From a virus (lineage: Duplodnaviria > Caudoviricetes): a stretch of 64,000 nt of DNA. Shown piece after piece: positions 1 through 64,000 of this stretch. Position numbers and translations under genes: made by a program. The stretch spans positions 22-64,021 of IMG/VR virus record IMGVR_UViG_3300036827_000134; one strand, written 5' to 3'. The notes beneath the pieces are model-generated. The model did not search any database. It had not been told where the DNA came from and was given only the letters and a program-made list of their open reading frames with translations. Every line of letters begins with the position of its first letter. The first letter of the stretch is position 1.

Positions 1-115
1 CGCGTCGTCATTGACTTAGGAGCCAGGGCCATGGCTGACGACCGTCACTTTATTGGCGGAGATAACTATATTTTAGACGATATCTCAGGTTTTAAGATAA
101 GAGCCACCCGCGCGC
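1..115. repeat. Direct terminal repeat, left copy (genome circularity/terminal redundancy)
   Basis: 1-115 equals 63886-64000 except A106 vs T63991. Confidence 0.97.
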
Positions 116-567
116 GCATCATTCCAGGTGGCCAGACCGGGAACCTCGCGGTAGCGCCGGAGCGGTGGGAACCGCAGCAACCGCAGGACTTTGTCACCGG
201 CGTTTATGACGATCAGACCGTGGATTTGGCGCGGCCGCGCCAGACCAACCAATTCGTCATCACAGGGACTTTCGTGACTGCGCCATCAGCATCGCGCGCC
301 AACACGATCACGGTCGACAGCACCGTAGGTTTCCAGGCGACAAGCCTCGTGCAGATCATGCTCGATAGCGGCGACAACTTTCAGACACAGGTGCTGTCGG
401 TCGCCGGAAACGTCATGACGCTGACCAACCCGTTGCCGGCATCGGTTGGTAGCCTCTACGGCGATCCCATCGAGAACTCGGTGTTGCTGCTGCAATACTC
501 CGCCTCGGCTGGGTTCTTCGTGCTCGACAGTGCCAACGGTATCCTCAATTACAATGTGCTCGCATGA
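31..567 (+). CDS. Virion (neck-region) protein carrying the shared ~70-aa inserted beta domain
   Basis: RBS-like AGGAG/AGGG upstream; N-terminal DDISGFK...WEPQQPQDFV motif typical of small podophage head-completion genes; ATGA-coupled to next gene. Confidence 0.6.
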   Translation: MADDRHFIGGDNYILDDISGFKIRATRARIIPGGQTGNLAVAPERWEPQQPQDFVTGVYDDQTVDLARPRQTNQFVITGTFVTAPSASRANTITVDSTVGFQATSLVQIMLDSGDNFQTQVLSVAGNVMTLTNPLPASVGSLYGDPIENSVLLLQYSASAGFFVLDSANGILNYNVLA

Positions 568-1508
568 CATTTAATCCCGGCGACACCCTGACCGCTGCGG
601 AAATGAACCAACTGGTCCCGCCGAGCGGGGCATTGCTTGGGGGTACCGGAACAACATTTTCGATCGTCAATCTCGGTAGCGGACTCGCTCTGAGCGGCGG
701 CACACTCGATGCGGACTGGCAGCTGGGAACCGTCACTGCGCTCCTCGGGCTTGCAGTTGTTTCGGGTAGCTTGGAAGCCCAGTGGCAAGGGCCGACCATC
801 ACAGCGCTTGGGTCTGGCGTCTCCGGGAGCGGTGGGACCCTGACCGCAACGGGATCGGGAGGTTCCGTTACCCAGGTTGACACCGGTGCCGGCCTCACGG
901 GTGGTCCAATCTCCTCGTCAGGTACGGTGTCGTTTGCGGCAATCGCTGCAGCGTCGCTGATCGCCAATGCATCGTCAGCCAGCGCGGTGCCGTCAGCCGT
1001 GCCGCTCGGGGCGGGCCTCGCGTTCTCCGGAAGTTCGCTCGCCGCCAACTATCAGGCCGGCACACTGGCGAGTTTCGCAACGGGCTTGTCGCTGGTCGGC
1101 ACCGCGTTGGCACCCGCGGTCGCCGCGGCCGGTAACGGCATCGCGATAAACTCCGGCACCATCTCGATCGACAACTCCCAGACCTTGACGGGTGCAGTCG
1201 CCGGAACGCTGACCATCGCACCGGCGAGTGGCATAGACAACGTGCTGGTTAATATGCCGACGGCCTCTGGTACGGTGACACTCGCTGCATCGCCGGCCTA
1301 TCCGTTCCAAAAGACCCTGCTGAACATTAAGCAGGGTTCGACACCGCAGAGCGTGGCGCTCAACAGCGGTTTTGTCTTTGCCACCTCTGGCGGCCCGACA
1401 GGTTACACCGCCACCGCCACCGCCAGCGCGCGAGACATCCTCGGCCTCTATTCGCCTGACGGTACGCACTGGCTTGTCGACGGTATGCTGCAGGGGGTCA
1501 CCATTTGA
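564..1508 (+). CDS. Tail/head fibre-like structural protein
   Basis: Gly/Ser/Thr-rich repeats (LGSGLALSGGTL; GSVTQVDTGAGLTGGPISSSGTVS) typical of fibre shafts. Confidence 0.6.
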   Translation: MTFNPGDTLTAAEMNQLVPPSGALLGGTGTTFSIVNLGSGLALSGGTLDADWQLGTVTALLGLAVVSGSLEAQWQGPTITALGSGVSGSGGTLTATGSGGSVTQVDTGAGLTGGPISSSGTVSFAAIAAASLIANASSASAVPSAVPLGAGLAFSGSSLAANYQAGTLASFATGLSLVGTALAPAVAAAGNGIAINSGTISIDNSQTLTGAVAGTLTIAPASGIDNVLVNMPTASGTVTLAASPAYPFQKTLLNIKQGSTPQSVALNSGFVFATSGGPTGYTATATASARDILGLYSPDGTHWLVDGMLQGVTI

Positions 1509-2527
1509 CCACGGTCACGGTCCTGCTCACGTCTGGCACGACATGGGCGGTGCCTGCTGATTGGACGACCGCAGGCAGCACGATCGAGTGCAGAGGAGGC
1601 GGGGGTTCTCCCTCCACCTGGGATACCTCGCACTTCGCGTCTCTTGGCGGTGGAGGAGGCGCTTATTCGAAATCCGTTGCCCAGGCCCTCACGCCTAGCG
1701 CGACGGTGAACATCAACATCGGTTCGGGCGGCGTTCCCGCGCTGACCAGCAACACGGATGGTCCCGCGGGCGGCGACACCTGGATCGCGAACAACAATAC
1801 CGCCGTCAATATCTCTTCGTCTGGCGTGATTTGCGGCGCCAAAGGTGGCTCTGGCGCAAGTCACGGCGGCTTCGGAACAGGGTCAGGCGGCGCAGGCGGT
1901 GCCGCAGCATCGGGCGTCGCCTTGGGTACCGGGAATATCAAGACGAGCGGCGGCGCGGGCGGCGGCAACAGCGGCACATCCAGTGCAGGCGGCGGCGCGG
2001 GCGGATCGGGTGGAAACGGGGGATTGGCCGGCTCCGGGGGTTCCGGCTCCCAAGGAGGCGCAGCCGGAGGAGCAGGAGCGGACGCTGGCCCAGGTGGCTC
2101 TGCGGGAGGCGGCAACGCTCCCGGCACCAGCGTGGGTGCAACCGGCGGATTCAATACCGCTGGTGGTATCGGCAGCGCAGGGGTTGGAGCACCGTCGAAC
2201 GGCGTCGCGGGAGGTAATGGTACCGCAGGCGGCGGAGGCGGCGGCGGTTTCGGCGGCACGTCGTCAACCGGTGGTAATGGCGGCGATGGTCAGGAGTGGG
2301 GCGCCAACTTCGGTTCCGGCGGAGGCGGCGGTGTGGGCACGGGTTCGTCCCCTACCGTTTCGCTCGGCGGTAGCGGTGGCCGGTGGGGCGGCGGCGGAGG
2401 GGGCGGAGGTCAGGCCGGTCCCCCCACCTCTTCCCAGAAGCCAGGCAGCGGTGCGCAAGGGGCCATCCTGATTACTTACACCTCCTCGGGTGTTTCGTCC
2501 GCGCAAGGGCTTTGGTTCCACCATTGA
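1505..2527 (+). CDS. Glycine-rich fibre/receptor-binding protein
   Basis: TSGTTWAVPA...GGGG N-terminus and GSGAQGAILITY C-terminus of phage glycine-rich domains; TTG start coupled to previous stop. Confidence 0.75.
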   Translation: MTTVTVLLTSGTTWAVPADWTTAGSTIECRGGGGSPSTWDTSHFASLGGGGGAYSKSVAQALTPSATVNINIGSGGVPALTSNTDGPAGGDTWIANNNTAVNISSSGVICGAKGGSGASHGGFGTGSGGAGGAAASGVALGTGNIKTSGGAGGGNSGTSSAGGGAGGSGGNGGLAGSGGSGSQGGAAGGAGADAGPGGSAGGGNAPGTSVGATGGFNTAGGIGSAGVGAPSNGVAGGNGTAGGGGGGGFGGTSSTGGNGGDGQEWGANFGSGGGGGVGTGSSPTVSLGGSGGRWGGGGGGGGQAGPPTSSQKPGSGAQGAILITYTSSGVSSAQGLWFHH

Positions 2528-2536
2528 GAGTGAGCA

Positions 2537-3550
2537 ATGTCACAGACCACCAGCGGAACATTTTCGGGCTCACCGTCGATCATCACCCTGCTTAATGGGT
2601 CGATGCGCATTGCTCAGGTGATTGGTTCGGAGGAGACCGCCACTGGCGCGCAGCTGGCGAACGCCCTGGATGCCATGCGGGCCATGTGCAAAGGCTGGCA
2701 GGCCTCGGGTATCCACCTCTGGTGCGAGGAAGAGGGGATCCTGTTCGTTCAACCGGGTCAGACCCAGTACCAGATCGGCGCTGGTTCGCCTGACAAAGTA
2801 ACCCTCTGGGATTCGCTGATCCAGACATCGCTGACCGCGAACGCGGCCGCGGCCGCGACAACGATCAGTATCGCGTCCCTGACCGGCGTCCTTTCCGATC
2901 TCAACACGATCGCCGCCGGCTATCAGATCGGCATTCAAATGGCCGATGGCACCAACTTCTGGACCACGGTCAGCGGTGCGCCATCTGGCCTGGTCGTCAC
3001 ACTGGCCGATGCACTGCCGTCGCCGGCGCTGAACGGCGCGCTGGTCTTTGCCTATGCGACGCCGCTTTATCGTCCGCTCCGGGTCATGGGTGGCCGGCGC
3101 TACAATCTCGCCTCGCGGATCGACATTCAGATCAATATGTGGGCACGCCTCGATTACGCGAACCAGAGCAACAAGTACGTCACCGGCATTCCGACGGCGT
3201 TCTTTTATGATCCGCAGACCGGCAACGGGGCTTACTCGCAGGTGCGCGGCATATGGAACAGCTGGCCGACGCCGCAGGACAATACGAATGCCATGCGCTT
3301 CACGGCGCAGCGACCGATTCAGGATCTCGGCACGCTGGCCAACATCCCGGACTTTCCGGACGAATGGGACGCGGCGCTGAAGTGGAACCTGGCGCTCGAG
3401 ATCGGCCCGGAGAACGGCACGCCGGCAGAGCAATTGCAGATCATCGTCAAGCAGGCCGAGCGCTGGTACTCCATGGCAAAGGAGTGGGACCGGGAAAGCG
3501 AGTCGATCCGGTTCGGCGTCGCTACCTCGCGCGGCCAGAGCAGGGGCTAG
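2537..3550 (+). CDS. Head-to-tail adaptor (P22 gp4-like) with inserted beta domain
   Basis: ALDAMRAMCKGWQASGIHLW and FPDEWDAALKWNLALEIGPENG motifs; lies upstream of gp10-like gene. Confidence 0.7.
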   Translation: MSQTTSGTFSGSPSIITLLNGSMRIAQVIGSEETATGAQLANALDAMRAMCKGWQASGIHLWCEEEGILFVQPGQTQYQIGAGSPDKVTLWDSLIQTSLTANAAAAATTISIASLTGVLSDLNTIAAGYQIGIQMADGTNFWTTVSGAPSGLVVTLADALPSPALNGALVFAYATPLYRPLRVMGGRRYNLASRIDIQINMWARLDYANQSNKYVTGIPTAFFYDPQTGNGAYSQVRGIWNSWPTPQDNTNAMRFTAQRPIQDLGTLANIPDFPDEWDAALKWNLALEIGPENGTPAEQLQIIVKQAERWYSMAKEWDRESESIRFGVATSRGQSRG

Positions 3551-4110
3551 ATGGCCACACGGCGTCTCGTAATCGGGCCGCCCACGTGTTTCCATATGCG
3601 GCCGGAGCAAATAGCAGCGATATGGGAAACCTGGGCACAATGGTCTTTCGCGATTGTCTTGATCAGTTCGCCTTCCGCTCGTCGTACTCGCATACCCTGC
3701 ACTTGGCTATTAGAGAACTTCGCCAGAGCATGATACTCACCCGAAATTACACGGCGCCCGAGCACCCGGAACGCATGTTCCTGGTTGGCCGAGCTTGTGA
3801 GGTACTCAAGATTACTGGCAGCGCAATCAAGCTTGCGACCATTCTTGTGGTTGACCTCATGGCCGCTCGGACAAGGGCCGATGAAGGCGCAGGCGACCAG
3901 GACGTGGACGGACCTATCAACTCGACGTCGATCAGGAAGGCTAAGGCCGACCTTCAGGTACTTTCCTCGAAGCGATGGTTTGAGGATTCTACCCACGCAG
4001 CGACGCCGGCCAGAAATATCACTGCCGACAATACGGACTTGCCCGTCGTTCGAGACCTCGTATCTTCCGTCCGTCTCGGTTATTGGAAGCCATACAAGGC
4101 GGTTGGACAT
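3547..4110 (-). CDS. NUMOD4-HNH homing endonuclease
   Basis: WLPI...RYEVSNDGQVR (NUMOD4) and VHVLVACAFIG...VNHKNGRKLD...NLEY (HNH); AGAGGG RBS; antisense insertion in late operon. Confidence 0.9.
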   Translation of the reverse strand: MSNRLVWLPITETDGRYEVSNDGQVRIVGSDISGRRRCVGRILKPSLRGKYLKVGLSLPDRRRVDRSVHVLVACAFIGPCPSGHEVNHKNGRKLDCAASNLEYLTSSANQEHAFRVLGRRVISGEYHALAKFSNSQVQGMRVRRAEGELIKTIAKDHCAQVSHIAAICSGRIWKHVGGPITRRRVAI

Positions 4111-4140
4111 GACCCTCTTTATCCTGCGTAGGACGTAGCG

Positions 4141-5355
4141 GTGCCCCAAGTGGCCTGGGCGTCTCAGGCATACCAAGCCCGCAGTCCGCAGCTTCTCTCC
4201 CAGCAGGCGATCAACTGCTTTACAGAGCCTACACCCAAAGAAGGTAAAACGACAACACCGCTCTACGGCATCCCAGGCCTCTCTCTGTTCTCACGCATGG
4301 GCAACGGTCCGATCATCGGGCTGCATGTGATGAACCAGACACTGTTCATCCTTTCTGGGCGGCAACTATGGTCGATTGATTACGAGACGTTTCTTGAGAC
4401 GGCGCCGTGGTCGCCCGTCGCCGCCACCTTCATCGGCACCACGACGCTCGGTGGCCTCGCCTCGATGGCCGACAACACGCAACAGCTGGTGATGGTCGAC
4501 GGCAGCGCCGGTTGGGTCTACCAACCGGGTGGCCTCAACCAGGTAACGACCGCCACTGTCGCAGTCGGTGGAACGTCGATCCCCGCCAACATCATTGGCG
4601 TGCTTGGCCCCGGCGACGCGCTCCTCGTGGAGATGGACGACGGATCGGTGTTCCATACAACGGTGGCATCGGTGACCGCGACCAGCATCGCGTTGACCGA
4701 TGCGCTGCCCAGCCAATTAAGTGCCGGCGCCATCATCATCGACCCGACGAACGTGCTCGGTCAAATCACCGCGCCGGCCTTCAAAGCCGCCAACACAGTG
4801 CGGTACTTCGACGGTTACTTCGTCTTTAATGCCCGCAATACGCGGCAGTTTTTCATCTCAGGGATCAATGACGGCACGCAATATTCCGGCCTGGACTTCG
4901 CGACAGCTTCGGCCGGCAGCGATCTGCTTGTCTCTCTGGAAGTCTGGCACGAGCAATTGTTGCTGTTGTGCGAACGGCACACCGAGGTCTGGTGGGACTC
5001 GGGCAACGCATCGTTTCCGTTCCAGCGTTACGATGCCGCGCTGATCGCCCGCGGTCTGCCATTGGGCGCGCCGTACTGTGTCTGCTCCGAGGATAACACG
5101 GTCTTCTGGATGGGCGACGATGGCATTTTTTATCGTCTCGACAACTATGCGCCGAAGCGCATCAGCACCTACGCGATGGAAACCGCCTGGGCACAATATC
5201 CGCTGCGCTTCACTGACGCGTCCTGTTTTGTGCTGGATCAGGAAGGGCATAAGTTCATCATCATCAACTTTCCCTCGGGCGACGGAACGTGGTGTTACGA
5301 CATTTCCTCGGGGTTGTGGCATCAACGCGTGAGTTACGGCACGGCGTGGGTGTGA
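4141..5355 (+). CDS. Tail hub/DNA stabilisation protein (P22 gp10-like), N-terminal part
   Basis: LYGIPGL, SMADN, YFDGYFVF, TEVWWDSG..FPFQR, QEGHKF..NFPS..TWCYD..GLWHQR motifs. Confidence 0.85.
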   Translation: MPQVAWASQAYQARSPQLLSQQAINCFTEPTPKEGKTTTPLYGIPGLSLFSRMGNGPIIGLHVMNQTLFILSGRQLWSIDYETFLETAPWSPVAATFIGTTTLGGLASMADNTQQLVMVDGSAGWVYQPGGLNQVTTATVAVGGTSIPANIIGVLGPGDALLVEMDDGSVFHTTVASVTATSIALTDALPSQLSAGAIIIDPTNVLGQITAPAFKAANTVRYFDGYFVFNARNTRQFFISGINDGTQYSGLDFATASAGSDLLVSLEVWHEQLLLLCERHTEVWWDSGNASFPFQRYDAALIARGLPLGAPYCVCSEDNTVFWMGDDGIFYRLDNYAPKRISTYAMETAWAQYPLRFTDASCFVLDQEGHKFIIINFPSGDGTWCYDISSGLWHQRVSYGTAWV

Positions 5356-5364
5356 CGGCATTAA

Positions 5365-6510
5365 ATGGCGGATTATCAGGTCTATTTCAGACTCGACAAC
5401 GGCTCATGGTTCGGTTCGGCGCCGGGAGCTGATCCGGTCGCCAACACGGGCGGTATGGACCTGTCCGCGATGGCCGGCACGACGATGTATCCAGCGGTGC
5501 AAGGCACCGGCGATGCCGGCATTACCGTGAATTTCGGCGCGTCGGCGTTCTCTTTCCCGGTGCCGTCAGGATACGTGGCTGGCTGGCCGCACAGCGGCGG
5601 CGGCTTCACGACGCTCGATCCAAGCAAACTATTCGGAAGCGCTGCTCTGGGTAGCGGCAATTTGGTTGCCGGCTTTGCCACCGTGCCAGGCCTGGCGCAG
5701 GCGGTCGACGGCTACACCACCGGCAAATACTATTTCGAGTTGGTCAATCCGACCGGCGACCTCTTCTCAGCCGATTGGGGCGGGGGTATTGGCCAGAACT
5801 TCGCGGTTGGCGGAAACCTCAACGAATGGTTTAGCAACGGCCGATTTAGTTCAAGCAACAATCTGGGAGGCGGCCTGATCGGCGGCCAGAACCTTGCACA
5901 CGAGCTGTCGTCGCTGGCCGCGCTTGGCTCGAATGTCTTGTCCGATGTCTTTAATTTCGCAACAAACGCCAATCACATCGTTGGTGTCGCGGTGTTCCTT
6001 ACGAGCGCTCCGCCGCCGCCTCCGGCGCCCACGCCAGGCATCGTGGTGCCACCGAACCTCGGCCGCTGGCGAGGGCAGTGCGGCATCAACTGGAACGGGT
6101 TAGCCCTGGTCGGCGACGCATTTACCAATGTTGTCGGTTTGTCGAACTTCAATAGCTTCAACGAGTACGGCAACAAGATTCATATGCTGGCGACCTCGCC
6201 GCCGCTGCATGAGGATCGCAAGCGCATCTTTGTCTCTCGATTTGAGGTAGAGGTTGAGGCCGGCGAAGGTACGCCAGACCTGCCGCAGACCGCGCCGCTA
6301 CTCGTGCTCGATTACTCGAAAGACGGCGGCATAACCTTTGCGCCGTTGCAGCAATTTCGCTCGATGGGAACCGCCGGCGAATACATCAAGCGATTGCGGT
6401 GGATTAACTTAGGCCAGTCGCGCACCTGGATTTTTCGGATCCGCTATTCCGATGCGGCGCGGCCAGCCATCATCGGCACCTATTACGATTACTGGAAATC
6501 TTTAGGGTGA
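5365..6510 (+). CDS. Permuted SPRY-like domain fused to C-terminal part of gp10-like protein
   Basis: SPRY motifs (NGSW, YPAV, VNFGASAF..PSGY, GNL, GKYYFE, VGVAV), then Pro linker and GRWRG...YSKDGGITF...GEY..RLRW.NLGQSR gp10 C-terminus. Confidence 0.8.
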   Translation: MADYQVYFRLDNGSWFGSAPGADPVANTGGMDLSAMAGTTMYPAVQGTGDAGITVNFGASAFSFPVPSGYVAGWPHSGGGFTTLDPSKLFGSAALGSGNLVAGFATVPGLAQAVDGYTTGKYYFELVNPTGDLFSADWGGGIGQNFAVGGNLNEWFSNGRFSSSNNLGGGLIGGQNLAHELSSLAALGSNVLSDVFNFATNANHIVGVAVFLTSAPPPPPAPTPGIVVPPNLGRWRGQCGINWNGLALVGDAFTNVVGLSNFNSFNEYGNKIHMLATSPPLHEDRKRIFVSRFEVEVEAGEGTPDLPQTAPLLVLDYSKDGGITFAPLQQFRSMGTAGEYIKRLRWINLGQSRTWIFRIRYSDAARPAIIGTYYDYWKSLG

Positions 6511-7004
6511 TTGTCACCATCGAGCGCCTGAAGGAGGTTTTGCACTACGATCCTTCGTCGGGAGCCTTCAGATGGCGCGCGCGACGGCGGTTTTGTAGGT
6601 ACGGGGCAGGAGACATCGCGGGCACAGACAACGGCAATTATTGGATCATCCGGATCGACGGCGAAGGCTACAAGGCGCACCGCCTGGCGTGGTTCTACAC
6701 ATACGGAGCGTGGCCGAAACGCCTGGACCATCGCGATACCGATAAGCTGAATAATCGACTCGCTAATCTAAGGCTCGCAACGAACGCTCAGAATGTCGCC
6801 AATGTCGGCTTGAGGGCGAACAGCACGACAGGCATCAAAGGGGTTCGTTACGTTCCAAAAGGCCGAAGGCGAAAATGGAATGCCCAGATGACCGAGAAGG
6901 GAAAAACTCGCAATCTGGGATGGTTCTTCACCGCCGAAGAAGCGACCGTCGCTTATCGCGAAGCGGCGCAGCAGGCGTTCGGCGAGTTCGCGAGGTTCGA
7001 ATGA
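6507..7004 (+). CDS. HNH-AP2 homing endonuclease
   Basis: LHYDPSSG, YKAHRLAWFY..G.WP..LDHRD...NNRLANLRLAT, AP2-like LGWFFTAEEA..AY...FGEFAR. Confidence 0.92.
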   Translation: MIVTIERLKEVLHYDPSSGAFRWRARRRFCRYGAGDIAGTDNGNYWIIRIDGEGYKAHRLAWFYTYGAWPKRLDHRDTDKLNNRLANLRLATNAQNVANVGLRANSTTGIKGVRYVPKGRRRKWNAQMTEKGKTRNLGWFFTAEEATVAYREAAQQAFGEFARFE

Positions 7005-7435
7005 GCGGTACTGGCCAGTCGAACACACAGGCGCCGACGCGGCTCACGCCGATCGTCCTCGACCAACCAATCGTTGACGCGCGGACCGGGCAACCGACGC
7101 CGTATTTTGGCCAGATGATCCAGCGGATCCTGTCTTACCTCGGCCAACCGGCCACGTCGTCGTCCGGCGGCGGGGGTTCGGGCAGCGGCCTGACGATCAC
7201 GGAACAAATCACCAACCTGAACACACAGGTCGAGGTGCTGCAGGCTCAGGCCGCCGGCAACACGCCGCAAAGCGGGACGATCTCACGCCTGTCTTCGCTC
7301 GAGGTCGCGTTCCGGAATCTTCTGCGGTTCAACCGACCGCCGCCGTCGGCCGCGCTGCGCATCCTGGTACCGGCCGCACCGCCACCGCCGCCGAACCTGA
7401 CACCCGCCATGATACTTTCCTGGTGGAATCAATGA
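7001..7435 (+). CDS. Tail plug/needle-like small structural protein
   Basis: PIVD.RTGQPT.YF N-terminus followed by short coiled coil; position after gp10-like gene. Confidence 0.5.
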   Translation: MSGTGQSNTQAPTRLTPIVLDQPIVDARTGQPTPYFGQMIQRILSYLGQPATSSSGGGGSGSGLTITEQITNLNTQVEVLQAQAAGNTPQSGTISRLSSLEVAFRNLLRFNRPPPSAALRILVPAAPPPPPNLTPAMILSWWNQ

Positions 7436-8664
7436 TCCTCGACACCACAAGCAAGGTGCTCCGGATCGTCCTGGGCGAGAACCACACCACCAATCAATGC
7501 AAGTGCGTGTCATCGTGGACCGAAGGTGCCGCGCCCAATATCTTCAATCCCGGCAACACCAACATCCTGACCAACGACACAACTCCCGTCATCGTTGTCG
7601 GTGCACCTTCGAAAGCCGGCCGTTACCGCGATGCCCGCGAGGTGCGCGTCAACAACAACGATACGGTGACGCACACCATTACCTTGCAGATTTACGACGG
7701 CGCGACCGCGTGGCCGATCGCTCCATCGAATGTGTCTGTCCCGGCCGGCGGAGCGTTTGTCTACACGCCTGAGGCCAGCATCACGGTCGTTCAAAGCGGC
7801 GGCACGACCGCAGGCATCACCGTGGTCGACGGCAATGGCACGACGATCAACGGTGTCACCAGCCTGACCTTGGCCGGTCCGACGGTGACCGGTTCGTCGC
7901 CAAACGCGACAGCGACACTGGTACCTCGAGGCTACATCGACGGCCTACAGATTACCGTTGCGAGTACCACCAGTTTTGCGGCTTCGGCGGGACAAGCGAC
8001 ATCGTCTGATGGCACGGCGGTGATGAACCTGGCCTCGGCAATCACCAAGCTGACCGGAGGCACATGGGTCGCCGGCAACAATCAGAACGGACTCGATACC
8101 GGCACGATCGCCAATTCGACCACGTATCACGCCTATTTGATTTTCAATCCCAGCACGCTGGTCACCGACGTTCTATTTTCGACGAACGCGACGACGCCAT
8201 CGCTGCCTTCCGGCTTTACGAAATTCCGGCGGATTTTCAGCTTCTACACGGGGGCATCCACTGCGCCGCTGGTCACGGTCATCCAGAACGGAGACCGGTT
8301 TGACCTGGGCACGCCGATTCAGGACACTTTGGGCACCCCCGGCGTCACCACAGCGTTGACCCAAACCCTGAGTGTCCCGACCGGTATTGTCGTGGAGGCA
8401 ATTCTCAGTGGGTTTTTGTTGGATGCCACCGGCAGCAATACGGCGCTTTATCTGTCATCGCTGGCGCAGACCAACGTGGCGGCGGGCGCCGGTTTGGCAA
8501 TGACAACGGAGCAAGGCGCGGCAGCGGCTACAGGGCTTGGTACCTATTCAGGATTTCGAGTTATAACGGATACAGCGGCTGGGATCAGAAGGCGTGTCAG
8601 CACCACCACCGCACAAATACTTATCGTCACCAACGGCTGGATCGACCGACGCGGCAAGCAGTGA
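7432..8664 (+). CDS. Tail fibre/spike protein
   Basis: Thr/beta-rich; GLDTGTIANSTTYHAYLI...LPSGFTKFRRI motif of phage tail proteins. Confidence 0.65.
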   Translation: MILDTTSKVLRIVLGENHTTNQCKCVSSWTEGAAPNIFNPGNTNILTNDTTPVIVVGAPSKAGRYRDAREVRVNNNDTVTHTITLQIYDGATAWPIAPSNVSVPAGGAFVYTPEASITVVQSGGTTAGITVVDGNGTTINGVTSLTLAGPTVTGSSPNATATLVPRGYIDGLQITVASTTSFAASAGQATSSDGTAVMNLASAITKLTGGTWVAGNNQNGLDTGTIANSTTYHAYLIFNPSTLVTDVLFSTNATTPSLPSGFTKFRRIFSFYTGASTAPLVTVIQNGDRFDLGTPIQDTLGTPGVTTALTQTLSVPTGIVVEAILSGFLLDATGSNTALYLSSLAQTNVAAGAGLAMTTEQGAAAATGLGTYSGFRVITDTAAGIRRRVSTTTAQILIVTNGWIDRRGKQ

Positions 8665-8753
8665 TCGCGTTTGCCTTCGGACCCTTCACCTGATACTCAA
8701 ACGGTCCGGCGTAAGGAGCGCCTCCCGTCCAGAGATCAGGATGAGAGCCCTAC

Positions 8754-9092
8754 ATGACCTCGCCGGTCCAACAGATTATCGAAATGCAGCAGCTGACCGG
8801 CGCAGCGGCGATGTACTACACGTCGCCCGTCGGGGTCTGGACCCAGATCATCTCGCTCGGCGCGCTCAACGTCGACACCGCCGTTCATTCGGTCACCATC
8901 TATATCGTCCCGAACGGTAGCGTAGCGGGAGCGAGCACGCTGAGCACACAGGCTTTTACGTTACTCCCGGGCCAAAACTACAACGGGCAGAACGAGTACG
9001 GCATGGTGCTCAATCCCAGCGATGCGATCTGGGCGCTGGCCGATACCGGCAGCGTGGTCAACATCCAGGCCTCGGGATTGTTGAACACCTGA
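8754..9092 (+). CDS. Small beta-rich virion protein
   Basis: YTSP...NVDT...LNPSDAIWALA pattern; late operon. Confidence 0.55.
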   Translation: MTSPVQQIIEMQQLTGAAAMYYTSPVGVWTQIISLGALNVDTAVHSVTIYIVPNGSVAGASTLSTQAFTLLPGQNYNGQNEYGMVLNPSDAIWALADTGSVVNIQASGLLNT

Positions 9093-9652
9093 TGAGCCAT
9101 TTCACCTTGATCGCCGAGAATCTTGATGTCGCGCCAGCGTTGCGCGAGATCGATAGCCAGCCGTGGCTCTGGAACCATCGGCCAGACCGTCGCCAGGGCG
9201 ACTCGCCACACCGAGAAACAAGCGACGCCTGGTTAAGATACGCATCTGAAGATGCCATGCGAGAGCCCGGATTCGGGGCAAGGCCTCATGTCTCTGTCGC
9301 GTGGCCAGCGTGGTGGGTTCTACCGGCGACCGTTCATCTCGTCAGACAAATCGGCCAGGCCCTCGGCGGGAGTTTGGAGTTGGGCGGCGTGCTGATGACC
9401 CGCATCGGACCGGGACGCCAGGTCTACCCGCACCACGATCGCGGCAGCTGGCATGCCGAGCACTACGACCTGAAGGTTTGGGTTCCGTTAAGGGCCAACC
9501 TGCTTTGTGTGAACGGCGTTGAGGACGAAGAGATGGTCTGGCGCCCGGGTGACGCGTGGAGCCATGATAATCTGGTCACACATTGGGTGCGCAACGAAGG
9601 TCAGTCGGAACGAATTTGTTTGATCAGTTGCTTTAGGCGAGTCGCGCCGTGA
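9092..9652 (+). CDS. Fe(II)/2-oxoglutarate dioxygenase, aspartyl/asparaginyl beta-hydroxylase-like
   Basis: VYPHHD (HxD), HDNLVTHWVRN distal His, ERICLI 2OG-binding Arg. Confidence 0.8.
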   Translation: MSHFTLIAENLDVAPALREIDSQPWLWNHRPDRRQGDSPHRETSDAWLRYASEDAMREPGFGARPHVSVAWPAWWVLPATVHLVRQIGQALGGSLELGGVLMTRIGPGRQVYPHHDRGSWHAEHYDLKVWVPLRANLLCVNGVEDEEMVWRPGDAWSHDNLVTHWVRNEGQSERICLISCFRRVAP

Positions 9653-9975
9653 GCCGCGAGGCATTGCATATATTTGACGACCTGTTTCCGCCACAGAACA
9701 TACGTCACCACTTTGCTGGCCAGGATGACGATCACGGCGTCTACGCCAAGGAAATGCTCATTGACGCCGGTATGGTGCTCACGTCCCACGTCCATGCGTA
9801 CGACCATCTGAGTATCATCGGCCGCGGTATTGCTCACCTCCGGATCGAAGCTGGTACGCGTGTCGTGGTCGGGCCTCAGGCGATCGTCATTCCGAAGGGC
9901 GCCGCGCATGAACTGCGCGCGATCACCGACGTGGTCTGGTACTGCATACACGCGACCAGCGACGGAGAAGTCTGA
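9649..9975 (+). CDS. Cupin-domain protein
   Basis: SHVHAYDHLSII..G and IPKGAAHEL.AITDVVWYCIH cupin motifs. Confidence 0.8.
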   Translation: MSREALHIFDDLFPPQNIRHHFAGQDDDHGVYAKEMLIDAGMVLTSHVHAYDHLSIIGRGIAHLRIEAGTRVVVGPQAIVIPKGAAHELRAITDVVWYCIHATSDGEV

Positions 9976-10823
9976 TGCCGTGGGCGCCAGCAATCGCAGC
10001 GGGGGTTTCAGCCGCTGGATCGATCGGCAGCGGCATCCTTGGAAGCCAGGCTTCGGGTTCGGCTGCGCGCTCGCAGGCCGCGGCCCAGCAAGGCACCCTC
10101 AACTGGATCCAGCAGGTCTACGGTCAGGCGGGTAGCAATCTTCAGCCGTTCATCGGGGCCGGCCAGGATGCGCTTACATCGCTGAAGGGATTCTATGGTC
10201 TGCCGGGCGGCAATACTGGCAACGCACAGCAGGCCTTTTCGTCGTTCCAGGGCACGCCGTTCTATCAATTCCCCCTGCAGCAGGCGAACCTGGCGACCAA
10301 CCGCGCGCTTGCGGCCAGTGGCCTGACCGGTTCGGGCGGCGCGCTGCGCGACCTCTCGCAACTCAATGCCGGATACGCGAGCCAAGGACTCGGCCAGTAC
10401 CTGACCGGTCTCGGCACATTGGCAGGCGGCGGTCAGAGTGCGGCGTCGCAACTCGCCGGCGTGGGCATCGGGACGATCCCGGGTGTTGGAAACGCCTATA
10501 CCGGCATCGGTAATGCGCAGGCCGCAGGCACCGTCGGCGGGTTCAACTCGATCAGTCAGGGCGTGTCGAACGCGATGCCATTCCTCACTGGCACGCCGGG
10601 TGCGAATCCAAGCCAGAGTTCATACGGCAATGGTACGCCGGCCGGCGGCGGTCTTCTGGGCGCGGCTTCGGGCCAGTTCAGCGGAAACGGATTGTTCAGC
10701 GCGAACAGTCTGAATTCCGCCTTCGGCACTCAGTTCGGCGCCGGCACATTCCCGACCGCCGATAATCCAAATGCGATTGTGCCCGGCTATCAGTCCGATA
10801 ATTACACCCCGATTGGCGGCTGA
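9975..10823 (+). CDS. DNA ejection protein (P22 gp7-like)
   Basis: Hydrophobic Gly/Ala N-terminus; LQPFI.AG..AL and GNAQAAG motifs. Confidence 0.7.
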   Translation: MPWAPAIAAGVSAAGSIGSGILGSQASGSAARSQAAAQQGTLNWIQQVYGQAGSNLQPFIGAGQDALTSLKGFYGLPGGNTGNAQQAFSSFQGTPFYQFPLQQANLATNRALAASGLTGSGGALRDLSQLNAGYASQGLGQYLTGLGTLAGGGQSAASQLAGVGIGTIPGVGNAYTGIGNAQAAGTVGGFNSISQGVSNAMPFLTGTPGANPSQSSYGNGTPAGGGLLGAASGQFSGNGLFSANSLNSAFGTQFGAGTFPTADNPNAIVPGYQSDNYTPIGG

Positions 10824-12949
10824 TGAGCGGCACGCAGATCCCGCTACAGGTCCAACCTTTCAGCCCGTTCACCGGACAGAAGGCCGAGACCGACATCGAG
10901 GCCACGCAAGCCGGGATTGGCCAGACTCAGGCGCAGACCGGGTTGATCGGTGAACAGGCCAGGACCGCGCAGATCGGCAATCAGATCGCTTCGGCTCGTC
11001 TGCCGTTCTTGCTTCGTGCGTACGGTGCTGCCGGCGGAACTCCGCCTCCCGGCATGCCTGGTGCGATCGGCGCAAGCGGTGGTCAGGACTATACTGGGCC
11101 TGACGGAATAATCCCCGATCAAAACGGCCCTCTGGGCGGTATGGGTTCACTTCCGAAGGGAGCTTTTATCCGATTCATGATGTCTCCTGCGGAGAAATGG
11201 GCTGATCTCGCACCAAAGGTCCGTGAGGAGAAAAACGCGTACGTCAACCAGGCCGCATCAGCAACGCTCGATCCGACCACAGGACAGGCCGATCCGGTCA
11301 AATGGAACCAAATGGTCGCCAACGAGGTGCAATCCGGTTACATGACCGCCTCGCAGGCACGCATCCTGTACGGGCACCCCGAGCTGGCGCAGACCATCCT
11401 GCAGTCGACCCTACCAGTGGGCGAGCAACCGGGTACCAAACAGACGCAGGCAGCTGCAACAGCGGCGGGCCAAGCAACGCAGAAAATAGTCAAAGTCAAC
11501 GCCCCGGTCCTGGACGCGAACGGCCAACCGACCGGTCAGAACCAGGACGTTTACTACCGACAATCGGACCTATTGCCGAACGGTCAGCCGAAGCCGGGAG
11601 CGCAGACGGCACAGTACGGACCACCTGTCCAGGCAACGGACCTTCCGCCGACAGCGCAGAAATTCCTGCGCGCACTTTCGCCGTCAGAGGCCAACGCCCC
11701 TGACCAGCGTTACGTACCACCCGGCAGTGACAGACCAGCGACCTTCGATACTACGCAAGGTCACCCAGGCCAGGGTGCGGCAGGGCTTTTCCAGTTTGAA
11801 CCCGAGACCTGGCAGCGCGGTGCGCAACTTGCTGGTGTAAATCCGAACAATATGAGTCAGGCCAACCAGGAGCGTGCAGCCTGGGCCGTGGCGCAGGATG
11901 ATTACGCGAAGAATTCCGGCGGCCGATCGTTACTTTTCGATATCAACAGAGGAAACGTTAATCAGGTGGCAGCCGGTCTGAAAAGCACATGGCCGTCGAT
12001 TACCGGGGGCGCCCAGCAGAACGCGGTCGGAGCGAGTTTCACTCAAAGACTCGCCGCAATCACCGGACAGCCGAACGCCGCCACGGCCGCCGCTCCTCCG
12101 CTTCCTGTCGGTCCACGCGCTGCACCTGTTGCTGCTGCCAGCCCGCCGCAGTTTACCCCAGGCGTTGAAGCGGCGCGCGCCGTCGATACCGAACACATCA
12201 AGGCGGACGATACGCTCAACCAATCCAATCTCGATGCCGCACAAAAGGCGTTGTCGGCCGGCATCGGAATTCGCGAAGCGCGCGATCTCATCGCCAACGT
12301 GCCGACCGGCGCTTTCATTGACCAGAGACTGGCATTACAGAGCGCAGCGCAGCAAACCGGTAGTCCATTGCTGTCCCGCATTTCGACAGCGCTTACCGGG
12401 CTTAATCCGCAGCAACTAAATGATGCCGAGTTCGCCCGGAAGCTATATCAGAATAACGTTGTCTCCCAGGAACAAGCGATCGGCGGCGTACGGATCGGCG
12501 CGATGTTCACCAATTTCTTTGCCAAGGCCAGTCCGAACCTGTCGTTGCAAAACGGCGCCTTGAACGAAATGAGTAATGCGGCTTTGGTCGGTCAGCAGAT
12601 GATCCGGGATTTCGCCAACGGATCGAATGCCTACACGAATGCGAAGCAGCAGACCTATCAACAGAACCTCGCGGCCGGAAGATATCAACCATACCCAGCC
12701 GAGCGAAACTATGAGGCAACCTGGACCGCGGACGGATCGCCGCACGCCGCGGACACCTACGCGGCCGCCGTGCACATCCTCAACGGCGCGCCGATCACCC
12801 AGGCCGTGAAGGGTCTCAATCCAGCGCAGCTCAACGAGGCGATCGACGTGATCGCGCGCGCTGACCCAGGTGCGATGCCAAAGATACTTGCTCGGCCGGA
12901 CGTGCGGGCGTGGCGCAAATCGCTGAAAACCGCAGCAAATGGAGGATAG
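10823..12949 (+). CDS. DNA ejection/internal virion protein with lambda-type lysozyme (transglycosylase) domain
   Basis: FLRALSPSE...AAGLFQF...TW...QERAAW...LKSTWPSI at ~11640-12010. Confidence 0.7.
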   Translation: MSGTQIPLQVQPFSPFTGQKAETDIEATQAGIGQTQAQTGLIGEQARTAQIGNQIASARLPFLLRAYGAAGGTPPPGMPGAIGASGGQDYTGPDGIIPDQNGPLGGMGSLPKGAFIRFMMSPAEKWADLAPKVREEKNAYVNQAASATLDPTTGQADPVKWNQMVANEVQSGYMTASQARILYGHPELAQTILQSTLPVGEQPGTKQTQAAATAAGQATQKIVKVNAPVLDANGQPTGQNQDVYYRQSDLLPNGQPKPGAQTAQYGPPVQATDLPPTAQKFLRALSPSEANAPDQRYVPPGSDRPATFDTTQGHPGQGAAGLFQFEPETWQRGAQLAGVNPNNMSQANQERAAWAVAQDDYAKNSGGRSLLFDINRGNVNQVAAGLKSTWPSITGGAQQNAVGASFTQRLAAITGQPNAATAAAPPLPVGPRAAPVAAASPPQFTPGVEAARAVDTEHIKADDTLNQSNLDAAQKALSAGIGIREARDLIANVPTGAFIDQRLALQSAAQQTGSPLLSRISTALTGLNPQQLNDAEFARKLYQNNVVSQEQAIGGVRIGAMFTNFFAKASPNLSLQNGALNEMSNAALVGQQMIRDFANGSNAYTNAKQQTYQQNLAAGRYQPYPAERNYEATWTADGSPHAADTYAAAVHILNGAPITQAVKGLNPAQLNEAIDVIARADPGAMPKILARPDVRAWRKSLKTAANGG

Positions 12950-13307
12950 AGAAGTGAATCTTCGGGAAGCTGTGGAAGAATTCGAACGGGAAATGAACGT
13001 GTTTAGAAACGACGATAAGTTGATCTTGCCTGTTCATCCCGTCTCTTCGGGCGATCCGGTAGCCACCGAAGCTGAGGCGGCCATGAGATGGCTTCACGCG
13101 GTCCGTTGCTTCGCCAAGGGACACGGTACTACTCTATGCTGGAACGACAATCCCCACCTTGTAGTCTTCGGCGAAGATCACCACTACGCGGGCAAGTGCA
13201 AGGTCTATTCATACCTCTGGGTGTGGGACGGGTTGGTCCCGACGTGTCCCCCTGGGGAGTCGATTGAGCACTGGCTTATTAGAGTAGAAACGGAGTTATG
13301 TGCTTGA
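12939..13307 (+). CDS. Hypothetical protein (moron between ejection genes)
   Basis: ORF overlapping previous stop; lower GC. Confidence 0.5.
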   Translation: MEDREVNLREAVEEFEREMNVFRNDDKLILPVHPVSSGDPVATEAEAAMRWLHAVRCFAKGHGTTLCWNDNPHLVVFGEDHHYAGKCKVYSYLWVWDGLVPTCPPGESIEHWLIRVETELCA

Positions 13308-13330
13308 TCTTGATCCTACGGAGACAGACG

Positions 13331-13531
13331 ATGCCCAGTTTTGGAAAAACGTTCATAGCTTCAGCTATCAACGCGCTCCTTTTGTTTATGGCATTGGCCC
13401 AAATCGGGGGCACTATTATCGACCTCGAGAACGGAGAAACGAGTCCCGACGTTTGGGCTTGCGGTGACATAGGGGTGACTTGTCTCTTTGCAATACCTCT
13501 CGTTTTCCGCTGGGGTACGCGGCCGAGATAA
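13331..13531 (+). CDS. Small two-TM membrane protein
   Basis: GGAG RBS; two hydrophobic segments. Confidence 0.5.
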   Translation: MPSFGKTFIASAINALLLFMALAQIGGTIIDLENGETSPDVWACGDIGVTCLFAIPLVFRWGTRPR

Positions 13532-13562
13532 TCCCACTCCGACCGATAGAAATCGCAGTTTG

Positions 13563-16268
13563 ATGGCTGACCCGGCAGTCGATCCCTTCGCCCAGTATGA
13601 CACGCCGGCCGCGACGCCGGCGCCGACGAACGACAACGCGCAGCCTGCTTCCACAGGGCCGGCAGTCAGTCAACAGCTGATCCCGGTCTATGATCAGTCC
13701 GGCCAATGGACCGGGTATCGCCGCGCCGACCTCGCACCAGGCGGTGCGCCAACCCCTGATCAGGCACCAGCCGTCGCACCCACCACCACGCCGATCGCGG
13801 TGAAAGGCGCCGCCGCTGCGCCGGCACCCGGGTCGATCTCTGACACCGTCAACCAGATGCTGGATCAGACAGCGCCGGGGAAGGCAGCAGCCGTACCGCC
13901 AACTGCGCCGGCGAAAGGTGCGCCGCAGGTCGATCCGTTCGCGAAGTACGAGGTGGCCTCACCGGTATCATCGGCACCTGCGACACCAGCGGCGCAGGGA
14001 GTGCAAGCCGTTGCGCCAGGCACGAAAACGACAGGAATGGTAGCAAACGTCGGCGCAGGCACCAGCGAGGCGGTATCGGGATTACTTGGTCTTCCTGTGG
14101 ACACCGCGGCTGCGGCGATGAACCTCGGTCTTAAAGCGATGGGCATGCCGCCGATCGAGAAACCATTCGGTGGAGCGAAGTCCTGGAATGAGTTGTTCGG
14201 CCTTTTCGGCGCAAACCCCGAGAACGTGGCACCAGCGAATGAGACTGAAGCGCTTCTTCGTTCAGCGGGCCGCGGCGCCGCCAGCGTCGCACTTCCAGGT
14301 GGCGTGGCCTCACGATTGGTACGTGCGGCGGCCCCGGGCGTTGCTGTCGCTCCGGCCCTTTCTACCATCGCCCAAGGAGCCGGAGTCGGAGGAGTGGCAG
14401 CCGGAGCTGCGGGAGGTGTGACAGGAACATTGGCCAGCCAGGCTGTGCCAGATCCGTACAAGCCAGTCGCTGAATTGGTAGGGAACGTCATCGGAGGCGG
14501 TGTCGCAGGGGAACTTACAAATGCCGCGGCGGCCATCGGGAGGGGCATCAACACAGCATTCAGGCCATCATCCCAGGTCGATCGTCTTACCGGCCAGATA
14601 TTGAACGAAGCCGCTGGCAATACCGTCCCAAACTTCGAGCCTTCGCCGATTCCAGGGGCGCCTCTCAACATCGCCCAATCATCGGGTAGTCCAGAGCTAG
14701 CTGGACTCGTCGATACCCGTAATGCCGCCAATGTCGCGGCAATGAAACGGATGCAGACCGCCCAGAATACGGCTGTCATCGGTGAGGTCCCAGGAACGCC
14801 AGGAACCAATGTGGCACCTGAAGCGGCTGCAGCGCGCGGATCGACCCGCTTTACCAGCGGTGTCCAGAGCGGCACGAAGATATCGAACACCGAGGAAGGA
14901 CGGCTCTGGAACACGCCGGCCCTCAAAGACAAAAACATGTCTTCCGAATCCTCGAAGAAATCCGTTGCTGACGCGATCCTCCGCATCCAGGCGGATACCC
15001 CGGGCCTTCACGATGCAATGAACAACTCTGGTGTGCTTCGCGGCGTCGTTAAAGACCTGACGGAGATGTCAGAGAAGATATCGGCCAACGAATTGAACTC
15101 GATTGCATCACGTTTCAAAAAGATCGGTCGCGATCCAAACCAGGATGATAACGTACGGCTCGTCGCAAAGCAGCTTGGCGGCGCGGCGCATGACGGTCTC
15201 TGGAACGCGCCGGAAGTGACAGGGCGCCCAGCACGGACCATCCCGGGACTTCCCGCGCGGACCGAAATGCACGCGCAGGCGGATGGAACGGTGGTGCCTG
15301 TGCAGATCGCGGCACAGCCATCGACCGTCATCCCTGCCGTGCAGCCTATCCCGGCCCTCGTTCGAGACCTGACCAAGGCACGCGAGTTCACACGTCACGA
15401 GGCCGAGACCTTTGGACATGCCTCGTTCGATAATATCGTCGGACGCAATTCCTACGGCAACCAGACTGTCACGCCGGGTACGGCAGCCAATCGCTTTTTC
15501 GATTTTGCCAACGGAACCGAACGACCAGGAGCTATTCGGGACGCCGGGAAATTCCTCAACGACATCAAATCCGAGTGGCTGAAGCTGGGTCAGCTCGGAA
15601 CCAAGTACGACCCAGTGGGCGTCCAACTTGCCCAAACAGAACTGAAAGAGGGGTTACGGGAATATATCGCTTCCAGGTTCCTGAGCACGGTTTCGACCAA
15701 CAATATTGATGCGGCTGGTCAGCAGATGATCTCGATGGCCAAGGCGGCGGACTTCCTTGGTAATAACAGGCAGATGTTGGAGCGCACCGGCGTGTATACG
15801 CCAGCCGAGATCGACGCGTGGCTCAGGGTTAAGGATTACGCGAGAATGATCAACCGGGGCGACAACCTAGGAAGGCCGGTCAATTCCGCAACCTTCACGC
15901 GTCTAATGTCCAATAAAAGATGGCTCGATATGTTCATGCCGCCACTGGTCGGGCATGTCGCAGGTGCAGGGATCGGCGCTGCGCTTGGCGGCACGATCGG
16001 CAACGTTGTCGGAGAAGGCGCACTTGGCGCGATACTTGGCGCGGGAACTGAGGGCGGAGGACTCGGCACAGCGGTCCTTCGACGGATTTACGACGCGCCC
16101 CGCGAGAAAGTGATGGAGCGGTTGGATGAGGCGATCAGCGACCCTGTGATCGCAAAAGATCTGATGCAACGGGCAGTGCGCAGGGTGAGTTTCAATCCAC
16201 GGACGAAGGTCTGGATACGCGGGCTTCTTACGCTACCAACCGTCGCAACAGGAGCGCAGCAGCAATGA
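13563..16268 (+). CDS. Large DNA ejection/internal virion protein (P22 gp16-like position)
   Basis: DPFAQY/DPFAKY repeats, Pro-rich N-terminus, Gly/Ala hydrophobic stretches, last of three pilot genes. Confidence 0.7.
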   Translation: MADPAVDPFAQYDTPAATPAPTNDNAQPASTGPAVSQQLIPVYDQSGQWTGYRRADLAPGGAPTPDQAPAVAPTTTPIAVKGAAAAPAPGSISDTVNQMLDQTAPGKAAAVPPTAPAKGAPQVDPFAKYEVASPVSSAPATPAAQGVQAVAPGTKTTGMVANVGAGTSEAVSGLLGLPVDTAAAAMNLGLKAMGMPPIEKPFGGAKSWNELFGLFGANPENVAPANETEALLRSAGRGAASVALPGGVASRLVRAAAPGVAVAPALSTIAQGAGVGGVAAGAAGGVTGTLASQAVPDPYKPVAELVGNVIGGGVAGELTNAAAAIGRGINTAFRPSSQVDRLTGQILNEAAGNTVPNFEPSPIPGAPLNIAQSSGSPELAGLVDTRNAANVAAMKRMQTAQNTAVIGEVPGTPGTNVAPEAAAARGSTRFTSGVQSGTKISNTEEGRLWNTPALKDKNMSSESSKKSVADAILRIQADTPGLHDAMNNSGVLRGVVKDLTEMSEKISANELNSIASRFKKIGRDPNQDDNVRLVAKQLGGAAHDGLWNAPEVTGRPARTIPGLPARTEMHAQADGTVVPVQIAAQPSTVIPAVQPIPALVRDLTKAREFTRHEAETFGHASFDNIVGRNSYGNQTVTPGTAANRFFDFANGTERPGAIRDAGKFLNDIKSEWLKLGQLGTKYDPVGVQLAQTELKEGLREYIASRFLSTVSTNNIDAAGQQMISMAKAADFLGNNRQMLERTGVYTPAEIDAWLRVKDYARMINRGDNLGRPVNSATFTRLMSNKRWLDMFMPPLVGHVAGAGIGAALGGTIGNVVGEGALGAILGAGTEGGGLGTAVLRRIYDAPREKVMERLDEAISDPVIAKDLMQRAVRRVSFNPRTKVWIRGLLTLPTVATGAQQQ

Positions 16269-16377
16269 GGGCCCTAGAAAGCACACGTCCGACCGACCGG
16301 CCGAGATACCAGACCAGTTGGCAAATCCTGAAGCTGACCACCAGGATAACGGCTACCAGAAGCAGTGCGTGGAACAT
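16228..16377 (-). CDS. 49-aa hydrophobic antisense micro-protein (candidate superinfection exclusion)
   Basis: Hand-translated MFHALLLVAVILVVSFRICQLVWYLGRSVGRVLSRALIAAALLLRRLVA; GAGAG upstream. Confidence 0.45.
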   Translation of the reverse strand: MFHALLLVAVILVVSFRICQLVWYLGRSVGRVLSRALIAAALLLRRLVA

Positions 16378-16422
16378 AACGAATATCTCTCAAATTCTGA
16401 GTTCAGTGCGAGATATTTACAC

Positions 16423-16599
16423 ATGAAAATGCCGAAAATAAAGGCTTTTCCGGCGATCAGGATGCCGCAACCGCCAGGCGGTCACGCGCTCAAGGCCGGG
16501 CGGGCCGTGTTGGGTCAGTTCGCGCATCACGCACCGGCGACGGTGAAAGCCATCCCGAGGATGTCGCGGCCCGGTAAGGCGCACGGACCGCACAACTAG
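16423..16599 (+). CDS. Small basic protein with FAHHAPA motif
   Basis: 58 aa, Lys/Arg/Pro/His-rich; stop precedes RBS of next gene. Confidence 0.55.
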   Translation: MKMPKIKAFPAIRMPQPPGGHALKAGRAVLGQFAHHAPATVKAIPRMSRPGKAHGPHN

Positions 16600-16609
16600 G
16601 AGAGAGCCA

Positions 16610-17497
16610 ATGGCCGCCTCTGGCGTTGCGTACTATACCGCAAATCCGTTCGAAATATCAACGAACGGCACTCCCTTGGCTGGCGGTCAACTTCTGTTTT
16701 ACGAATCTGGAACCACGACGCCGCTCGCGGTCTATTCAGATCCTGGACTGGCCACTCCGATTGCCCAACCAGTCGTTGCTGATGCGAACGGCCGCTTCGG
16801 CAGTATTTGGCTCGATCCTTCCCAGGCGTACAAGATTCAATTATTTACCGCTGCCACGCCGGATAATCCAACCGGGTCTCAGATTTGGAGCATTGACCCT
16901 TTCGGCCCGGCCGCCGGTGGAACCGTCGCCAATACGGCGGGGATCATCGGCGAGGTCAGGCAGTTCGCCGGCCCTGCTGCCTCCATTCCTTCGCAATGGT
17001 ACCTTTGTTATGGGCAGGCGGTCAGCCGCACCACCTATGCCGCCCTGTTCGCCCTCCTCGGCACGACGTGGGGCGCCGGCGATGGCACCACCACCTTTAA
17101 TCTGCCGGATCTGCGCGGCCGCGTGATGGCCGGCGTCGACAATATGGGCGGCACGCCGGCGAACCGGATGACGTCAGGAGTAAGCGGCATCTCCGGAGTG
17201 ACCCTGGGCGCGGCGGGCGGTGGCCAATTGGCCCAGCAGGATACCCTCTCGGCGAGCAGCTCGGCGAGCAGCGTTGTGAGCGGCGGGTCTGTGGCGGTAA
17301 ATAATGCCGGCGCAAGCGTGTTGGCCGGTCCGAACAAGCAGGTGTGCCAGAACACTGGTTCGACCGAGAGTTATTCGGTGACCGGCCTGACCGTCGCCAC
17401 CACGGTGACCACGACAGTATCATCGGGCTTGACTGGCACAACCCAGAACGTGCAACCGACTGCCATGACAAACATGATAATTTACGCTGCAGCATAA
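16610..17497 (+). CDS. Tail collar-domain fibre protein
   Basis: PLAGGQLLFYESGTTTP head-binding-like N-terminus; WYLCYGQAVSRTTYAALF...GDGTTTFNLPDLRGR collar motif. Confidence 0.88.
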   Translation: MAASGVAYYTANPFEISTNGTPLAGGQLLFYESGTTTPLAVYSDPGLATPIAQPVVADANGRFGSIWLDPSQAYKIQLFTAATPDNPTGSQIWSIDPFGPAAGGTVANTAGIIGEVRQFAGPAASIPSQWYLCYGQAVSRTTYAALFALLGTTWGAGDGTTTFNLPDLRGRVMAGVDNMGGTPANRMTSGVSGISGVTLGAAGGGQLAQQDTLSASSSASSVVSGGSVAVNNAGASVLAGPNKQVCQNTGSTESYSVTGLTVATTVTTTVSSGLTGTTQNVQPTAMTNMIIYAAA

Positions 17498-17501
17498 CGC
17501 C

Positions 17502-17891
17502 ATGCCTGATCAGACTACCCCTTCCGATAAGCCAACGGTCTACCGGAACGTAATCCAACTCGGCCAACTGCTTCCTTTGATCCCAGCCCTCACCATGATT
17601 GGACTGCTGATCAAACTTACCTGGACGGCTGGCGCGACCTATGAGGAGGTCCACTCCGCGATGATCCAGGAAACCGCCCGGGCCACCAACGCAGAGGTCG
17701 TTCTAAGGAACGATGTGACTCAACTCGGCGACAAGCTGAGTGCGAAGATCGACTCGAAAACGGACATGGAAGATCAGAAATTGAGCAACCTCAGTGACAA
17801 GATCAATGGCCTGAGCGACAAGTTGATCGACCTGAAGGTACAAGTCGGCGACATCGTCAAGGCCAGCACGCCGACGCCGCCGCGACGATGA
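17502..17891 (+). CDS. Putative inner-membrane spanin (Rz-like)
   Basis: N-terminal TM helix then coiled coil; ATGA-coupled to lipoprotein gene. Confidence 0.5.
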   Translation: MPDQTTPSDKPTVYRNVIQLGQLLPLIPALTMIGLLIKLTWTAGATYEEVHSAMIQETARATNAEVVLRNDVTQLGDKLSAKIDSKTDMEDQKLSNLSDKINGLSDKLIDLKVQVGDIVKASTPTPPRR

Positions 17892-18136
17892 TCCGGGCAT
17901 TCGCCCTGCTTATGGCAGTGGCGGGGTGCAAGGCGCAGATAGTGACGGTACCACCGCGACCGCATATTGATTTGCCGCACTACTGTCAGTTGGCGCCGAA
18001 ACCACCGCAACCGCTTGGGCAATTTGTGACGACCGCACAACTAAGGGCATGGGCAGAAGCAACCGAATCGGCCCGACGGGAAACTGCGGCGAGGCTGAAT
18101 AAATGTGTCCGGCGCCTTCGTGACGTGATGGAGTGA
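17888..18136 (+). CDS. Putative outer-membrane spanin lipoprotein (Rz1-like)
   Basis: Signal peptide with lipobox VAGC, Pro-rich body, two extra Cys. Confidence 0.65.
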   Translation: MIRAFALLMAVAGCKAQIVTVPPRPHIDLPHYCQLAPKPPQPLGQFVTTAQLRAWAEATESARRETAARLNKCVRRLRDVME

Positions 18137-18339
18137 GAGCGATGGCTGTTCGTCCCGCGAGACGCAAGCCAATAGTGGCCGTTGTTCCGAGGAGCGTCCA
18201 ATTTGAACCTGACGTGGCCGCAGAGGTGGACGAATATCGGGCAGCGAAGGGATTGACCTCGTTCAGCAAGGCGGTAATGGCGATGCTGGCGGAGCGTCGG
18301 GCACTCCTCGCACAGGGGCGGAGAATCGCAGGATCGTAA
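18133..18339 (+). CDS. Ribbon-helix-helix DNA-binding protein
   Basis: RSVQFEPDVAAEVDEYRAAKGLTSFSKAV pattern. Confidence 0.6.
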   Translation: MRAMAVRPARRKPIVAVVPRSVQFEPDVAAEVDEYRAAKGLTSFSKAVMAMLAERRALLAQGRRIAGS

Positions 18340-18375
18340 CTTGCTACCTGTGCACGCTTCGTTCATCTTCTGGTC

Positions 18376-18741
18376 ATGAGCGAGGAAGTTCAGGTCCACA
18401 TTCATCTGCATCTGCCGCCCGAGTTGGCGACGATGCTGTCAGACCGTCAACTACTTCGCGATATCCTTCGCAGCACCGAAAGGCTCATCGTCATGTCTCA
18501 GACGCTTTCCGAACAGGTTGACGCCGCCAATGCCGCCTTGAGTGCCGGCCTCGACTCGATTCAGACCGACGTGACCGCCATCGCCGCCGAATTGCAGGCT
18601 GCGGTGCCGCCGGCTGGCAGCACCATCTCGCAGGCCCAGGTCGATGCGCTGAACGCCCAGGTCACGCGCGTCCAGGCCGTCAAAACGTCCCTTGACGCAC
18701 TGGTCGTTCCGCCCGTTACGCCTCCTGCACCGACTCCGTAA
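18376..18741 (+). CDS. Coiled-coil hypothetical protein
   Basis: Heptad Ala/Leu pattern; followed by terminator. Confidence 0.6.
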   Translation: MSEEVQVHIHLHLPPELATMLSDRQLLRDILRSTERLIVMSQTLSEQVDAANAALSAGLDSIQTDVTAIAAELQAAVPPAGSTISQAQVDALNAQVTRVQAVKTSLDALVVPPVTPPAPTP

Positions 18742-18765
18742 TTCCGCGCACACGGCGTGGTAACG

Positions 18766-18796
18766 CGGCCCTCGGCTCCGGCCTGGGGCCGTTTTC
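18766..18796 (+). terminator. Rho-independent terminator
   Basis: CGGCCCTCGGC-TCCG-GCCTGGGGCCG stem followed by TTTT. Confidence 0.55.
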
Positions 18797-18814
18797 GTAA
18801 AGGGGGAACCTGAA

Positions 18815-19150
18815 ATGGCCGTGACGCCCACACCAACCGCCCCGGTCGCGCCAGCCACGAATACGATCGTCAGGGTGGCGAACGATGCCAACGATCTCTA
18901 CAATGCAGCGGAACAAAACCCAGCCGCGAAGGCTGACCTGCAAACCTTATTCGACAGCATCAGTCACGGTGGCGCGATCAGTCCGGGTCTCATGGCCTAT
19001 CTCGTGACGGCCATCGGTGCCGATCTGCAACAGCACGGCATCACGCTCGACAGCCAGCTGCTATCGTTGCTGATCGGCGTTCTGGTCAGTGCCGTTTCCT
19101 ATCTGTGGCAATGGCTCATGATCAAAATAAATAAGCCGGAAACGAAATAA
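18815..19150 (+). CDS. Holin-like membrane protein
   Basis: C-terminal TM helix (LLSLLIGVLVSAVSYLWQWL) and charged tail; GGGGG RBS. Confidence 0.45.
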   Translation: MAVTPTPTAPVAPATNTIVRVANDANDLYNAAEQNPAAKADLQTLFDSISHGGAISPGLMAYLVTAIGADLQQHGITLDSQLLSLLIGVLVSAVSYLWQWLMIKINKPETK

Positions 19151-19166
19151 CAGAGAGGGGTTCGAA

Positions 19167-19649
19167 ATGTTCAAGCGACGACTTCTTGCTGCATCTGCGC
19201 TCGCGCTGCCCGTATTCCTGGGATCATGCGCCGCGACTTCGGGCAATCCGACCGTCCAGGCCGTGTTCAACGCCATCCAGTACGTGTTGCCATTTGCCGA
19301 TGCTCTGGCACTTGGCATCTCGGTTGCGGTGCCCGCATCTGCGTCTCTGATGGCCGGGGTGATGACCGGGCTCAACCAGGCTGGACCGATTTTCCAGACT
19401 CTGCAAAACACGATGACTGCAGCGGCCGCGCTGCCGATCGTGAAACAGATCGAAGATTATCTGTCGGCGGGTGTGAGTTCGATCGGCAGTGTCGTGGCCG
19501 CTAACCAAAAGCTGGCCGCCTACCAAACCCGCGTCACTCAGGCGCAGACCCTGGTGGGATTGCTGACCACCTTCGTGAACGGCGTCAGTGCCGGTGTGCC
19601 AGTCGCTGCGCTGGCACCGACCGTGCCGATCCCGTTGCTGCATAAGTGA
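19167..19649 (+). CDS. Lipoprotein
   Basis: MFKRRLL...LGSC lipobox; amphipathic helices. Confidence 0.65.
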   Translation: MFKRRLLAASALALPVFLGSCAATSGNPTVQAVFNAIQYVLPFADALALGISVAVPASASLMAGVMTGLNQAGPIFQTLQNTMTAAAALPIVKQIEDYLSAGVSSIGSVVAANQKLAAYQTRVTQAQTLVGLLTTFVNGVSAGVPVAALAPTVPIPLLHK

Positions 19650-19659
19650 GGCCAGGACA

Positions 19660-20328
19660 ATGCCTGTTATTGCGATCTACACGCACACCGGGCTGATCCC
19701 GGCCCGCTACATTCAGCAGTGTGTGGCGGCAACCCAGATCGCCCTGGACCGAGACTTCGCGCCGCTATGGGGAGGCGCCGAACTGGTTTACGTGCCACCT
19801 GGCGGCGCAATCCAACCCGACTGGTGGCAGGTGGTGTTTTTCGACCACTCGGACCAGGCCGGCGCACTGGGCTATCACGATGTCACGCCGGAGGGCCAAC
19901 CGCTCGCCAAGATCTTCGCCGCCGATTGCATCGCCGATCAGGAAAACTGGAACGTTACATTTAGCCACGAGGTCTGGGAGATGCTCGCGGATCCACATAT
20001 CGACCAGACCGTGACGTATGATGGTTGGGAGTATGCCCGCGAGGTAGCCGATGCACCGGAAGATGACCGCTATGCGGTGCGCGTCGCCGGTCATCTGATC
20101 AGCAATTGCGTCACACCGTCATGGTTTGTCCCCGGCGGCGCGCCGCCATTCACCATGTATCCCTGTCCGGACATCGCAGGGCCATTTCTGCTGGCGCCTG
20201 GCGGCTATATCGGCCGACGGCAGCTACCGAGCGGCCAGTGGGAACAATTGCTTGCGGCGCAGCGTGGCCCGCGGCAGGAGAAGGGGCCGGACAGTCGAAC
20301 GCTGCGTCGGTTCAACCGTCCGGCCTGA
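19660..20328 (+). CDS. Putative zinc metallo-hydrolase (HExxE..DP motif)
   Basis: LGYHD...SHEVWEMLADP...EVAD motifs. Confidence 0.55.
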   Translation: MPVIAIYTHTGLIPARYIQQCVAATQIALDRDFAPLWGGAELVYVPPGGAIQPDWWQVVFFDHSDQAGALGYHDVTPEGQPLAKIFAADCIADQENWNVTFSHEVWEMLADPHIDQTVTYDGWEYAREVADAPEDDRYAVRVAGHLISNCVTPSWFVPGGAPPFTMYPCPDIAGPFLLAPGGYIGRRQLPSGQWEQLLAAQRGPRQEKGPDSRTLRRFNRPA

Positions 20329-20334
20329 CCTCAT

Positions 20335-22398
20335 TTAAGCCGGGAACCCAGCGCGCTGCTGCTTGATGAAGTCGACAATGGCAGCGTACTCAGTCGCGTC
20401 ATTCTGATTTAGCCACCCGACAGCGCCGTCAACCATCGAGTCGCCGTCCAACGCCTGGAAGGCCTCAAGCGTCTCACAACCCTCCACGCGCATGCGCACG
20501 TAGGCGCTATTCGCGGCGCTCATGACCCGCACCCAGCCAGGAGGGTCGGTCGCCAGCACATTCGCAATCAGCGTTTTGATCCGCGGCATCGCCAACCAGG
20601 TGGTCACACTCTCGGCGCTGGTCAGCGACAGCACGTCGCCGCGCAGATCCTCGACAATGTTCGGTGCCGCGCTGCCGTTGCCTTTCCCTGCTGCCGACGC
20701 AGTGAGTTCCTTGCGCCGGGCCTCAAGGATGCCAATCGCGTCCAACCGGTAAGCGTTCGGCATGCCGTTGATGGTCCCGGTATTGACCGCCTGAATATGG
20801 CCGAGCTGCAGTTCGGTCGCGGTCGCAGCCTTCGCCTTCAGCGCCTCATTGAATACCACGAAGGCGGCACGAGTTGGTTTGGTTGGCTTCGGGATCAATG
20901 CCATGTCGTGTGGCGCGTCCAACGGCAATTCGTTTGCCATGGCCGACTGCTGTTGCGTCTCGGCCGCTGGCTGCACCTTCGGCGGGTTAAGCACCTCCTC
21001 GACGGCATAAGGGCTAAGTTCACGCGCAGCGGTCAGCGACTCGGCGTTGGCCCGCTCGAATGGTTTGCGTTCCGGCGGGAACATATCGGCGTAAGCCTTG
21101 GCATAGGCTTTGGCGAACTCAACCGGGTCGGTGAAATCCTCGGTCCCGTCGATCGCCACGCCGTCGCCGTCGATCAGCCAAGCGGCAAAGGGGGCACCGG
21201 AGGACTCAGGTTGAATCTGCTTCGCCTCCGGTGCCGACGGCCCCACTGCTGCCCCGGTTTGCGAAGTTCGGGTTTCACCGGCGCTGGCGGACGTTTTGGA
21301 AGAAGCCGCCGGAGGCGCGGCAGGACCATCACCTCTGGCCTCGGACACCGCAGGCGATCCTGCTTCGCGCTGCGTCCCTGTGGACGCGGCCGGCGGCGGC
21401 TTCTGGCCCGTATCGCCCTGCGCTGCGGTATCAGGCGGATCGGTTGGCGGCGTTCCGCGTTCCTGCGGCGCAGGTTCTTTTGCTGCTGCCTTGCGGGGCG
21501 CTCGCCGATGGGGCGTGCCGGCCTGCGGCGCAGCGCTGTTCTGGGTTGCGTGCGCCTGATCGACCGCACCCCAAACCCCGCCGCCAGCCGCCGCACCTTC
21601 CACCTCGAACCAATCGGCAGGAGCGGACATGCCGTCCGTGAGCGATGCAAATATCTTGCTCAATTGGATCACCTGCGCCGGACGGATCGCCTCAATGCGT
21701 CGTTGGATCCGCTTTTCGATTTGCTCGCGGGTCACCTCGAACTGCTCGAACGCTTCGACCATGCGGATCAGCGCTTCTGGCGTGGTGTCGGCTGTCGCCG
21801 CGAGCGTCTCTTCGCATTGCTCAACCGCGGCTTCGACCACGTCACCTGGGATCACCGTCAGGAGCGCGGCTCGCTTACGCCTGGCACCGTTGTTTGCCAC
21901 CAGCTCGTAAATATCGCGCTCGTCGGTGATAGCGTAACCGCCCTGCTTCGTGTCGCGCCAATGACGAACCTGAAACTGGCGCTCGTCATAGAAGCCGGAC
22001 TCCATGTCCCACGCATACGCGATGCACTCGCTATAACCTCCGGCGCGGCTGACCTCCTTTACCCCAGAGGCGATATTCCCCCATCGCTGGGCAAGCGCCT
22101 CGGCGAGCCGGATTGATGGTCCCGAGATGTCTGTCCCGCCCCGCACGTACTGATAAAGCGCTTTTTTCGCCAAGGTCGGCCGGGTGCAATCCGACAGGAT
22201 CATATCCATCGCCTTGATGGGATCGCGTGGGTAAGAGCGCGCGATCATCATGCGAGCCTGTACTTCCGCAACGGTCTTCTGCTGGTCCGATCGCGCCAAA
22301 GCTCCACCGCCGCCTGAGACCTGGACGGCTTGACTGCCGAATGGGTTGCTGACCCTGTCCGAACGGCGCGGTTCGGGCGGCAGGATTTCGTCACTCAT
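20335..22398 (-). CDS. Putative single-strand annealing/recombination protein with long low-complexity linker and C-terminal extension
   Basis: ARSYPRD...ISGPSIRLAEALAQRWGN...AWDME...RRKRAALL.VIPGD N-terminal domain, common in phage recombination modules. Confidence 0.55.
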   Translation of the reverse strand: MSDEILPPEPRRSDRVSNPFGSQAVQVSGGGGALARSDQQKTVAEVQARMMIARSYPRDPIKAMDMILSDCTRPTLAKKALYQYVRGGTDISGPSIRLAEALAQRWGNIASGVKEVSRAGGYSECIAYAWDMESGFYDERQFQVRHWRDTKQGGYAITDERDIYELVANNGARRKRAALLTVIPGDVVEAAVEQCEETLAATADTTPEALIRMVEAFEQFEVTREQIEKRIQRRIEAIRPAQVIQLSKIFASLTDGMSAPADWFEVEGAAAGGGVWGAVDQAHATQNSAAPQAGTPHRRAPRKAAAKEPAPQERGTPPTDPPDTAAQGDTGQKPPPAASTGTQREAGSPAVSEARGDGPAAPPAASSKTSASAGETRTSQTGAAVGPSAPEAKQIQPESSGAPFAAWLIDGDGVAIDGTEDFTDPVEFAKAYAKAYADMFPPERKPFERANAESLTAARELSPYAVEEVLNPPKVQPAAETQQQSAMANELPLDAPHDMALIPKPTKPTRAAFVVFNEALKAKAATATELQLGHIQAVNTGTINGMPNAYRLDAIGILEARRKELTASAAGKGNGSAAPNIVEDLRGDVLSLTSAESVTTWLAMPRIKTLIANVLATDPPGWVRVMSAANSAYVRMRVEGCETLEAFQALDGDSMVDGAVGWLNQNDATEYAAIVDFIKQQRAGFPA

Positions 22399-22895
22399 GT
22401 GATTTTCCTTTTGTTCCTGTAATAAGCGTTCATGCATTCACGGTGGTGAACACCACTGCGACGAACGAACAGACTGGCGGGGTCGTCATACCGCTTACAG
22501 AAGCGGCATTTCCTTGCGTCTGGATTTCCGCAGGCGATTAGCGCCTTCGTTCGGAGGTGCAGCAAGTCGTGATAGGCAGCATCGGGGCAGATAACCAGAT
22601 TGACCGAGAGATTATTTGAGCGATCAAAATCGACGTGGTGCACCTCAACCTTTGGCGGCAGAACTCTCCCGAGTGCCTTTTCTGCGGTCCATTGGTGAGC
22701 GAGTTTCGAAACACCATCAACCATAATCCGAACATAGCCATTCGACATCGTGCTACCCGTTCCGGCGCGCCTGTTCTTCGGTGGATCCGCCAGTGTGTTC
22801 CCGTACCGCAGCTTCCGGGCATAATGGCCCTTGCACAGACCAACCGCGCGCAACGGTCTCTCGCAATGCTCTACCGTGCAACGGCCGGTGTTCAC
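22395..22895 (-). CDS. HNH homing endonuclease
   Basis: CTVEHC...GLCKGHY zinc knuckle; LAHQWTAEKALGR...EVHHVDFDRSNN...NLVIC; GTGA/ATGA coupling at both ends. Confidence 0.85.
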   Translation of the reverse strand: MNTGRCTVEHCERPLRAVGLCKGHYARKLRYGNTLADPPKNRRAGTGSTMSNGYVRIMVDGVSKLAHQWTAEKALGRVLPPKVEVHHVDFDRSNNLSVNLVICPDAAYHDLLHLRTKALIACGNPDARKCRFCKRYDDPASLFVRRSGVHHRECMNAYYRNKRKIT

Positions 22896-23611
22896 GGGGC
22901 TGCGTCCGGATCGGTGCAGTATGCCTCGGATACGGTGAACATTCCAGATTGCTGTTCTTGCTGCCGAGACTTCGCAAACAGGATGGAAGGTTCCGGGCAG
23001 GCGTTCATCGCCATCAGTTTGCGGAAGATGGCAAGGCACGCCCTGGCATCGGCGGCGGCCGTGTGTGCGTCGGCAAATGGTTCGCCGCAGAAATATTCAT
23101 AGGCCTCCTGCAACTTCGGTTGCTTGAAGATTTTGTAACCCGCAGCCAGCATCTTGTGCGTGGGCGCTTCTTTGATGACCGCCTGCGATGCCTTCTGCGT
23201 GCACAGCGTGAAGGTCTTCATGAAGCGGTCGTCCATGCCAGCGCGACGCAATTCGCCGCGCATGACCTTCGCATCGAATTGCACGTTGTGCGCGACCACA
23301 ATCCAGCCGGAGTCAATGAACTCGGCGTAGATTTTCAGCACTTCAGCGACGGGTAGACCGCCTGCTGCAAGCATCTCATCCGTGATGCCGTTTACCTTCG
23401 TGGCACCAGGCGACATCTTCCAACCGTCGGCCCTGACGAGACCGGAAATGCTGGCATCCTCGTCGATCTCGAGTTCAGGTGTTGTCGCCAGCAACGTGAA
23501 GCTAGCCAATCGCGGTTGGCCTTCCGCAGTGGCGGACGGCGGCGGCCCGCCTTTCTTGTAGGGCAGCGGCAAGCCACTCGTCTCGGTGTCGAGGATCAGA
23601 TAGCGCGGCAT
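22892..23611 (-). CDS. DEDDh 3'-5' exonuclease (DnaQ-like)
   Basis: ExoI LDTETSG, ExoII AHNVQFD, ExoIII AHTAAAD. Confidence 0.9.
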   Translation of the reverse strand: MPRYLILDTETSGLPLPYKKGGPPPSATAEGQPRLASFTLLATTPELEIDEDASISGLVRADGWKMSPGATKVNGITDEMLAAGGLPVAEVLKIYAEFIDSGWIVVAHNVQFDAKVMRGELRRAGMDDRFMKTFTLCTQKASQAVIKEAPTHKMLAAGYKIFKQPKLQEAYEYFCGEPFADAHTAAADARACLAIFRKLMAMNACPEPSILFAKSRQQEQQSGMFTVSEAYCTDPDAAP

Positions 23612-23623
23612 AAACTCGCTCCT

Positions 23624-23875
23624 TCAGAACGGGACTTCATCCACGACGGCCGGTGGCGCCTGCGCGGTGCCGACCTCGCGATAGCCATCCCGTTGGAACA
23701 CTTCTTCCATCAAATGCGCGTCAGGTTGCTCTATGCGGGCAACGCAGTATCCCTCTTCGAAAAGCGCCTGCAGGAAGTCCGCAAGCACCATGGCGTCCGG
23801 CACGATGCCCGGCCCTTTGTCGAGCGCCTTCGTCAATGCCCGCGCCGCCGCGCCGATCGCCTCAGTCCTCATCAC
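23624..23875 (-). CDS. Small protein with SSB-like acidic C-terminal tail (VDEVPF)
   Basis: Coupled ORF; tail resembles bacterial SSB DDDIPF. Confidence 0.55.
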   Translation of the reverse strand: MMRTEAIGAAARALTKALDKGPGIVPDAMVLADFLQALFEEGYCVARIEQPDAHLMEEVFQRDGYREVGTAQAPPAVVDEVPF

Positions 23876-24714
23876 TATCTCCGGTTCAGATCGGTGTGAT
23901 CGGTGATCTTCACGCCTGGGATCTCAGGGATCGGCGTGTCAGGATCGCCAACGCCGGCGCGCAGCAAGCGGTCCGACGGCTCACAGAATTGCCTCGGCAC
24001 AAGGTCCGGGTTGGTGATTTCGAACACGCGCACCCGCTTGCCTGACGTGGACCCAGCCAGATTGCCGGACGTCCGGGTCAGCTTGTTGATCGGTGCCGCT
24101 GCCGTCTCGCGCTGCTTCTGGGCCGCTTCCGCTGCCGCTGTAGCATCGTCCGCAGTCACAATATTGCTGCCCTTGGCGGCAAGATCACGAGCGACCTGTG
24201 CCTCTTTCTCCAACCGCTGCGCCTCGGCCTCGGCATCCTTGCGGATGCGTTCGGCGTCGCGTTCCTTCTTGGCGATCACCAGATTGGAAATCTGCTCCGC
24301 GAGGGTCAGAGGTGCGATGCGTCGGTTGGCCACCGGCCCGGTCAGCGGCCGCACGATCAGGTCGCGGCCAAACCGGCGGAATTCTTCGTCGATCACGCGA
24401 CCGGCGGTCAGCACCGGCTGCTTCATCTCTTGCCGGGTTTTTTCGACACGGCCGCTGTCGCCAACGAAACGGCCGCAGGTGTGCAACACCTCGGTTGCGA
24501 TGCGCTCGCCTTCGTCGTCTTCGATCTGCGGGTACGCCTTGAGGAACCGCCTTGTCATCGCGATCAAATCAATCTCGCGCTGTCTGATAGACGGTGTCCG
24601 GCTACCGTCAACGACGGACACAGGTTCATCATCCAAAGCAGCATCTATGATGGCCTGGATGACATCGACGCCTAGCAGATCGAGTAAAGTCGGGAGGTTC
24701 CGGATGGCACTCAT
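23875..24714 (-). CDS. Coiled-coil phage recombination-module protein
   Basis: KQPVL.AGR.ID..F and ITNPDLVP...IPGVKI motifs. Confidence 0.55.
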   Translation of the reverse strand: MSAIRNLPTLLDLLGVDVIQAIIDAALDDEPVSVVDGSRTPSIRQREIDLIAMTRRFLKAYPQIEDDEGERIATEVLHTCGRFVGDSGRVEKTRQEMKQPVLTAGRVIDEEFRRFGRDLIVRPLTGPVANRRIAPLTLAEQISNLVIAKKERDAERIRKDAEAEAQRLEKEAQVARDLAAKGSNIVTADDATAAAEAAQKQRETAAAPINKLTRTSGNLAGSTSGKRVRVFEITNPDLVPRQFCEPSDRLLRAGVGDPDTPIPEIPGVKITDHTDLNRR

Positions 24715-25253
24715 GTTGTCGCCTTCTCCCGTAACTGACGTTCTCTATGTTCCCGGCCGCGCCGCTGTTGGCATACTATGCACTGACGCCATCCGCGAGG
24801 ATCGACGTAAGTATTGTCTGCGGAATACGGATGCCCACGCGGGCAAGTCAAAATACTTCGATATCTGGCCACCAAGATCGCGGGAGCGTTTCCACGCAGT
24901 GTATTCACACGGGGCGTTACCGGCTCAAGGTGGTCGGGGTTGATGCAACAACGGACGCGACATAAGTGGTCAATCTGAAGGCCATCTGGGATCGGACCAT
25001 TAAGCAGCTCCCAAACGATGCGATGAACCAATCTCACACCTATTTTTGCATAACCGGCCTGGCTCGTAGGGCCCAACCATACAATGCATCCACAGAATGG
25101 GACCGGCATACTAAGATCGGCAAGACGCTGCTGGACAGGAGGCGACCGATATACCTCGTGACATTCCTTGGAACAAAACGACCGCTCGGGGTTCTTCACC
25201 TGACTTTTTGCTCGATAGAATATGCCTGAGCACTTTTGACATGTCAGAATCAT
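24711..25253 (-). CDS. HNH homing endonuclease
   Basis: GCIVWLG...LVHRIVWEL.NGPIPDGLQIDHLCRVRCCINPDHLEPVT...CPRGHPY. Confidence 0.92.
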   Translation of the reverse strand: MILTCQKCSGIFYRAKSQVKNPERSFCSKECHEVYRSPPVQQRLADLSMPVPFCGCIVWLGPTSQAGYAKIGVRLVHRIVWELLNGPIPDGLQIDHLCRVRCCINPDHLEPVTPRVNTLRGNAPAILVARYRSILTCPRGHPYSADNTYVDPRGWRQCIVCQQRRGREHRERQLREKATT

Positions 25254-25255
25254 GA

Positions 25256-25582
25256 TCAGAACGGCAACAGCTGATCAGAGTTGATCGGGCGCCGAGCGTT
25301 CGCTGCGGGGTGTGACGGCGCATACGCGACCGCCCAGCGCTTCAGGTCGATCCGGTAACGGACCTCCGCTTCCGAAGCTTCCACGCCATAAGCGTGGACC
25401 TGGCCGAGCGCCTCGAGCGCGAACGGGTCAGTGGCCGGCCCATACAGCACATCGTCGATCATGGCCCACCATTGCCCGGTTTCATCGTGCACAATCTCTG
25501 CGCCGACCGGCGGCCCGCCGCGGCAGAGTCGTAGCGTGTAATGACCGGGCACCGGTTGGTCAGTCCGGCGTGGCATTCTCAT
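25256..25582 (-). CDS. Conserved hypothetical phage protein
   Basis: PGHYTLRLCRGGPPVG...HPAANARRPI motif. Confidence 0.6.
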   Translation of the reverse strand: MRMPRRTDQPVPGHYTLRLCRGGPPVGAEIVHDETGQWWAMIDDVLYGPATDPFALEALGQVHAYGVEASEAEVRYRIDLKRWAVAYAPSHPAANARRPINSDQLLPF

Positions 25583-25748
25583 TCCCTGGCGACGGCAAGA
25601 ATGCCCAATGGGTCGCGGGTTCTGCGTCCTCGCCTGACCACGGAGTTCGGGCCCAGGAGCAGCTGCCGTCCGGCCAGAACCGCGCGACGATAATCACCGA
25701 CCGTCCTTTGCCAGCTGGGGTCGGTTCCCTCATCGGATGCCACTTCAT
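25560..25748 (-). CDS. Small DUF551-like protein
   Basis: MKWHP...PATHWAFLPSP pattern. Confidence 0.5.
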   Translation of the reverse strand: MKWHPMREPTPAGKGRSVIIVARFWPDGSCSWARTPWSGEDAEPATHWAFLPSPGNENATPD

Positions 25749-26434
25749 CAGGCGGCAGGCAGGAATTGCTGCGACCGCTCGACGGCCGAGCGCAACGCAG
25801 CCATCGCGCCCGCTTGCTTCATCGCCTCTGCCTCGAGCGACGGTAGACCGGTTCGGATCGACTCATCGACCTGGGCACGGGTCGCGAACCGTCCATCGGC
25901 CCACCACTCGACTGCGACCGGTTCGCCGATGTCGAACAGGATTTCGCCAGGCGCAGGGTTCCATGTCTTGTATTTTTCGACGGACCATATGCACCCGACG
26001 CCAGGGTTCCGGCGAATCATTATGCCCGATGCAGTCGCACCTTCGGGCTTGCCGACGTCGATCCGACGCATTTTCGGGAACGCCAGAAACGGGCAAACCA
26101 AGACCGAGTAGTGGGCGCATTCCAGGTGCGACGGCGGTTCGGAACTGGTGCGATTTACGATACACATAGGACCGACCACGAAGGCCTTCACGCGGGGCAG
26201 CGCGCCGCCGCATACCCAGCAGATGCGGTACCGGATGCAGTCCGCCAGGTACTTCGCATCCATGATCCGAAAGTCAGGTTCACCATCCGGTTTGTCGGCC
26301 TTCCGGTCGACGAATCGCGGGATGGGGTAACCGCGACTGTCCCGCTGAAGTTTGGCGATGCGCGCCGGCATTGGAACGGCAGCAAGTCGTTCGCGGGTCC
26401 CTCGAGGCAACGTGGTGACGGCAGGCTCTGGCAT
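25748..26434 (-). CDS. Conserved Cys/His-rich hypothetical protein
   Basis: GYPIPRFV...PDFR...CWVCG...GPMC...EPPSHLECA.YS..VCPFL; AAGGAG RBS. Confidence 0.7.
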   Translation of the reverse strand: MPEPAVTTLPRGTRERLAAVPMPARIAKLQRDSRGYPIPRFVDRKADKPDGEPDFRIMDAKYLADCIRYRICWVCGGALPRVKAFVVGPMCIVNRTSSEPPSHLECAHYSVLVCPFLAFPKMRRIDVGKPEGATASGIMIRRNPGVGCIWSVEKYKTWNPAPGEILFDIGEPVAVEWWADGRFATRAQVDESIRTGLPSLEAEAMKQAGAMAALRSAVERSQQFLPAA

Positions 26435-26449
26435 TGGGTGTCTCCTTGA

Positions 26450-26490
26450 CGCGAGTATCCTGCGTCATTAACGGTTATTTGGTCAATGGG
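26450..26490 (-). promoter_or_regulatory. Leftward sigma70-type promoter with palindromic operator TTAACGGTTAT (26468-26478)
   Basis: Minus strand TTGACC-aaataaccgttaatgac-GCAGGATACT between divergent genes. Confidence 0.6.
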
Positions 26491-26498
26491 GTGTCGGC

Positions 26499-26780
26499 AT
26501 GTCAGGTGACAAATTGTCGGGAATATCGCGTGCCATCGCCGTCGCTGGCAACCAGGCCGCGCTTTCCCGCCTGATCTGGGAGCGCTGTCGCGTCCACCTC
26601 TGGCAGAGCCGCCTGAGTGAGTACGAGAGATCGGGCTATGCCCCTCTCCGCAGCGCGCGGTTGATCTCCGAGGCAACGGGGGTTCCCGTCGAGGATCTGC
26701 TACGTCCGGCCAACCAGCGTGCGCACCGGCGCGTCGCCCGCAGTAAAGAGGGAATTCCGTATGGTCGTTCTGGGAATTGA
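26499..26780 (+). CDS. Cro/YdaS-like HTH regulator
   Basis: RAIAVAGNQAALSR...QSRLSEY...ISEATGVPVEDLLRP. Confidence 0.8.
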   Translation: MSGDKLSGISRAIAVAGNQAALSRLIWERCRVHLWQSRLSEYERSGYAPLRSARLISEATGVPVEDLLRPANQRAHRRVARSKEGIPYGRSGN

Positions 26781-27273
26781 CCCGGGCGCGAAGGGTGCCT
26801 TGGCGTGGGTGACCGGGGATGGCCATCTGATCGACGTCGAAGACATGCCGATGTCGACGGTCCGGGACAAACTGCGGGTCTCCGCGGCCGGCCTCGCGCT
26901 GGCATTCCGTGCCCGTCGGCCCGATCTGGTGGTGATCGAGGGCGTTGGTGCGATGCCGGGCCAGGGCGTTTCGAGCTGCTTTTCATTCGGTTACAGCGCT
27001 GGCCTGATCGAAGGCGCAGCTGCTGGCCTCGGGCTGCCGGTCGAGATCGTTTACGCAGCGGCATGGAAGCGCCGGGCCGGCGTGCCGAAGGACAAGGGTG
27101 CCGCCCGCCAGATGGCGACCCGGTTTTGGCCGGGGGCCGCCGACAAGTTCAAGCGCGTTCGCGATGACGGTAGAGCAGAGGCGGCGCTGCTGGCACGGTG
27201 GGCGGTCCTGCGCAGCGATGGACCGTCAGCACCTCACAAACGGACGGCCAAACCATTGGGCATCTTCGCTTAA
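26761..27273 (+). CDS. RuvC-like Holliday junction resolvase
   Basis: LGIDPG..GA, VVIE.V.AMPGQGVSS.FSFG, WK, DGRAEAALLA. Confidence 0.88.
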   Translation: MVVLGIDPGAKGALAWVTGDGHLIDVEDMPMSTVRDKLRVSAAGLALAFRARRPDLVVIEGVGAMPGQGVSSCFSFGYSAGLIEGAAAGLGLPVEIVYAAAWKRRAGVPKDKGAARQMATRFWPGAADKFKRVRDDGRAEAALLARWAVLRSDGPSAPHKRTAKPLGIFA

Positions 27274-27279
27274 AGGCAT

Positions 27280-27693
27280 TTACGCAAATAGGTTTGGACG
27301 CTTCGGTTTGGCGGGTTGTGCGGGCCGCGGTTGGTTCGTCTCGTATTGTGCCAGGCACCATGAGTCGCAATACCATCGGAATTTCTGCGACGATTCGTCC
27401 TCTGGATTGCACATGATCGGGAGCTGCGCATCGGGCTTATCGCAAAAAGCACACCGCATCCCAGGTCCCTTCAACCGCTTCCAGCAAAAGACTTTCCACT
27501 CTCTTAGCCAGTCGTCGCTCACCATACCGGATGCGATGGCGTCCTGTTCGAAGCGCCTGACCTCCGACAGGTACTCGTCTTGCGGGATCTTCGCGAGCAT
27601 CGCCGTGATGCGCCAGCGTCCATCGTTCCGCCAGTCTGGCGAGAGTGGTTGTTTTGATGCAGCAGCGATCGCCGCTTTCGGTCTACGCGCCAC
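27280..27693 (-). CDS. Hypothetical protein with Cys knuckle and RPNLF tail
   Basis: CAFC...YCDSWC; start uncertain. Confidence 0.45.
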   Translation of the reverse strand: MARRPKAAIAAASKQPLSPDWRNDGRWRITAMLAKIPQDEYLSEVRRFEQDAIASGMVSDDWLREWKVFCWKRLKGPGMRCAFCDKPDAQLPIMCNPEDESSQKFRWYCDSWCLAQYETNQPRPAQPAKPKRPNLFA

Positions 27694-27910
27694 GATGTGC
27701 CATCTGGTCGGCCTGGCGATAGAGGCACCCACAAGACTGTGTGCGGCCGTTGCGCAACGAATCGCTTCGGACGTGCGGCCGCCTACCTCCGCAGGAACAC
27801 TGACAATCGTAATAAGCATAAGTCTTGTCGGACCACCGACGTTCGCTCCGGGCCGTCGCCGTCAGTCGGCCAAACGTGCGGCCGGTCAGGTCATCCATCT
27901 TTGGCATCAT
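27683..27910 (-). CDS. Truncated homing-endonuclease N-terminal zinc domain
   Basis: DLTGRTFGRLT...CQCSCG...LRNGRTQSCGCL with no nuclease domain following. Confidence 0.7.
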   Translation of the reverse strand: MMPKMDDLTGRTFGRLTATARSERRWSDKTYAYYDCQCSCGGRRPHVRSDSLRNGRTQSCGCLYRQADQMAHRGA

Positions 27911-28238
27911 TCGCGCCGCTGGTGGCGTTGCGCTCCATATGCCGGTGCGGACCGGTCGTCGGGTGCCCGCGGTCGTCGAACTTCAGTGCGTCGTGTTCGC
28001 TCTTCTGGCGCCGGTCCCGCTCCCAGATTTCCATATCCCGCGCGATCTTCAACGCCTGCGTGACCTGCGGCCGGTCGGCCTCAGGCCGAAGTCCAAGACT
28101 GATCTCTTGTAACCACAGCGTTGCCCAGATCTTGATGACCGCCGGTGCCTCTCGATCACGACCAATGAGGACGAAGCACGGTTCATCCGATTCGAGTTTG
28201 GCGAGACAATCGTACTCGATCTTGCGGCGCCTGCTCAT
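27891..28238 (-). CDS. Conserved hypothetical phage protein
   Basis: CLAK..DEP.FVL.GRD..AP..I..WA motif; ATGA-coupled. Confidence 0.6.
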   Translation of the reverse strand: MSRRRKIEYDCLAKLESDEPCFVLIGRDREAPAVIKIWATLWLQEISLGLRPEADRPQVTQALKIARDMEIWERDRRQKSEHDALKFDDRGHPTTGPHRHMERNATSGANDAKDG

Positions 28239-28411
28239 TGACATGATTGACACATATCATCATCGCCCGAGCAGTTGCCGCCGCGCACCTGAATCTTCGG
28301 CCGTTCTTTCAGGCCTTCGCTCATTGTCTCGTATGGGCAATCTTCATCAGCGCGGGAACCGCATGTGGCGCATTCCTGGGCCTGACCGAGTCGCATGCAT
28401 GGCTTTGACAT
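28235..28411 (-). CDS. 58-aa Cys-rich micro-protein
   Basis: Hand-translated MSKPCMRLGQAQECATCGSRADEDCPYE...GNCSGDDDMCQSCQ; GGAG RBS, ATGA coupling. Confidence 0.55.
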   Translation of the reverse strand: MSKPCMRLGQAQECATCGSRADEDCPYETMSEGLKERPKIQVRGGNCSGDDDMCQSCQ

Positions 28412-28432
28412 CTTGGAGTCTCTCCGTTGAGG

Positions 28433-29887
28433 TTAGGAAAACAGGCGCGGTCGTTGCGGCGCCTTCGCAATCTGTGTGAGCAGCGGCGCGTCCTTCAGCA
28501 ACCGGCGCTGTGCCATCTCACAGTACTCTGGGCTCAATTCGATTCCGATCGCGTCGCGCTGTAGGCGATCGGCAACCATCGCTGTCGTGAATGCGCCAGC
28601 GAAACAATCCAAGACAGTACACGGAACCACGGCGGATTCGCATACGCAAGATGCAAGCCAGCCTGTCGTACGATCCTCCGTGACCGGGACGCCGGTCTTT
28701 CCTTTCGATCGGCCGTTTCGATGGATCGTGCCATGCGCACCCTCGCTGGCGTCCCAGCCATCCGCCGCTTTCTGGATGCGGTCAGTGCTCACGCGTTCAA
28801 TCTGCCTGACCCATGGCGCCCGGCATAAAGCGCAACAACCTTTCTCGCTCGTTCCCGCACGGATCAGCGGCTCAACGAGGCCCGAAGGAAAAACTGCGAA
28901 GTGACTGCCCGGAAATGGCTGCGTATTGACATCGAGCGCGATCGGATCGCCACCGTCATCTGTGATCAGACCATGAGGCGCGTTGAGACTGTCGAAAAAC
29001 AGGTCCGAGTTCCGGAAATTCCTGGCGCCAGTGTATTCCCAGTACTCCGGCGGCCGCCCGTTTACGTCTTTCAACTCTGAGCGCACATTGGAACCCTTCG
29101 CCGCGCGCGTGCCGGCGGCGACGGAGCCGACCCTTTTGACCGCGGTTACGTCCCAGTAGTACTTTGCCGACTTCGTCAGGAGATAGACGTACTCGACTGC
29201 TGAGGCTGGCCGGTCAGTCACGCTCTCCGGCATGCAGGAGCGTTTGATCCATGGCATCTGCGACCGAAGGAACCAACCGTCGGCTTGCAATGCCATCGCC
29301 ACGCGGGCCGGCATCATCATCAGGTCTTTTGGTTTGAGGCCGAGGTCTGGCCATGATCGAATGTTGCCGAGTGCTTCTTGCGTGTGTCTTCGGTCCCTTC
29401 GCTGCCCGCGTTTGCCCTGCGTGCCTGTTCCTCCTCCGCTGGCGTACCCGTCCCCCATGTTGACGAACAGGACAGCGTCAGGCCGCAGGACCCGCCAAAC
29501 CTCTCGGAAAATCAAAACCTCATGGGCGACAAATAGATCGGGGTTTGGTTCGAGACCGTGCGCGCCGGCCCATGCGTTGCAGCGTTGACAGAATTTTCCT
29601 TGAGGCACCTCGGTGCGGAGCCACGCGACACGTTTTTCGGTCGGTTGCTCTTCGTCCCGGCCGTTGCGGGTGTGTTGCCACCGTCGCTTGTCGGTGTGGT
29701 TCGTCGCGTTGACCTGAAGAACGTCACCCCATTCATGTTCGCAGGTATCATCGTCGCCCCATATCGTTGCTGGTACGCCATAATCGCGTAGGCCAAGATA
29801 CGGAGGACTCGTGATGCAGCAATGAACGCTGGCGTCTGGCAGCTTGCGCAATTCGTCGCGTGCGTCGCCGCAGATAATCCGGATCAC
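28433..29887 (-). CDS. Beta-class N4-cytosine/N6-adenine DNA methyltransferase
   Basis: Motif IV TSPPY near N-terminus, HFAVFP, motif I VLDCFAGAFTT, GIELSPEY; GTGA coupling. Confidence 0.92.
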   Translation of the reverse strand: MIRIICGDARDELRKLPDASVHCCITSPPYLGLRDYGVPATIWGDDDTCEHEWGDVLQVNATNHTDKRRWQHTRNGRDEEQPTEKRVAWLRTEVPQGKFCQRCNAWAGAHGLEPNPDLFVAHEVLIFREVWRVLRPDAVLFVNMGDGYASGGGTGTQGKRGQRRDRRHTQEALGNIRSWPDLGLKPKDLMMMPARVAMALQADGWFLRSQMPWIKRSCMPESVTDRPASAVEYVYLLTKSAKYYWDVTAVKRVGSVAAGTRAAKGSNVRSELKDVNGRPPEYWEYTGARNFRNSDLFFDSLNAPHGLITDDGGDPIALDVNTQPFPGSHFAVFPSGLVEPLIRAGTSEKGCCALCRAPWVRQIERVSTDRIQKAADGWDASEGAHGTIHRNGRSKGKTGVPVTEDRTTGWLASCVCESAVVPCTVLDCFAGAFTTAMVADRLQRDAIGIELSPEYCEMAQRRLLKDAPLLTQIAKAPQRPRLFS

Positions 29888-30107
29888 AGCGGACCGCCCG
29901 GCACTGGCGTGATAAGGTCGATCAGGTCCATCTGTGGACTCTGTGTGCGGTGGCGCAGCGCCGCCCGATAACTGCGCCGCGAGCACGCCGGTGTAGGGTC
30001 CGGCAGGGCGGATCGCGCCGTCTCGGCGATACAATCGCAGCACCACCGTGAACGGTCCGGGATCTCCGCGCCATCATCTGGCCGACCCGCACAGGACAGG
30101 CACTCCC

Positions 30108-30293
30108 TCATGCTGGCAGCGACTTCAGGTGATCAAGCACCGCGCGCATGATGGCGATCTGGCGATCAGCCTTGGCTTGTCGCAGTTTCTTGCGCTCCAC
30201 CAACCCCGGATAGACCCATTCCCGCAGACCGATTTCGCGCTCGATCTCGGTGATCATCTCGGCGACCGTGATCGGCAGCAGATCGCCGCTCAA
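30108..30293 (-). CDS. Conserved small phage protein
   Basis: EREIGLRE.VYP..V...K..QA.ADRQIA.M.A motif. Confidence 0.7.
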   Translation of the reverse strand: MSGDLLPITVAEMITEIEREIGLREWVYPGLVERKKLRQAKADRQIAIMRAVLDHLKSLPA

Positions 30294-30459
30294 CGGCCAT
30301 ACGCCTGCAGCGCCGCCACGATCACCGCGGTTTCGCTGACGGAAAGTTCCCGGATTTTGATATAGTCCATGTAACCGCGCTCAATCCGACGTGCGAGGTC
30401 CGACGCCTCGAAACGCGTCGTCTCGGGCTTACGCTCGATCGTGACGGTATCCGCCATGG

Positions 30460-31206
30460 TCAATCCCCTCCGAACAAACGCGGCCGCGCCGGCGCTGCAT
30501 ACCGCTCGCTGGTCATCTCCTCCTGCAACACCGGCAGTAGGTGCCTGGCGTTGGCCGCGACCGCCGCTGTGAGCAACTCGGCCGAGGCGAGCCACGCCAT
30601 CGCCGGCAGGCTCTTGAACGTGCCAAGGCCGCTGTCACGCGGCGTTTGGCGTGATGCCGCGTCGTGGTAGTACGCCATCAGCTTGCGTGCCTTGTCCCGG
30701 ACCACGCCTTCGTCATCCCATTCGGCCTCGCGTTCGCCAGGTTCGGGCGCCAGGCGCCACCCGCGACCAACCACCAGATCGGCAGCGCGCATGTCTTCGC
30801 GCACCACCCAGTTGAACGCCAGGGGTTCGAGCGAATGAATCAGGCCCAGTGCTGACACGGCGTGATGGTCATCCGTGGCCTTCAGAAACCGGGCAAACAA
30901 GATCTTGCCCATCCGAGACAGCGGCGCGGCCTCGGCCTCGGCCGGCAATGCCAGTTCATCCGCTGTGCCAAGGTTTTCCTTGCACCACGCATCAAGCGCG
31001 GTGCTGACCACGGCCTCATTCCAATAGCGGACATTGCCGGCGATCGCGTCCTGCGACTGCTGACAGAATGCTGCAGCTTCGAACCGAGCGACGAAGGCCG
31101 GCGTGGCGGTCTCGGCATTGCGCTTTGCATCGGCAACGGATTGCGGAACCTGCCGGCCCATGACCTCGAGCAGCCAGCGGCCCACCATGCGCTTAGTCGC
31201 CTTCAT
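30460..31206 (-). CDS. Hypothetical protein, possible helicase-loader-like partner of the initiator
   Basis: Directly downstream of initiator-like gene; RPRLF tail. Confidence 0.45.
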   Translation of the reverse strand: MKATKRMVGRWLLEVMGRQVPQSVADAKRNAETATPAFVARFEAAAFCQQSQDAIAGNVRYWNEAVVSTALDAWCKENLGTADELALPAEAEAAPLSRMGKILFARFLKATDDHHAVSALGLIHSLEPLAFNWVVREDMRAADLVVGRGWRLAPEPGEREAEWDDEGVVRDKARKLMAYYHDAASRQTPRDSGLGTFKSLPAMAWLASAELLTAAVAANARHLLPVLQEEMTSERYAAPARPRLFGGD

Positions 31207-31618
31207 GGAAGGTGCCTTCCAGAAGCGGAACGGAATTGTCGAGCTGCGCAAGGAGGATGGCGGCGCCGTTCACCGACTGTTCATGGTGGTGCGGAGCGCG
31301 GCGCATCTGGTACCCGTGCTCGAGTAATTTTGCGAGCGATTTGGGCTGAAGCACAAAATCCAGGTCGGCTTTCCAACCGCGGTCATTATCGCCGCAGCAG
31401 AAAGCGCTGGCTTCGACCCGGGCGACTGCCTCGAGCAGGCCAGCGATGCCAACCTCCCGCAATCGGCAGCGCAGGTTCGCAGTGCGCGTTTTGGTCATCA
31501 ACCGGACCCGAGGAAGTCCGGCACGGGCGGCCATGGCGTTCCACGCATCCAGAACGCTTTGGCTGTCGGCGGCGCTTGTGTCCGCCAGCAGGCTCATCCC
31601 AGCCACTGTAACCGACAT
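31193..31618 (-). CDS. Replication-initiator C-terminal-like domain protein
   Basis: WN...LP.V..MT..R...S.F..G.NDRGWKADLDFVL.P....K.LE..Y motif; no N-terminal wHTH. Confidence 0.65.
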   Translation of the reverse strand: MSVTVAGMSLLADTSAADSQSVLDAWNAMAARAGLPRVRLMTKTRTANLRCRLREVGIAGLLEAVARVEASAFCCGDNDRGWKADLDFVLQPKSLAKLLEHGYQMRRAPHHHEQSVNGAAILLAQLDNSVPLLEGTFHEGD

Positions 31619-31883
31619 TTAACGGATATTTTTCTACGCAAAGGCCCGTTCTCCCCTGAAACCATTGGGACAGCCGTTGCGTTCGACGCCTGTGCGCACC
31701 TATGGTGGCAGCACCGGTCGTCGTCCGACCACAGTCCCAGTGTGGTCTATGGCTCAAGTGTCAGGGGTTTCCGGCCCCTGACCACCGCCATCTCTTCAGT
31801 CTGCTACCCTACCGTGTGGCGGTCAACCGGCTTTTACGAAAAGATGCGTTGCCGACTCGGTTCTCTTGTGCCTTAACTGGTAA

Positions 31884-32237
31884 ATGAGTTGGCTAACCCG
31901 AGGGAAAGCAAAGCGAAACATGCCTGGGAAAAAACGGATCTGGACCGAGGCTGAGGATGAGGCGCTGCGCCAGCTGATCGCTGCCGGTGGATCGACGAAC
32001 GATGCCGCTGCGCGGTTCGGTTGTGGCCGGCAGCATGCACTCGCGCACGCCAAGAAGATCGGCGCGATGAAGCCGCGCACCCCCTATGTGAAGCCACGAT
32101 CCAACGCGAGCCTCTATTACGACGATCCGTTGCCGGCGTGGCGCAAGGATTGGTGGCCGCTGCCGGCGGGCCATCCGGTGCCCTGGCAGGCCATCACCGC
32201 TGGCACCGTCCTGGAGGGCCAGGAGTATCCGCAATGA
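31884..32237 (+). CDS. GcrA/Myb-like HTH protein
   Basis: WTEAEDEALRQL...G.S...AARFG HTH; PLPAGHP..W tail. Confidence 0.65.
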   Translation: MSWLTRGKAKRNMPGKKRIWTEAEDEALRQLIAAGGSTNDAAARFGCGRQHALAHAKKIGAMKPRTPYVKPRSNASLYYDDPLPAWRKDWWPLPAGHPVPWQAITAGTVLEGQEYPQ

Positions 32238-32578
32238 CCGAGGTGTGGCTGCGCGACGCCCGCGGTCGCTTCCTCGCCGGTTCGTTCTATGATCTGGCGG
32301 GTGCGGCCGATTACGTCGAGTTCGAGCAGTGCCGGCCACGTCAGTTTCAGGTCACCGAAGTGGAGATCATTGATGACCGAGTCATTGCAGATATTCTCGA
32401 TCAAAGACGTAGCTCGCGGGTGGGAGTTCGTTAATATGTACCGTAATCGTGACGGTCTTTATCATTGTCGGATCAGGAAGATCGATCCGCGGCGTTCCGT
32501 AAATTCGTGGGATGAGATCAGCGCATCCGGCGCGACGATGCAGATCGCGTTCGATCGGGCGAACCAGGAAGCGGCTGG

Positions 32579-33019
32579 GTGAGTGTGCACATCGGTTTTA
32601 CCGGCACCCGCAACGGCATGACACCGGAGCAACAAACGCGGGTCAGCCTGTTGCTGTTGGAACTGGGTGCGACCGACCTGCACCACGGCGATTGCACCGG
32701 CAGCGACGATCAGATGGATCAGATTGCCTGTGAACTGGGGATTGGAGTCTGCGTACACCCGCCGCTCAATCCGTTGCATCGTGCCTGGTGCCACACCCGG
32801 CCGCACGATGCCGACTTCCTGATGTACGAGCCAAACCCCTATCTTCATCGTAATCGGGCGATCGTCGACGCTACGGAAGGGCTGGTCGCCACACCGAAAA
32901 CCATGGCCGAAACGACCCGTTCAGGCACGTGGTCGACGATCCGCCATGCGCTGCGCCGAGGTGTCCCGGTCTGGATCGTTCGGCCCGATGGTTCGGTGAA
33001 GTTCCGCGGGCCAAAATGA
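32579..33019 (+). CDS. SLOG/DprA-like Rossmann nucleotide-binding protein
   Basis: IGFTGTR.GMT, LHHGDC.G.D, RNRAIVD, SGTWSTIR.A. Confidence 0.75.
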   Translation: MSVHIGFTGTRNGMTPEQQTRVSLLLLELGATDLHHGDCTGSDDQMDQIACELGIGVCVHPPLNPLHRAWCHTRPHDADFLMYEPNPYLHRNRAIVDATEGLVATPKTMAETTRSGTWSTIRHALRRGVPVWIVRPDGSVKFRGPK

Positions 33020-33525
33020 AAACGGCCCGCAGGGGTGGGTTGACCGGCGAGCCGTTTCCGATAGGCTTTCGATGTCGCGACTGGAGTTGGAAGCTCCGAC
33101 GCGGGACCAAACACTGACGGAACCAGGTTTGGAACACTTGAGAGCCATACGATACGTGCTCTTGAGCCAAATTCAACCCTCCTACCGTGACAGTTTTGGT
33201 CCCCGGCGGTTTTCCGCCCGAGGTCGCACAGCCTCGCCCGTTTCGGGGAATCCCGCGAGGGAACAACGGTGGGCGCGCGAGGTCGATGGCGGTACCACGG
33301 GACAGCAAACCGCCGCTGAGTACGACGGGCCCTGGCGACAGGGTCGGGCACCGCTCTGCTGCGTCGGGGAAAGCCGGCGACAAAAGGTGTCTGGGCACGC
33401 GGGCAAATCCCCTGCGCTGCCTGACCGCATGCGGCGACGACCGCCCGGTGACCCGTCTGACCTTCGTTGCTTTTGGGCAACGGGGTTAGGCGACCGTGTC
33501 TCCGGTCATCGTTGCCGATGACTGC
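33020..33525 (+). ncRNA. Candidate large structured non-coding RNA
   Basis: About 12 hairpins read by eye, GCGA tetraloops, G-U pairs consistent with + strand, no credible CDS. Confidence 0.55.
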
Positions 33526-33619
33526 CTTGAAGGAAGATGTTGATGAAGGGTAAATGCTAAAGTTCAAAAGAAAGACTGAGAGGTAGTACTGTGTATCCGC
33601 GCGAGAGAAAGTAAATAAT

Positions 33620-33898
33620 ATGCAACAACTTTTCGGAAATTGGGTCGCCGAAAATCCGATGCGCCGCACAGTTCCGCTGCCGATCGGGAACGAAGGGAGT
33701 TGGTATCATATCGAACCGGATATCATCGTCGATTATGTGTCGGCGCATGGTTCGCAGCGCAGTCTTGTTTCCGTGCTGATGCGGGAATCGCGTCGCGGTC
33801 CCGAGGGTCTCCGGATTCTGGACGTCGGCGTTGATGTCGAATGGATTGACCAACGCATGAAGGAAGCCACATTTTGGCCCATTCACCGCAAACAATAA
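33620..33898 (+). CDS. Hypothetical protein
   Basis: ORF after purine-rich spacer. Confidence 0.5.
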   Translation: MQQLFGNWVAENPMRRTVPLPIGNEGSWYHIEPDIIVDYVSAHGSQRSLVSVLMRESRRGPEGLRILDVGVDVEWIDQRMKEATFWPIHRKQ

Positions 33899-33911
33899 CT
33901 GGTAAACAACC

Positions 33912-34262
33912 ATGCGAACTGAATATACGATCTTTCGACCGGGCCATGAATCAGGCGAACGTCACGAAATCGACTGGCCAGAGGAACCGGACTACCGGGA
34001 GATCGTCGCGCTGATATCCTCAATACTCGGCGGTGCGGACCTCGAGCACGTCAACGTCCTGTACGAGGCCGCCCGGCACGATATGTTCATCGACGAGTTA
34101 AGCTCGACTTCCCTGAAGCCTGGGTATCCGCTGCCGCAGAACGATCGCGCGACCGAGATTTACCGGGCGAACTGGCTGGCGCACCATCGGTGCGCCGATC
34201 CGGAGGAACTGCCGGCGATCTACGGGCCGGCTGTTCTGTTCCATCGTATCGTTTGGACGTAG
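33912..34262 (+). CDS. Conserved phage protein (DUF3846-like)
   Basis: GG..EHV...MFIDE...LP.N.RAT..Y...IYGPAVL motif. Confidence 0.6.
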   Translation: MRTEYTIFRPGHESGERHEIDWPEEPDYREIVALISSILGGADLEHVNVLYEAARHDMFIDELSSTSLKPGYPLPQNDRATEIYRANWLAHHRCADPEELPAIYGPAVLFHRIVWT

Positions 34263-34451
34263 ACGTGGCCAACGAAACCGAAATCCTGCACGCGAGATGG
34301 CGCATTACAAACATCCGCCACGCGCCGCCCGGTTGGCCGAGGGGATGGGCTTGTGTGCACCCGGCCGAGGCCTGCACGTGGCAGGAGCGGTGCGAATCGC
34401 TGCACGAGTGCAATTACCACCGCTTGATGAAATGATCGGCGAACCGCCTTT

Positions 34452-34820
34452 TTGATGACCCAGCGTCGCACCCTCGAGCAGCAACGGCTTGATGCCACTG
34501 TCTGGGCGGCACAGCTCCGGCGCGGACTGAGCGTTAAGCAACTCGCCGCAGCAGAGGGTATCGAGACCAAGCAGGTCTATCGGGACCTGCGGGCTTGCGG
34601 TTATTCGTTGTCGGCGCTGCAGGTGGAGAGGGCGCCCGAAGCGGCGATCGAGGAGGAAGCGATGTTCGAAGGATTCCCGCAAGTGGCCAGCGAACGGCCG
34701 GCCTGGATGCATCTGAGCGCGAACGACATAGCTTTCCTGCATCGCGTGCGGGAGGAAATCCGAGCGGCCGATCGCGTGATGGCGTATAAATCTCGCGCAA
34801 GCGGTCAATTTATGGACTAA
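34452..34820 (+). CDS. HTH protein
   Basis: GLSVKQLAAAEGIETKQVYRDL. Confidence 0.6.
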   Translation: MMTQRRTLEQQRLDATVWAAQLRRGLSVKQLAAAEGIETKQVYRDLRACGYSLSALQVERAPEAAIEEEAMFEGFPQVASERPAWMHLSANDIAFLHRVREEIRAADRVMAYKSRASGQFMD

Positions 34821-34857
34821 CGAAAAACCCCAACCGCGGCATGGGAGATGGGCCCCG

Positions 34858-35574
34858 ATGGCAGTCACGCGGGACGGTACAACGTCGAAATTACGTCAAC
34901 CCGACATCATCGAAGCGATTCGAGATGTGCAGCGCACCGCCGGAAACCGAGCGTTTCGACCGGCCGTGATGGAAATGCTGCTTGCCAGGTTCCAGATGGT
35001 TCCGACCAAAGGTCAATTGAGTGGGATGCTATGGCGCGAAGGCCTCTCGGTTGGAAATGACGGTGTGCTGCGCGAAACTGATGGCGCGGCAGCGCTGGAT
35101 CTGGCCAGGAAGCGAAGCCGGGAGGAGGTCGACCGCCGGCGCCAGCAACGCGAGCATGCGCGAGCTGCCGCGGTTGCGGTTTCGGATGCTGCAGCGGTGA
35201 AACCGCCGGCGCAACCAAAGCAACCCAGGCCGGCATCCGTGCAACAGAAACCAGTTGTCGTGCAACCGGCCGCCCGGGTCACCGTGATCTCCCCCGCCGC
35301 CGCAGCGGCCCTGGTGCCATCGCTGCCGGATCCGCCGCCAGCGGTCGCTGTGGTGGCGCCTCCGCGGCCGCCACCGACGCGCCAGGCCAGCTGCGTGTTC
35401 CCGCTCGGCGATCCTGGCACCCGAGAGTTCCACTACTGCGACGATGCAACACTCCCGGGTCGGCCGTACTGCCTGGCCCATTGCACCACCGCTTATCAGG
35501 GCTTCAAACCGGAGCGGAAATACAACGAAGCAACCGCCTCCTATGCTGGGTTGTTTCCCGCACGGCATCTTTAA
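34858..35574 (+). CDS. gcrA: GcrA cell-cycle regulator homologue
   Basis: C-terminal CVFPLGDP....FHYC.....GRPYC..HC..AY zinc motif; Pro-rich linker. Confidence 0.8.
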   Translation: MAVTRDGTTSKLRQPDIIEAIRDVQRTAGNRAFRPAVMEMLLARFQMVPTKGQLSGMLWREGLSVGNDGVLRETDGAAALDLARKRSREEVDRRRQQREHARAAAVAVSDAAAVKPPAQPKQPRPASVQQKPVVVQPAARVTVISPAAAAALVPSLPDPPPAVAVVAPPRPPPTRQASCVFPLGDPGTREFHYCDDATLPGRPYCLAHCTTAYQGFKPERKYNEATASYAGLFPARHL

Positions 35575-35879
35575 TCGGGAAACGCAATGCCCGCGCGTTG
35601 CAGCGTGTCCAGCAGGCGAATGATCACCACGGCCCAACCGGGCATAATCTGATCGCCTGAGGCCCAGCGCCGCACCGATCGTTCGTTGACGCGGGCAAAG
35701 GCCGCAAAGGTACGTTGCGTGTGGCCGAGATCCCGCAATGCAGAGCGGAAGGCCTCGGGCGTTATCGTGACCGGGTGATCACCACCAGAATCACCACCGC
35801 TATCACTGCGGCCCAGAACGCCAGGCCAAGGCTTACTCCGGTCACGCAACCTTTCAGAAGTCCGGGTTTCATACGCCAC
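35571..35879 (-). CDS. XRE-family HTH protein (start uncertain)
   Basis: TPEAFRSALRDLGHTQR.FA....VNERSVRRWASG. Confidence 0.7.
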   Translation of the reverse strand: MAYETRTSERLRDRSKPWPGVLGRSDSGGDSGGDHPVTITPEAFRSALRDLGHTQRTFAAFARVNERSVRRWASGDQIMPGWAVVIIRLLDTLQRAGIAFPD

Positions 35880-36299
35880 AACTCAATACTCCTTTGGCTT
35901 GCTGGCAAGGTCACCACCTTGTCGCCATTTAATGCGGTCGGCCTCGAGCGCGCCTGACCGCGGAACGATCGCCGAACCACTCGATGATGCAGATCACGAC
36001 GGCGGTCAGGATTATCAGGAACATTCGCCGTTATCCTTTCGAGTCAGATCGACCGGGCGGCCAAAGAATGCGCGCTTGCAGTCGACGCAGTGCATGGCGA
36101 CCAGATGCTTGCCGAGGTAATAGGTGGCGACCCGATGCCCGGGCCGGCGCCACATGTGCCAGAGGGCCCGGAGGCGGGCCCTGAGCGGGCCGCCAGCGGT
36201 CATTGGCCAGCTCCGCTGGCGGTCGCAGTCGGCTTGTGGCCGAATCGGGTGACGGCAGCCCGACGCACATCGTCGGGCTTACGAGGACGTGGCATCGGC

Positions 36300-37139
36300 T
36301 CAACCCTCCCCTGCCACGTCACGCTCAGCGTCAACGCCGTACTCGGCGCCGTCGATAAGGCCGGCGGATACTTTCCAATCAAACAGAGCGTTGGCCAACT
36401 CGCGGCGTATCGTAGCGGCCTCGGCGAGGGACGTGACGTGGTAAGCGCTACCACGAAGGCCAAATGATCCAGAGATATGGCAAAACCGTTCGTGGGCCAT
36501 GCGAGCCTTGCGCACGATGTTGAACCGCCGATCGCGCTTAATCTGTTCCGCCACGATCTCCGCCACGCCGGCGCCGGGAAGCGGCCCCTGGTCGACCGGA
36601 GCGGGTGCAATCTCGAGTCCGCAATCGGGTAACGCACGCTCAGGCCAGTACCGGGCCGCCGGCATACGCCAGTCACGGCGCCACTTGATCTTACCGCCCA
36701 GCGGTCCTGTCATGCTGCACAGCCGGCCAGGGACGGTCAGGACGACCGTTTCGGTCAATGGGGCATGCGAGTACCAGTTCTCGCCCAGACAGCTGCGAAT
36801 CGCGTCCACAGCCGCGCCGTGCAGGCTCCAAAAACGCTCAGCCGTCATCGCTGGCACTTTGGTCACTTTCGGTGCTGGAGCGGTTGGACTTTTCCGGGTC
36901 GGTTTCGGAACCAGCGTCACGACCGGCGCCGGCGCGTCCATCTGATCAGCGCGGGCGGCCAGTGCCACGCAAGAGGCCTCGAGGCGGTCGACCTGGTCGG
37001 GTGCGAGACCTGGCGTAGTCTCGAGGTAGCGTTGCCAGAATGCCGCGCGGGCCCGGAGATCGGCCGAACTCGGATCAGCGTTACTGAGTTGATCAAGAAG
37101 TGTAAGAGCGGCGACAGTCGTTTGAAGTGATGCACTCAT
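36300..37139 (-). CDS. Hypothetical early protein
   Basis: 279-aa ORF with AAGGA RBS. Confidence 0.6.
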   Translation of the reverse strand: MSASLQTTVAALTLLDQLSNADPSSADLRARAAFWQRYLETTPGLAPDQVDRLEASCVALAARADQMDAPAPVVTLVPKPTRKSPTAPAPKVTKVPAMTAERFWSLHGAAVDAIRSCLGENWYSHAPLTETVVLTVPGRLCSMTGPLGGKIKWRRDWRMPAARYWPERALPDCGLEIAPAPVDQGPLPGAGVAEIVAEQIKRDRRFNIVRKARMAHERFCHISGSFGLRGSAYHVTSLAEAATIRRELANALFDWKVSAGLIDGAEYGVDAERDVAGEG

Positions 37140-37447
37140 AACGTGGATTCCTTGTTCTGGGAACGATTGACCGAAATATTTGTGAACTATCGTCGGTTAC
37201 AGCGTGGTTACTTAGTGTCATGGTTAATGGAAATTATGGACACAAAGAATCAGATCTTCGGATGGGCCAATGCGTTAAGCACGTAAAGCACGGCAACGCC
37301 TACGACGAACCAGAGCAGCATCTACCGCACCACTGGCACGATGACGGTCGGCAAGCCCGACAGCCATGCGGGTTGCGGCATCAATCGCAGGTACGGCAGG
37401 CACAACGCCAGGCCGAGTACGGCGATGATCAGGTTCTTGCCCATGGC

Positions 37448-38446
37448 TCAGGCCTTTTTTATGGGAGAAGTCAGCGCACCTTCTTGTGTGGCCTTTGCCC
37501 ATTTCTCGACATGAGCTCCGACTTCCTGAGGGGACGCCGCGATATGCGTAAATTCAGGATCGGCATTAGGGCCGCCAGGATAAATGATCCATCCGTTGGC
37601 AACGCGGCGGACTGAGATAAGGTCGCGCATATCAGATCTCCTCAATCAATAGGCCGAGCGCCACCGCATCATGCGCATGCAGCAAAATACCCTCGGGATG
37701 CTCGTAACGAGCACTCAGCCACGACCCGACAGGATACACGTTTGCGTCCAGACGGGTCGCCGGTGCGCCATCAAGATGAAGCACTGCGACATAGCCGCCC
37801 ACGCTCCGGTCGATTTTACGGCCGAAGAATTGACCGAATTTGTCAGAATAGGTCATTAGCAAGCCTCCTTGGCGGGCAGCACAATCGGCCGCACAATCGA
37901 GACAGGGTAATAACCAGCATCGTGCAGCTCGGGCCCCACGGCTCGCAGGACTGCGTCAATGCTGGCGGCGTATACGACCCGTTCAATTCTTTGCGAACCG
38001 GTCATGCTACACGCAGTTACTTTGTATTCCATTGCACTGAACTCCCAGAGGTTGATTACCAGCGAGCGAAAGTCGGCAAACGATCGTAAATCTGCTGACA
38101 GATCGACTCGTAATGAATGGCGGTGTGCACCTCTCCGCGGGCCCGACACCGCATGGCCGTGGCCGGATACGCGTAAACGGTCGCACCCGTGAACTCGTCA
38201 CCCGCGATGAACGCGCCTTGCGAGTCGTGGCCGAACTTGATTTGCATGGTCGTACTCCTCTTAACGGTTAATAGTGACAGTCGGGTGCACCACAACGATC
38301 TCGTATCCGAGTGAGCGAATGAGCCGGAGCGTGCGATCCGTCAGAGTTGTGGTTCCCGCGATACACGCAAACCGGCCGGCATCCGGACAAGCGGGGTAAA
38401 CTGTGTCCCGCCCGTAGACTGATTTGATCTGGACCTTGATTTGCAT
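37448..38446 (-). other. Leftward early operon of five small ORFs (38261-38446, 38056-38247, 37856-38032, 37632-37856, 37448-37630)
   Basis: Each preceded by GGAG/GAGGAG RBS, tightly packed downstream of promoter at 38481-38509. Confidence 0.65.
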
Positions 38447-38466
38447 CTCACCGCTCCATCTATCTA

Positions 38467-38509
38467 TTAACTGTTAAAAGGTGTAGCGGACTCTCTGTCC
38501 ATTGGTCAA
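38467..38509 (-). promoter_or_regulatory. Early promoter with perfect operator TTAACTGTTAA near +1
   Basis: Minus strand TTGACC-N16-GCTACAC (alphaproteobacterial sigma70-like) followed by the 11-bp palindrome. Confidence 0.65.
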
Positions 38510-38804
38510 TGGAAATACGACATGCGAGCGACAAATAAATCACGGCCTATAGCTCCCCCTGTTTGTAAGTGGTGTTACGGCGGCGACACCGCACGCCCGG
38601 ACGGATATCATTGGATTGTGAAAAGCATCTTTCCGGCAAAGATAGATATCCGGAAGTGTACCGCGATAAAGCAAAGGCCCGAACCGATATGCCCAAAATG
38701 AACTCGAGACCGTCACCGTAAAGCTGCGCTACGCAGATCAGCCTCACCCCGCACTTGAACCTCCCGCCAGCGCATCCTCAACAATGGAAAACTGGCCGAC
38801 GTCA

Positions 38805-38836
38805 TTGACTAACCGTTAAACGGTGAGGAAGTACTC
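38805..38836 (+). promoter_or_regulatory. Rightward promoter upstream of terS with operator in spacer
   Basis: TTGACT-aaccgttaaacggtgag-GAAGTACT; CTAACCGTTAA at 38809-38819. Confidence 0.5.
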
Positions 38837-38958
38837 CCCCGCGCACGCGCGCGTCGCGACGTCCAGACTCGTACAGCGGCCCGAGTGCATCAACCCGCAA
38901 GCGGCCTCTAATTCGTTCGGGCTTGCCTGTCAATGAGTGCGACGCCATACAACGCGAC

Positions 38959-39405
38959 ATGCCGCCAAGACCTAGCCCGCGACCTGTGGACGAACGTGCA
39001 CCGCTCAGTGCACGCCAAATGTCGTTCATCGCGCACTATCTGCTCAGCTTCAATGCGACCCAAGCAGCGCTGAAGGCAGGCTACAGCGCAAAGGGTGCGA
39101 CGACACAAGGATCGATCCTGCTATCGAACCCGAAGGTAAAGGCCGAGATCACTAAGCGGAAATCGGCTCTGGCGGCTCGCTCTGAACTGTCGCGCGATTG
39201 GCTGCTTCATGAGCTGGCCGAGGAGTTTCAGGCCGCCCGAGAACCGACGGTGCGCAAGAACGACAAGGGTGAAGTCGTGAGCGTGACGCGAAAACCGCAG
39301 GCTGTAGCTCGCATTGGTGAACTGTTGGCGCGAATGAACGGGTGGATCGAGGACAAGCCAGGCAACACCAACCAGACGCTCGTGAACTTCGTTGTCCAGC
39401 GGTAA
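38959..39405 (+). CDS. terS: Terminase small subunit
   Basis: LSARQ..F..HYL..FNATQAALKAGYS.K.A...GS.LL.NPKV...I. Confidence 0.88.
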   Translation: MPPRPSPRPVDERAPLSARQMSFIAHYLLSFNATQAALKAGYSAKGATTQGSILLSNPKVKAEITKRKSALAARSELSRDWLLHELAEEFQAAREPTVRKNDKGEVVSVTRKPQAVARIGELLARMNGWIEDKPGNTNQTLVNFVVQR

Positions 39406-39730
39406 GCCACTGACATTGCTGTATTGTCTGGTCGGCCACCTGATCAAACGGTCGTATGGAGATACATCCGAGGTTTGTAAAGGCAGCTAACACGCGGGTT
39501 TCATTGGGATTTCCGCCGGGTCGGTAGCGCCGGCCAGCGGTCGACGTCCCGCACACCACCCAGATCGCGGCCGGCCGGACCCACCCCACCCCCAAGTCAA
39601 AGGACTCTGATTGTGGGGATGGTCCCCCTCTCCTCCGAGCGCGAAGCCAAAAATCACCAGTTATAAGAAATAACACGCGTTAGATACCTGGAAACGTTGC
39701 TGAATTTTTGAAAAATGTCAGAATGCTTCG

Positions 39731-40522
39731 ATGTTGATATGCATTGATCCGGCATGGGATAGACTGCCGCGGTCTGGTGGTGAAGCGCGTCGTTTGGGCG
39801 AGCGGTATTATTTTTCTGGTCGAGTGTGTCCGTTTGGTCACACCTGTCCACGACTCGCGAAAAAACTCAGTTGTCTGATTTGTCATCGCGAGGCATCGCG
39901 CAGGTTTTGGCGAGCGAGGTGTGGCAGCGAGGGTCGTTTGTCCGCGCCAAAGCGGCAATGGCGGCTTGAAGAGTTCATGCCAGTAGAACCGGTCATCCGG
40001 CTGGTTCCTGTTCCTCGGCCCGCGCGCCTGCCGAAGCACGTTCGGCCGGATGACCTGGCGTCTGACGATGCATTGATGATTTTACCGGCATCGGCGGCTG
40101 CGGCTTCGGGGATGGGTATCGGGCGTTTCTACACTGGAGTGCCATGTCCGAAAGGCCACGTAGAGGCGCGGTATGTGAGGCAGGCCCGTTGCGTCGAGTG
40201 TGTTCGGATCAAGAAGCGACATTGCCCATCGAAGATGCGGCGTCGGGAGCGGTCGAAGGCGTCTGGAGGTAACGCCCGCATTCGATGGGTTCGAGAATTA
40301 TTGGAGCGTCAGGGCGGCAGGTGCGCCGCCTGCAGGAATGAGTTTGGGGTGGTTGGTTTCCACCGGGACCACATCATGCCGTTGGCGCGGGGCGGTTCGA
40401 CCACCAGATCCAACATCCAGTTACTTTGTCCTGGTTGCAATCTCACGAAGGGAGCGCAGCACCCTGATGATTTCACACGCACATACTTTCGCTCTTGCGT
40501 TTCCCTCGCCGATGGTTATTGA
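39731..40522 (+). CDS. HNH endonuclease with two N-terminal zinc-knuckle repeats
   Basis: YFSGRVCPFGH...CLIC and FYTGVPCPKGH...CVEC; DHIMPLARGG....NIQLLCPGCNLTKG. Confidence 0.85.
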   Translation: MLICIDPAWDRLPRSGGEARRLGERYYFSGRVCPFGHTCPRLAKKLSCLICHREASRRFWRARCGSEGRLSAPKRQWRLEEFMPVEPVIRLVPVPRPARLPKHVRPDDLASDDALMILPASAAAASGMGIGRFYTGVPCPKGHVEARYVRQARCVECVRIKKRHCPSKMRRRERSKASGGNARIRWVRELLERQGGRCAACRNEFGVVGFHRDHIMPLARGGSTTRSNIQLLCPGCNLTKGAQHPDDFTRTYFRSCVSLADGY

Positions 40523-40554
40523 ATGTGGTGAATGGAAACGAGGACTTAACTGTT

Positions 40555-40779
40555 ATGGATAGCGCGCGCCTGAAAGCGCTGCACGCCGTTTTACGAGCTT
40601 CGTATGATGCTCTCATTCGGATCAGGGAGGCTGGGTTGCCGGACGGCGTTGGGACCGATACGGCGTTTGCGATCGGCGAGGCGACGGGTGTGTTGTCCAA
40701 GGCCAAGGGATTGCTGGGCCGCGACATCGACGATGTGAGGCGTTCGTCATCAGGAGCATCCCAAGATGGTCAACGTTAA
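40555..40779 (+). CDS. Small helical protein, paralogue A
   Basis: GAGGA RBS; similar to 41639-41836. Confidence 0.6.
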   Translation: MDSARLKALHAVLRASYDALIRIREAGLPDGVGTDTAFAIGEATGVLSKAKGLLGRDIDDVRRSSSGASQDGQR

Positions 40780-41074
40780 TGGTCGGCGCCCCAACACGAA
40801 GTCGTTTGGGCAGGTCAAAACGGCGGCGATACCATGTCCGCGGTGCAACGGAACCGGCCGTATCGAACCTGACAGCATCACCATCGGGGACCGCTTCAAG
40901 CAGCTACGGTCAAAGATGGGTGTCACTCAGTCCGAGGTTGCTCCGAAGATCGGGATCAGCCGCGCCCAGCTCGCCAACATCGAAGGTGACCGGTCAAGGC
41001 CAAGCATCGAGAACTTCGTCAGGGCAGCTGATACCTTCGGGGTATCGGTCGATTATCTTCTCGGGAGGAAGTGA
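40766..41074 (+). CDS. XRE HTH regulator with zinc-finger-like CxxCxGxG
   Basis: CPRCNGTG; IGDRFKQLR...TQSEVA...ISRAQLANIE...FGVSVDYLLGR. Confidence 0.85.
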   Translation: MVNVNGRRPNTKSFGQVKTAAIPCPRCNGTGRIEPDSITIGDRFKQLRSKMGVTQSEVAPKIGISRAQLANIEGDRSRPSIENFVRAADTFGVSVDYLLGRK

Positions 41075-41487
41075 TGAGCTTCTACAGCGCGGTGATCGCG
41101 GTCAACCCGATAGCGGGGGATTTACTGGCGTCGATCGGTCTTGGTCCTACTTCGGTTCCGCGGCCGCGTGATGTGTGGATCAACCGCGAGTTGACCGAGA
41201 TCACGGTGTTCACCCGCACTGGCGGCGGCAACCGCGACGACTATGCGACGGAGAATGCGGCGTTGCGGGCGCATCCCGGGTATTTGCGCGATCACGACTG
41301 GGCGACGGACCCGACGTATGCCGAATGGGTGTTTATCGTTCCGGCCGTGCACAGGGAGGGTATGCGTTCAGCGCTGGCAGATCTGCCGGGGAACGAGGAG
41401 CGGGACCACCTTCTCGGCGTAATCACGGCCGATGCCACGGCCAAGTGGTCGCGGATGATGGAGCGATTGAATTCGAGGGGAGGCTGA
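41074..41487 (+). CDS. Conserved hypothetical phage protein
   Basis: VFTRTGGGNR...HP.YL.D.D...D.TYA motif. Confidence 0.6.
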   Translation: MSFYSAVIAVNPIAGDLLASIGLGPTSVPRPRDVWINRELTEITVFTRTGGGNRDDYATENAALRAHPGYLRDHDWATDPTYAEWVFIVPAVHREGMRSALADLPGNEERDHLLGVITADATAKWSRMMERLNSRGG

Positions 41488-41638
41488 TCATGGATTTGAT
41501 TTTTCTTGAGCGACTGCGGCGCAGGCGGCGAGCGTTCGCTTCGTCCCTTTGGGATGCGGTTCGGGAAATTTGCAGATTGCGTTCCGCCGCCCGTCATGGT
41601 TATTGGATGACGGAAGCGGTAACAGGGATTACCGGTTA

Positions 41639-41836
41639 ATGGATCAGTTGGAAGAGATGAAGCGGATGCATGCCAAGTTGGAGGAGGCGCATCGTCTGGC
41701 GCGTTCGTTGTTTCCGCTTCGGGTAGCGATTTCGGCGGACACGGACACGGCGATTGTCGAGGCGGTTGGTATTTTGAGCCGGGCGCGAGCGTTGATGGGC
41801 TGGGACATTGATGATTTGGTACGCAAGGGATCGTGA
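41639..41836 (+). CDS. Small helical protein, paralogue B
   Basis: TDTAIVEAVGILSRARALMGWDIDD matches paralogue A. Confidence 0.6.
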   Translation: MDQLEEMKRMHAKLEEAHRLARSLFPLRVAISADTDTAIVEAVGILSRARALMGWDIDDLVRKGS

Positions 41837-42241
41837 ACGATGGACATTCAGTTGGTTGAGAGATTGGCGGCGGCCGGTGCCAGTTTGGAGCAGGCACAGG
41901 AGTTGGTTGAGGTTGGCGGGGTGCAGTGGCTGATGATCGGGAAGGTCGTTGATTTGATTGAGCGGTTGGTCGACTCGGAGGTTCGGGAGTTATGGCTTGA
42001 CGCGGTTCCCGAGGGCGAGCGGCCGCGATGAGTGTTCGGGCTGACTTTAAGGCGCGGCTTCTCGAATACATCACTCAGGATGATCGAAGAGGCCAGGGCG
42101 ACCAGTGCGGGTCGGCATTAGCGGCGATAGAGGCTGGCATGGGACTGATCCTGATGTTTTCCGCAATCGTGTTGATCGTTGCGATCCTGGGTACGCCGGT
42201 GTGGCCACCGAAGTGATGCGCGCTTTCATTGAGACTGGGAA

Positions 42242-42541
42242 ATGGTTCGCATGAGTGATGATCTGTCTGTTGAACCGGAGCGTCGACCGCGGCCGCACTT
42301 GCCGCATGCGTCCCGGCTCGGTGTCGAGGCGCGGGCCCGCAAGGCGGCGGTGTTCGCGGCCAATCTGCTGCCGATCGTGCGGCGCATTCAGGCGGCTGAC
42401 CCGGGCTGCGGGTATCAGTGGATTGTTGATCGGTTGAATGAGCAGCGGGTGTTGGCACCGCGTGGCGGCGATTGGAACCTGTCGACGCTGCACGCCATCC
42501 TGAAGCGTGAGATGGGAGGCGGGAGGCATGAACGAGGCTGA
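42242..42541 (+). CDS. Orphan serine-recombinase C-terminal DNA-binding domain
   Basis: FAANLLPIV...IVDRLNE..V.APRGG.W..STL..IL.R; no catalytic domain. Confidence 0.7.
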   Translation: MVRMSDDLSVEPERRPRPHLPHASRLGVEARARKAAVFAANLLPIVRRIQAADPGCGYQWIVDRLNEQRVLAPRGGDWNLSTLHAILKREMGGGRHERG

Positions 42542-42740
42542 CGCACGAAAGAAATGGTGCCCATTCTCTCGGGTGGCGCTGACCGAAGGTATGGCGGCGA
42601 ACCGCACGGCCACGATGGGCAGCGGCGGCTACGCCGATATCAAGGATGAAACCCGGTGCCTTGCGTCTGACTGTATGGCCTGGCGTTGGGGGCCCGATAG
42701 GGCCGGCGGGTACTGCGGTCTCGCGGAGAAGTCAGGATGA
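42528..42740 (+). CDS. Small Cys-rich conserved phage protein
   Basis: ARKKWCPF.R...CLASDCMAWRW...GYCGLA. Confidence 0.7.
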   Translation: MNEADARKKWCPFSRVALTEGMAANRTATMGSGGYADIKDETRCLASDCMAWRWGPDRAGGYCGLAEKSG

Positions 42741-43212
42741 AGATTTTGATAGAGGTCGAAATCCCTGAAAGCGGCTTCGCCTTTTTCCGCCGGGCAGCGC
42801 CGCCGCCTCCGGATTGGTCGGATGAGCAGGTCAGCCACGCGACCATCCGAGCGTTGATCATGGGGATCACACACGATATCGGCGCCCGAGGCTTCGATTT
42901 CGACACTGAAGTGCGGGGTAATATGTATGGCGGCGGTTATTGCGTGCGGCGGTTGGCATCATGACTGACGCTGAACATCTCGCGCTTTTGATGATCAACC
43001 GGGCGATCCGGCCGACGGCGATGCACCTCGGTCCTATCCCAGCGCAGATGGCATCCGATATGCTGGCTGATCTTTCGGGCGCGGTGCTGACGCTCGATCG
43101 GCCGCTGTCGATGCCGATGCTCGACGCTGTCCTGAAATTGGCGGAGACGTTGCGAGACGAAATCACAGCTTAGGAGGATCATTCCGTGACCGGTGCAGAC
43201 GCGCTATGATAT

Positions 43213-44174
43213 ATGGCCGAAGGATACAAATACAGGCATCTCTCGGTCAAACTGCCACCACTTTGGTATGAGCCACCGCCGCCGGGGCTGGTCGCGATGC
43301 TTGATCAGTTGGCGAGGGATTGTCTTGAGGTTACGGCGATCGACTTCGACGTGTTCGGCTCCCCGGCAACGCGAGTTTCGCTGAAACCAACGGAGGAACG
43401 TTCCATGAGCGATGATCTGTTGACGGCGTCGGGTGCGCTGTTGCCCTTGAAGAGTGAGGCCCAGATCGCTGATCTCCAGGGAGAAAACACTTATCTCAGG
43501 ACCAAATGCGCGCGCATCCTCGCTGATCGCGATCGCTGGAAGCAAGAAGCCAGGGTCGCGCTCGACGGAGAAGAAAAGGCACTTGAAAAAGCCGTGCTCC
43601 GAGAAATCCGGATCGCCGCACTCGAAGCGGAGAACGCCGACAAAGACGCTCGGATCAAAGGCCAGACCGAGATGCTGACGCTGCTCGACCGGAAGTTGAA
43701 CCTCTATATGCGCCTGTTCGTCAGCACAACGAACGTCCAACCGAAAGTGCTCGAGCACAATCCGTTCCGCGAGTTCCCGGTCGATCGCCGTCGGATGGGA
43801 CCGTTGGTATGACGCTGACCGAATATGCTGCGGCGCTGGCGACTGCTCCGGCCGGTTATGCCGAACGCCCGAGCGAGGAGGTGCAGTCAGCCATTATCGA
43901 TGGCACAATCTTCCTTGTGCACGCGGCGCTTGAACCGATTCTCTACGAAAAAGGCGGTTGGTGGTATCTTTCCATCAGACGCACGCAACCAATTCCAACG
44001 AAAAAGCACGATCCTGATCCGCCGGCGGTGGCTGATATAGATGTGCGCGATGAGATTCTGCGCATCCTGGCCGAGCGGCATCTGTCGTCGCTCACGCCAG
44101 GCACGGCTGCGGCGCAAGAGTTGAATCGGTTGATGGTGGCGGCAAACCTTTGGCGACCGCCGCCGCCCGGCTAG
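43213..44174 (+). other. Two hypothetical ORFs (43213-43812 coiled coil; 43809-44174)
   Basis: ATGA-coupled ORFs. Confidence 0.5.
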
Positions 44175-45168
44175 TCTTCCATCGGCACGCGTTGCATGCG
44201 CGGCGGCGCGAACGGACTGGCGATGCGGCGCGGTTCAATCAGGGACCCGATCCCAGGGTATTCCGGTTCGGCTCTGGCTTCGGCGGCAGCCGGTTTACCG
44301 CGGGCCAGACTGTGGAATTCGGCCACCGGCAGCGTAAACCGTTGGCCTTGTCGTGCGCGGATGGCCTCGCGGACCTCGTCGGCGACCCCGCAGCGCTCGG
44401 CGAGCCGGCCGACCATGAACCGCGCACCGGCGACCTCCTCGGGCGACGCGTCCTGGCCATCCAGGGCGAAATATTCATCGACCAGCTTGGCAGCGATGTC
44501 TTCCAGCAGCATGACTTTGACGTCATGCGGGATTTGCGACGGCATGATGAAGCTCTCCGGACCGGGCGGCGGCAGCGCCTCGATCGCCTTCCGAATATCG
44601 CGCAACCATTGCAGTTGCACCGGAGCGATCGGCTGTTTGAGACTGCGAAATCCGGCGAGATAGGCCGACGACCAGTCGAGGCGCCTGGCGATTGTGGCCC
44701 ACGACCAGTCTATGGCGGCTTTGATCTCCTCGACTTCGTCAATGGTGCTTTGGGAGATCATGGTCTTATTTCCTCGATACAACCGAACAGCTTAATGCGC
44801 TGCGGCGCGTATTCCTTATCTGTTTCAGCGCGGGTTATCGACACCCAACGGGTAGCATGGTCCGGTTTGGTGGTCAGTGACCACGTCGTGAGGCCAAAAT
44901 CATAGACCGCGTAAATCGGCAGATCGGTCGCTTCCTGTTCGCGCGGCACCCGGATTCGATAGTGCTCCTCGATAGCGGACGGCGCGATCTGTTCCAGCAG
45001 AAGCAGGGCCAACCTGCCGGCCGTGGCACCGATCTGTTCACGAGTAAGATCAGGAGCGACCGCAAGTCTGGCGAATCTCACGCCGCTGTAATGGAGTTGC
45101 TCTACCTGGTCCGGCATGGGCAGCACCACTCGATCGGTCGGGTCGTAAAAAACGAATAACGCAGGCAT
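44171..45168 (-). other. Two leftward hypothetical ORFs (44171-44761 HTH-like; 44758-45168)
   Basis: IDWSWATIARRLDWS HTH-like; ATGA coupling. Confidence 0.45.
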
Positions 45169-45639
45169 TTGCACGCGACTCCTTGCCGGTGGCCCGGCAT
45201 GGTTGACCGAGTCGCGTGCGATTGGCAAGGTGACCAAGTTCTTGAACTGTTTCCTCCAAAGGGTGGCCCGGCGGAAGATGTAACGAACCGACCGTCGGGC
45301 CCAACCCGAAATCGAGGCCATCCGTGACGGTCTCCGACCTGCTCAACATCGCCAGTTCCATCGGCACAGGGTGTTTTGCCCTGTCGATCGCGTTTGCCGG
45401 GCTCGGCACGGTGCTGAAGTTTGCCCGCTGGGCGTTTGGCTGATGCCGCAGGGTCCGGTCTCCCGCATCATTGTCCGGCGGCCCAACGGCGAAACCGAGG
45501 TCGTCGGCCGGCCAGGGCATATCGACCACAACACCGCAGCCCGGCTTTTCGCCAGGCACGGCGAGGTGGTGACGGTCCGGCACGAAATGATGCCACAGCA
45601 GGGCGCGGCGCTCACCGTCGCCATCCACAACCTGAAACG

Positions 45640-45834
45640 ATGATGACAGGCGGTTGGGTCTGCGAGGTCGGCGCCGGCGAACCCTCCGTGTGCTACCCCC
45701 TCGACGATCTCTATGCGCATCGGCCACTGAGCGAGCATTGTCCGTGCAATCCATTCTGGGATGACGGCATTTTGGCGCACAATTCGTTCGACGGCCGCGA
45801 GGATTTCGAGGAGGGCCGCAGAAAGGCGTCCTGA
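45640..45834 (+). CDS. Small His/Cys metal-binding conserved phage protein
   Basis: PLDDL..H....CPCNP......HNSFDGRE. Confidence 0.6.
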   Translation: MMTGGWVCEVGAGEPSVCYPLDDLYAHRPLSEHCPCNPFWDDGILAHNSFDGREDFEEGRRKAS

Positions 45835-45835
45835 T

Positions 45836-46330
45836 ATGCCACTTGTGAAATCGGCCTCCCGTAAGGCAGTATCCGAGAATATCCGGCGTGAAATGGACGC
45901 CGGGGACCCGCAGCGCCAGGCCGTGGCGATCGCACTCGACGTGCAACGCCGATCAAAAGGAAAACGGAAGATGCCCGAAAGTGCAGCACATGCGCCCGGC
46001 CGTGAGATCTCGGGAGAGGGCGGCGCGGTCCGCCAGCGCCACCGCATGGGCGAAGGCGGTGGCCCAATGGGTGGTAATTTCGGCGTGATGCCGTTCCATG
46101 AGGCGAACAAGACCGGCGGCGTCGAGCACGGCGGCCATATGCCGCATGACGGGGTGACGCTGCACGATCATCACCGAGCGGGCCCGCCGGCGATCAAGCA
46201 GGGTCACGACGAGATGGCGGCAACCGCGCACAGCCACCATGGGCCGCATCATCACCCGCGCCACATGCACGACCTGATGCCAAAAGGGACGCGCCCGCAC
46301 CACATCGGCGGTAAGCACCACAGCAAGTGA
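45836..46330 (+). CDS. Basic protein with His-rich C-terminus
   Basis: MPL.KS.S.KAVSENIR.EM.AG....QAVAIAL N-terminus; 20 His in last ~78 aa. Confidence 0.7.
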   Translation: MPLVKSASRKAVSENIRREMDAGDPQRQAVAIALDVQRRSKGKRKMPESAAHAPGREISGEGGAVRQRHRMGEGGGPMGGNFGVMPFHEANKTGGVEHGGHMPHDGVTLHDHHRAGPPAIKQGHDEMAATAHSHHGPHHHPRHMHDLMPKGTRPHHIGGKHHSK

Positions 46331-46340
46331 GGGTTGTCGC

Positions 46341-46805
46341 ATGAACACGGCGACCTGGGACGAGACGAACCCCGAGGACATCATTTGCGTCGTTGGCGCG
46401 AACGGGAAGTCGCAAACCATCCACGGCCGTTCGGTCGCGGAAACGCAGGGCCGGATCCCGAAAGTCATGGTCAGCGAATTCCGGATGTCGCAACCGGAGG
46501 CCGACGCGTTCGCGGAAATGGCTGCGGCGGAGCGCGGCAGGCCGACCGAGATCGACGAACTGCGCTTATCGGCGCGAGGGCTGGTTACGATCAATCGGCA
46601 GCAGACCAGGCTGATCGCCGACCTCCAGGACAAGGTCGACGCGGCCGAGAAAGACCGCGACGCGGCGATTGCCGAGAAGAAAATCCTTGGCACGTCGCTG
46701 GATCAGGCCACCGCCAAGATCGCAGAATTGCAAAAACCGCCGCCTGCGCCACCAGAGTCCACACCGGAGACCACCGATGGCAAAACGGAAAAACCGGCGG
46801 CGTAG
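46341..46805 (+). CDS. Coiled-coil hypothetical protein
   Basis: GAGGG RBS; heptad region. Confidence 0.6.
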   Translation: MNTATWDETNPEDIICVVGANGKSQTIHGRSVAETQGRIPKVMVSEFRMSQPEADAFAEMAAAERGRPTEIDELRLSARGLVTINRQQTRLIADLQDKVDAAEKDRDAAIAEKKILGTSLDQATAKIAELQKPPPAPPESTPETTDGKTEKPAA

Positions 46806-47058
46806 CAACGAGATCGCGGTACCGGCGCCGCAGTCGCAGAATGAAAGTCTGTCCGTCCGGCAGATATCGAACGGCTTTATTATCGAGCGATCCGGCGTGA
46901 AGCGCGGCAGGTACTTTTCGCACCAGGAATATTCCGCCGGTCGACCGGTAATCTCGGCCGCAGCGCCCAGACCGGCAAAAGTTGTGCCGGCGCCACGCAC
47001 CAAAACCCGTCCACGGTCGGAACACCGTGAAGTCGGCTACCTGAGGCAGACTGACTGA
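46777..47058 (+). CDS. Small basic protein
   Basis: GGAG RBS; LSVRQISNGFII motif. Confidence 0.6.
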   Translation: MAKRKNRRRSNEIAVPAPQSQNESLSVRQISNGFIIERSGVKRGRYFSHQEYSAGRPVISAAAPRPAKVVPAPRTKTRPRSEHREVGYLRQTD

Positions 47059-47234
47059 TGGCAGACGATAGCGACTACGCATTCACGCCGCCGAGCAGCC
47101 CGACGGCCTTCCCGAACCACATGTTCAAGCGCATTGAGTTCGCGGACCCGCGCGCTGAGTACACTGGATTTCGCAATCGCCAACGCAGCGGCTTGGTGTC
47201 GCCGGCAAACGACTCGGGAAAGGCGGACGACTGA
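47058..47234 (+). CDS. 58-aa micro-protein (MADDSD...)
   Basis: Hand-translated; TGATG-coupled on both sides. Confidence 0.55.
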   Translation: MADDSDYAFTPPSSPTAFPNHMFKRIEFADPRAEYTGFRNRQRSGLVSPANDSGKADD

Positions 47235-47284
47235 TGGCTAAGCACCCCGGCGACGACGGCAACTGGAACCTGGGCTCGGCCTGA
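47234..47284 (+). CDS. 16-aa peptide MAKHPGDDGNWNLGSA
   Basis: TGATG-coupled; 13/16 identical to N-terminus of 47560-47811. Confidence 0.5.
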   Translation: MAKHPGDDGNWNLGSA

Positions 47285-47302
47285 AAGAGCGAGGGACCTG
47301 AC

Positions 47303-47560
47303 GTGGCCGACGAACCGGACATTTCCAAATTCGCCCATCACGCTCCGGCGGGACCGACGTCGGCGCCAGATATGACGCCGGATGCACCGACGCCGAGCCG
47401 GCAAGTCATGTACCACATCGTGCACCGGCAGTCCGGTAAGGTCGTCGGGAAGGCGTCAACCCGCCAAGGCGCGCGCCGGTCGATGGATCGGAACGATAAT
47501 GCGTATGGAGGCTACGCCCACAAGGTCGTAGAGGTGGGTAGCGGTAAAGAGAGGCTCTGA
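47303..47560 (+). CDS. Small protein with FAHHAPA motif
   Basis: GAGGGA RBS, GTG start. Confidence 0.6.
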   Translation: MADEPDISKFAHHAPAGPTSAPDMTPDAPTPSRQVMYHIVHRQSGKVVGKASTRQGARRSMDRNDNAYGGYAHKVVEVGSGKERL

Positions 47561-47811
47561 TGGCCAAACATCCCGGCGACAGCGGCAAGTGGAACCTGAC
47601 CTCGGCCGATCCGGTGCCGATGACGATCGACCAGCGCCTGAGCACGCTGGTTGACCTGCCGTCGCAGGCGCAGCGCCGCGAGATGGAAAAGGAGGAGGCG
47701 TTCCTCCGGAACATCCCGCTGTTCACCACGAAGCGGTTCACCGACCGGCGCGATATCCCGGGCCGCGACCGGGTGAAGCCGTCGGGACCTGACCGGAAGG
47801 GACCGTGGTGA
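47560..47811 (+). CDS. Small protein starting MAKHPGDSGKWNLTSA
   Basis: GAGAGG RBS, TGATG coupling. Confidence 0.6.
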   Translation: MAKHPGDSGKWNLTSADPVPMTIDQRLSTLVDLPSQAQRREMEKEEAFLRNIPLFTTKRFTDRRDIPGRDRVKPSGPDRKGPW

Positions 47812-47971
47812 GCGGGTTTGGACTCCCGCCCCTCAAGGAAATGGGCGAACCTATGCGGTTTGACGGGCCGCCGATGACACCCGTTGAACGTCAAAATTGG
47901 AAAATGGCTAAGGCGAAGCGCGACAAACGCAATGCCAGACGCCGAGAACTCTATCGACTTAGGAAGAGCGG

Positions 47972-48229
47972 TTGACGGTGTCGGTCGTCGTCCACGCGCT
48001 CGAGGAAATGCGAGCGGTAAGCCGGGCGAAGGTTATCGAGAAAATTGAGCGTGTGCTTGCCGAAGCCAGGGCCGGCGAAATCTGTGCTATCGCCATCGCA
48101 ACCGTTGCGCCCGATCTGGCGACGGGAAGCTGTTTCAGTCTTGGCGATAAAACACTCACAGAGTTGCTTCGAAGTGTTTGTCTCATGCAGCATCGGATGA
48201 TCGAGTCCGATCGTGGACCGTTGGACTGA
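47972..48229 (+). CDS. Conserved small phage protein
   Basis: L.EARAGEI.AIAIA.V..D motif. Confidence 0.55.
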   Translation: MTVSVVVHALEEMRAVSRAKVIEKIERVLAEARAGEICAIAIATVAPDLATGSCFSLGDKTLTELLRSVCLMQHRMIESDRGPLD

Positions 48230-48279
48230 TGGCCGTCATCACCACTGGCAACGCGCCAGCAGCACTCGGAGGGGGAAGA

Positions 48280-48501
48280 ATGGCGAAATTGACGACGAAG
48301 GCTCGCAAGGCGATCGCGCCGAAAAACTTCGCGCTGCCGGGCGGTAGTTATCCGATCGAAGACGCCAGCCACGCGCGCAACGCGCTCGCCCGCGTATCGC
48401 AACACGGGACGTCGGCAGAAAAGGCCACCGTCCGCCGCAAGGTGCATGCCAAGTACCCTGGTATCGGGTCGCACGCACACCATCCGCCCGCCCATCGTTG
48501 A
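48280..48501 (+). CDS. Small basic conserved phage protein
   Basis: MAKLT.K.RK.....FALP...YPI.D.SHARNALARVSQ...V..KYP; GGAGGGG RBS; AHHPPA tail. Confidence 0.75.
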   Translation: MAKLTTKARKAIAPKNFALPGGSYPIEDASHARNALARVSQHGTSAEKATVRRKVHAKYPGIGSHAHHPPAHR

Positions 48502-48741
48502 TTGTCGGTTGGGTTGAGAAGACCACCGGCGGCCTCCGGATCTTCGAGTCACAACGCGGACGTTATTTCCGCGATCCGGTGCGCGCCCGAGCCCGCGAAA
48601 CCGTCACCTGGAAACGAAACTGCCGGCGCAGCTCGGCCGGACAGCGGCGTGAACCCTACCTCGCGGTCCACCAGCATCTGGATTTCGCACTGCCGCGTGC
48701 CATAAGGATCACCCTTCACGAGCCTGATGGAGCGGCATGAT

Positions 48742-49308
48742 TCACTCCGGAGGACAATAAAACTCACCGTGGAATAGCTTCGCCGCCGCTTGGTACGCTT
48801 CGGATGCTCCATCAGAAGTCTCGAAACTTCCGAGCCAATGCTTTTCGCCGCCCACCATGATCTGCGCCCGAAACAGCTGACCTGACCGCCATACTCCTCT
48901 TGGAAGGCCGCTCGCTTTATTCCTGATACCGATCGTGTTCACGCGATTCTGCGCCCTGGTCGCTTCCCTCAGATTTTTCCATGAATTATCCAATCCGTCT
49001 GTGTTTCTATGGTCGACCACAAAAGGCTCAGTGCCGGTCACCAATTTCCAAATCAATCGGTGTTGTAAGATGTGACTCCGGAAGACCATGCCGTCGGTCA
49101 GACAGAGCACCCAATATTGAATGTTGCCGCTCTGATAAATGCGTCCAACCCGGCGTCCGGGAGGGTTCATTGCTTTCCAGACCCCAAACGCTTTGCGTGA
49201 CCTGAAGTCGCTATCAGGTCTTGGGCGGCAAAACAGTTCACCAGAAAAGGAGTTGTAATCGAAGAGTTGCCGCAAACGCTCTTGCGATGGTAACGCTCGG
49301 ATAGTCAC
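48742..49308 (-). CDS. HNH-AP2 homing endonuclease
   Basis: LPSQERLRQLFDY, HRLIWKLVTG.EP..VDH.N..GLDN...NLREAT, AP2 LGSF...AY...FHGEF; AGGAG RBS. Confidence 0.9.
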   Translation of the reverse strand: MTIRALPSQERLRQLFDYNSFSGELFCRPRPDSDFRSRKAFGVWKAMNPPGRRVGRIYQSGNIQYWVLCLTDGMVFRSHILQHRLIWKLVTGTEPFVVDHRNTDGLDNSWKNLREATRAQNRVNTIGIRNKASGLPRGVWRSGQLFRAQIMVGGEKHWLGSFETSDGASEAYQAAAKLFHGEFYCPPE

Positions 49309-49384
49309 GGCGATCTCCTGAGGATCGTTGTTGGTCAGGGCGGCGCGGGCGCTGCGAACGTCTGCGTCTGTCCGAACCTACTGG

Positions 49385-50869
49385 ATGGAGGCCGCGATTC
49401 CAATCTACTCCTGTATCGGAATGCCGACAATTCAGGCGTTCATGAACTCAGACGCCTTCATTCGCGGTCTGATGGGTCCTTGGGGATCGGGCAAGACTTC
49501 GGCCTGCATAATGGAACTGGCTCAGCGTGGATTAGCGCAGGCGCCGGGGCCAGATGGAGTTCGTCGGACCCGTTTCGCCGCAATCCGAAATACTGCAAAG
49601 CAACTGGAAGATTCCACCGAGCGCAGCTTTCTGCAATGGTTCCCGCCCTACCAGTTCGGCGAATGGATCCCGTCCAAGCACAACTATATCATCAAGGCTC
49701 TCCGGGCGCCTGGCGATGACAGGAGCGCGGAAATCGAAGTAAATTTCCGAGCGCTGGATCGTCCCGATCAGTTGGGCGACCTCTTGTCGGTCGAGTACAC
49801 CGCTGGTTGGATACATGAAGGCCGCGAAGTGTCATGGCCCGTGATTGACGCAGTTACTGGTCGCGTCGGTCGGTTCCCAGCCCGCAAGGATGGCGGCTGC
49901 ACATGGTCCGGCGTGTTCAGCGACACCAATCCGCCCGACGTCGATTCAGACTGGCACAAATTTTTCGAGGAGACCGACCACAGCGAGTCTGTCGCCGAAC
50001 TTGCGAAGGTGGTTCCGGGCGTTACCGTGGACAATTTTTGCCAGATATTCAGGCAACCATCCGGCCGAGCGCCGAACGCAGAAAACCTCGGTAATTTGCC
50101 TGTTGGATATTATCAGCGGCTCGCGATTGGTAAGTCGCCGGAATGGATCAAGGTAAACATCGATGCTCAGTACGGTTTCGTAACTGACGGAAAAGCGGTA
50201 TGGCCAGAGTATTCCGACCAGTTACATTGCCCTGTTGAGAAAGAAAGATGGCCTAAGCCAGTGTTAAATCTCCCTATAGTTAGGAGTTGGGATTTTGGTC
50301 TTACTCCAGCTTGTGTATTTAGTCAGATAACAGGAAAGGGCCAGTGGATTATATTCGATGAACTTGTAGCTACTTCAATGGGTGCTGATAAGTTCTCCGA
50401 TGAGGTTCTTGAGCACAGCGCCAGGTACTATAACCGCGGCGATTTCTGGGATATCGGCGATCCAGCCGGGATGCAGCGCTCTCAGACTGACGAAACGACT
50501 TGCTTTCAGATCCTTCATGGGAAAAATATTGCGATCGAGGCGGCGTTGCAAACCCTCGAGATACGACTTGAAAGTGTGCGAAAACCGCTGCGCACTCTGG
50601 TGGACGGCCGACCGCAATTCGTGCTTCATCCGCGATGCCAGAAGTTGCGGAGAGCAATGCTTGGCGGCTATCATTTTCGCCGAATGAAAATAAGCGGCGA
50701 AAGATATACATCATCTCCGGAAAAAGACTCCCACAGCCATGTGGCTGACGCGTTAGGTTACGCAGGTACAAGACTTTTTGGTGGGGCTCTTTTCAACCCA
50801 AGAGGTAGCGTTCGTCACGAAGCAACTGCTTCTGGTGAAGCTGGGCGCAGCCGTATAACTGGGTATTGA
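49385..50869 (+). CDS. terL: Terminase large subunit
   Basis: Walker A GPWGSGKT, DTNPP, nuclease WDFGLTPA...GDPAG...HVADA. Confidence 0.93.
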   Translation: MEAAIPIYSCIGMPTIQAFMNSDAFIRGLMGPWGSGKTSACIMELAQRGLAQAPGPDGVRRTRFAAIRNTAKQLEDSTERSFLQWFPPYQFGEWIPSKHNYIIKALRAPGDDRSAEIEVNFRALDRPDQLGDLLSVEYTAGWIHEGREVSWPVIDAVTGRVGRFPARKDGGCTWSGVFSDTNPPDVDSDWHKFFEETDHSESVAELAKVVPGVTVDNFCQIFRQPSGRAPNAENLGNLPVGYYQRLAIGKSPEWIKVNIDAQYGFVTDGKAVWPEYSDQLHCPVEKERWPKPVLNLPIVRSWDFGLTPACVFSQITGKGQWIIFDELVATSMGADKFSDEVLEHSARYYNRGDFWDIGDPAGMQRSQTDETTCFQILHGKNIAIEAALQTLEIRLESVRKPLRTLVDGRPQFVLHPRCQKLRRAMLGGYHFRRMKISGERYTSSPEKDSHSHVADALGYAGTRLFGGALFNPRGSVRHEATASGEAGRSRITGY

Positions 50870-50878
50870 GGTATCGTA

Positions 50879-51157
50879 ATGACAGACACCGAACACTGGC
50901 CGAAATACCAAAGCCACAAGGTCGTGCGCGCGGCGAAGATCGTTGCGATCCACGACGATGGCGAAGGTCCTGATTTCCTGTGGGTCGATCCCGGCACCGG
51001 GACGCTTGAGCGGTTCATCCCGACCGAACCGGCGATGATGGGCCGCGCCCAGGTCGGCGGCTACGCTGTGGCGTACGACAACGACTTTCTCAGTGTGTCG
51101 CCTAAAGCACCGTTCGAAGAGGGTTACGTCCTGGCGGAGGAAGATGATGATGGATGA
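50879..51157 (+). CDS. Conserved small phage protein
   Basis: PKYQSHKVVRA.KI...GGY.V.Y....S.SP...FEEGY; GAGGT RBS. Confidence 0.7.
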   Translation: MTDTEHWPKYQSHKVVRAAKIVAIHDDGEGPDFLWVDPGTGTLERFIPTEPAMMGRAQVGGYAVAYDNDFLSVSPKAPFEEGYVLAEEDDDG

Positions 51158-51476
51158 TCACAATCCGAACGAAGAGGGATTAGGTGGCGTCGAACCACCG
51201 ATCGACCTGTCGAGCCTGCAACCGGTCCGGATTGTGGTTCCTAAGATCGCCCGCGCCTGCGTGGCCTGCACAAGTTCGGCGACCGAAGGCCGCGATCTCG
51301 TTTGCCGGCGTAATCCGCCGCAAGTGACGTTTTTGATCGTGCCCGGTCCGGTCACTATGGTGCCGGGCCCCGGCGGAAGAGCGCAACCGCAGCAGGCGAT
51401 GCAGGCGGTCCCGCATACGGCGTTCCCGGTCATGCGTCCGGATCAGTGGTGCGGTATGTTCGAGCAGAAGAGGTGA
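51147..51476 (+). CDS. Cys-rich small protein
   Basis: C..C...CRRNPP...FP.....WCG.F. Confidence 0.6.
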   Translation: MMDDHNPNEEGLGGVEPPIDLSSLQPVRIVVPKIARACVACTSSATEGRDLVCRRNPPQVTFLIVPGPVTMVPGPGGRAQPQQAMQAVPHTAFPVMRPDQWCGMFEQKR

Positions 51477-51918
51477 CCTCGGTCAAAGAGATGATCATGG
51501 CTCATAGTCCGAACGCGGTGCGCCTGCTCAACGCCGCGACCACCGGCGACCTGACGTTCGACGATCCGGTTTCGGATATGATCAAATTCGATCGGTTCCC
51601 ACCCGAGCTCAGGTTCCGGATCGCGACCAACAACACCAAACTTTCCGCCGGCGCGTTCGAGAAGCATGTCGCATGGGCTGACCGTCAGGGTCTCGGTCCC
51701 GGCCGGACGATCGCCAAAATCAACGAATTCGAGAAAAACGAGATCGCTGTCTTTGCCGGGCAATATCGCGGCCGGTACGGTTCGGTGCTGCCGCACATCG
51801 CTGCCGGCGCATCGGTCCAGCGTTACGGGCCGCTCGGTGCGAGTAAGCACCCGGCCAGGTTGGTTGGTCGACCGATTTACCGCAAACCATGGCGACCGCG
51901 TCGCCGGCGAAGGGCAGC

Positions 51919-54312
51919 ATGAGCGCAACCGTCCCACAGTCGCCGCCGAACGGCATCGCCGCGTTGGCCAACGGCGTCAACGGCAGCCTGGATCCGATCG
52001 CACTGGCGCGTCGCATGATGCCGCCGCCGGAGGATGACACTGACGAGGATGCCGAACCGCCGAGGGAAAGTCTCCGGGCACAACTGGAACGCTGGGCGAA
52101 GTCGACCAATGTCGCCGAGGAACCGGACGTCGCCGATTTGCTGATGGAGATCGCCGCGCGCGTGCGGAGCGATTACGACCTGGACGAGAACTCTCGGGCG
52201 GACTGGAAGACCAAATACCGCCAATGGCTCGATTTCGCGCTGCAGATCGCGCAGCAGAAGACTTATCCATGGCCAGGCGCTTCGAACGTTATCTATCCGC
52301 TGATGACGGTCGCCGCGATCCAGTTCGCTGCCAGAGCGTACCCGGCAATCATTCGCGACCGCGATGTGGTCAAGGGCCGCGTGGTCGGTCGCGACGATGG
52401 CGTTCCGAACCCGGCTTACGCGCAGTGGATCCAGCAGCAGGCCGCGGCCGCCGCAGCACAACAGCAGACCCCGCACGGTCCGGGTATGCCGCCGCCCGGC
52501 GCGGTGATGCCGGGCATGGGACCGGCGAGTACCGGCCAACCGCAACCGCCGCCGCGGCAATGGCTCGAGGAACCGGGGGCGAAGCTGAAACGGGCGATCG
52601 CCATCGGCCGGCACATGTCCTGGCAGCTGCTCAGCGAGCAAGAGGAGTGGGAACCGCAGACCGATACGATGCTGGTCGCGCTGCCGATCGTTGGCACCTA
52701 TTTCCGAAAGACCTATTACGATCCGGCAATGCGACGGAACGTGTCCGAAACCGTCGATGCGATGGCGCTGTGCGTGAACTATTACGCCAAGTCGTTCGAG
52801 ACAGCGCCAAGACAAACCGAGCTGATCCGGATGTATCCGGAGGAGATAGAGACTGCGATCAGATCCGGTCTGTTCATTGATTACGACGGCGAGGGCGCAA
52901 AGGCCTATGGTCGCGACCAGGGTGTATCGACACAAAGCACCGAACAGAAAAACGATCCAAACCAGCAGCAGGATGAGGACGCCGGCACCACGTTCCTGGA
53001 GCAGCACCGGCGCTGGGATCTGGATGGCGACGGGTATCCCGAGCCCTGGATCGTCACTGTGGCTCGCGACTCGGGAAAACTCGCGCGCATCCGTGCCGGC
53101 TACGATATGGATGGCGTGCACTGGACCGACGACGACCGGGTGCGGAAGATCGACCGGATCGTGGTCTATACCAAATACGGCTTCGTGCCGTCACCCGATT
53201 CGAAGGTTTACGATCTCGGCTTCGGGCACCTGCTGTTCCCGATCAACGAGGCGATCAACACCACGCTCAACCAGATGTTCGATGCCGGATCGCTGCAAAA
53301 CGTCGGCGGCGGTTTCATCGGATCCGGTCTGTCGGTCAACACCGGCGCGCTGCGCTTCGCGATGGGTGAGTACAAGCCCGTCAACGTGATGGGCGGCACG
53401 ATTCGCGACAACGTGTTCCCGATCCCGTTCCCCGGACCCAGCCAGGTGCTGATGCAGCTACTGACGTTCCTGGTTGAGGCCGGCGAGCGGGTTGCCGCGG
53501 TCAAAGATGTCATGACCGGCGACATGCCCGGCGATAACACCTCCGGCATCACCACGCTGGCGGTGATCGAACAGGGACTGAAGGTCTTCAGTGCGATCTA
53601 TAAGCGGATTTACCGCTCGCTCGGGTACGAGTTCAAGAAACTCTACCGCCTCAATCGCATCTATGGTGCCGAGGAGATGGAATACGAAGGCGGCGACGCG
53701 TGGTCGATGGTCAAGCGGTCCGATTACGAAGAAGGCGCCGGCGTCGAACCGGTCAGCGACCCGCAGATGGTCACCGACATGCAGCGGCTCGGCCGTGCTC
53801 AGTTCATGCTGGGTTTCAAGGACGACCCCCGGGTCAAAGGGGGCAAGGTGATCCTCGGCGCGTGGCAGGCAGCGATGATCCCGGACGCCGAAAGCTACAT
53901 GAACGAGACGCCGCCACCGCCGGATCCGAAGAACCTCCTGAAGAGTCGGGAACTCGACATCCGCGAGAAGCGTGAGATGATCGACCTGATGCTGCGCGAG
54001 CAAAAAGACAAAGCGCTGATCGTGAGAGAAATCGCGCAAGCGACATTGTTCCTCGCTCAGGTCAGGAAACTTGACAATGACGCACAATTGGGATGGGTTG
54101 AGGCCCACCTTCAAAGGATGAGGGACCAATTGGATGCCGTTAGCGCCCTATCAGCCGCAGGTCCGGATCACAGCGACTCTGGAACCGGGGCAGGTGGCGG
54201 TTCCCCAACTCCTGACGGAACTCTCGGTGGAGCAGTGGGCGCTATGGCGCCGCCACCCGGTCTCGGACCTCCTCCTGGCGCGGTACCTCCCGGACTGGCG
54301 GGGGGCGCTTGA
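51919..54312 (+). CDS. Portal protein
   Basis: ~800 aa after TerL; KTYPWPGASNV.YPLMT.AAIQFAARAYP, GTYFRKTYYD, EQH...DLDGDGY.EP motifs; Pro/Gln insert. Confidence 0.9.
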   Translation: MSATVPQSPPNGIAALANGVNGSLDPIALARRMMPPPEDDTDEDAEPPRESLRAQLERWAKSTNVAEEPDVADLLMEIAARVRSDYDLDENSRADWKTKYRQWLDFALQIAQQKTYPWPGASNVIYPLMTVAAIQFAARAYPAIIRDRDVVKGRVVGRDDGVPNPAYAQWIQQQAAAAAAQQQTPHGPGMPPPGAVMPGMGPASTGQPQPPPRQWLEEPGAKLKRAIAIGRHMSWQLLSEQEEWEPQTDTMLVALPIVGTYFRKTYYDPAMRRNVSETVDAMALCVNYYAKSFETAPRQTELIRMYPEEIETAIRSGLFIDYDGEGAKAYGRDQGVSTQSTEQKNDPNQQQDEDAGTTFLEQHRRWDLDGDGYPEPWIVTVARDSGKLARIRAGYDMDGVHWTDDDRVRKIDRIVVYTKYGFVPSPDSKVYDLGFGHLLFPINEAINTTLNQMFDAGSLQNVGGGFIGSGLSVNTGALRFAMGEYKPVNVMGGTIRDNVFPIPFPGPSQVLMQLLTFLVEAGERVAAVKDVMTGDMPGDNTSGITTLAVIEQGLKVFSAIYKRIYRSLGYEFKKLYRLNRIYGAEEMEYEGGDAWSMVKRSDYEEGAGVEPVSDPQMVTDMQRLGRAQFMLGFKDDPRVKGGKVILGAWQAAMIPDAESYMNETPPPPDPKNLLKSRELDIREKREMIDLMLREQKDKALIVREIAQATLFLAQVRKLDNDAQLGWVEAHLQRMRDQLDAVSALSAAGPDHSDSGTGAGGGSPTPDGTLGGAVGAMAPPPGLGPPPGAVPPGLAGGA

Positions 54313-54514
54313 GCGACAGGCGTTGGACGGCTGGATCGGTGGCAAACTGACCTTGCAGGCAGAGCAAGAGGCCCGCGGTTACCTGCTCGGCGCACACATG
54401 ATCGAAAATCTCGCTCTGGATCAGGTGCGCACCTTTTACGGTCTCGAAACGCTACGCGACCAGGAAGAGCGCAAGAAACTGTTGCAGCGACCGTCGCGCG
54501 CGCAGGGTTACTGA
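54134..54514 (+). CDS. Small head-module protein overlapping portal 3' end
   Basis: EQW..W..HPVS motif; TGATG-coupled to next gene. Confidence 0.55.
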   Translation: MPLAPYQPQVRITATLEPGQVAVPQLLTELSVEQWALWRRHPVSDLLLARYLPDWRGALERQALDGWIGGKLTLQAEQEARGYLLGAHMIENLALDQVRTFYGLETLRDQEERKKLLQRPSRAQGY

Positions 54515-54969
54515 TGACCGCAGCGGAAGCAATCGATGCCGCCGAGGCTTTGTTCGCGAACGTGCATCGCGAGGTCGGTTATCCGACGCCGTACGAGAAC
54601 CAGGCCGGTAAGGCGATCGGCGACGGACCGCGCGATATGATGTGCGCGCCCAATGGCGAAACTTATGACACCGTCACGAGTTTCGGGATCAATGAAAATC
54701 TTGCGCATGGGCCGGTGCTGTTCGTCTCCGAAGGTCTGGCGATGCAATGGTGGTTCGACGAAGTGCGCGACTATCAGAAGGCGACCGGTGCGCAACATCT
54801 CTATTGGTGCCACGAACCGAAGTTTGTATCAGCGACGTTCCTGACGATGGATCAGGGTGGGTTGATGCGCACGCAAAACCCGATGGCTGAGATCCCGCAG
54901 ATCGAACTGGGCTTCGTCACTTCGAAACTGCTGATCTCGAAGATCGGTCCCGACGGAAAGGAAACCTGA
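54514..54969 (+). CDS. Hypothetical protein
   Basis: TGATG-coupled on both sides. Confidence 0.6.
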   Translation: MTAAEAIDAAEALFANVHREVGYPTPYENQAGKAIGDGPRDMMCAPNGETYDTVTSFGINENLAHGPVLFVSEGLAMQWWFDEVRDYQKATGAQHLYWCHEPKFVSATFLTMDQGGLMRTQNPMAEIPQIELGFVTSKLLISKIGPDGKET

Positions 54970-55418
54970 TGAGCGACACTGATGAGATCGCAGCCGGCCG
55001 TCAGGTCTACATTCAGACCCAGTTCGGTTCGTACGGCATGGTGCAATGGACTGGCCGGAACACCTCGGGCATGCGCGCGCTGTGCGACAAGGTGATCGTG
55101 TTGCCGGATCAGGCGCCCGATATCACGCAAGGCGGCATCATCGTTCCGGAAATGGCGCAGGAGCACCAGGGTCACGCGGCAACGACCGGCGTTCTGGTCT
55201 CGGTCGGACCGCAGGCCTTCGCCTGGGATACTCACGGCATGCACCGATGGGAAGGCGAAAAACCAAAGGCCGGCGACCGGGTTTACTTCCAGAAATATGC
55301 CGGTCAGGAGCATATCGGCAAGGACGGCCTGATGTACCGGATCATGGAATATCGGGCAATCGGCGCCGGCGAGGAGATCGACCAACCAGCGGAGGAATCG
55401 GACAATGCCGTTGCATGA
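54969..55418 (+). CDS. groES: Co-chaperonin GroES (Cpn10)-like
   Basis: DKVIV.P......TQGGIIVP....TGVLVSVGP...GDRVYF.KYAG....DG..YRIM. Confidence 0.88.
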   Translation: MSDTDEIAAGRQVYIQTQFGSYGMVQWTGRNTSGMRALCDKVIVLPDQAPDITQGGIIVPEMAQEHQGHAATTGVLVSVGPQAFAWDTHGMHRWEGEKPKAGDRVYFQKYAGQEHIGKDGLMYRIMEYRAIGAGEEIDQPAEESDNAVA

Positions 55419-55647
55419 AGGATTGCCGGTCGCCGGCTATCAACCTCAACCCGAAGATCGCGTCGCTGTGGTGAACGGGCACAAAGAGTCCGAGGAACGC
55501 ATACTTCGGCATATCGAGGTGCTGGTCGCGAGCGAGTACATCAATCCACGCTGGGCTGCGATTGCGAAGACGCATTTTGAAGAGGGGTTCATGGCACTCA
55601 ATCGCGCGGTGTTTCAGCCGAGTCGTGTGAAGCTACCGGAGGACTGA
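55405..55647 (+). CDS. acb2: Acb2-like cyclic-oligonucleotide sponge (anti-CBASS)
   Basis: GYQ......VN..K...PRW.AIAKT..E.GFMAL.RAV.QP matches my recollection of the Acb2/T4 Vs.4 signature. Confidence 0.75.
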   Translation: MPLHEGLPVAGYQPQPEDRVAVVNGHKESEERILRHIEVLVASEYINPRWAAIAKTHFEEGFMALNRAVFQPSRVKLPED

Positions 55648-55651
55648 ACAA

Positions 55652-56689
55652 ATGTCGGGGGCACAAACGCAGCTGGTTGACCGGGAAGATCCGCCCCGGA
55701 CGGAGGTCGACGGCGTCAATCCGGAAACCGAACGGATCGCCCGACTGAATGGCTGGAAACCGCGGAGCGAACTGCCGGCCAATTTCGACGATTCGCGTTG
55801 GATCCCTGCCGACGTCTTTGTTGCGCGCGGCCTCGAAGTTCCGGCGATCCTCGCCAACCGCAACAAGGCATTGACCGCCAAGGTCGATGATATGCAGCGG
55901 GAATTCGCGGAGTCGCAGCGCTTGTCGAGTGAAAAACTCGACGCGGCGGTGGAGACGATCAATGGCCTGACCACGATGGTCCGCACCTCCGAGCAGCGGG
56001 CGTACGAACGCGCGCGCCGCGAACTCAAGGAGGACATGGAGAGGGCTGTCGAAACCGGCGACACCGCGACATGGCGACGGCTCGATCTGCAGCGTGAGGA
56101 ACTTGAAAATAACAAACCGCCGCCGACGCCCGTTCGCGCCACCACGACGACGACAACGACCGCGCAGCCATCGCAGCAGCAGCAGCGCAACGGCAATCTT
56201 GACCCGGCAGTGCAGCGGTTCTTCGCCGACAATCGATGGTACGATCCGGAGCGTAAGCGGGATGATCGCGACGATGAAATGATGGCGTTCGCCGATACGA
56301 TCCACAACGGATTGCGAACCACGCGGCCCGACCTGTCGATGGAACAGAACCTTGGTTTCGTCGTGATGGAGGTCAAGAATCGCTTCCCGGATCGCTTTGG
56401 CGGCCAGCGGACTACCACCGCTGATCCGGACCCCGCCGCCCGGCAGAACAACAATAACGGCGGCGGTGGTGGCGATCGGCGCAACGATCCGCCGGCGGTG
56501 ACACCCAGTTCCGGCAGCCCCGGACCGAGACGCAACACCAACCGGTTCACCTTTGACACGATGCCGCAGATCTCGAAGGACAATTACGCTCGTTATGCCA
56601 AGGTGCTCGAAGGCAAAGGGAAGCCCTTGACCAAAGAGGAATGGGCGACCGATTACTGGGCGCAGTACCAGGACGATGGGAATCCCTGA
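55652..56689 (+). CDS. Capsid scaffolding protein
   Basis: AR..GW.P...W.PA..FV, long coiled coil, F...N.WY; lies between portal and MCP. Confidence 0.75.
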   Translation: MSGAQTQLVDREDPPRTEVDGVNPETERIARLNGWKPRSELPANFDDSRWIPADVFVARGLEVPAILANRNKALTAKVDDMQREFAESQRLSSEKLDAAVETINGLTTMVRTSEQRAYERARRELKEDMERAVETGDTATWRRLDLQREELENNKPPPTPVRATTTTTTTAQPSQQQQRNGNLDPAVQRFFADNRWYDPERKRDDRDDEMMAFADTIHNGLRTTRPDLSMEQNLGFVVMEVKNRFPDRFGGQRTTTADPDPAARQNNNNGGGGGDRRNDPPAVTPSSGSPGPRRNTNRFTFDTMPQISKDNYARYAKVLEGKGKPLTKEEWATDYWAQYQDDGNP

Positions 56690-57036
56690 TGCATCAAGAA
56701 ACAGAGGTGAAACAGCTGCATGGTCGGCGACTTTGTAAGGATTGTCGGTATATCATCCTGACCGATCATAGTCCGCAATGTGGCCACTCAGGATCGACTG
56801 TTTGGCGGCATGATCTGGTTTTTGGCTCGCCGCCCGTTGTCGGGCGCCTCGCCTGCGTTGCGGTTCGAACCGGAAATGCACGCTGCGGTGAGGAAGGCAA
56901 GTGGTGGTCGCCACCCGAAGGAGCGCGGCTGGAGAGCGTGGAGATTACCGCTTCTGGCGATGTTTCAAAGCAAGTAACCAGAGACGAATGGGCTGGGGAT
57001 TATCGGGCAAACGGGGGTTATGATGGCACTCCGTGA
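56689..57036 (+). CDS. Cys-rich hypothetical protein
   Basis: LCKDCRY...C.H...C...R....CG.EGKWW. Confidence 0.55.
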   Translation: MHQETEVKQLHGRRLCKDCRYIILTDHSPQCGHSGSTVWRHDLVFGSPPVVGRLACVAVRTGNARCGEEGKWWSPPEGARLESVEITASGDVSKQVTRDEWAGDYRANGGYDGTP

Positions 57037-57658
57037 CATCCTCGCTGGCGAAGACAGCGACCAGCGCACCGCCGCCGACGCCGCTTCGCATGGCCGGTCG
57101 ATTACCGGTTTTTCTGGCCGTCACAGCGAAGTGACCGACCGATTCGCCGCGCGCGAGGGGCTGTTCGGTGGCACTACGCTGAACCCGACTCCGCCTCCGG
57201 CACCAGCGTCAACCGAACCGCCGTCACCGGCGCAGAACGTCAACGACCCGATCATCCCGTGGGACGCGCCCGCCCGTCGTCGCGGTCCCGATACGTTCGT
57301 GCGCGAACCGTTTGGCGATGCCGAGCAGCAACTCGCCTATGCGCTGCGGCCGGGATACCGCCGCTATTGGTTCAATGACCGACCTGGCCGCATCAAACGC
57401 GCGATACAGGCCGGCTACGCGCACGTGGTCGACAGCGATACCGGTCAGCCCGTCGTCCGGACCACAGACGTGGTCGATGGACGCGGGCGTCAAAGCTACT
57501 TGATGGAACAACCAAACGAGTGGTATCAGCAGGATATGGCGAAGAACGCCAGACGACTTGCTGATCGCCTGAACGATATTCGCAACGGCCGGGCAGGACC
57601 CGGATCAGAAGACAGTCGATACATCCCACAGCAGGGTATCCGTATCGAAGGTCGCTGA
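57020..57658 (+). CDS. Conserved head-module protein
   Basis: RPGY..YWFND..GRI..A..AGY..V...YLME.P.EWY.QD. Confidence 0.7.
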   Translation: MMALRDILAGEDSDQRTAADAASHGRSITGFSGRHSEVTDRFAAREGLFGGTTLNPTPPPAPASTEPPSPAQNVNDPIIPWDAPARRRGPDTFVREPFGDAEQQLAYALRPGYRRYWFNDRPGRIKRAIQAGYAHVVDSDTGQPVVRTTDVVDGRGRQSYLMEQPNEWYQQDMAKNARRLADRLNDIRNGRAGPGSEDSRYIPQQGIRIEGR

Positions 57659-57780
57659 AGGCCCCCGCATAGCGGAGGGAAAGGGCAAGCAGCCCGACCG
57701 CCTAAAACCGTCCGCACAACGGCCCAGTGCAGGCCGATGCTGCTTTCCTTTATCCCGAACAATCTCAGGGGCTGCGACCC

Positions 57781-58392
57781 ATGGCCAACGCGAACACGCC
57801 GCGCGGCATCATTCCGTACGCCTACCGTTCCGGTGCGCCGTACAATGGAGCGGTGCGCACCTATTACGTTCCGGTGGGCAACGGTACCGCGCTCTATATC
57901 GGCGATCCGGTCATCCTGATCACCAACAGCGGCGACGGCAACGGCGTCCAGACCGTGGAGATCGCCACCGCCGGCAGCACCACGACCACCATCGGGGTTG
58001 CGATTCTCGGCGCCTTCATGGGCCGATCGAATAACGCCGGTCAGTCCGTCATTACGCTGCGTCAGGAACAGAACGTCTACCTCCCCGCGTCGACAGCGGC
58101 CTACGTGTACGTCTCCGACGATCCGACCTTGCTTTACGAGGTCCAGGAGGATTCGGTCGGTGGCGCACTCGCCTCCGGCGCTGCGGGCCGCAATGCCCCG
58201 CTCGTTGCTGGTGCCGGCTCGACCTTCACCAACTATTCCGGTTGGCAGCTGCAGTCGTCGAACCTCAACACGGCGGCGTACCAGATGCGCATCGTGGAAC
58301 TGCTGCAGCAGGCCGACAACGCCATCGGCGTCAATGCCAAGTGGCTCACGTACATCAACAACCACCCGTGGACACAGACCACCGGCATCTGA
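57781..58392 (+). CDS. Capsid decoration/cement protein
   Basis: MANANTPRG..P...IGDPV...YV.VSDDP...YEVQ; directly upstream of MCP. Confidence 0.7.
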   Translation: MANANTPRGIIPYAYRSGAPYNGAVRTYYVPVGNGTALYIGDPVILITNSGDGNGVQTVEIATAGSTTTTIGVAILGAFMGRSNNAGQSVITLRQEQNVYLPASTAAYVYVSDDPTLLYEVQEDSVGGALASGAAGRNAPLVAGAGSTFTNYSGWQLQSSNLNTAAYQMRIVELLQQADNAIGVNAKWLTYINNHPWTQTTGI

Positions 58393-58418
58393 TCGGCGCA
58401 GTCTGAGGAGAGCGACGT

Positions 58419-59327
58419 ATGGCAATCATAACTACGGGATCTCATCCTAAGGCTCTCTGGCCGGGCATTAAGGCATGGTGGGGACGGAGTTACTCCGAGC
58501 ACGTTCCGGAGTACCCGGACCTCTTCGAAATCGACACGTCCGACAAGGCGTACGAAGAGGAGCCGGAAATCACCGGTTTCGGCCTCGCGCCCGTCAAACC
58601 GCAGGGTTCGCAGATCTTCTACGACACCGAGGTGCAGGGGCCGGTCAGCCGTTACACGCACGTGGCGTATGCGCTCGGCTACATCGTCACCTTCGAAGAG
58701 TTGCGTGACGACCTCTACGAGGTGGTGTCGCGCCGCCGTGCGCAGCAGCTGGCGTTCTCGATGCGCCAGACGAAGGAGAACATCCTGGCGGCGGTCTACA
58801 ACCAGGGCTTCAACAGCAGCTTCCCCGGCGCCGACGGCCAGCAGCTGTTCTCCCCGGCGCATCCGACCCTGTCGGGCAGTCAGTCGAACCTACTGACGGT
58901 GGCAGCGGACATGTCGGAAACGGCGGTTGAGGATCTCTGCATCCAGATCATGCAGATGACCAACAACCGCGGGCTGAAGATCAGCGGCCTGCCGCAGAGC
59001 CTCAACCTGCCGCCGCAGCTGTGGTTCGACGGCAACCGGATCTATCACTCGGTGTTGCAGAACGACACCGCCAACAATGCGATCAACGTGCTGCGCGCCA
59101 CTGGTGCCTTCCCGAAAGGGATCAAGATCAACCACTACTTCTCGTCCGGCACGGCGTGGTTCATCCGCACGAATATCCCGCGTGGCATTCAGTACTTCGG
59201 GCGTGATGAGATAACCTTCGATCAAGACAATGATTTCGACACAAAGAACGCAAAAGCTGCGTGTTATGAACGGTACAGCGCCTTCTGGTCAGACTGGCGT
59301 GGAGCTTACGGGACCCCTGGGGTGTGA
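58419..59327 (+). CDS. Major capsid protein
   Basis: KALWPGI..W.G..Y, S.KAYEE....GFG.APVK..G..I.YD, RYTH..YALG...T.E...DDLY, W.DWRG.YG.PG; GAGGAG RBS. Confidence 0.9.
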   Translation: MAIITTGSHPKALWPGIKAWWGRSYSEHVPEYPDLFEIDTSDKAYEEEPEITGFGLAPVKPQGSQIFYDTEVQGPVSRYTHVAYALGYIVTFEELRDDLYEVVSRRRAQQLAFSMRQTKENILAAVYNQGFNSSFPGADGQQLFSPAHPTLSGSQSNLLTVAADMSETAVEDLCIQIMQMTNNRGLKISGLPQSLNLPPQLWFDGNRIYHSVLQNDTANNAINVLRATGAFPKGIKINHYFSSGTAWFIRTNIPRGIQYFGRDEITFDQDNDFDTKNAKAACYERYSAFWSDWRGAYGTPGV

Positions 59328-59354
59328 TATAAGTCCCATATGATACAAGGAACT

Positions 59355-59382
59355 GGCGCCAAATGGCGCCTTTTCTTTGTTT
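59355..59382 (+). terminator. Rho-independent terminator after MCP
   Basis: GGCGCC-AAAT-GGCGCC-TTTTCTTTGTTT. Confidence 0.65.
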
Positions 59383-59409
59383 GACACACATAATGCAATA
59401 TGGCATCCT
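59381..59409 (+). promoter_or_regulatory. Promoter for endonuclease VII gene
   Basis: TTGACA-N17-CATCCT. Confidence 0.5.
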
Positions 59410-59431
59410 TGGTCTCGAAAGGATGCTATTT

Positions 59432-60160
59432 ATGTTGTGTTCGAACTGTCAGGAAAGGCCAATTTTCGCGAAATCGGTATGCCAAAGGTGTTACTGGCGG
59501 CTACGTCGTACCGGCTCGCTCGAGCGCACCAATGTTCAGAACCTTGGGCGAACTTGTTCCGTCGAGGGATGCAGCAAGGCAGCTCACGCCAAAGGGATGT
59601 GCTCGACTCACTACGAGGACTCACGCCATCCGCTCAACCACCTGTGGCGCTTACTTCGGAGTCGAAATGTAGATGCCTATCCGTTCTCATGGAACCGCTT
59701 CGACTCTTTTTTGGCTGATGTGGGAGAGCGTCCCCACCCGCGTTCGCAGCTCCGTCGCATCAGAACAGACGAACCGTTCTCGAAAGACAACTTTCATTGG
59801 ACGGCGCCGATCAAAGTCGGACGGGATCATTTAAGCAAGAAAGGAAGAACTGTTTATAACAGAGAGCATCACTTGCAACGAAAGTTCAAAATCAGCGGGG
59901 AGGAATATGCGGCCCTACTGATCGCACAAGGCGGCGGTTGCGCAATATGCGGAGGCAAGGAGACTCATGCTTATCTGAGCGGCAAGGTCAAAGATCTTTC
60001 GGTTGATCACGACCACGCAACCAGCACAGTGCGCGGTCTTCTTTGTACGAACTGTAATCAGGGGATCGGACGCCTGCAGGATTCACCGAATCTGCTTCGC
60101 AGGGCCGCCGACTATCTTGACCGCCACAAAACTTGCGCGTCCGAGCCAAATTCCCCATAA
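59432..60160 (+). CDS. Endonuclease VII-family homing endonuclease
   Basis: Q.G.CAICG...LSVDHDH.T..VRGLLC..CN.GIG.L.D....L.RA..YL; zinc knuckles. Confidence 0.9.
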   Translation: MLCSNCQERPIFAKSVCQRCYWRLRRTGSLERTNVQNLGRTCSVEGCSKAAHAKGMCSTHYEDSRHPLNHLWRLLRSRNVDAYPFSWNRFDSFLADVGERPHPRSQLRRIRTDEPFSKDNFHWTAPIKVGRDHLSKKGRTVYNREHHLQRKFKISGEEYAALLIAQGGGCAICGGKETHAYLSGKVKDLSVDHDHATSTVRGLLCTNCNQGIGRLQDSPNLLRRAADYLDRHKTCASEPNSP

Positions 60161-60268
60161 CGACGCGTCACCGTAAGGAGCGCGTGGCACGGACCGGGGA
60201 TCGTCCTCGGTTGTCCCGGCGCCGCGCTCCCTGTGACTGCGGCATCCTCTTGGGGAAGGATTGTCGTT

Positions 60269-60454
60269 ATGGCTGAAAGTAAAGCAGAGCACCGCAAGGC
60301 TGGCAAAAAGGGCGAGCGGGCCGAACCGCGCGCCGCGAAGGCCAAGGGTGGTCGCGACTCGCACAAGCATCTCGAGCGCGCGGCCGAGGCGAAGCATGGC
60401 GGCAAGAAGGCCGGCCACATGCACCACCACCATCATCACCATCATCACCATTGA
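60269..60454 (+). CDS. 61-aa basic protein with C-terminal His10
   Basis: GGAAGGA RBS; ends GHMHHHHHHHHHH. Confidence 0.7.
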   Translation: MAESKAEHRKAGKKGERAEPRAAKAKGGRDSHKHLERAAEAKHGGKKAGHMHHHHHHHHHH

Positions 60455-60514
60455 TTGATTTGACCTGACGTTGCTGCGGCGTATCCTGGGCATCTCGCCA
60501 CAGGAGGCACCGCG

Positions 60515-60916
60515 GTGTTTATCGTTCGGATCAATCACAAGAACGGCCTTTACCTCGAGTTCCTGTTCCTGGATCCGGGTCGCGCCGAGGCCTGCGCCAA
60601 AACCTGCGCGGAGGCTCGGCTGCGCGGCAACTCTCATCCGCCCAAGGAGGCCAGTTGCGAGGTCCGCGACGATGCCGGCCGGCAAACCTGGCTTGACGGT
60701 TCGCAGATGAACACCGTCCAACTCGTCGCTCTCGAGGAAGAGGTGAAATTCAACACCCGGATGAAGGTGGTCGCCGACATCACTGCGCGGCAGTGGCTGC
60801 AGGACATGGGGTTGGCCGACCATCCGGCGGTCACCGACGGCGCGCCCAATGGCCGCAACGCACCAGCGCCGGAGCCGATCCACGAACTGCCGGCGATCGG
60901 CACGTTTTCCTCCTGA
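60515..60916 (+). CDS. Hypothetical protein
   Basis: AGGAGG RBS, GTG start. Confidence 0.6.
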   Translation: MFIVRINHKNGLYLEFLFLDPGRAEACAKTCAEARLRGNSHPPKEASCEVRDDAGRQTWLDGSQMNTVQLVALEEEVKFNTRMKVVADITARQWLQDMGLADHPAVTDGAPNGRNAPAPEPIHELPAIGTFSS

Positions 60917-61049
60917 CGGCATGATTGCGGGCGCTTGCCCGTTCTGCCATTTATGCGCGTATCGGCAAGGAGCCGGACTGCCAACCGTGTCCCAAGATGG
61001 TTGAGTCCCGGCGCACATCCGGGAGGCACATACCCGGAGCACCGCTGCT

Positions 61050-62030
61050 ATGCCGCGTTTCACCAATTATCCGAACGGCATCACCTCGCTTGGCATCCCG
61101 ACCTTCGGTACGGGCTTTCTGCCGCCGTTCACCGGCAACTATTTCTTTGTCCAGGAGACCACGACGGCAGGCGTCGCGGCCGGCGAGGGCACCGCGCAAA
61201 AGCCGTTCAACACGATCCAGCAGGCGCTGGCGCAATGCGTCTCCGGCAACAACGACGTCATCTTCCTGACCGGAACCGTCCATGTCACGGCGCCGATCGT
61301 ATGGAACCTGAACAACACGCATCTGATCGGCGTGTGCTCGCCGTTGAAGCGGGGCAAGAGGGCGCGCGTCTCGGTCAGCGGAGCAACACCGTTCTCCTAT
61401 CTGTTCGACGTGTCGGCGACCGGTTGTCTGTTTCAGAATTTCGGCACGTTTTACGGCTTCCCGACCACTGGCGCGACGACGCCGATCTGCTGGCACACCA
61501 CGGGCGGCCGGAATACCTACAACAACGTGGAGTTCCTCGGATTCGGAGACGCGACCGTCACCACCGGGACCGCCAACCAGACGGGCGCGCGTGCATTCCA
61601 AATGAACGGCAGCACCGGAGAGTCGACGTTCCGAAACTGCGTGTTTGGGGTCGATACGGTGCAGCGCGGCGCAGCGAATTATACTTTGGAGGTTGCCGGC
61701 GGAGCGCCACGCCTGACCTTCGAGAACTGCGATTTCGAGTCCGATCTGGCGGCTGGCGGATCGGCCAGCAGCCATGTGCTGATCGGCGCCGACGGCATTG
61801 ACCGTTACTGCAAATTCCAGAATTGCACCTTCATCAGCGACACACTGTCGGGCGGCACGGCGATGGCCCAGGCGTTCAATGTGAATGCGGCGGCGGGCGG
61901 CGTCGTCATGCTGGACTTCTGCACGTCGTTCGGCGTGACGGCATGGGAGACCTCGGCCAGCAACAGCGTTTTCAACAACATGATCATCCCGACAGCAAAT
62001 GGCACTGGCGGAAAGATGCTGGTGATCTAA
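61050..62030 (+). CDS. Head fibre/right-handed beta-helix protein
   Basis: TNYPNG..S.GIP N-terminus; G.G....PF.TI..A...C....DVI.L; F.NC.F repeats. Confidence 0.65.
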   Translation: MPRFTNYPNGITSLGIPTFGTGFLPPFTGNYFFVQETTTAGVAAGEGTAQKPFNTIQQALAQCVSGNNDVIFLTGTVHVTAPIVWNLNNTHLIGVCSPLKRGKRARVSVSGATPFSYLFDVSATGCLFQNFGTFYGFPTTGATTPICWHTTGGRNTYNNVEFLGFGDATVTTGTANQTGARAFQMNGSTGESTFRNCVFGVDTVQRGAANYTLEVAGGAPRLTFENCDFESDLAAGGSASSHVLIGADGIDRYCKFQNCTFISDTLSGGTAMAQAFNVNAAAGGVVMLDFCTSFGVTAWETSASNSVFNNMIIPTANGTGGKMLVI

Positions 62031-62031
62031 A

Positions 62032-62340
62032 ATGCGGCCGGTCACAGTCACCACGACGGATGCATCGGGGGGAACGAAAAATAGTTCCCCCATTCCGATG
62101 GACTATAATGCGTCCGTTGCATTCAACGTCGGGATCACCTGCATCGTCACGGGAAGCGTGACCTATTCGGTGCAGCATTCGAACGACAATTCGAACTGGA
62201 TCAACAACGCCAACATCGCCTCCGCAACCAGCAGCCTGGACACCAACTACATGTTTCCGGTGAAGTACATCCGGCTACAGCAAACGGCCGGCAGCGGTTC
62301 GGTGACGATGACGGTGATCCAAACCGGGCCGGCTCGATGA
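62032..62340 (+). CDS. Small beta-sandwich virion protein
   Basis: TYSVQH..D...NY.FPV..IRL....GSG.V..T.IQ.G. Confidence 0.6.
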   Translation: MRPVTVTTTDASGGTKNSSPIPMDYNASVAFNVGITCIVTGSVTYSVQHSNDNSNWINNANIASATSSLDTNYMFPVKYIRLQQTAGSGSVTMTVIQTGPAR

Positions 62341-63593
62341 GCGGCGGCGGTCTTTCTCTCCCCGGCGAAGGACTATCGCTTGTTCCCGGATCCAGCGGCA
62401 CCGGCGCGTGGAATGCTGGCACGGTCAATGCACTGAACACGCTGCAATTGGTCATAAATTCCGGTACGCTTTCATTCACGAACAATCCGACGGTTGCGGC
62501 GGAAACAATCGGTTCGATCACTGTGGGCGCTGCCTCTGGCGGTCCGATCGTCACCTCTGGATCGGGAGCGCCTGGCGCAACTTTACCTTCGGGTTCGCTT
62601 TATCTCCGCACCAACGGGACAACCGATACTCAGGCTTATCTTTCTGCCGGCGCAGGTGTTTGGACGGGTATCGCTACCCAGACCGAAGACGTTCAGATTT
62701 TCACCGGTTCCGGCACCTGGACCAAACCAGCCTGGGCGACGGCCAACAGCGAAACGCAGATTTTCGCGATCGGCGGCGGCGGCGGCGGCGGCGGCGGTTC
62801 GCAGCAAACCCTAGGAACCACCGGATCAGGCGGCGCAGCGGGCGGCGGCGGCGCGGCCCTGTCGGATGTTTTTCAAACGTCGGCGCTTGCTGCAACCGTG
62901 ACGGTAACGATTGCGGCAGGAGGGACCGCCGGGGCTGGCGGCAGTTCTGGCGCAGGCGGCAACGGTGGCGCGGGCGGTAATACCACGTTCGGCGCCATCC
63001 TGACCGCTTTCGGCGGCGGCGGCGGCGGCGGCGGCACCACAGCCGGTAATGCTGGCGGCGGCGCAAGTGGTGGGATTTTCGTTGCTGGCGCGTCTGGTGC
63101 TGGCGCTGCTGCGGGCGCGCAGAGTATCAGCCTTGCGTCTACGGGGGGAGGTAGCGCGGCAAATGGGGTTCAAAATCCTGTTTGCAATAATGCTTCGGGT
63201 TCGGGGGCCAGCCCCGCACAAGGCTTCGCGGGTTGGGGTGTCAACACGGTGGGAGGATCGGCGGGCGGCGGTCCACTGCTTATCGCAAGCGCAGGCAACG
63301 GAGCAATCGGTGGCGCGGCGATTGGCAGAAACGCCAGCGCAGGCGGATCGTCGGCGGCAACCGGAACCGCTGGCGCGGGAGGAAATGCCCTAGGCGATGG
63401 TGCTTTATTGGCTCACACTACCGGGGCTGCTGGTGGTGGCGGTAATTCCGGCGGCACAGGGGGCGCGGGCGGCACTGCTGGAGCGAATGCTTTTGGTGCT
63501 GGCGGTGGCGGTGGCGGTGCCGGGACGGTCGCGGGCGGTGCCGGCGGCGTCGGATGCCCAGGCTACTGCGTCGTGATCACGAGGGGTGTGTGA
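62337..63593 (+). CDS. Glycine-rich fibre/receptor-binding protein
   Basis: GSLYLRTNG, DVQIFTGSGTWTKP, IGGGGGGGGG, GYCVVIT. Confidence 0.8.
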   Translation: MSGGGLSLPGEGLSLVPGSSGTGAWNAGTVNALNTLQLVINSGTLSFTNNPTVAAETIGSITVGAASGGPIVTSGSGAPGATLPSGSLYLRTNGTTDTQAYLSAGAGVWTGIATQTEDVQIFTGSGTWTKPAWATANSETQIFAIGGGGGGGGGSQQTLGTTGSGGAAGGGGAALSDVFQTSALAATVTVTIAAGGTAGAGGSSGAGGNGGAGGNTTFGAILTAFGGGGGGGGTTAGNAGGGASGGIFVAGASGAGAAAGAQSISLASTGGGSAANGVQNPVCNNASGSGASPAQGFAGWGVNTVGGSAGGGPLLIASAGNGAIGGAAIGRNASAGGSSAATGTAGAGGNALGDGALLAHTTGAAGGGGNSGGTGGAGGTAGANAFGAGGGGGGAGTVAGGAGGVGCPGYCVVITRGV

Positions 63594-63904
63594 TGGCGGT
63601 TTATGTCCTCGTTGCCACTGTTCCTTGGCACGCACCTGACGGCACAACGCAGGCTCCAGGGACGGTTGCACAGCGAATTGTCTGGGATGGCGTGACGCCC
63701 TATGAGCCGCCCACGGGTTTTTCGATCCAACCTTGGACCAACCAGGTGCAATACGCACCGGTGTTTGCCCCTGATCCGCCATCTGCACAGAGCGTCCTTG
63801 CCGGCCTCTCGCTGGCGGAGGTCACCCAACTCAAAACGCAGGCTGACGCGGTGGTGGCAAATCCTGCTCAGCAACAAGCAAGCAACGCGTCGTCATTGAC
63901 TTAG
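63593..63904 (+). CDS. Putative fibre assembly chaperone
   Basis: V..RIVWDG...Y.PP motif following Gly-rich fibre; TGATG coupling. Confidence 0.5.
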   Translation: MAVYVLVATVPWHAPDGTTQAPGTVAQRIVWDGVTPYEPPTGFSIQPWTNQVQYAPVFAPDPPSAQSVLAGLSLAEVTQLKTQADAVVANPAQQQASNASSLT

Positions 63905-64000
63905 GAGCCAGGGCCATGGCTGACGACCGTCACTTTATTGGCGGAGATAACTATATTTTAGACGATATCTCAGGTTTTAAGATAAGAGCCTCCCGCGCGC
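63886..64000. repeat. Direct terminal repeat, right copy
   Basis: 114/115 identical to 1-115. Confidence 0.97.

Follow-up and report, generated by a model that had tools for sequence, protein, structure and literature searches.

Does a 600-nt stretch between two early genes of an uncultivated tailed phage act as an RNA, as a DNA site or merely as a spacer? The question arises at positions 33020-33619 of the window (the whole stretch of DNA that was analysed, 64,000 nt), in a gap between a DprA-like gene and a 92-aa orphan gene on the same strand. The original prediction saw a densely structured non-coding element of ~500 nt in this gap, a candidate new phage RNA and possibly a replication primer.

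Genomic setting of the element

The window covers almost all of a 64,021-base virus record. Positions 1-115 and 63886-64000 are direct repeats with 99% identity, which marks the record as a complete genome that is terminally redundant or circularly permuted. According to PHROG, Pfam and NCBIfam scans, the genes are those of a tailed phage (terminase, portal, major head protein, tail fibres); seven or more genes of the HNH or endonuclease VII type, a DNA methylase and a DnaQ-like exonuclease are also present. For the major head protein, identity to that of any isolated phage does not exceed 55%, and identity to prophage copies from 11 Gluconacetobacter genomes (21 loci found) is 74-75%. Judging from these copies, the host is probably an alphaproteobacterium. 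The same prophage copies indicate that the phage group has temperate members in acetic acid bacteria.

Between ~20.3 and 31.6 kb, genes are oriented leftward. A rightward block begins at 31.9 kb, and the element lies 1.1 kb inside it. Genes that matter for its interpretation are:

20335-22437, - strand: 699-aa protein beside the DnaQ-like exonuclease, with an HNH ORF between them; ~387 relatives of its strongly conserved N-terminal domain
31193-31618, - strand: O-like/DnaD-like initiator domain (PHROG, Pfam and NCBIfam scans)
32579-33019, + strand: left neighbour, complete gene for a small DprA-like/SLOG-type protein with relatives that align end to end
33620-33898, + strand: right neighbour, 92-aa orphan gene
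34858-35574: GcrA-like gene, within the orphan gene cluster 33620-35574 downstream of the element

The DprA-like protein has 6830 relatives at E≤0.001, of ~140-150 aa and aligned from residues 1-5 to 140-146, and it was matched in 18 phage records, some with a DprA-like annotation. For the 92-aa protein, the sole match among 5.8 billion clusters was its own cluster, with 3 members from 3 contigs of 3505, 3746 and 20264 nt (near-identical relatives). Both flanking genes are missing from the two complete relatives of the phage. A self-splicing intron was considered and rejected, since the left gene has full length in comparison with its relatives, and the right one is an orphan with its own start.

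Coding capacity, a related copy and searches for homologues

A codon-usage model was trained on 21 confident genes, which score 0.013-0.326 per codon. The score was below 0 in all six frames of 33020-33619, with -0.07 to -0.22 per codon for the five internal ORFs and +0.03 and +0.05 for the flanking genes. (A simple codon-usage gene caller misses the HNH genes and is unreliable for listing gaps.) None of the five internal ORFs was present in the protein collection, compared to three of four flanking ORFs. Pfam and PHROG scans of the internal ORFs gave no match, and neither did tblastn in 50,697 phage records; traces of a decayed gene were likewise not found by PHROG, Pfam or tblastn. Negative codon usage and the absence of the ORFs from the protein collection thus bear out the original view that the stretch contains no credible gene.

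The only comparative evidence came from a spurious ORF call in a related contig. In a protein search with ORF 33072-33521, the sole match among 97 candidates was P0159, a 175-aa ORF on a 1005-nt contig. By tblastn, P0159 matches the + strand of the element alternately in two frames, and is a read-through of a related copy. This copy is known only through the gene caller's translation, and its nucleotides are fixed only where amino acids determine them. The comparison with the element gives six collinear blocks with 282 columns, of which 150 are amino-acid-fixed, and 6 definite substitutions. Small indels of +1, +2, -1, -2 and +1 nt separate the blocks, in addition to larger ones. Such frame changes would be intolerable for a coding sequence, which argues that the element is non-coding. 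The best-conserved part is:

33234-33464: sequence-conserved core common to the P0159 copy, comprising 3 blocks with 222 columns, 116 of them fixed, and 3 definite substitutions

Three of the small indels (-1, -2, +1) are located between or after the core blocks. The 27 P0159 residues ahead of 33010 have no match leftward in the window, so the relative has a different left neighbour.

It would be surprising in the extreme if ORF 33072-33521, ORF 33187-33489 or a 274-aa ORF on the - strand were protein-coding, the first two being the coding alternatives named with the original prediction. These frames are open, and the gene caller's P0159 spans the related copy, but P0159 alternates between two frames and the copy shifts frame at least six times across the overlapping ORFs. 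Negative codon usage in all frames, the lack of Pfam, PHROG and tblastn matches, and the absence of all five ORFs from the protein collection point in the same direction. The stretch 33020-33619 is non-coding.

With Rfam 15 at gathering thresholds, the whole window gave 0 matches, and thus none to group I/II introns, tmRNA or riboswitches. A permissive scan of 32900-33700 returned six matches to unrelated families, with E-values of 0.95-8.9 and 11.6-16 bits versus thresholds of 40-63.6. The earlier statement that the element cannot be assigned to a named RNA family therefore held in the Rfam scan. RNase P RNA, which a short stretch seemed to resemble, was rejected, as no RNase P model scored.

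DNA searches found no match to the element in the phage collection, in 46 further related IMG/VR records (0/46) or in 401 genomes of the same class (0/401). In the two complete relatives, matches did not exceed 34 nt, and the best was inside the left gene. A 33-nt match at E 0.008 in 14 genomes with related prophages was taken as chance. Locus scans were also run with both flanking proteins and with the nearest relative found for the left gene; they confirmed no further copy in collections that may omit records very near this genome. Scans with the translation of an internal ORF gave 4 pattern matches in viral contigs and 190 in metagenome contigs, of which 0 were confirmed. More generally, pattern scans of viral, metagenome and genome collections gave no confirmed homologue; a match in a Clostridia contig was discarded because extended similarity was absent. 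As far as these searches reach, the element is so far lineage-specific.

Predicted fold and strand

The architecture was taken from the pair probabilities of the global fold:

33010-33057: hairpin H0, in which an A-run (read as a U-run on the - strand) precedes the stem at 33020-33057; pair probability 0.94
33086-33102/33361-33378: long-range stem that closes a domain with hairpins A and B
33103-33203: hairpin A, 101 nt, imperfect, ~39 pairs; both strands equally stable
33204-33315, + strand: hairpin B, alternatively several short local hairpins; probability 0.8-0.95, weakly supported
33393-33422, + strand: 11-pair hairpin; probability 0.94
33428-33520, + strand favoured: hairpin C, 93 nt, imperfect, ~37 pairs, G.U-rich; probability 0.90-1.00
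33521-33587, + strand: AU-rich hairpin
33521-33619, + strand: purine- and A/T-rich tail, ~40% GC
33603-33611, + strand: SD-like GAGAGAAAG of the 92-aa gene

According to the prediction, hairpins A and C both reach about two helical turns or more and contain bulges and loops. The segment 33590-33640 is unstructured (z +0.82). A predicted closing helix of 33065-33085 with 33596-33612 would cover the SD-like purines of the 92-aa gene; it was not relied on, because the relative does not conserve the 5' side of this helix.

The fold is better than that of shuffled sequence. For the whole 601 nt, the + strand has a minimum free energy of -264.7 kcal/mol and z -5.55 against 20 dinucleotide shuffles, compared to z -3.61 for the - strand (20 shuffles). 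With 100 shuffles, the values are z -4.20 (0/100 as good) and z -2.45 (0/100), respectively, and the original prediction was supported in this respect. The excess has three sources, namely hairpin A (segment 33100-33206: z -5.91, 0/300, on the + strand and z -3.86, 1/300, on the - strand), the 3' domain 33393-33520 (z -4.34, 0/300, and z -2.16, 6/300) and the long-range closure of 33086-33378 (z -4.23, 0/150, and z -2.40, 3/150). Within the 3' domain, the apical hairpin of hairpin C alone reaches z -3.79 (0/200). Hairpin B has z -2.32, with 7/300 shuffles as good.

The original prediction fared unevenly in its details. The composite stem at 33103-33203 is well supported, with helix pair probabilities of 0.89-0.99 in addition to the + strand z-score of -5.91 (0/300), and the hairpins at 33393-33422 and 33454-33492, the TCCC-GCGA-GGGA hairpin and the purine-rich tail are all present. 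The description "almost continuously base-paired" was overstated, as the middle third does no better than chance: z ranges from -1.14 to +1.12 in eight 120-nt windows with start positions at 33150-33360, so that no local excess is seen. The back-to-back short hairpins at 33205-33392 were thus not confirmed as special, and most are replaced in the global fold by the hairpin 33204-33315 and the stem 33086-33102/33361-33378.

A strong z-score against shuffles shrinks when the genome's own background is used for comparison, a lesson that concerns the method in general. Among 379 GC-corrected windows of 500 nt, the element ranks second (z -2.6; five windows were added around the element), and among 425 windows of 300 nt it ranks seventh and ninth (z -2.2 and -2.1), behind several coding windows. 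It thus belongs merely to the top ~2% of windows. Two other non-coding stretches served as controls: a second spacer in this operon, at 34260-34455, gave z +0.35 (125/200 shuffles as good), and the divergent regulatory region (31615-31890) gave z -2.35. In the early region of the complete relative G001, no analogous element stands out, and the extreme of 478 windows is z -2.38. As a side observation, the most stable + strand windows of our phage after GC correction are 36151-36450 (z -3.04) and 35876-36375 (z -2.61), which overlap - strand ORFs and a short gap at 35880-36030.

The related copy can be compared with the predicted structure. Homology with P0159 begins at 33010, exactly at the A-run and hairpin H0, which marks the left edge of the shared block. 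Where both sides of a predicted pair are covered, 59 of 61 pairs are still pairable, which is little informative because changes are few. By hand placement, four indels fall on predicted unpaired positions (+1 after 33033, +2 near 33060, -1 at 33249, +1 at 33464), and the fifth (-2 in 33334-33341) is inside a weak hairpin. The apical stem of hairpin C is kept, with a change of U.G to C-G and a different loop (hand reading). The interior of hairpin A is ~35-43 nt shorter (hand reading). The 5' arm of hairpin B, 33213-33233, is replaced by a different stretch, 12 nt longer (hand reading), and the 3' arm is unchanged, which argues against a long helix.

Compensatory changes are absent from the well-aligned P0159 blocks. 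The basal stem of hairpin A may be kept in the relative by three paired changes, but these depend on a hand alignment and the test is weak: among 109 upstream 8-nt segments, 7 fit the 3' arm equally well, and the proposed segment stands out by its number of fixed Watson-Crick pairs (5, the highest).

Could the element nevertheless be filler without a function, a remnant of recombination or gene loss that merely spaces genes in a mosaic early region, with hairpins that are by-products of GC content or old palindromes? We consider this doubtful, although several points speak for it. No DNA match was found in the 46 + 2 related records, the 14 prophage hosts and the 401 class genomes. Single-sequence covariance models of hairpin A and of 33390-33523, run over 49 records, detected only the window itself, and the element is absent from 48/48 other records by this measure; two identical 15-bit matches lie inside a 503-aa ORF and were dismissed. 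The flanking genes are missing from both complete relatives, the genome background leaves only a modest folding excess, with a third of the element at chance, and the 5' half changes freely, with large indels in the relative. On the other hand, phage genomes are compact, the block is kept beside a different left neighbour with 6 substitutions in 150 fixed positions, small indels avoid predicted helices according to a hand reading, 300/300 shuffles fold less well on the + strand than hairpin A or the 3' domain, and a decayed-gene trace was not found. Taken together, the element is a real, moderately structured, non-coding orphan.

Which strand carries the structure was also at issue. A preference for the + strand, deduced earlier from G-U pairs, is true for the 3' half only, hairpins A and B being strand-neutral. 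Hairpin A has -42.4 versus -42.7 kcal/mol on the two strands, and hairpin B is also strand-equal. The segment 33390-33523 has -69.2 kcal/mol on the + strand versus -59.1 on the - strand, and the AU-rich hairpin -16.2 versus -2.5 kcal/mol. Throughout the element, the - strand folds worse than the + strand, with the exception of H0 (- strand: -28.3 kcal/mol, z -2.46, 5/200; + strand: -21.4 kcal/mol, z -1.22, 21/200). On the - strand, the H0 stem is followed by UUUUCAUUUU, and the hairpin is terminator-like for leftward transcription; it was not among the matches of a terminator scan.

Three substitutions in the P0159 copy affect predicted paired positions. Two of them (at 33055, and T>C at 33418) break an A-U pair on the + strand (A-U to A.C), the latter being A33397-U33418 of the hairpin 33393-33422, and would give U.G on the - strand. 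The third pairs on the + strand only (A-U to G.U), with a partner outside the coverage of the relative. In the element, the scan detected neither a + strand terminator (H0 lacks a U-run on this strand) nor a - strand promoter at a suitable place; the sole match, 33732-33705, is inside the 92-aa gene, and the best matches of a hand search for a - strand promoter did not exceed 8/12. Overall, the + strand is favoured by folding and gene context, though not decisively.

Possible roles: replication site, RNA gene or intercistronic leader

The original prediction raised the possibility of a ColE1 RNA II-like R-loop primer or origin, on the grounds that no polymerase, primase, helicase or full initiator was visible. 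For polymerase, primase and helicase that premise could not be overturned, as none was identified; an O-like/DnaD-like initiator domain and a DnaQ-like exonuclease are present. The 699-aa protein next to the exonuclease had no sequence match in Pfam, NCBIfam or PDB, and its structure model (mean pLDDT 68.6) had 0 Foldseek matches at E≤0.001; it is an unassigned protein of a replication or recombination module.

More broadly, the element could work at the DNA level, either as a replication origin (including the primer type) or as an inverted-repeat site for protein binding or recombination. The equal stability of hairpins A and B on both strands is as expected of DNA palindromes, a 100-nt stretch of ~40% GC adjoins the hairpins, and the O-like initiator gene is only 1.4 kb away in a phage with no identified polymerase, primase or helicase. 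Nevertheless, such a role is very unlikely. There are no tandem repeats within 33020-33620 and no iterons, the only repeats being of 10-13 nt in 2-3 copies with irregular spacing, and an iteron-type (lambda-like) origin was rejected for want of regularly spaced direct repeats. DnaA box matches by eye do not exceed 6/9, the element has one GANTC site, and Rfam found no RNA I or other plasmid-copy-control RNA. The cumulative GC skew has its minimum at 31-32 kb, so that the turn is ~1-2 kb left of the element, and the 3' half of the element is clearly strand-asymmetric. The likeness to ColE1 RNA II (~500 nt, folded, then purine-rich, in a phage without a named polymerase) is offset by the lack of an RNA I match and of origin signs, and by an initiator-like protein encoded in the phage; with the GC-skew turn elsewhere and iterons missing, the primer proposal found no support. 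We note in passing that a tandem repeat (31609-31631, 11-nt unit, 2.1 copies) lies at the edge of the divergent region beside the initiator-like gene, at the GC-skew minimum.

A free-standing, trans-acting non-coding RNA gene of ~500-600 nt or shorter is unlikely, too. It might be encoded on the - strand, running from 33520-33640 to H0 (33057-33010), and this layout has its attractions: a GC-rich folded body is A/T-rich at one end and has a hairpin with a U-run at the other end (on the - strand), similarity to the relative sets in precisely at the U/A-run, and two of the three substitutions at paired positions keep pairing only on the - strand. Against it, the - strand folds worse everywhere but at H0, a scan and a hand search of the - strand revealed no suitably placed promoter-like site, and no homologue was found in the collections searched, so that no conserved structure is visible. 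Without a family match, such an RNA would be new. Distinctly improbable is the more specific proposal of a new ~500-600-nt trans-acting phage RNA that would act in early infection as a protein decoy or scaffold, or as a replication primer, in what would so far be a narrow lineage of phages that infect Acetobacterales/Rhodospirillales-type alphaproteobacteria.

With the large RNAs GOLLD, ROOL, OLE, raiA and HEARO (see also PMC12286853), the element shares a length of several hundred nt, location in a phage, lack of coding capacity and GNRA-type loops. It differs from them in having no Rfam model match even at E≤10, and in offering no demonstrable conserved pseudoknots or multi-stem junctions. 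Classes of the GOLLD/ROOL/OLE type are defined by wide conservation with covariation, whereas the element is an orphan by DNA. Another difference from large ornate RNAs is that the nearest tRNA gene is 2.6 kb away. If the element were a discrete RNA, the large RNAs of phages would gain one without a family.

We tentatively prefer, as the best of the available explanations and with less than full conviction, that the element serves as a structured leader between cistrons of an early + strand transcript, where it would act in cis on processing, stability or translation of the downstream orphan genes. Since no + strand terminator separates the element from its flanking genes, it would be transcribed within their polycistronic mRNA, which would be a rightward early message. 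The + strand RNA is predicted to form a small number of long, imperfect hairpins (A, C, the AU-rich one and perhaps B). These might serve as cis-acting processing or stability signals, cut by a double-strand-specific RNase of the host, for example RNase III. As a folded leader, they may also set translation and lifetime of the orphan cluster 33620-35574.

Several observations are in line with a leader, namely the same-strand genes on both sides with no + strand terminator, a + strand preference that is strongest in the half adjoining the downstream start, and a block that is kept in the relative next to a different left neighbour. Others are at odds with it. Compared with the genome background, the excess in folding is modest and the coding window at 36151 does better (z -3.04), and the best-conserved part, 33234-33390, has no local folding excess. 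Two of the three substitutions at paired positions pair only on the - strand, hairpins A and B are strand-neutral, and H0 is terminator-like for the - strand. Finally, 600 nt far exceeds any single processing signal.

RNase III processing signals are also found in lambda early mRNAs. The early precursor of T7, ~7000 nt in length, has five RNase III signals between cistrons (PMC3867540); such signals are known as long, internally looped hairpins with over 20 pairs. The predicted hairpins of the element are similar in being imperfect and internally looped and, given the presumed transcription unit, would lie on the sense strand between early cistrons. The T7 signals are single hairpins of roughly 50-100 nt, whereas the element is a 600-nt block of multiple hairpins with a poorly folded conserved core. 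The resemblance to RNase III signals is thus to be read as an analogy of mechanism, not as membership. If processing or leader signals are indeed present, the element would illustrate how early genes are kept apart and timed in an uncultivated phage of alphaproteobacteria, a useful but ordinary finding.

Three further observations concern other parts of the genome. The tRNA-Ile (GAT) gene at 30326-30419 is unusually long according to ARAGORN (94 nt); it may carry an insertion, or the call may be marginal. GANTC is strongly under-represented genome-wide, with 138 sites observed versus 293 expected and higher counts in 100 of 100 shuffles; this GANTC-poor genome has an N6/N4 DNA methylase gene (28433-30046) as well as the GcrA-like gene (34858-35574). 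ORFs 4141-5355 and 5365-6510 match consecutive parts of a single PHROG family, head closure Hc3 (profile positions 5-328, then 330-467), and are directly followed by an HNH endonuclease gene (6507-7004), so the Hc3 gene may have been split or rearranged beside a homing endonuclease.
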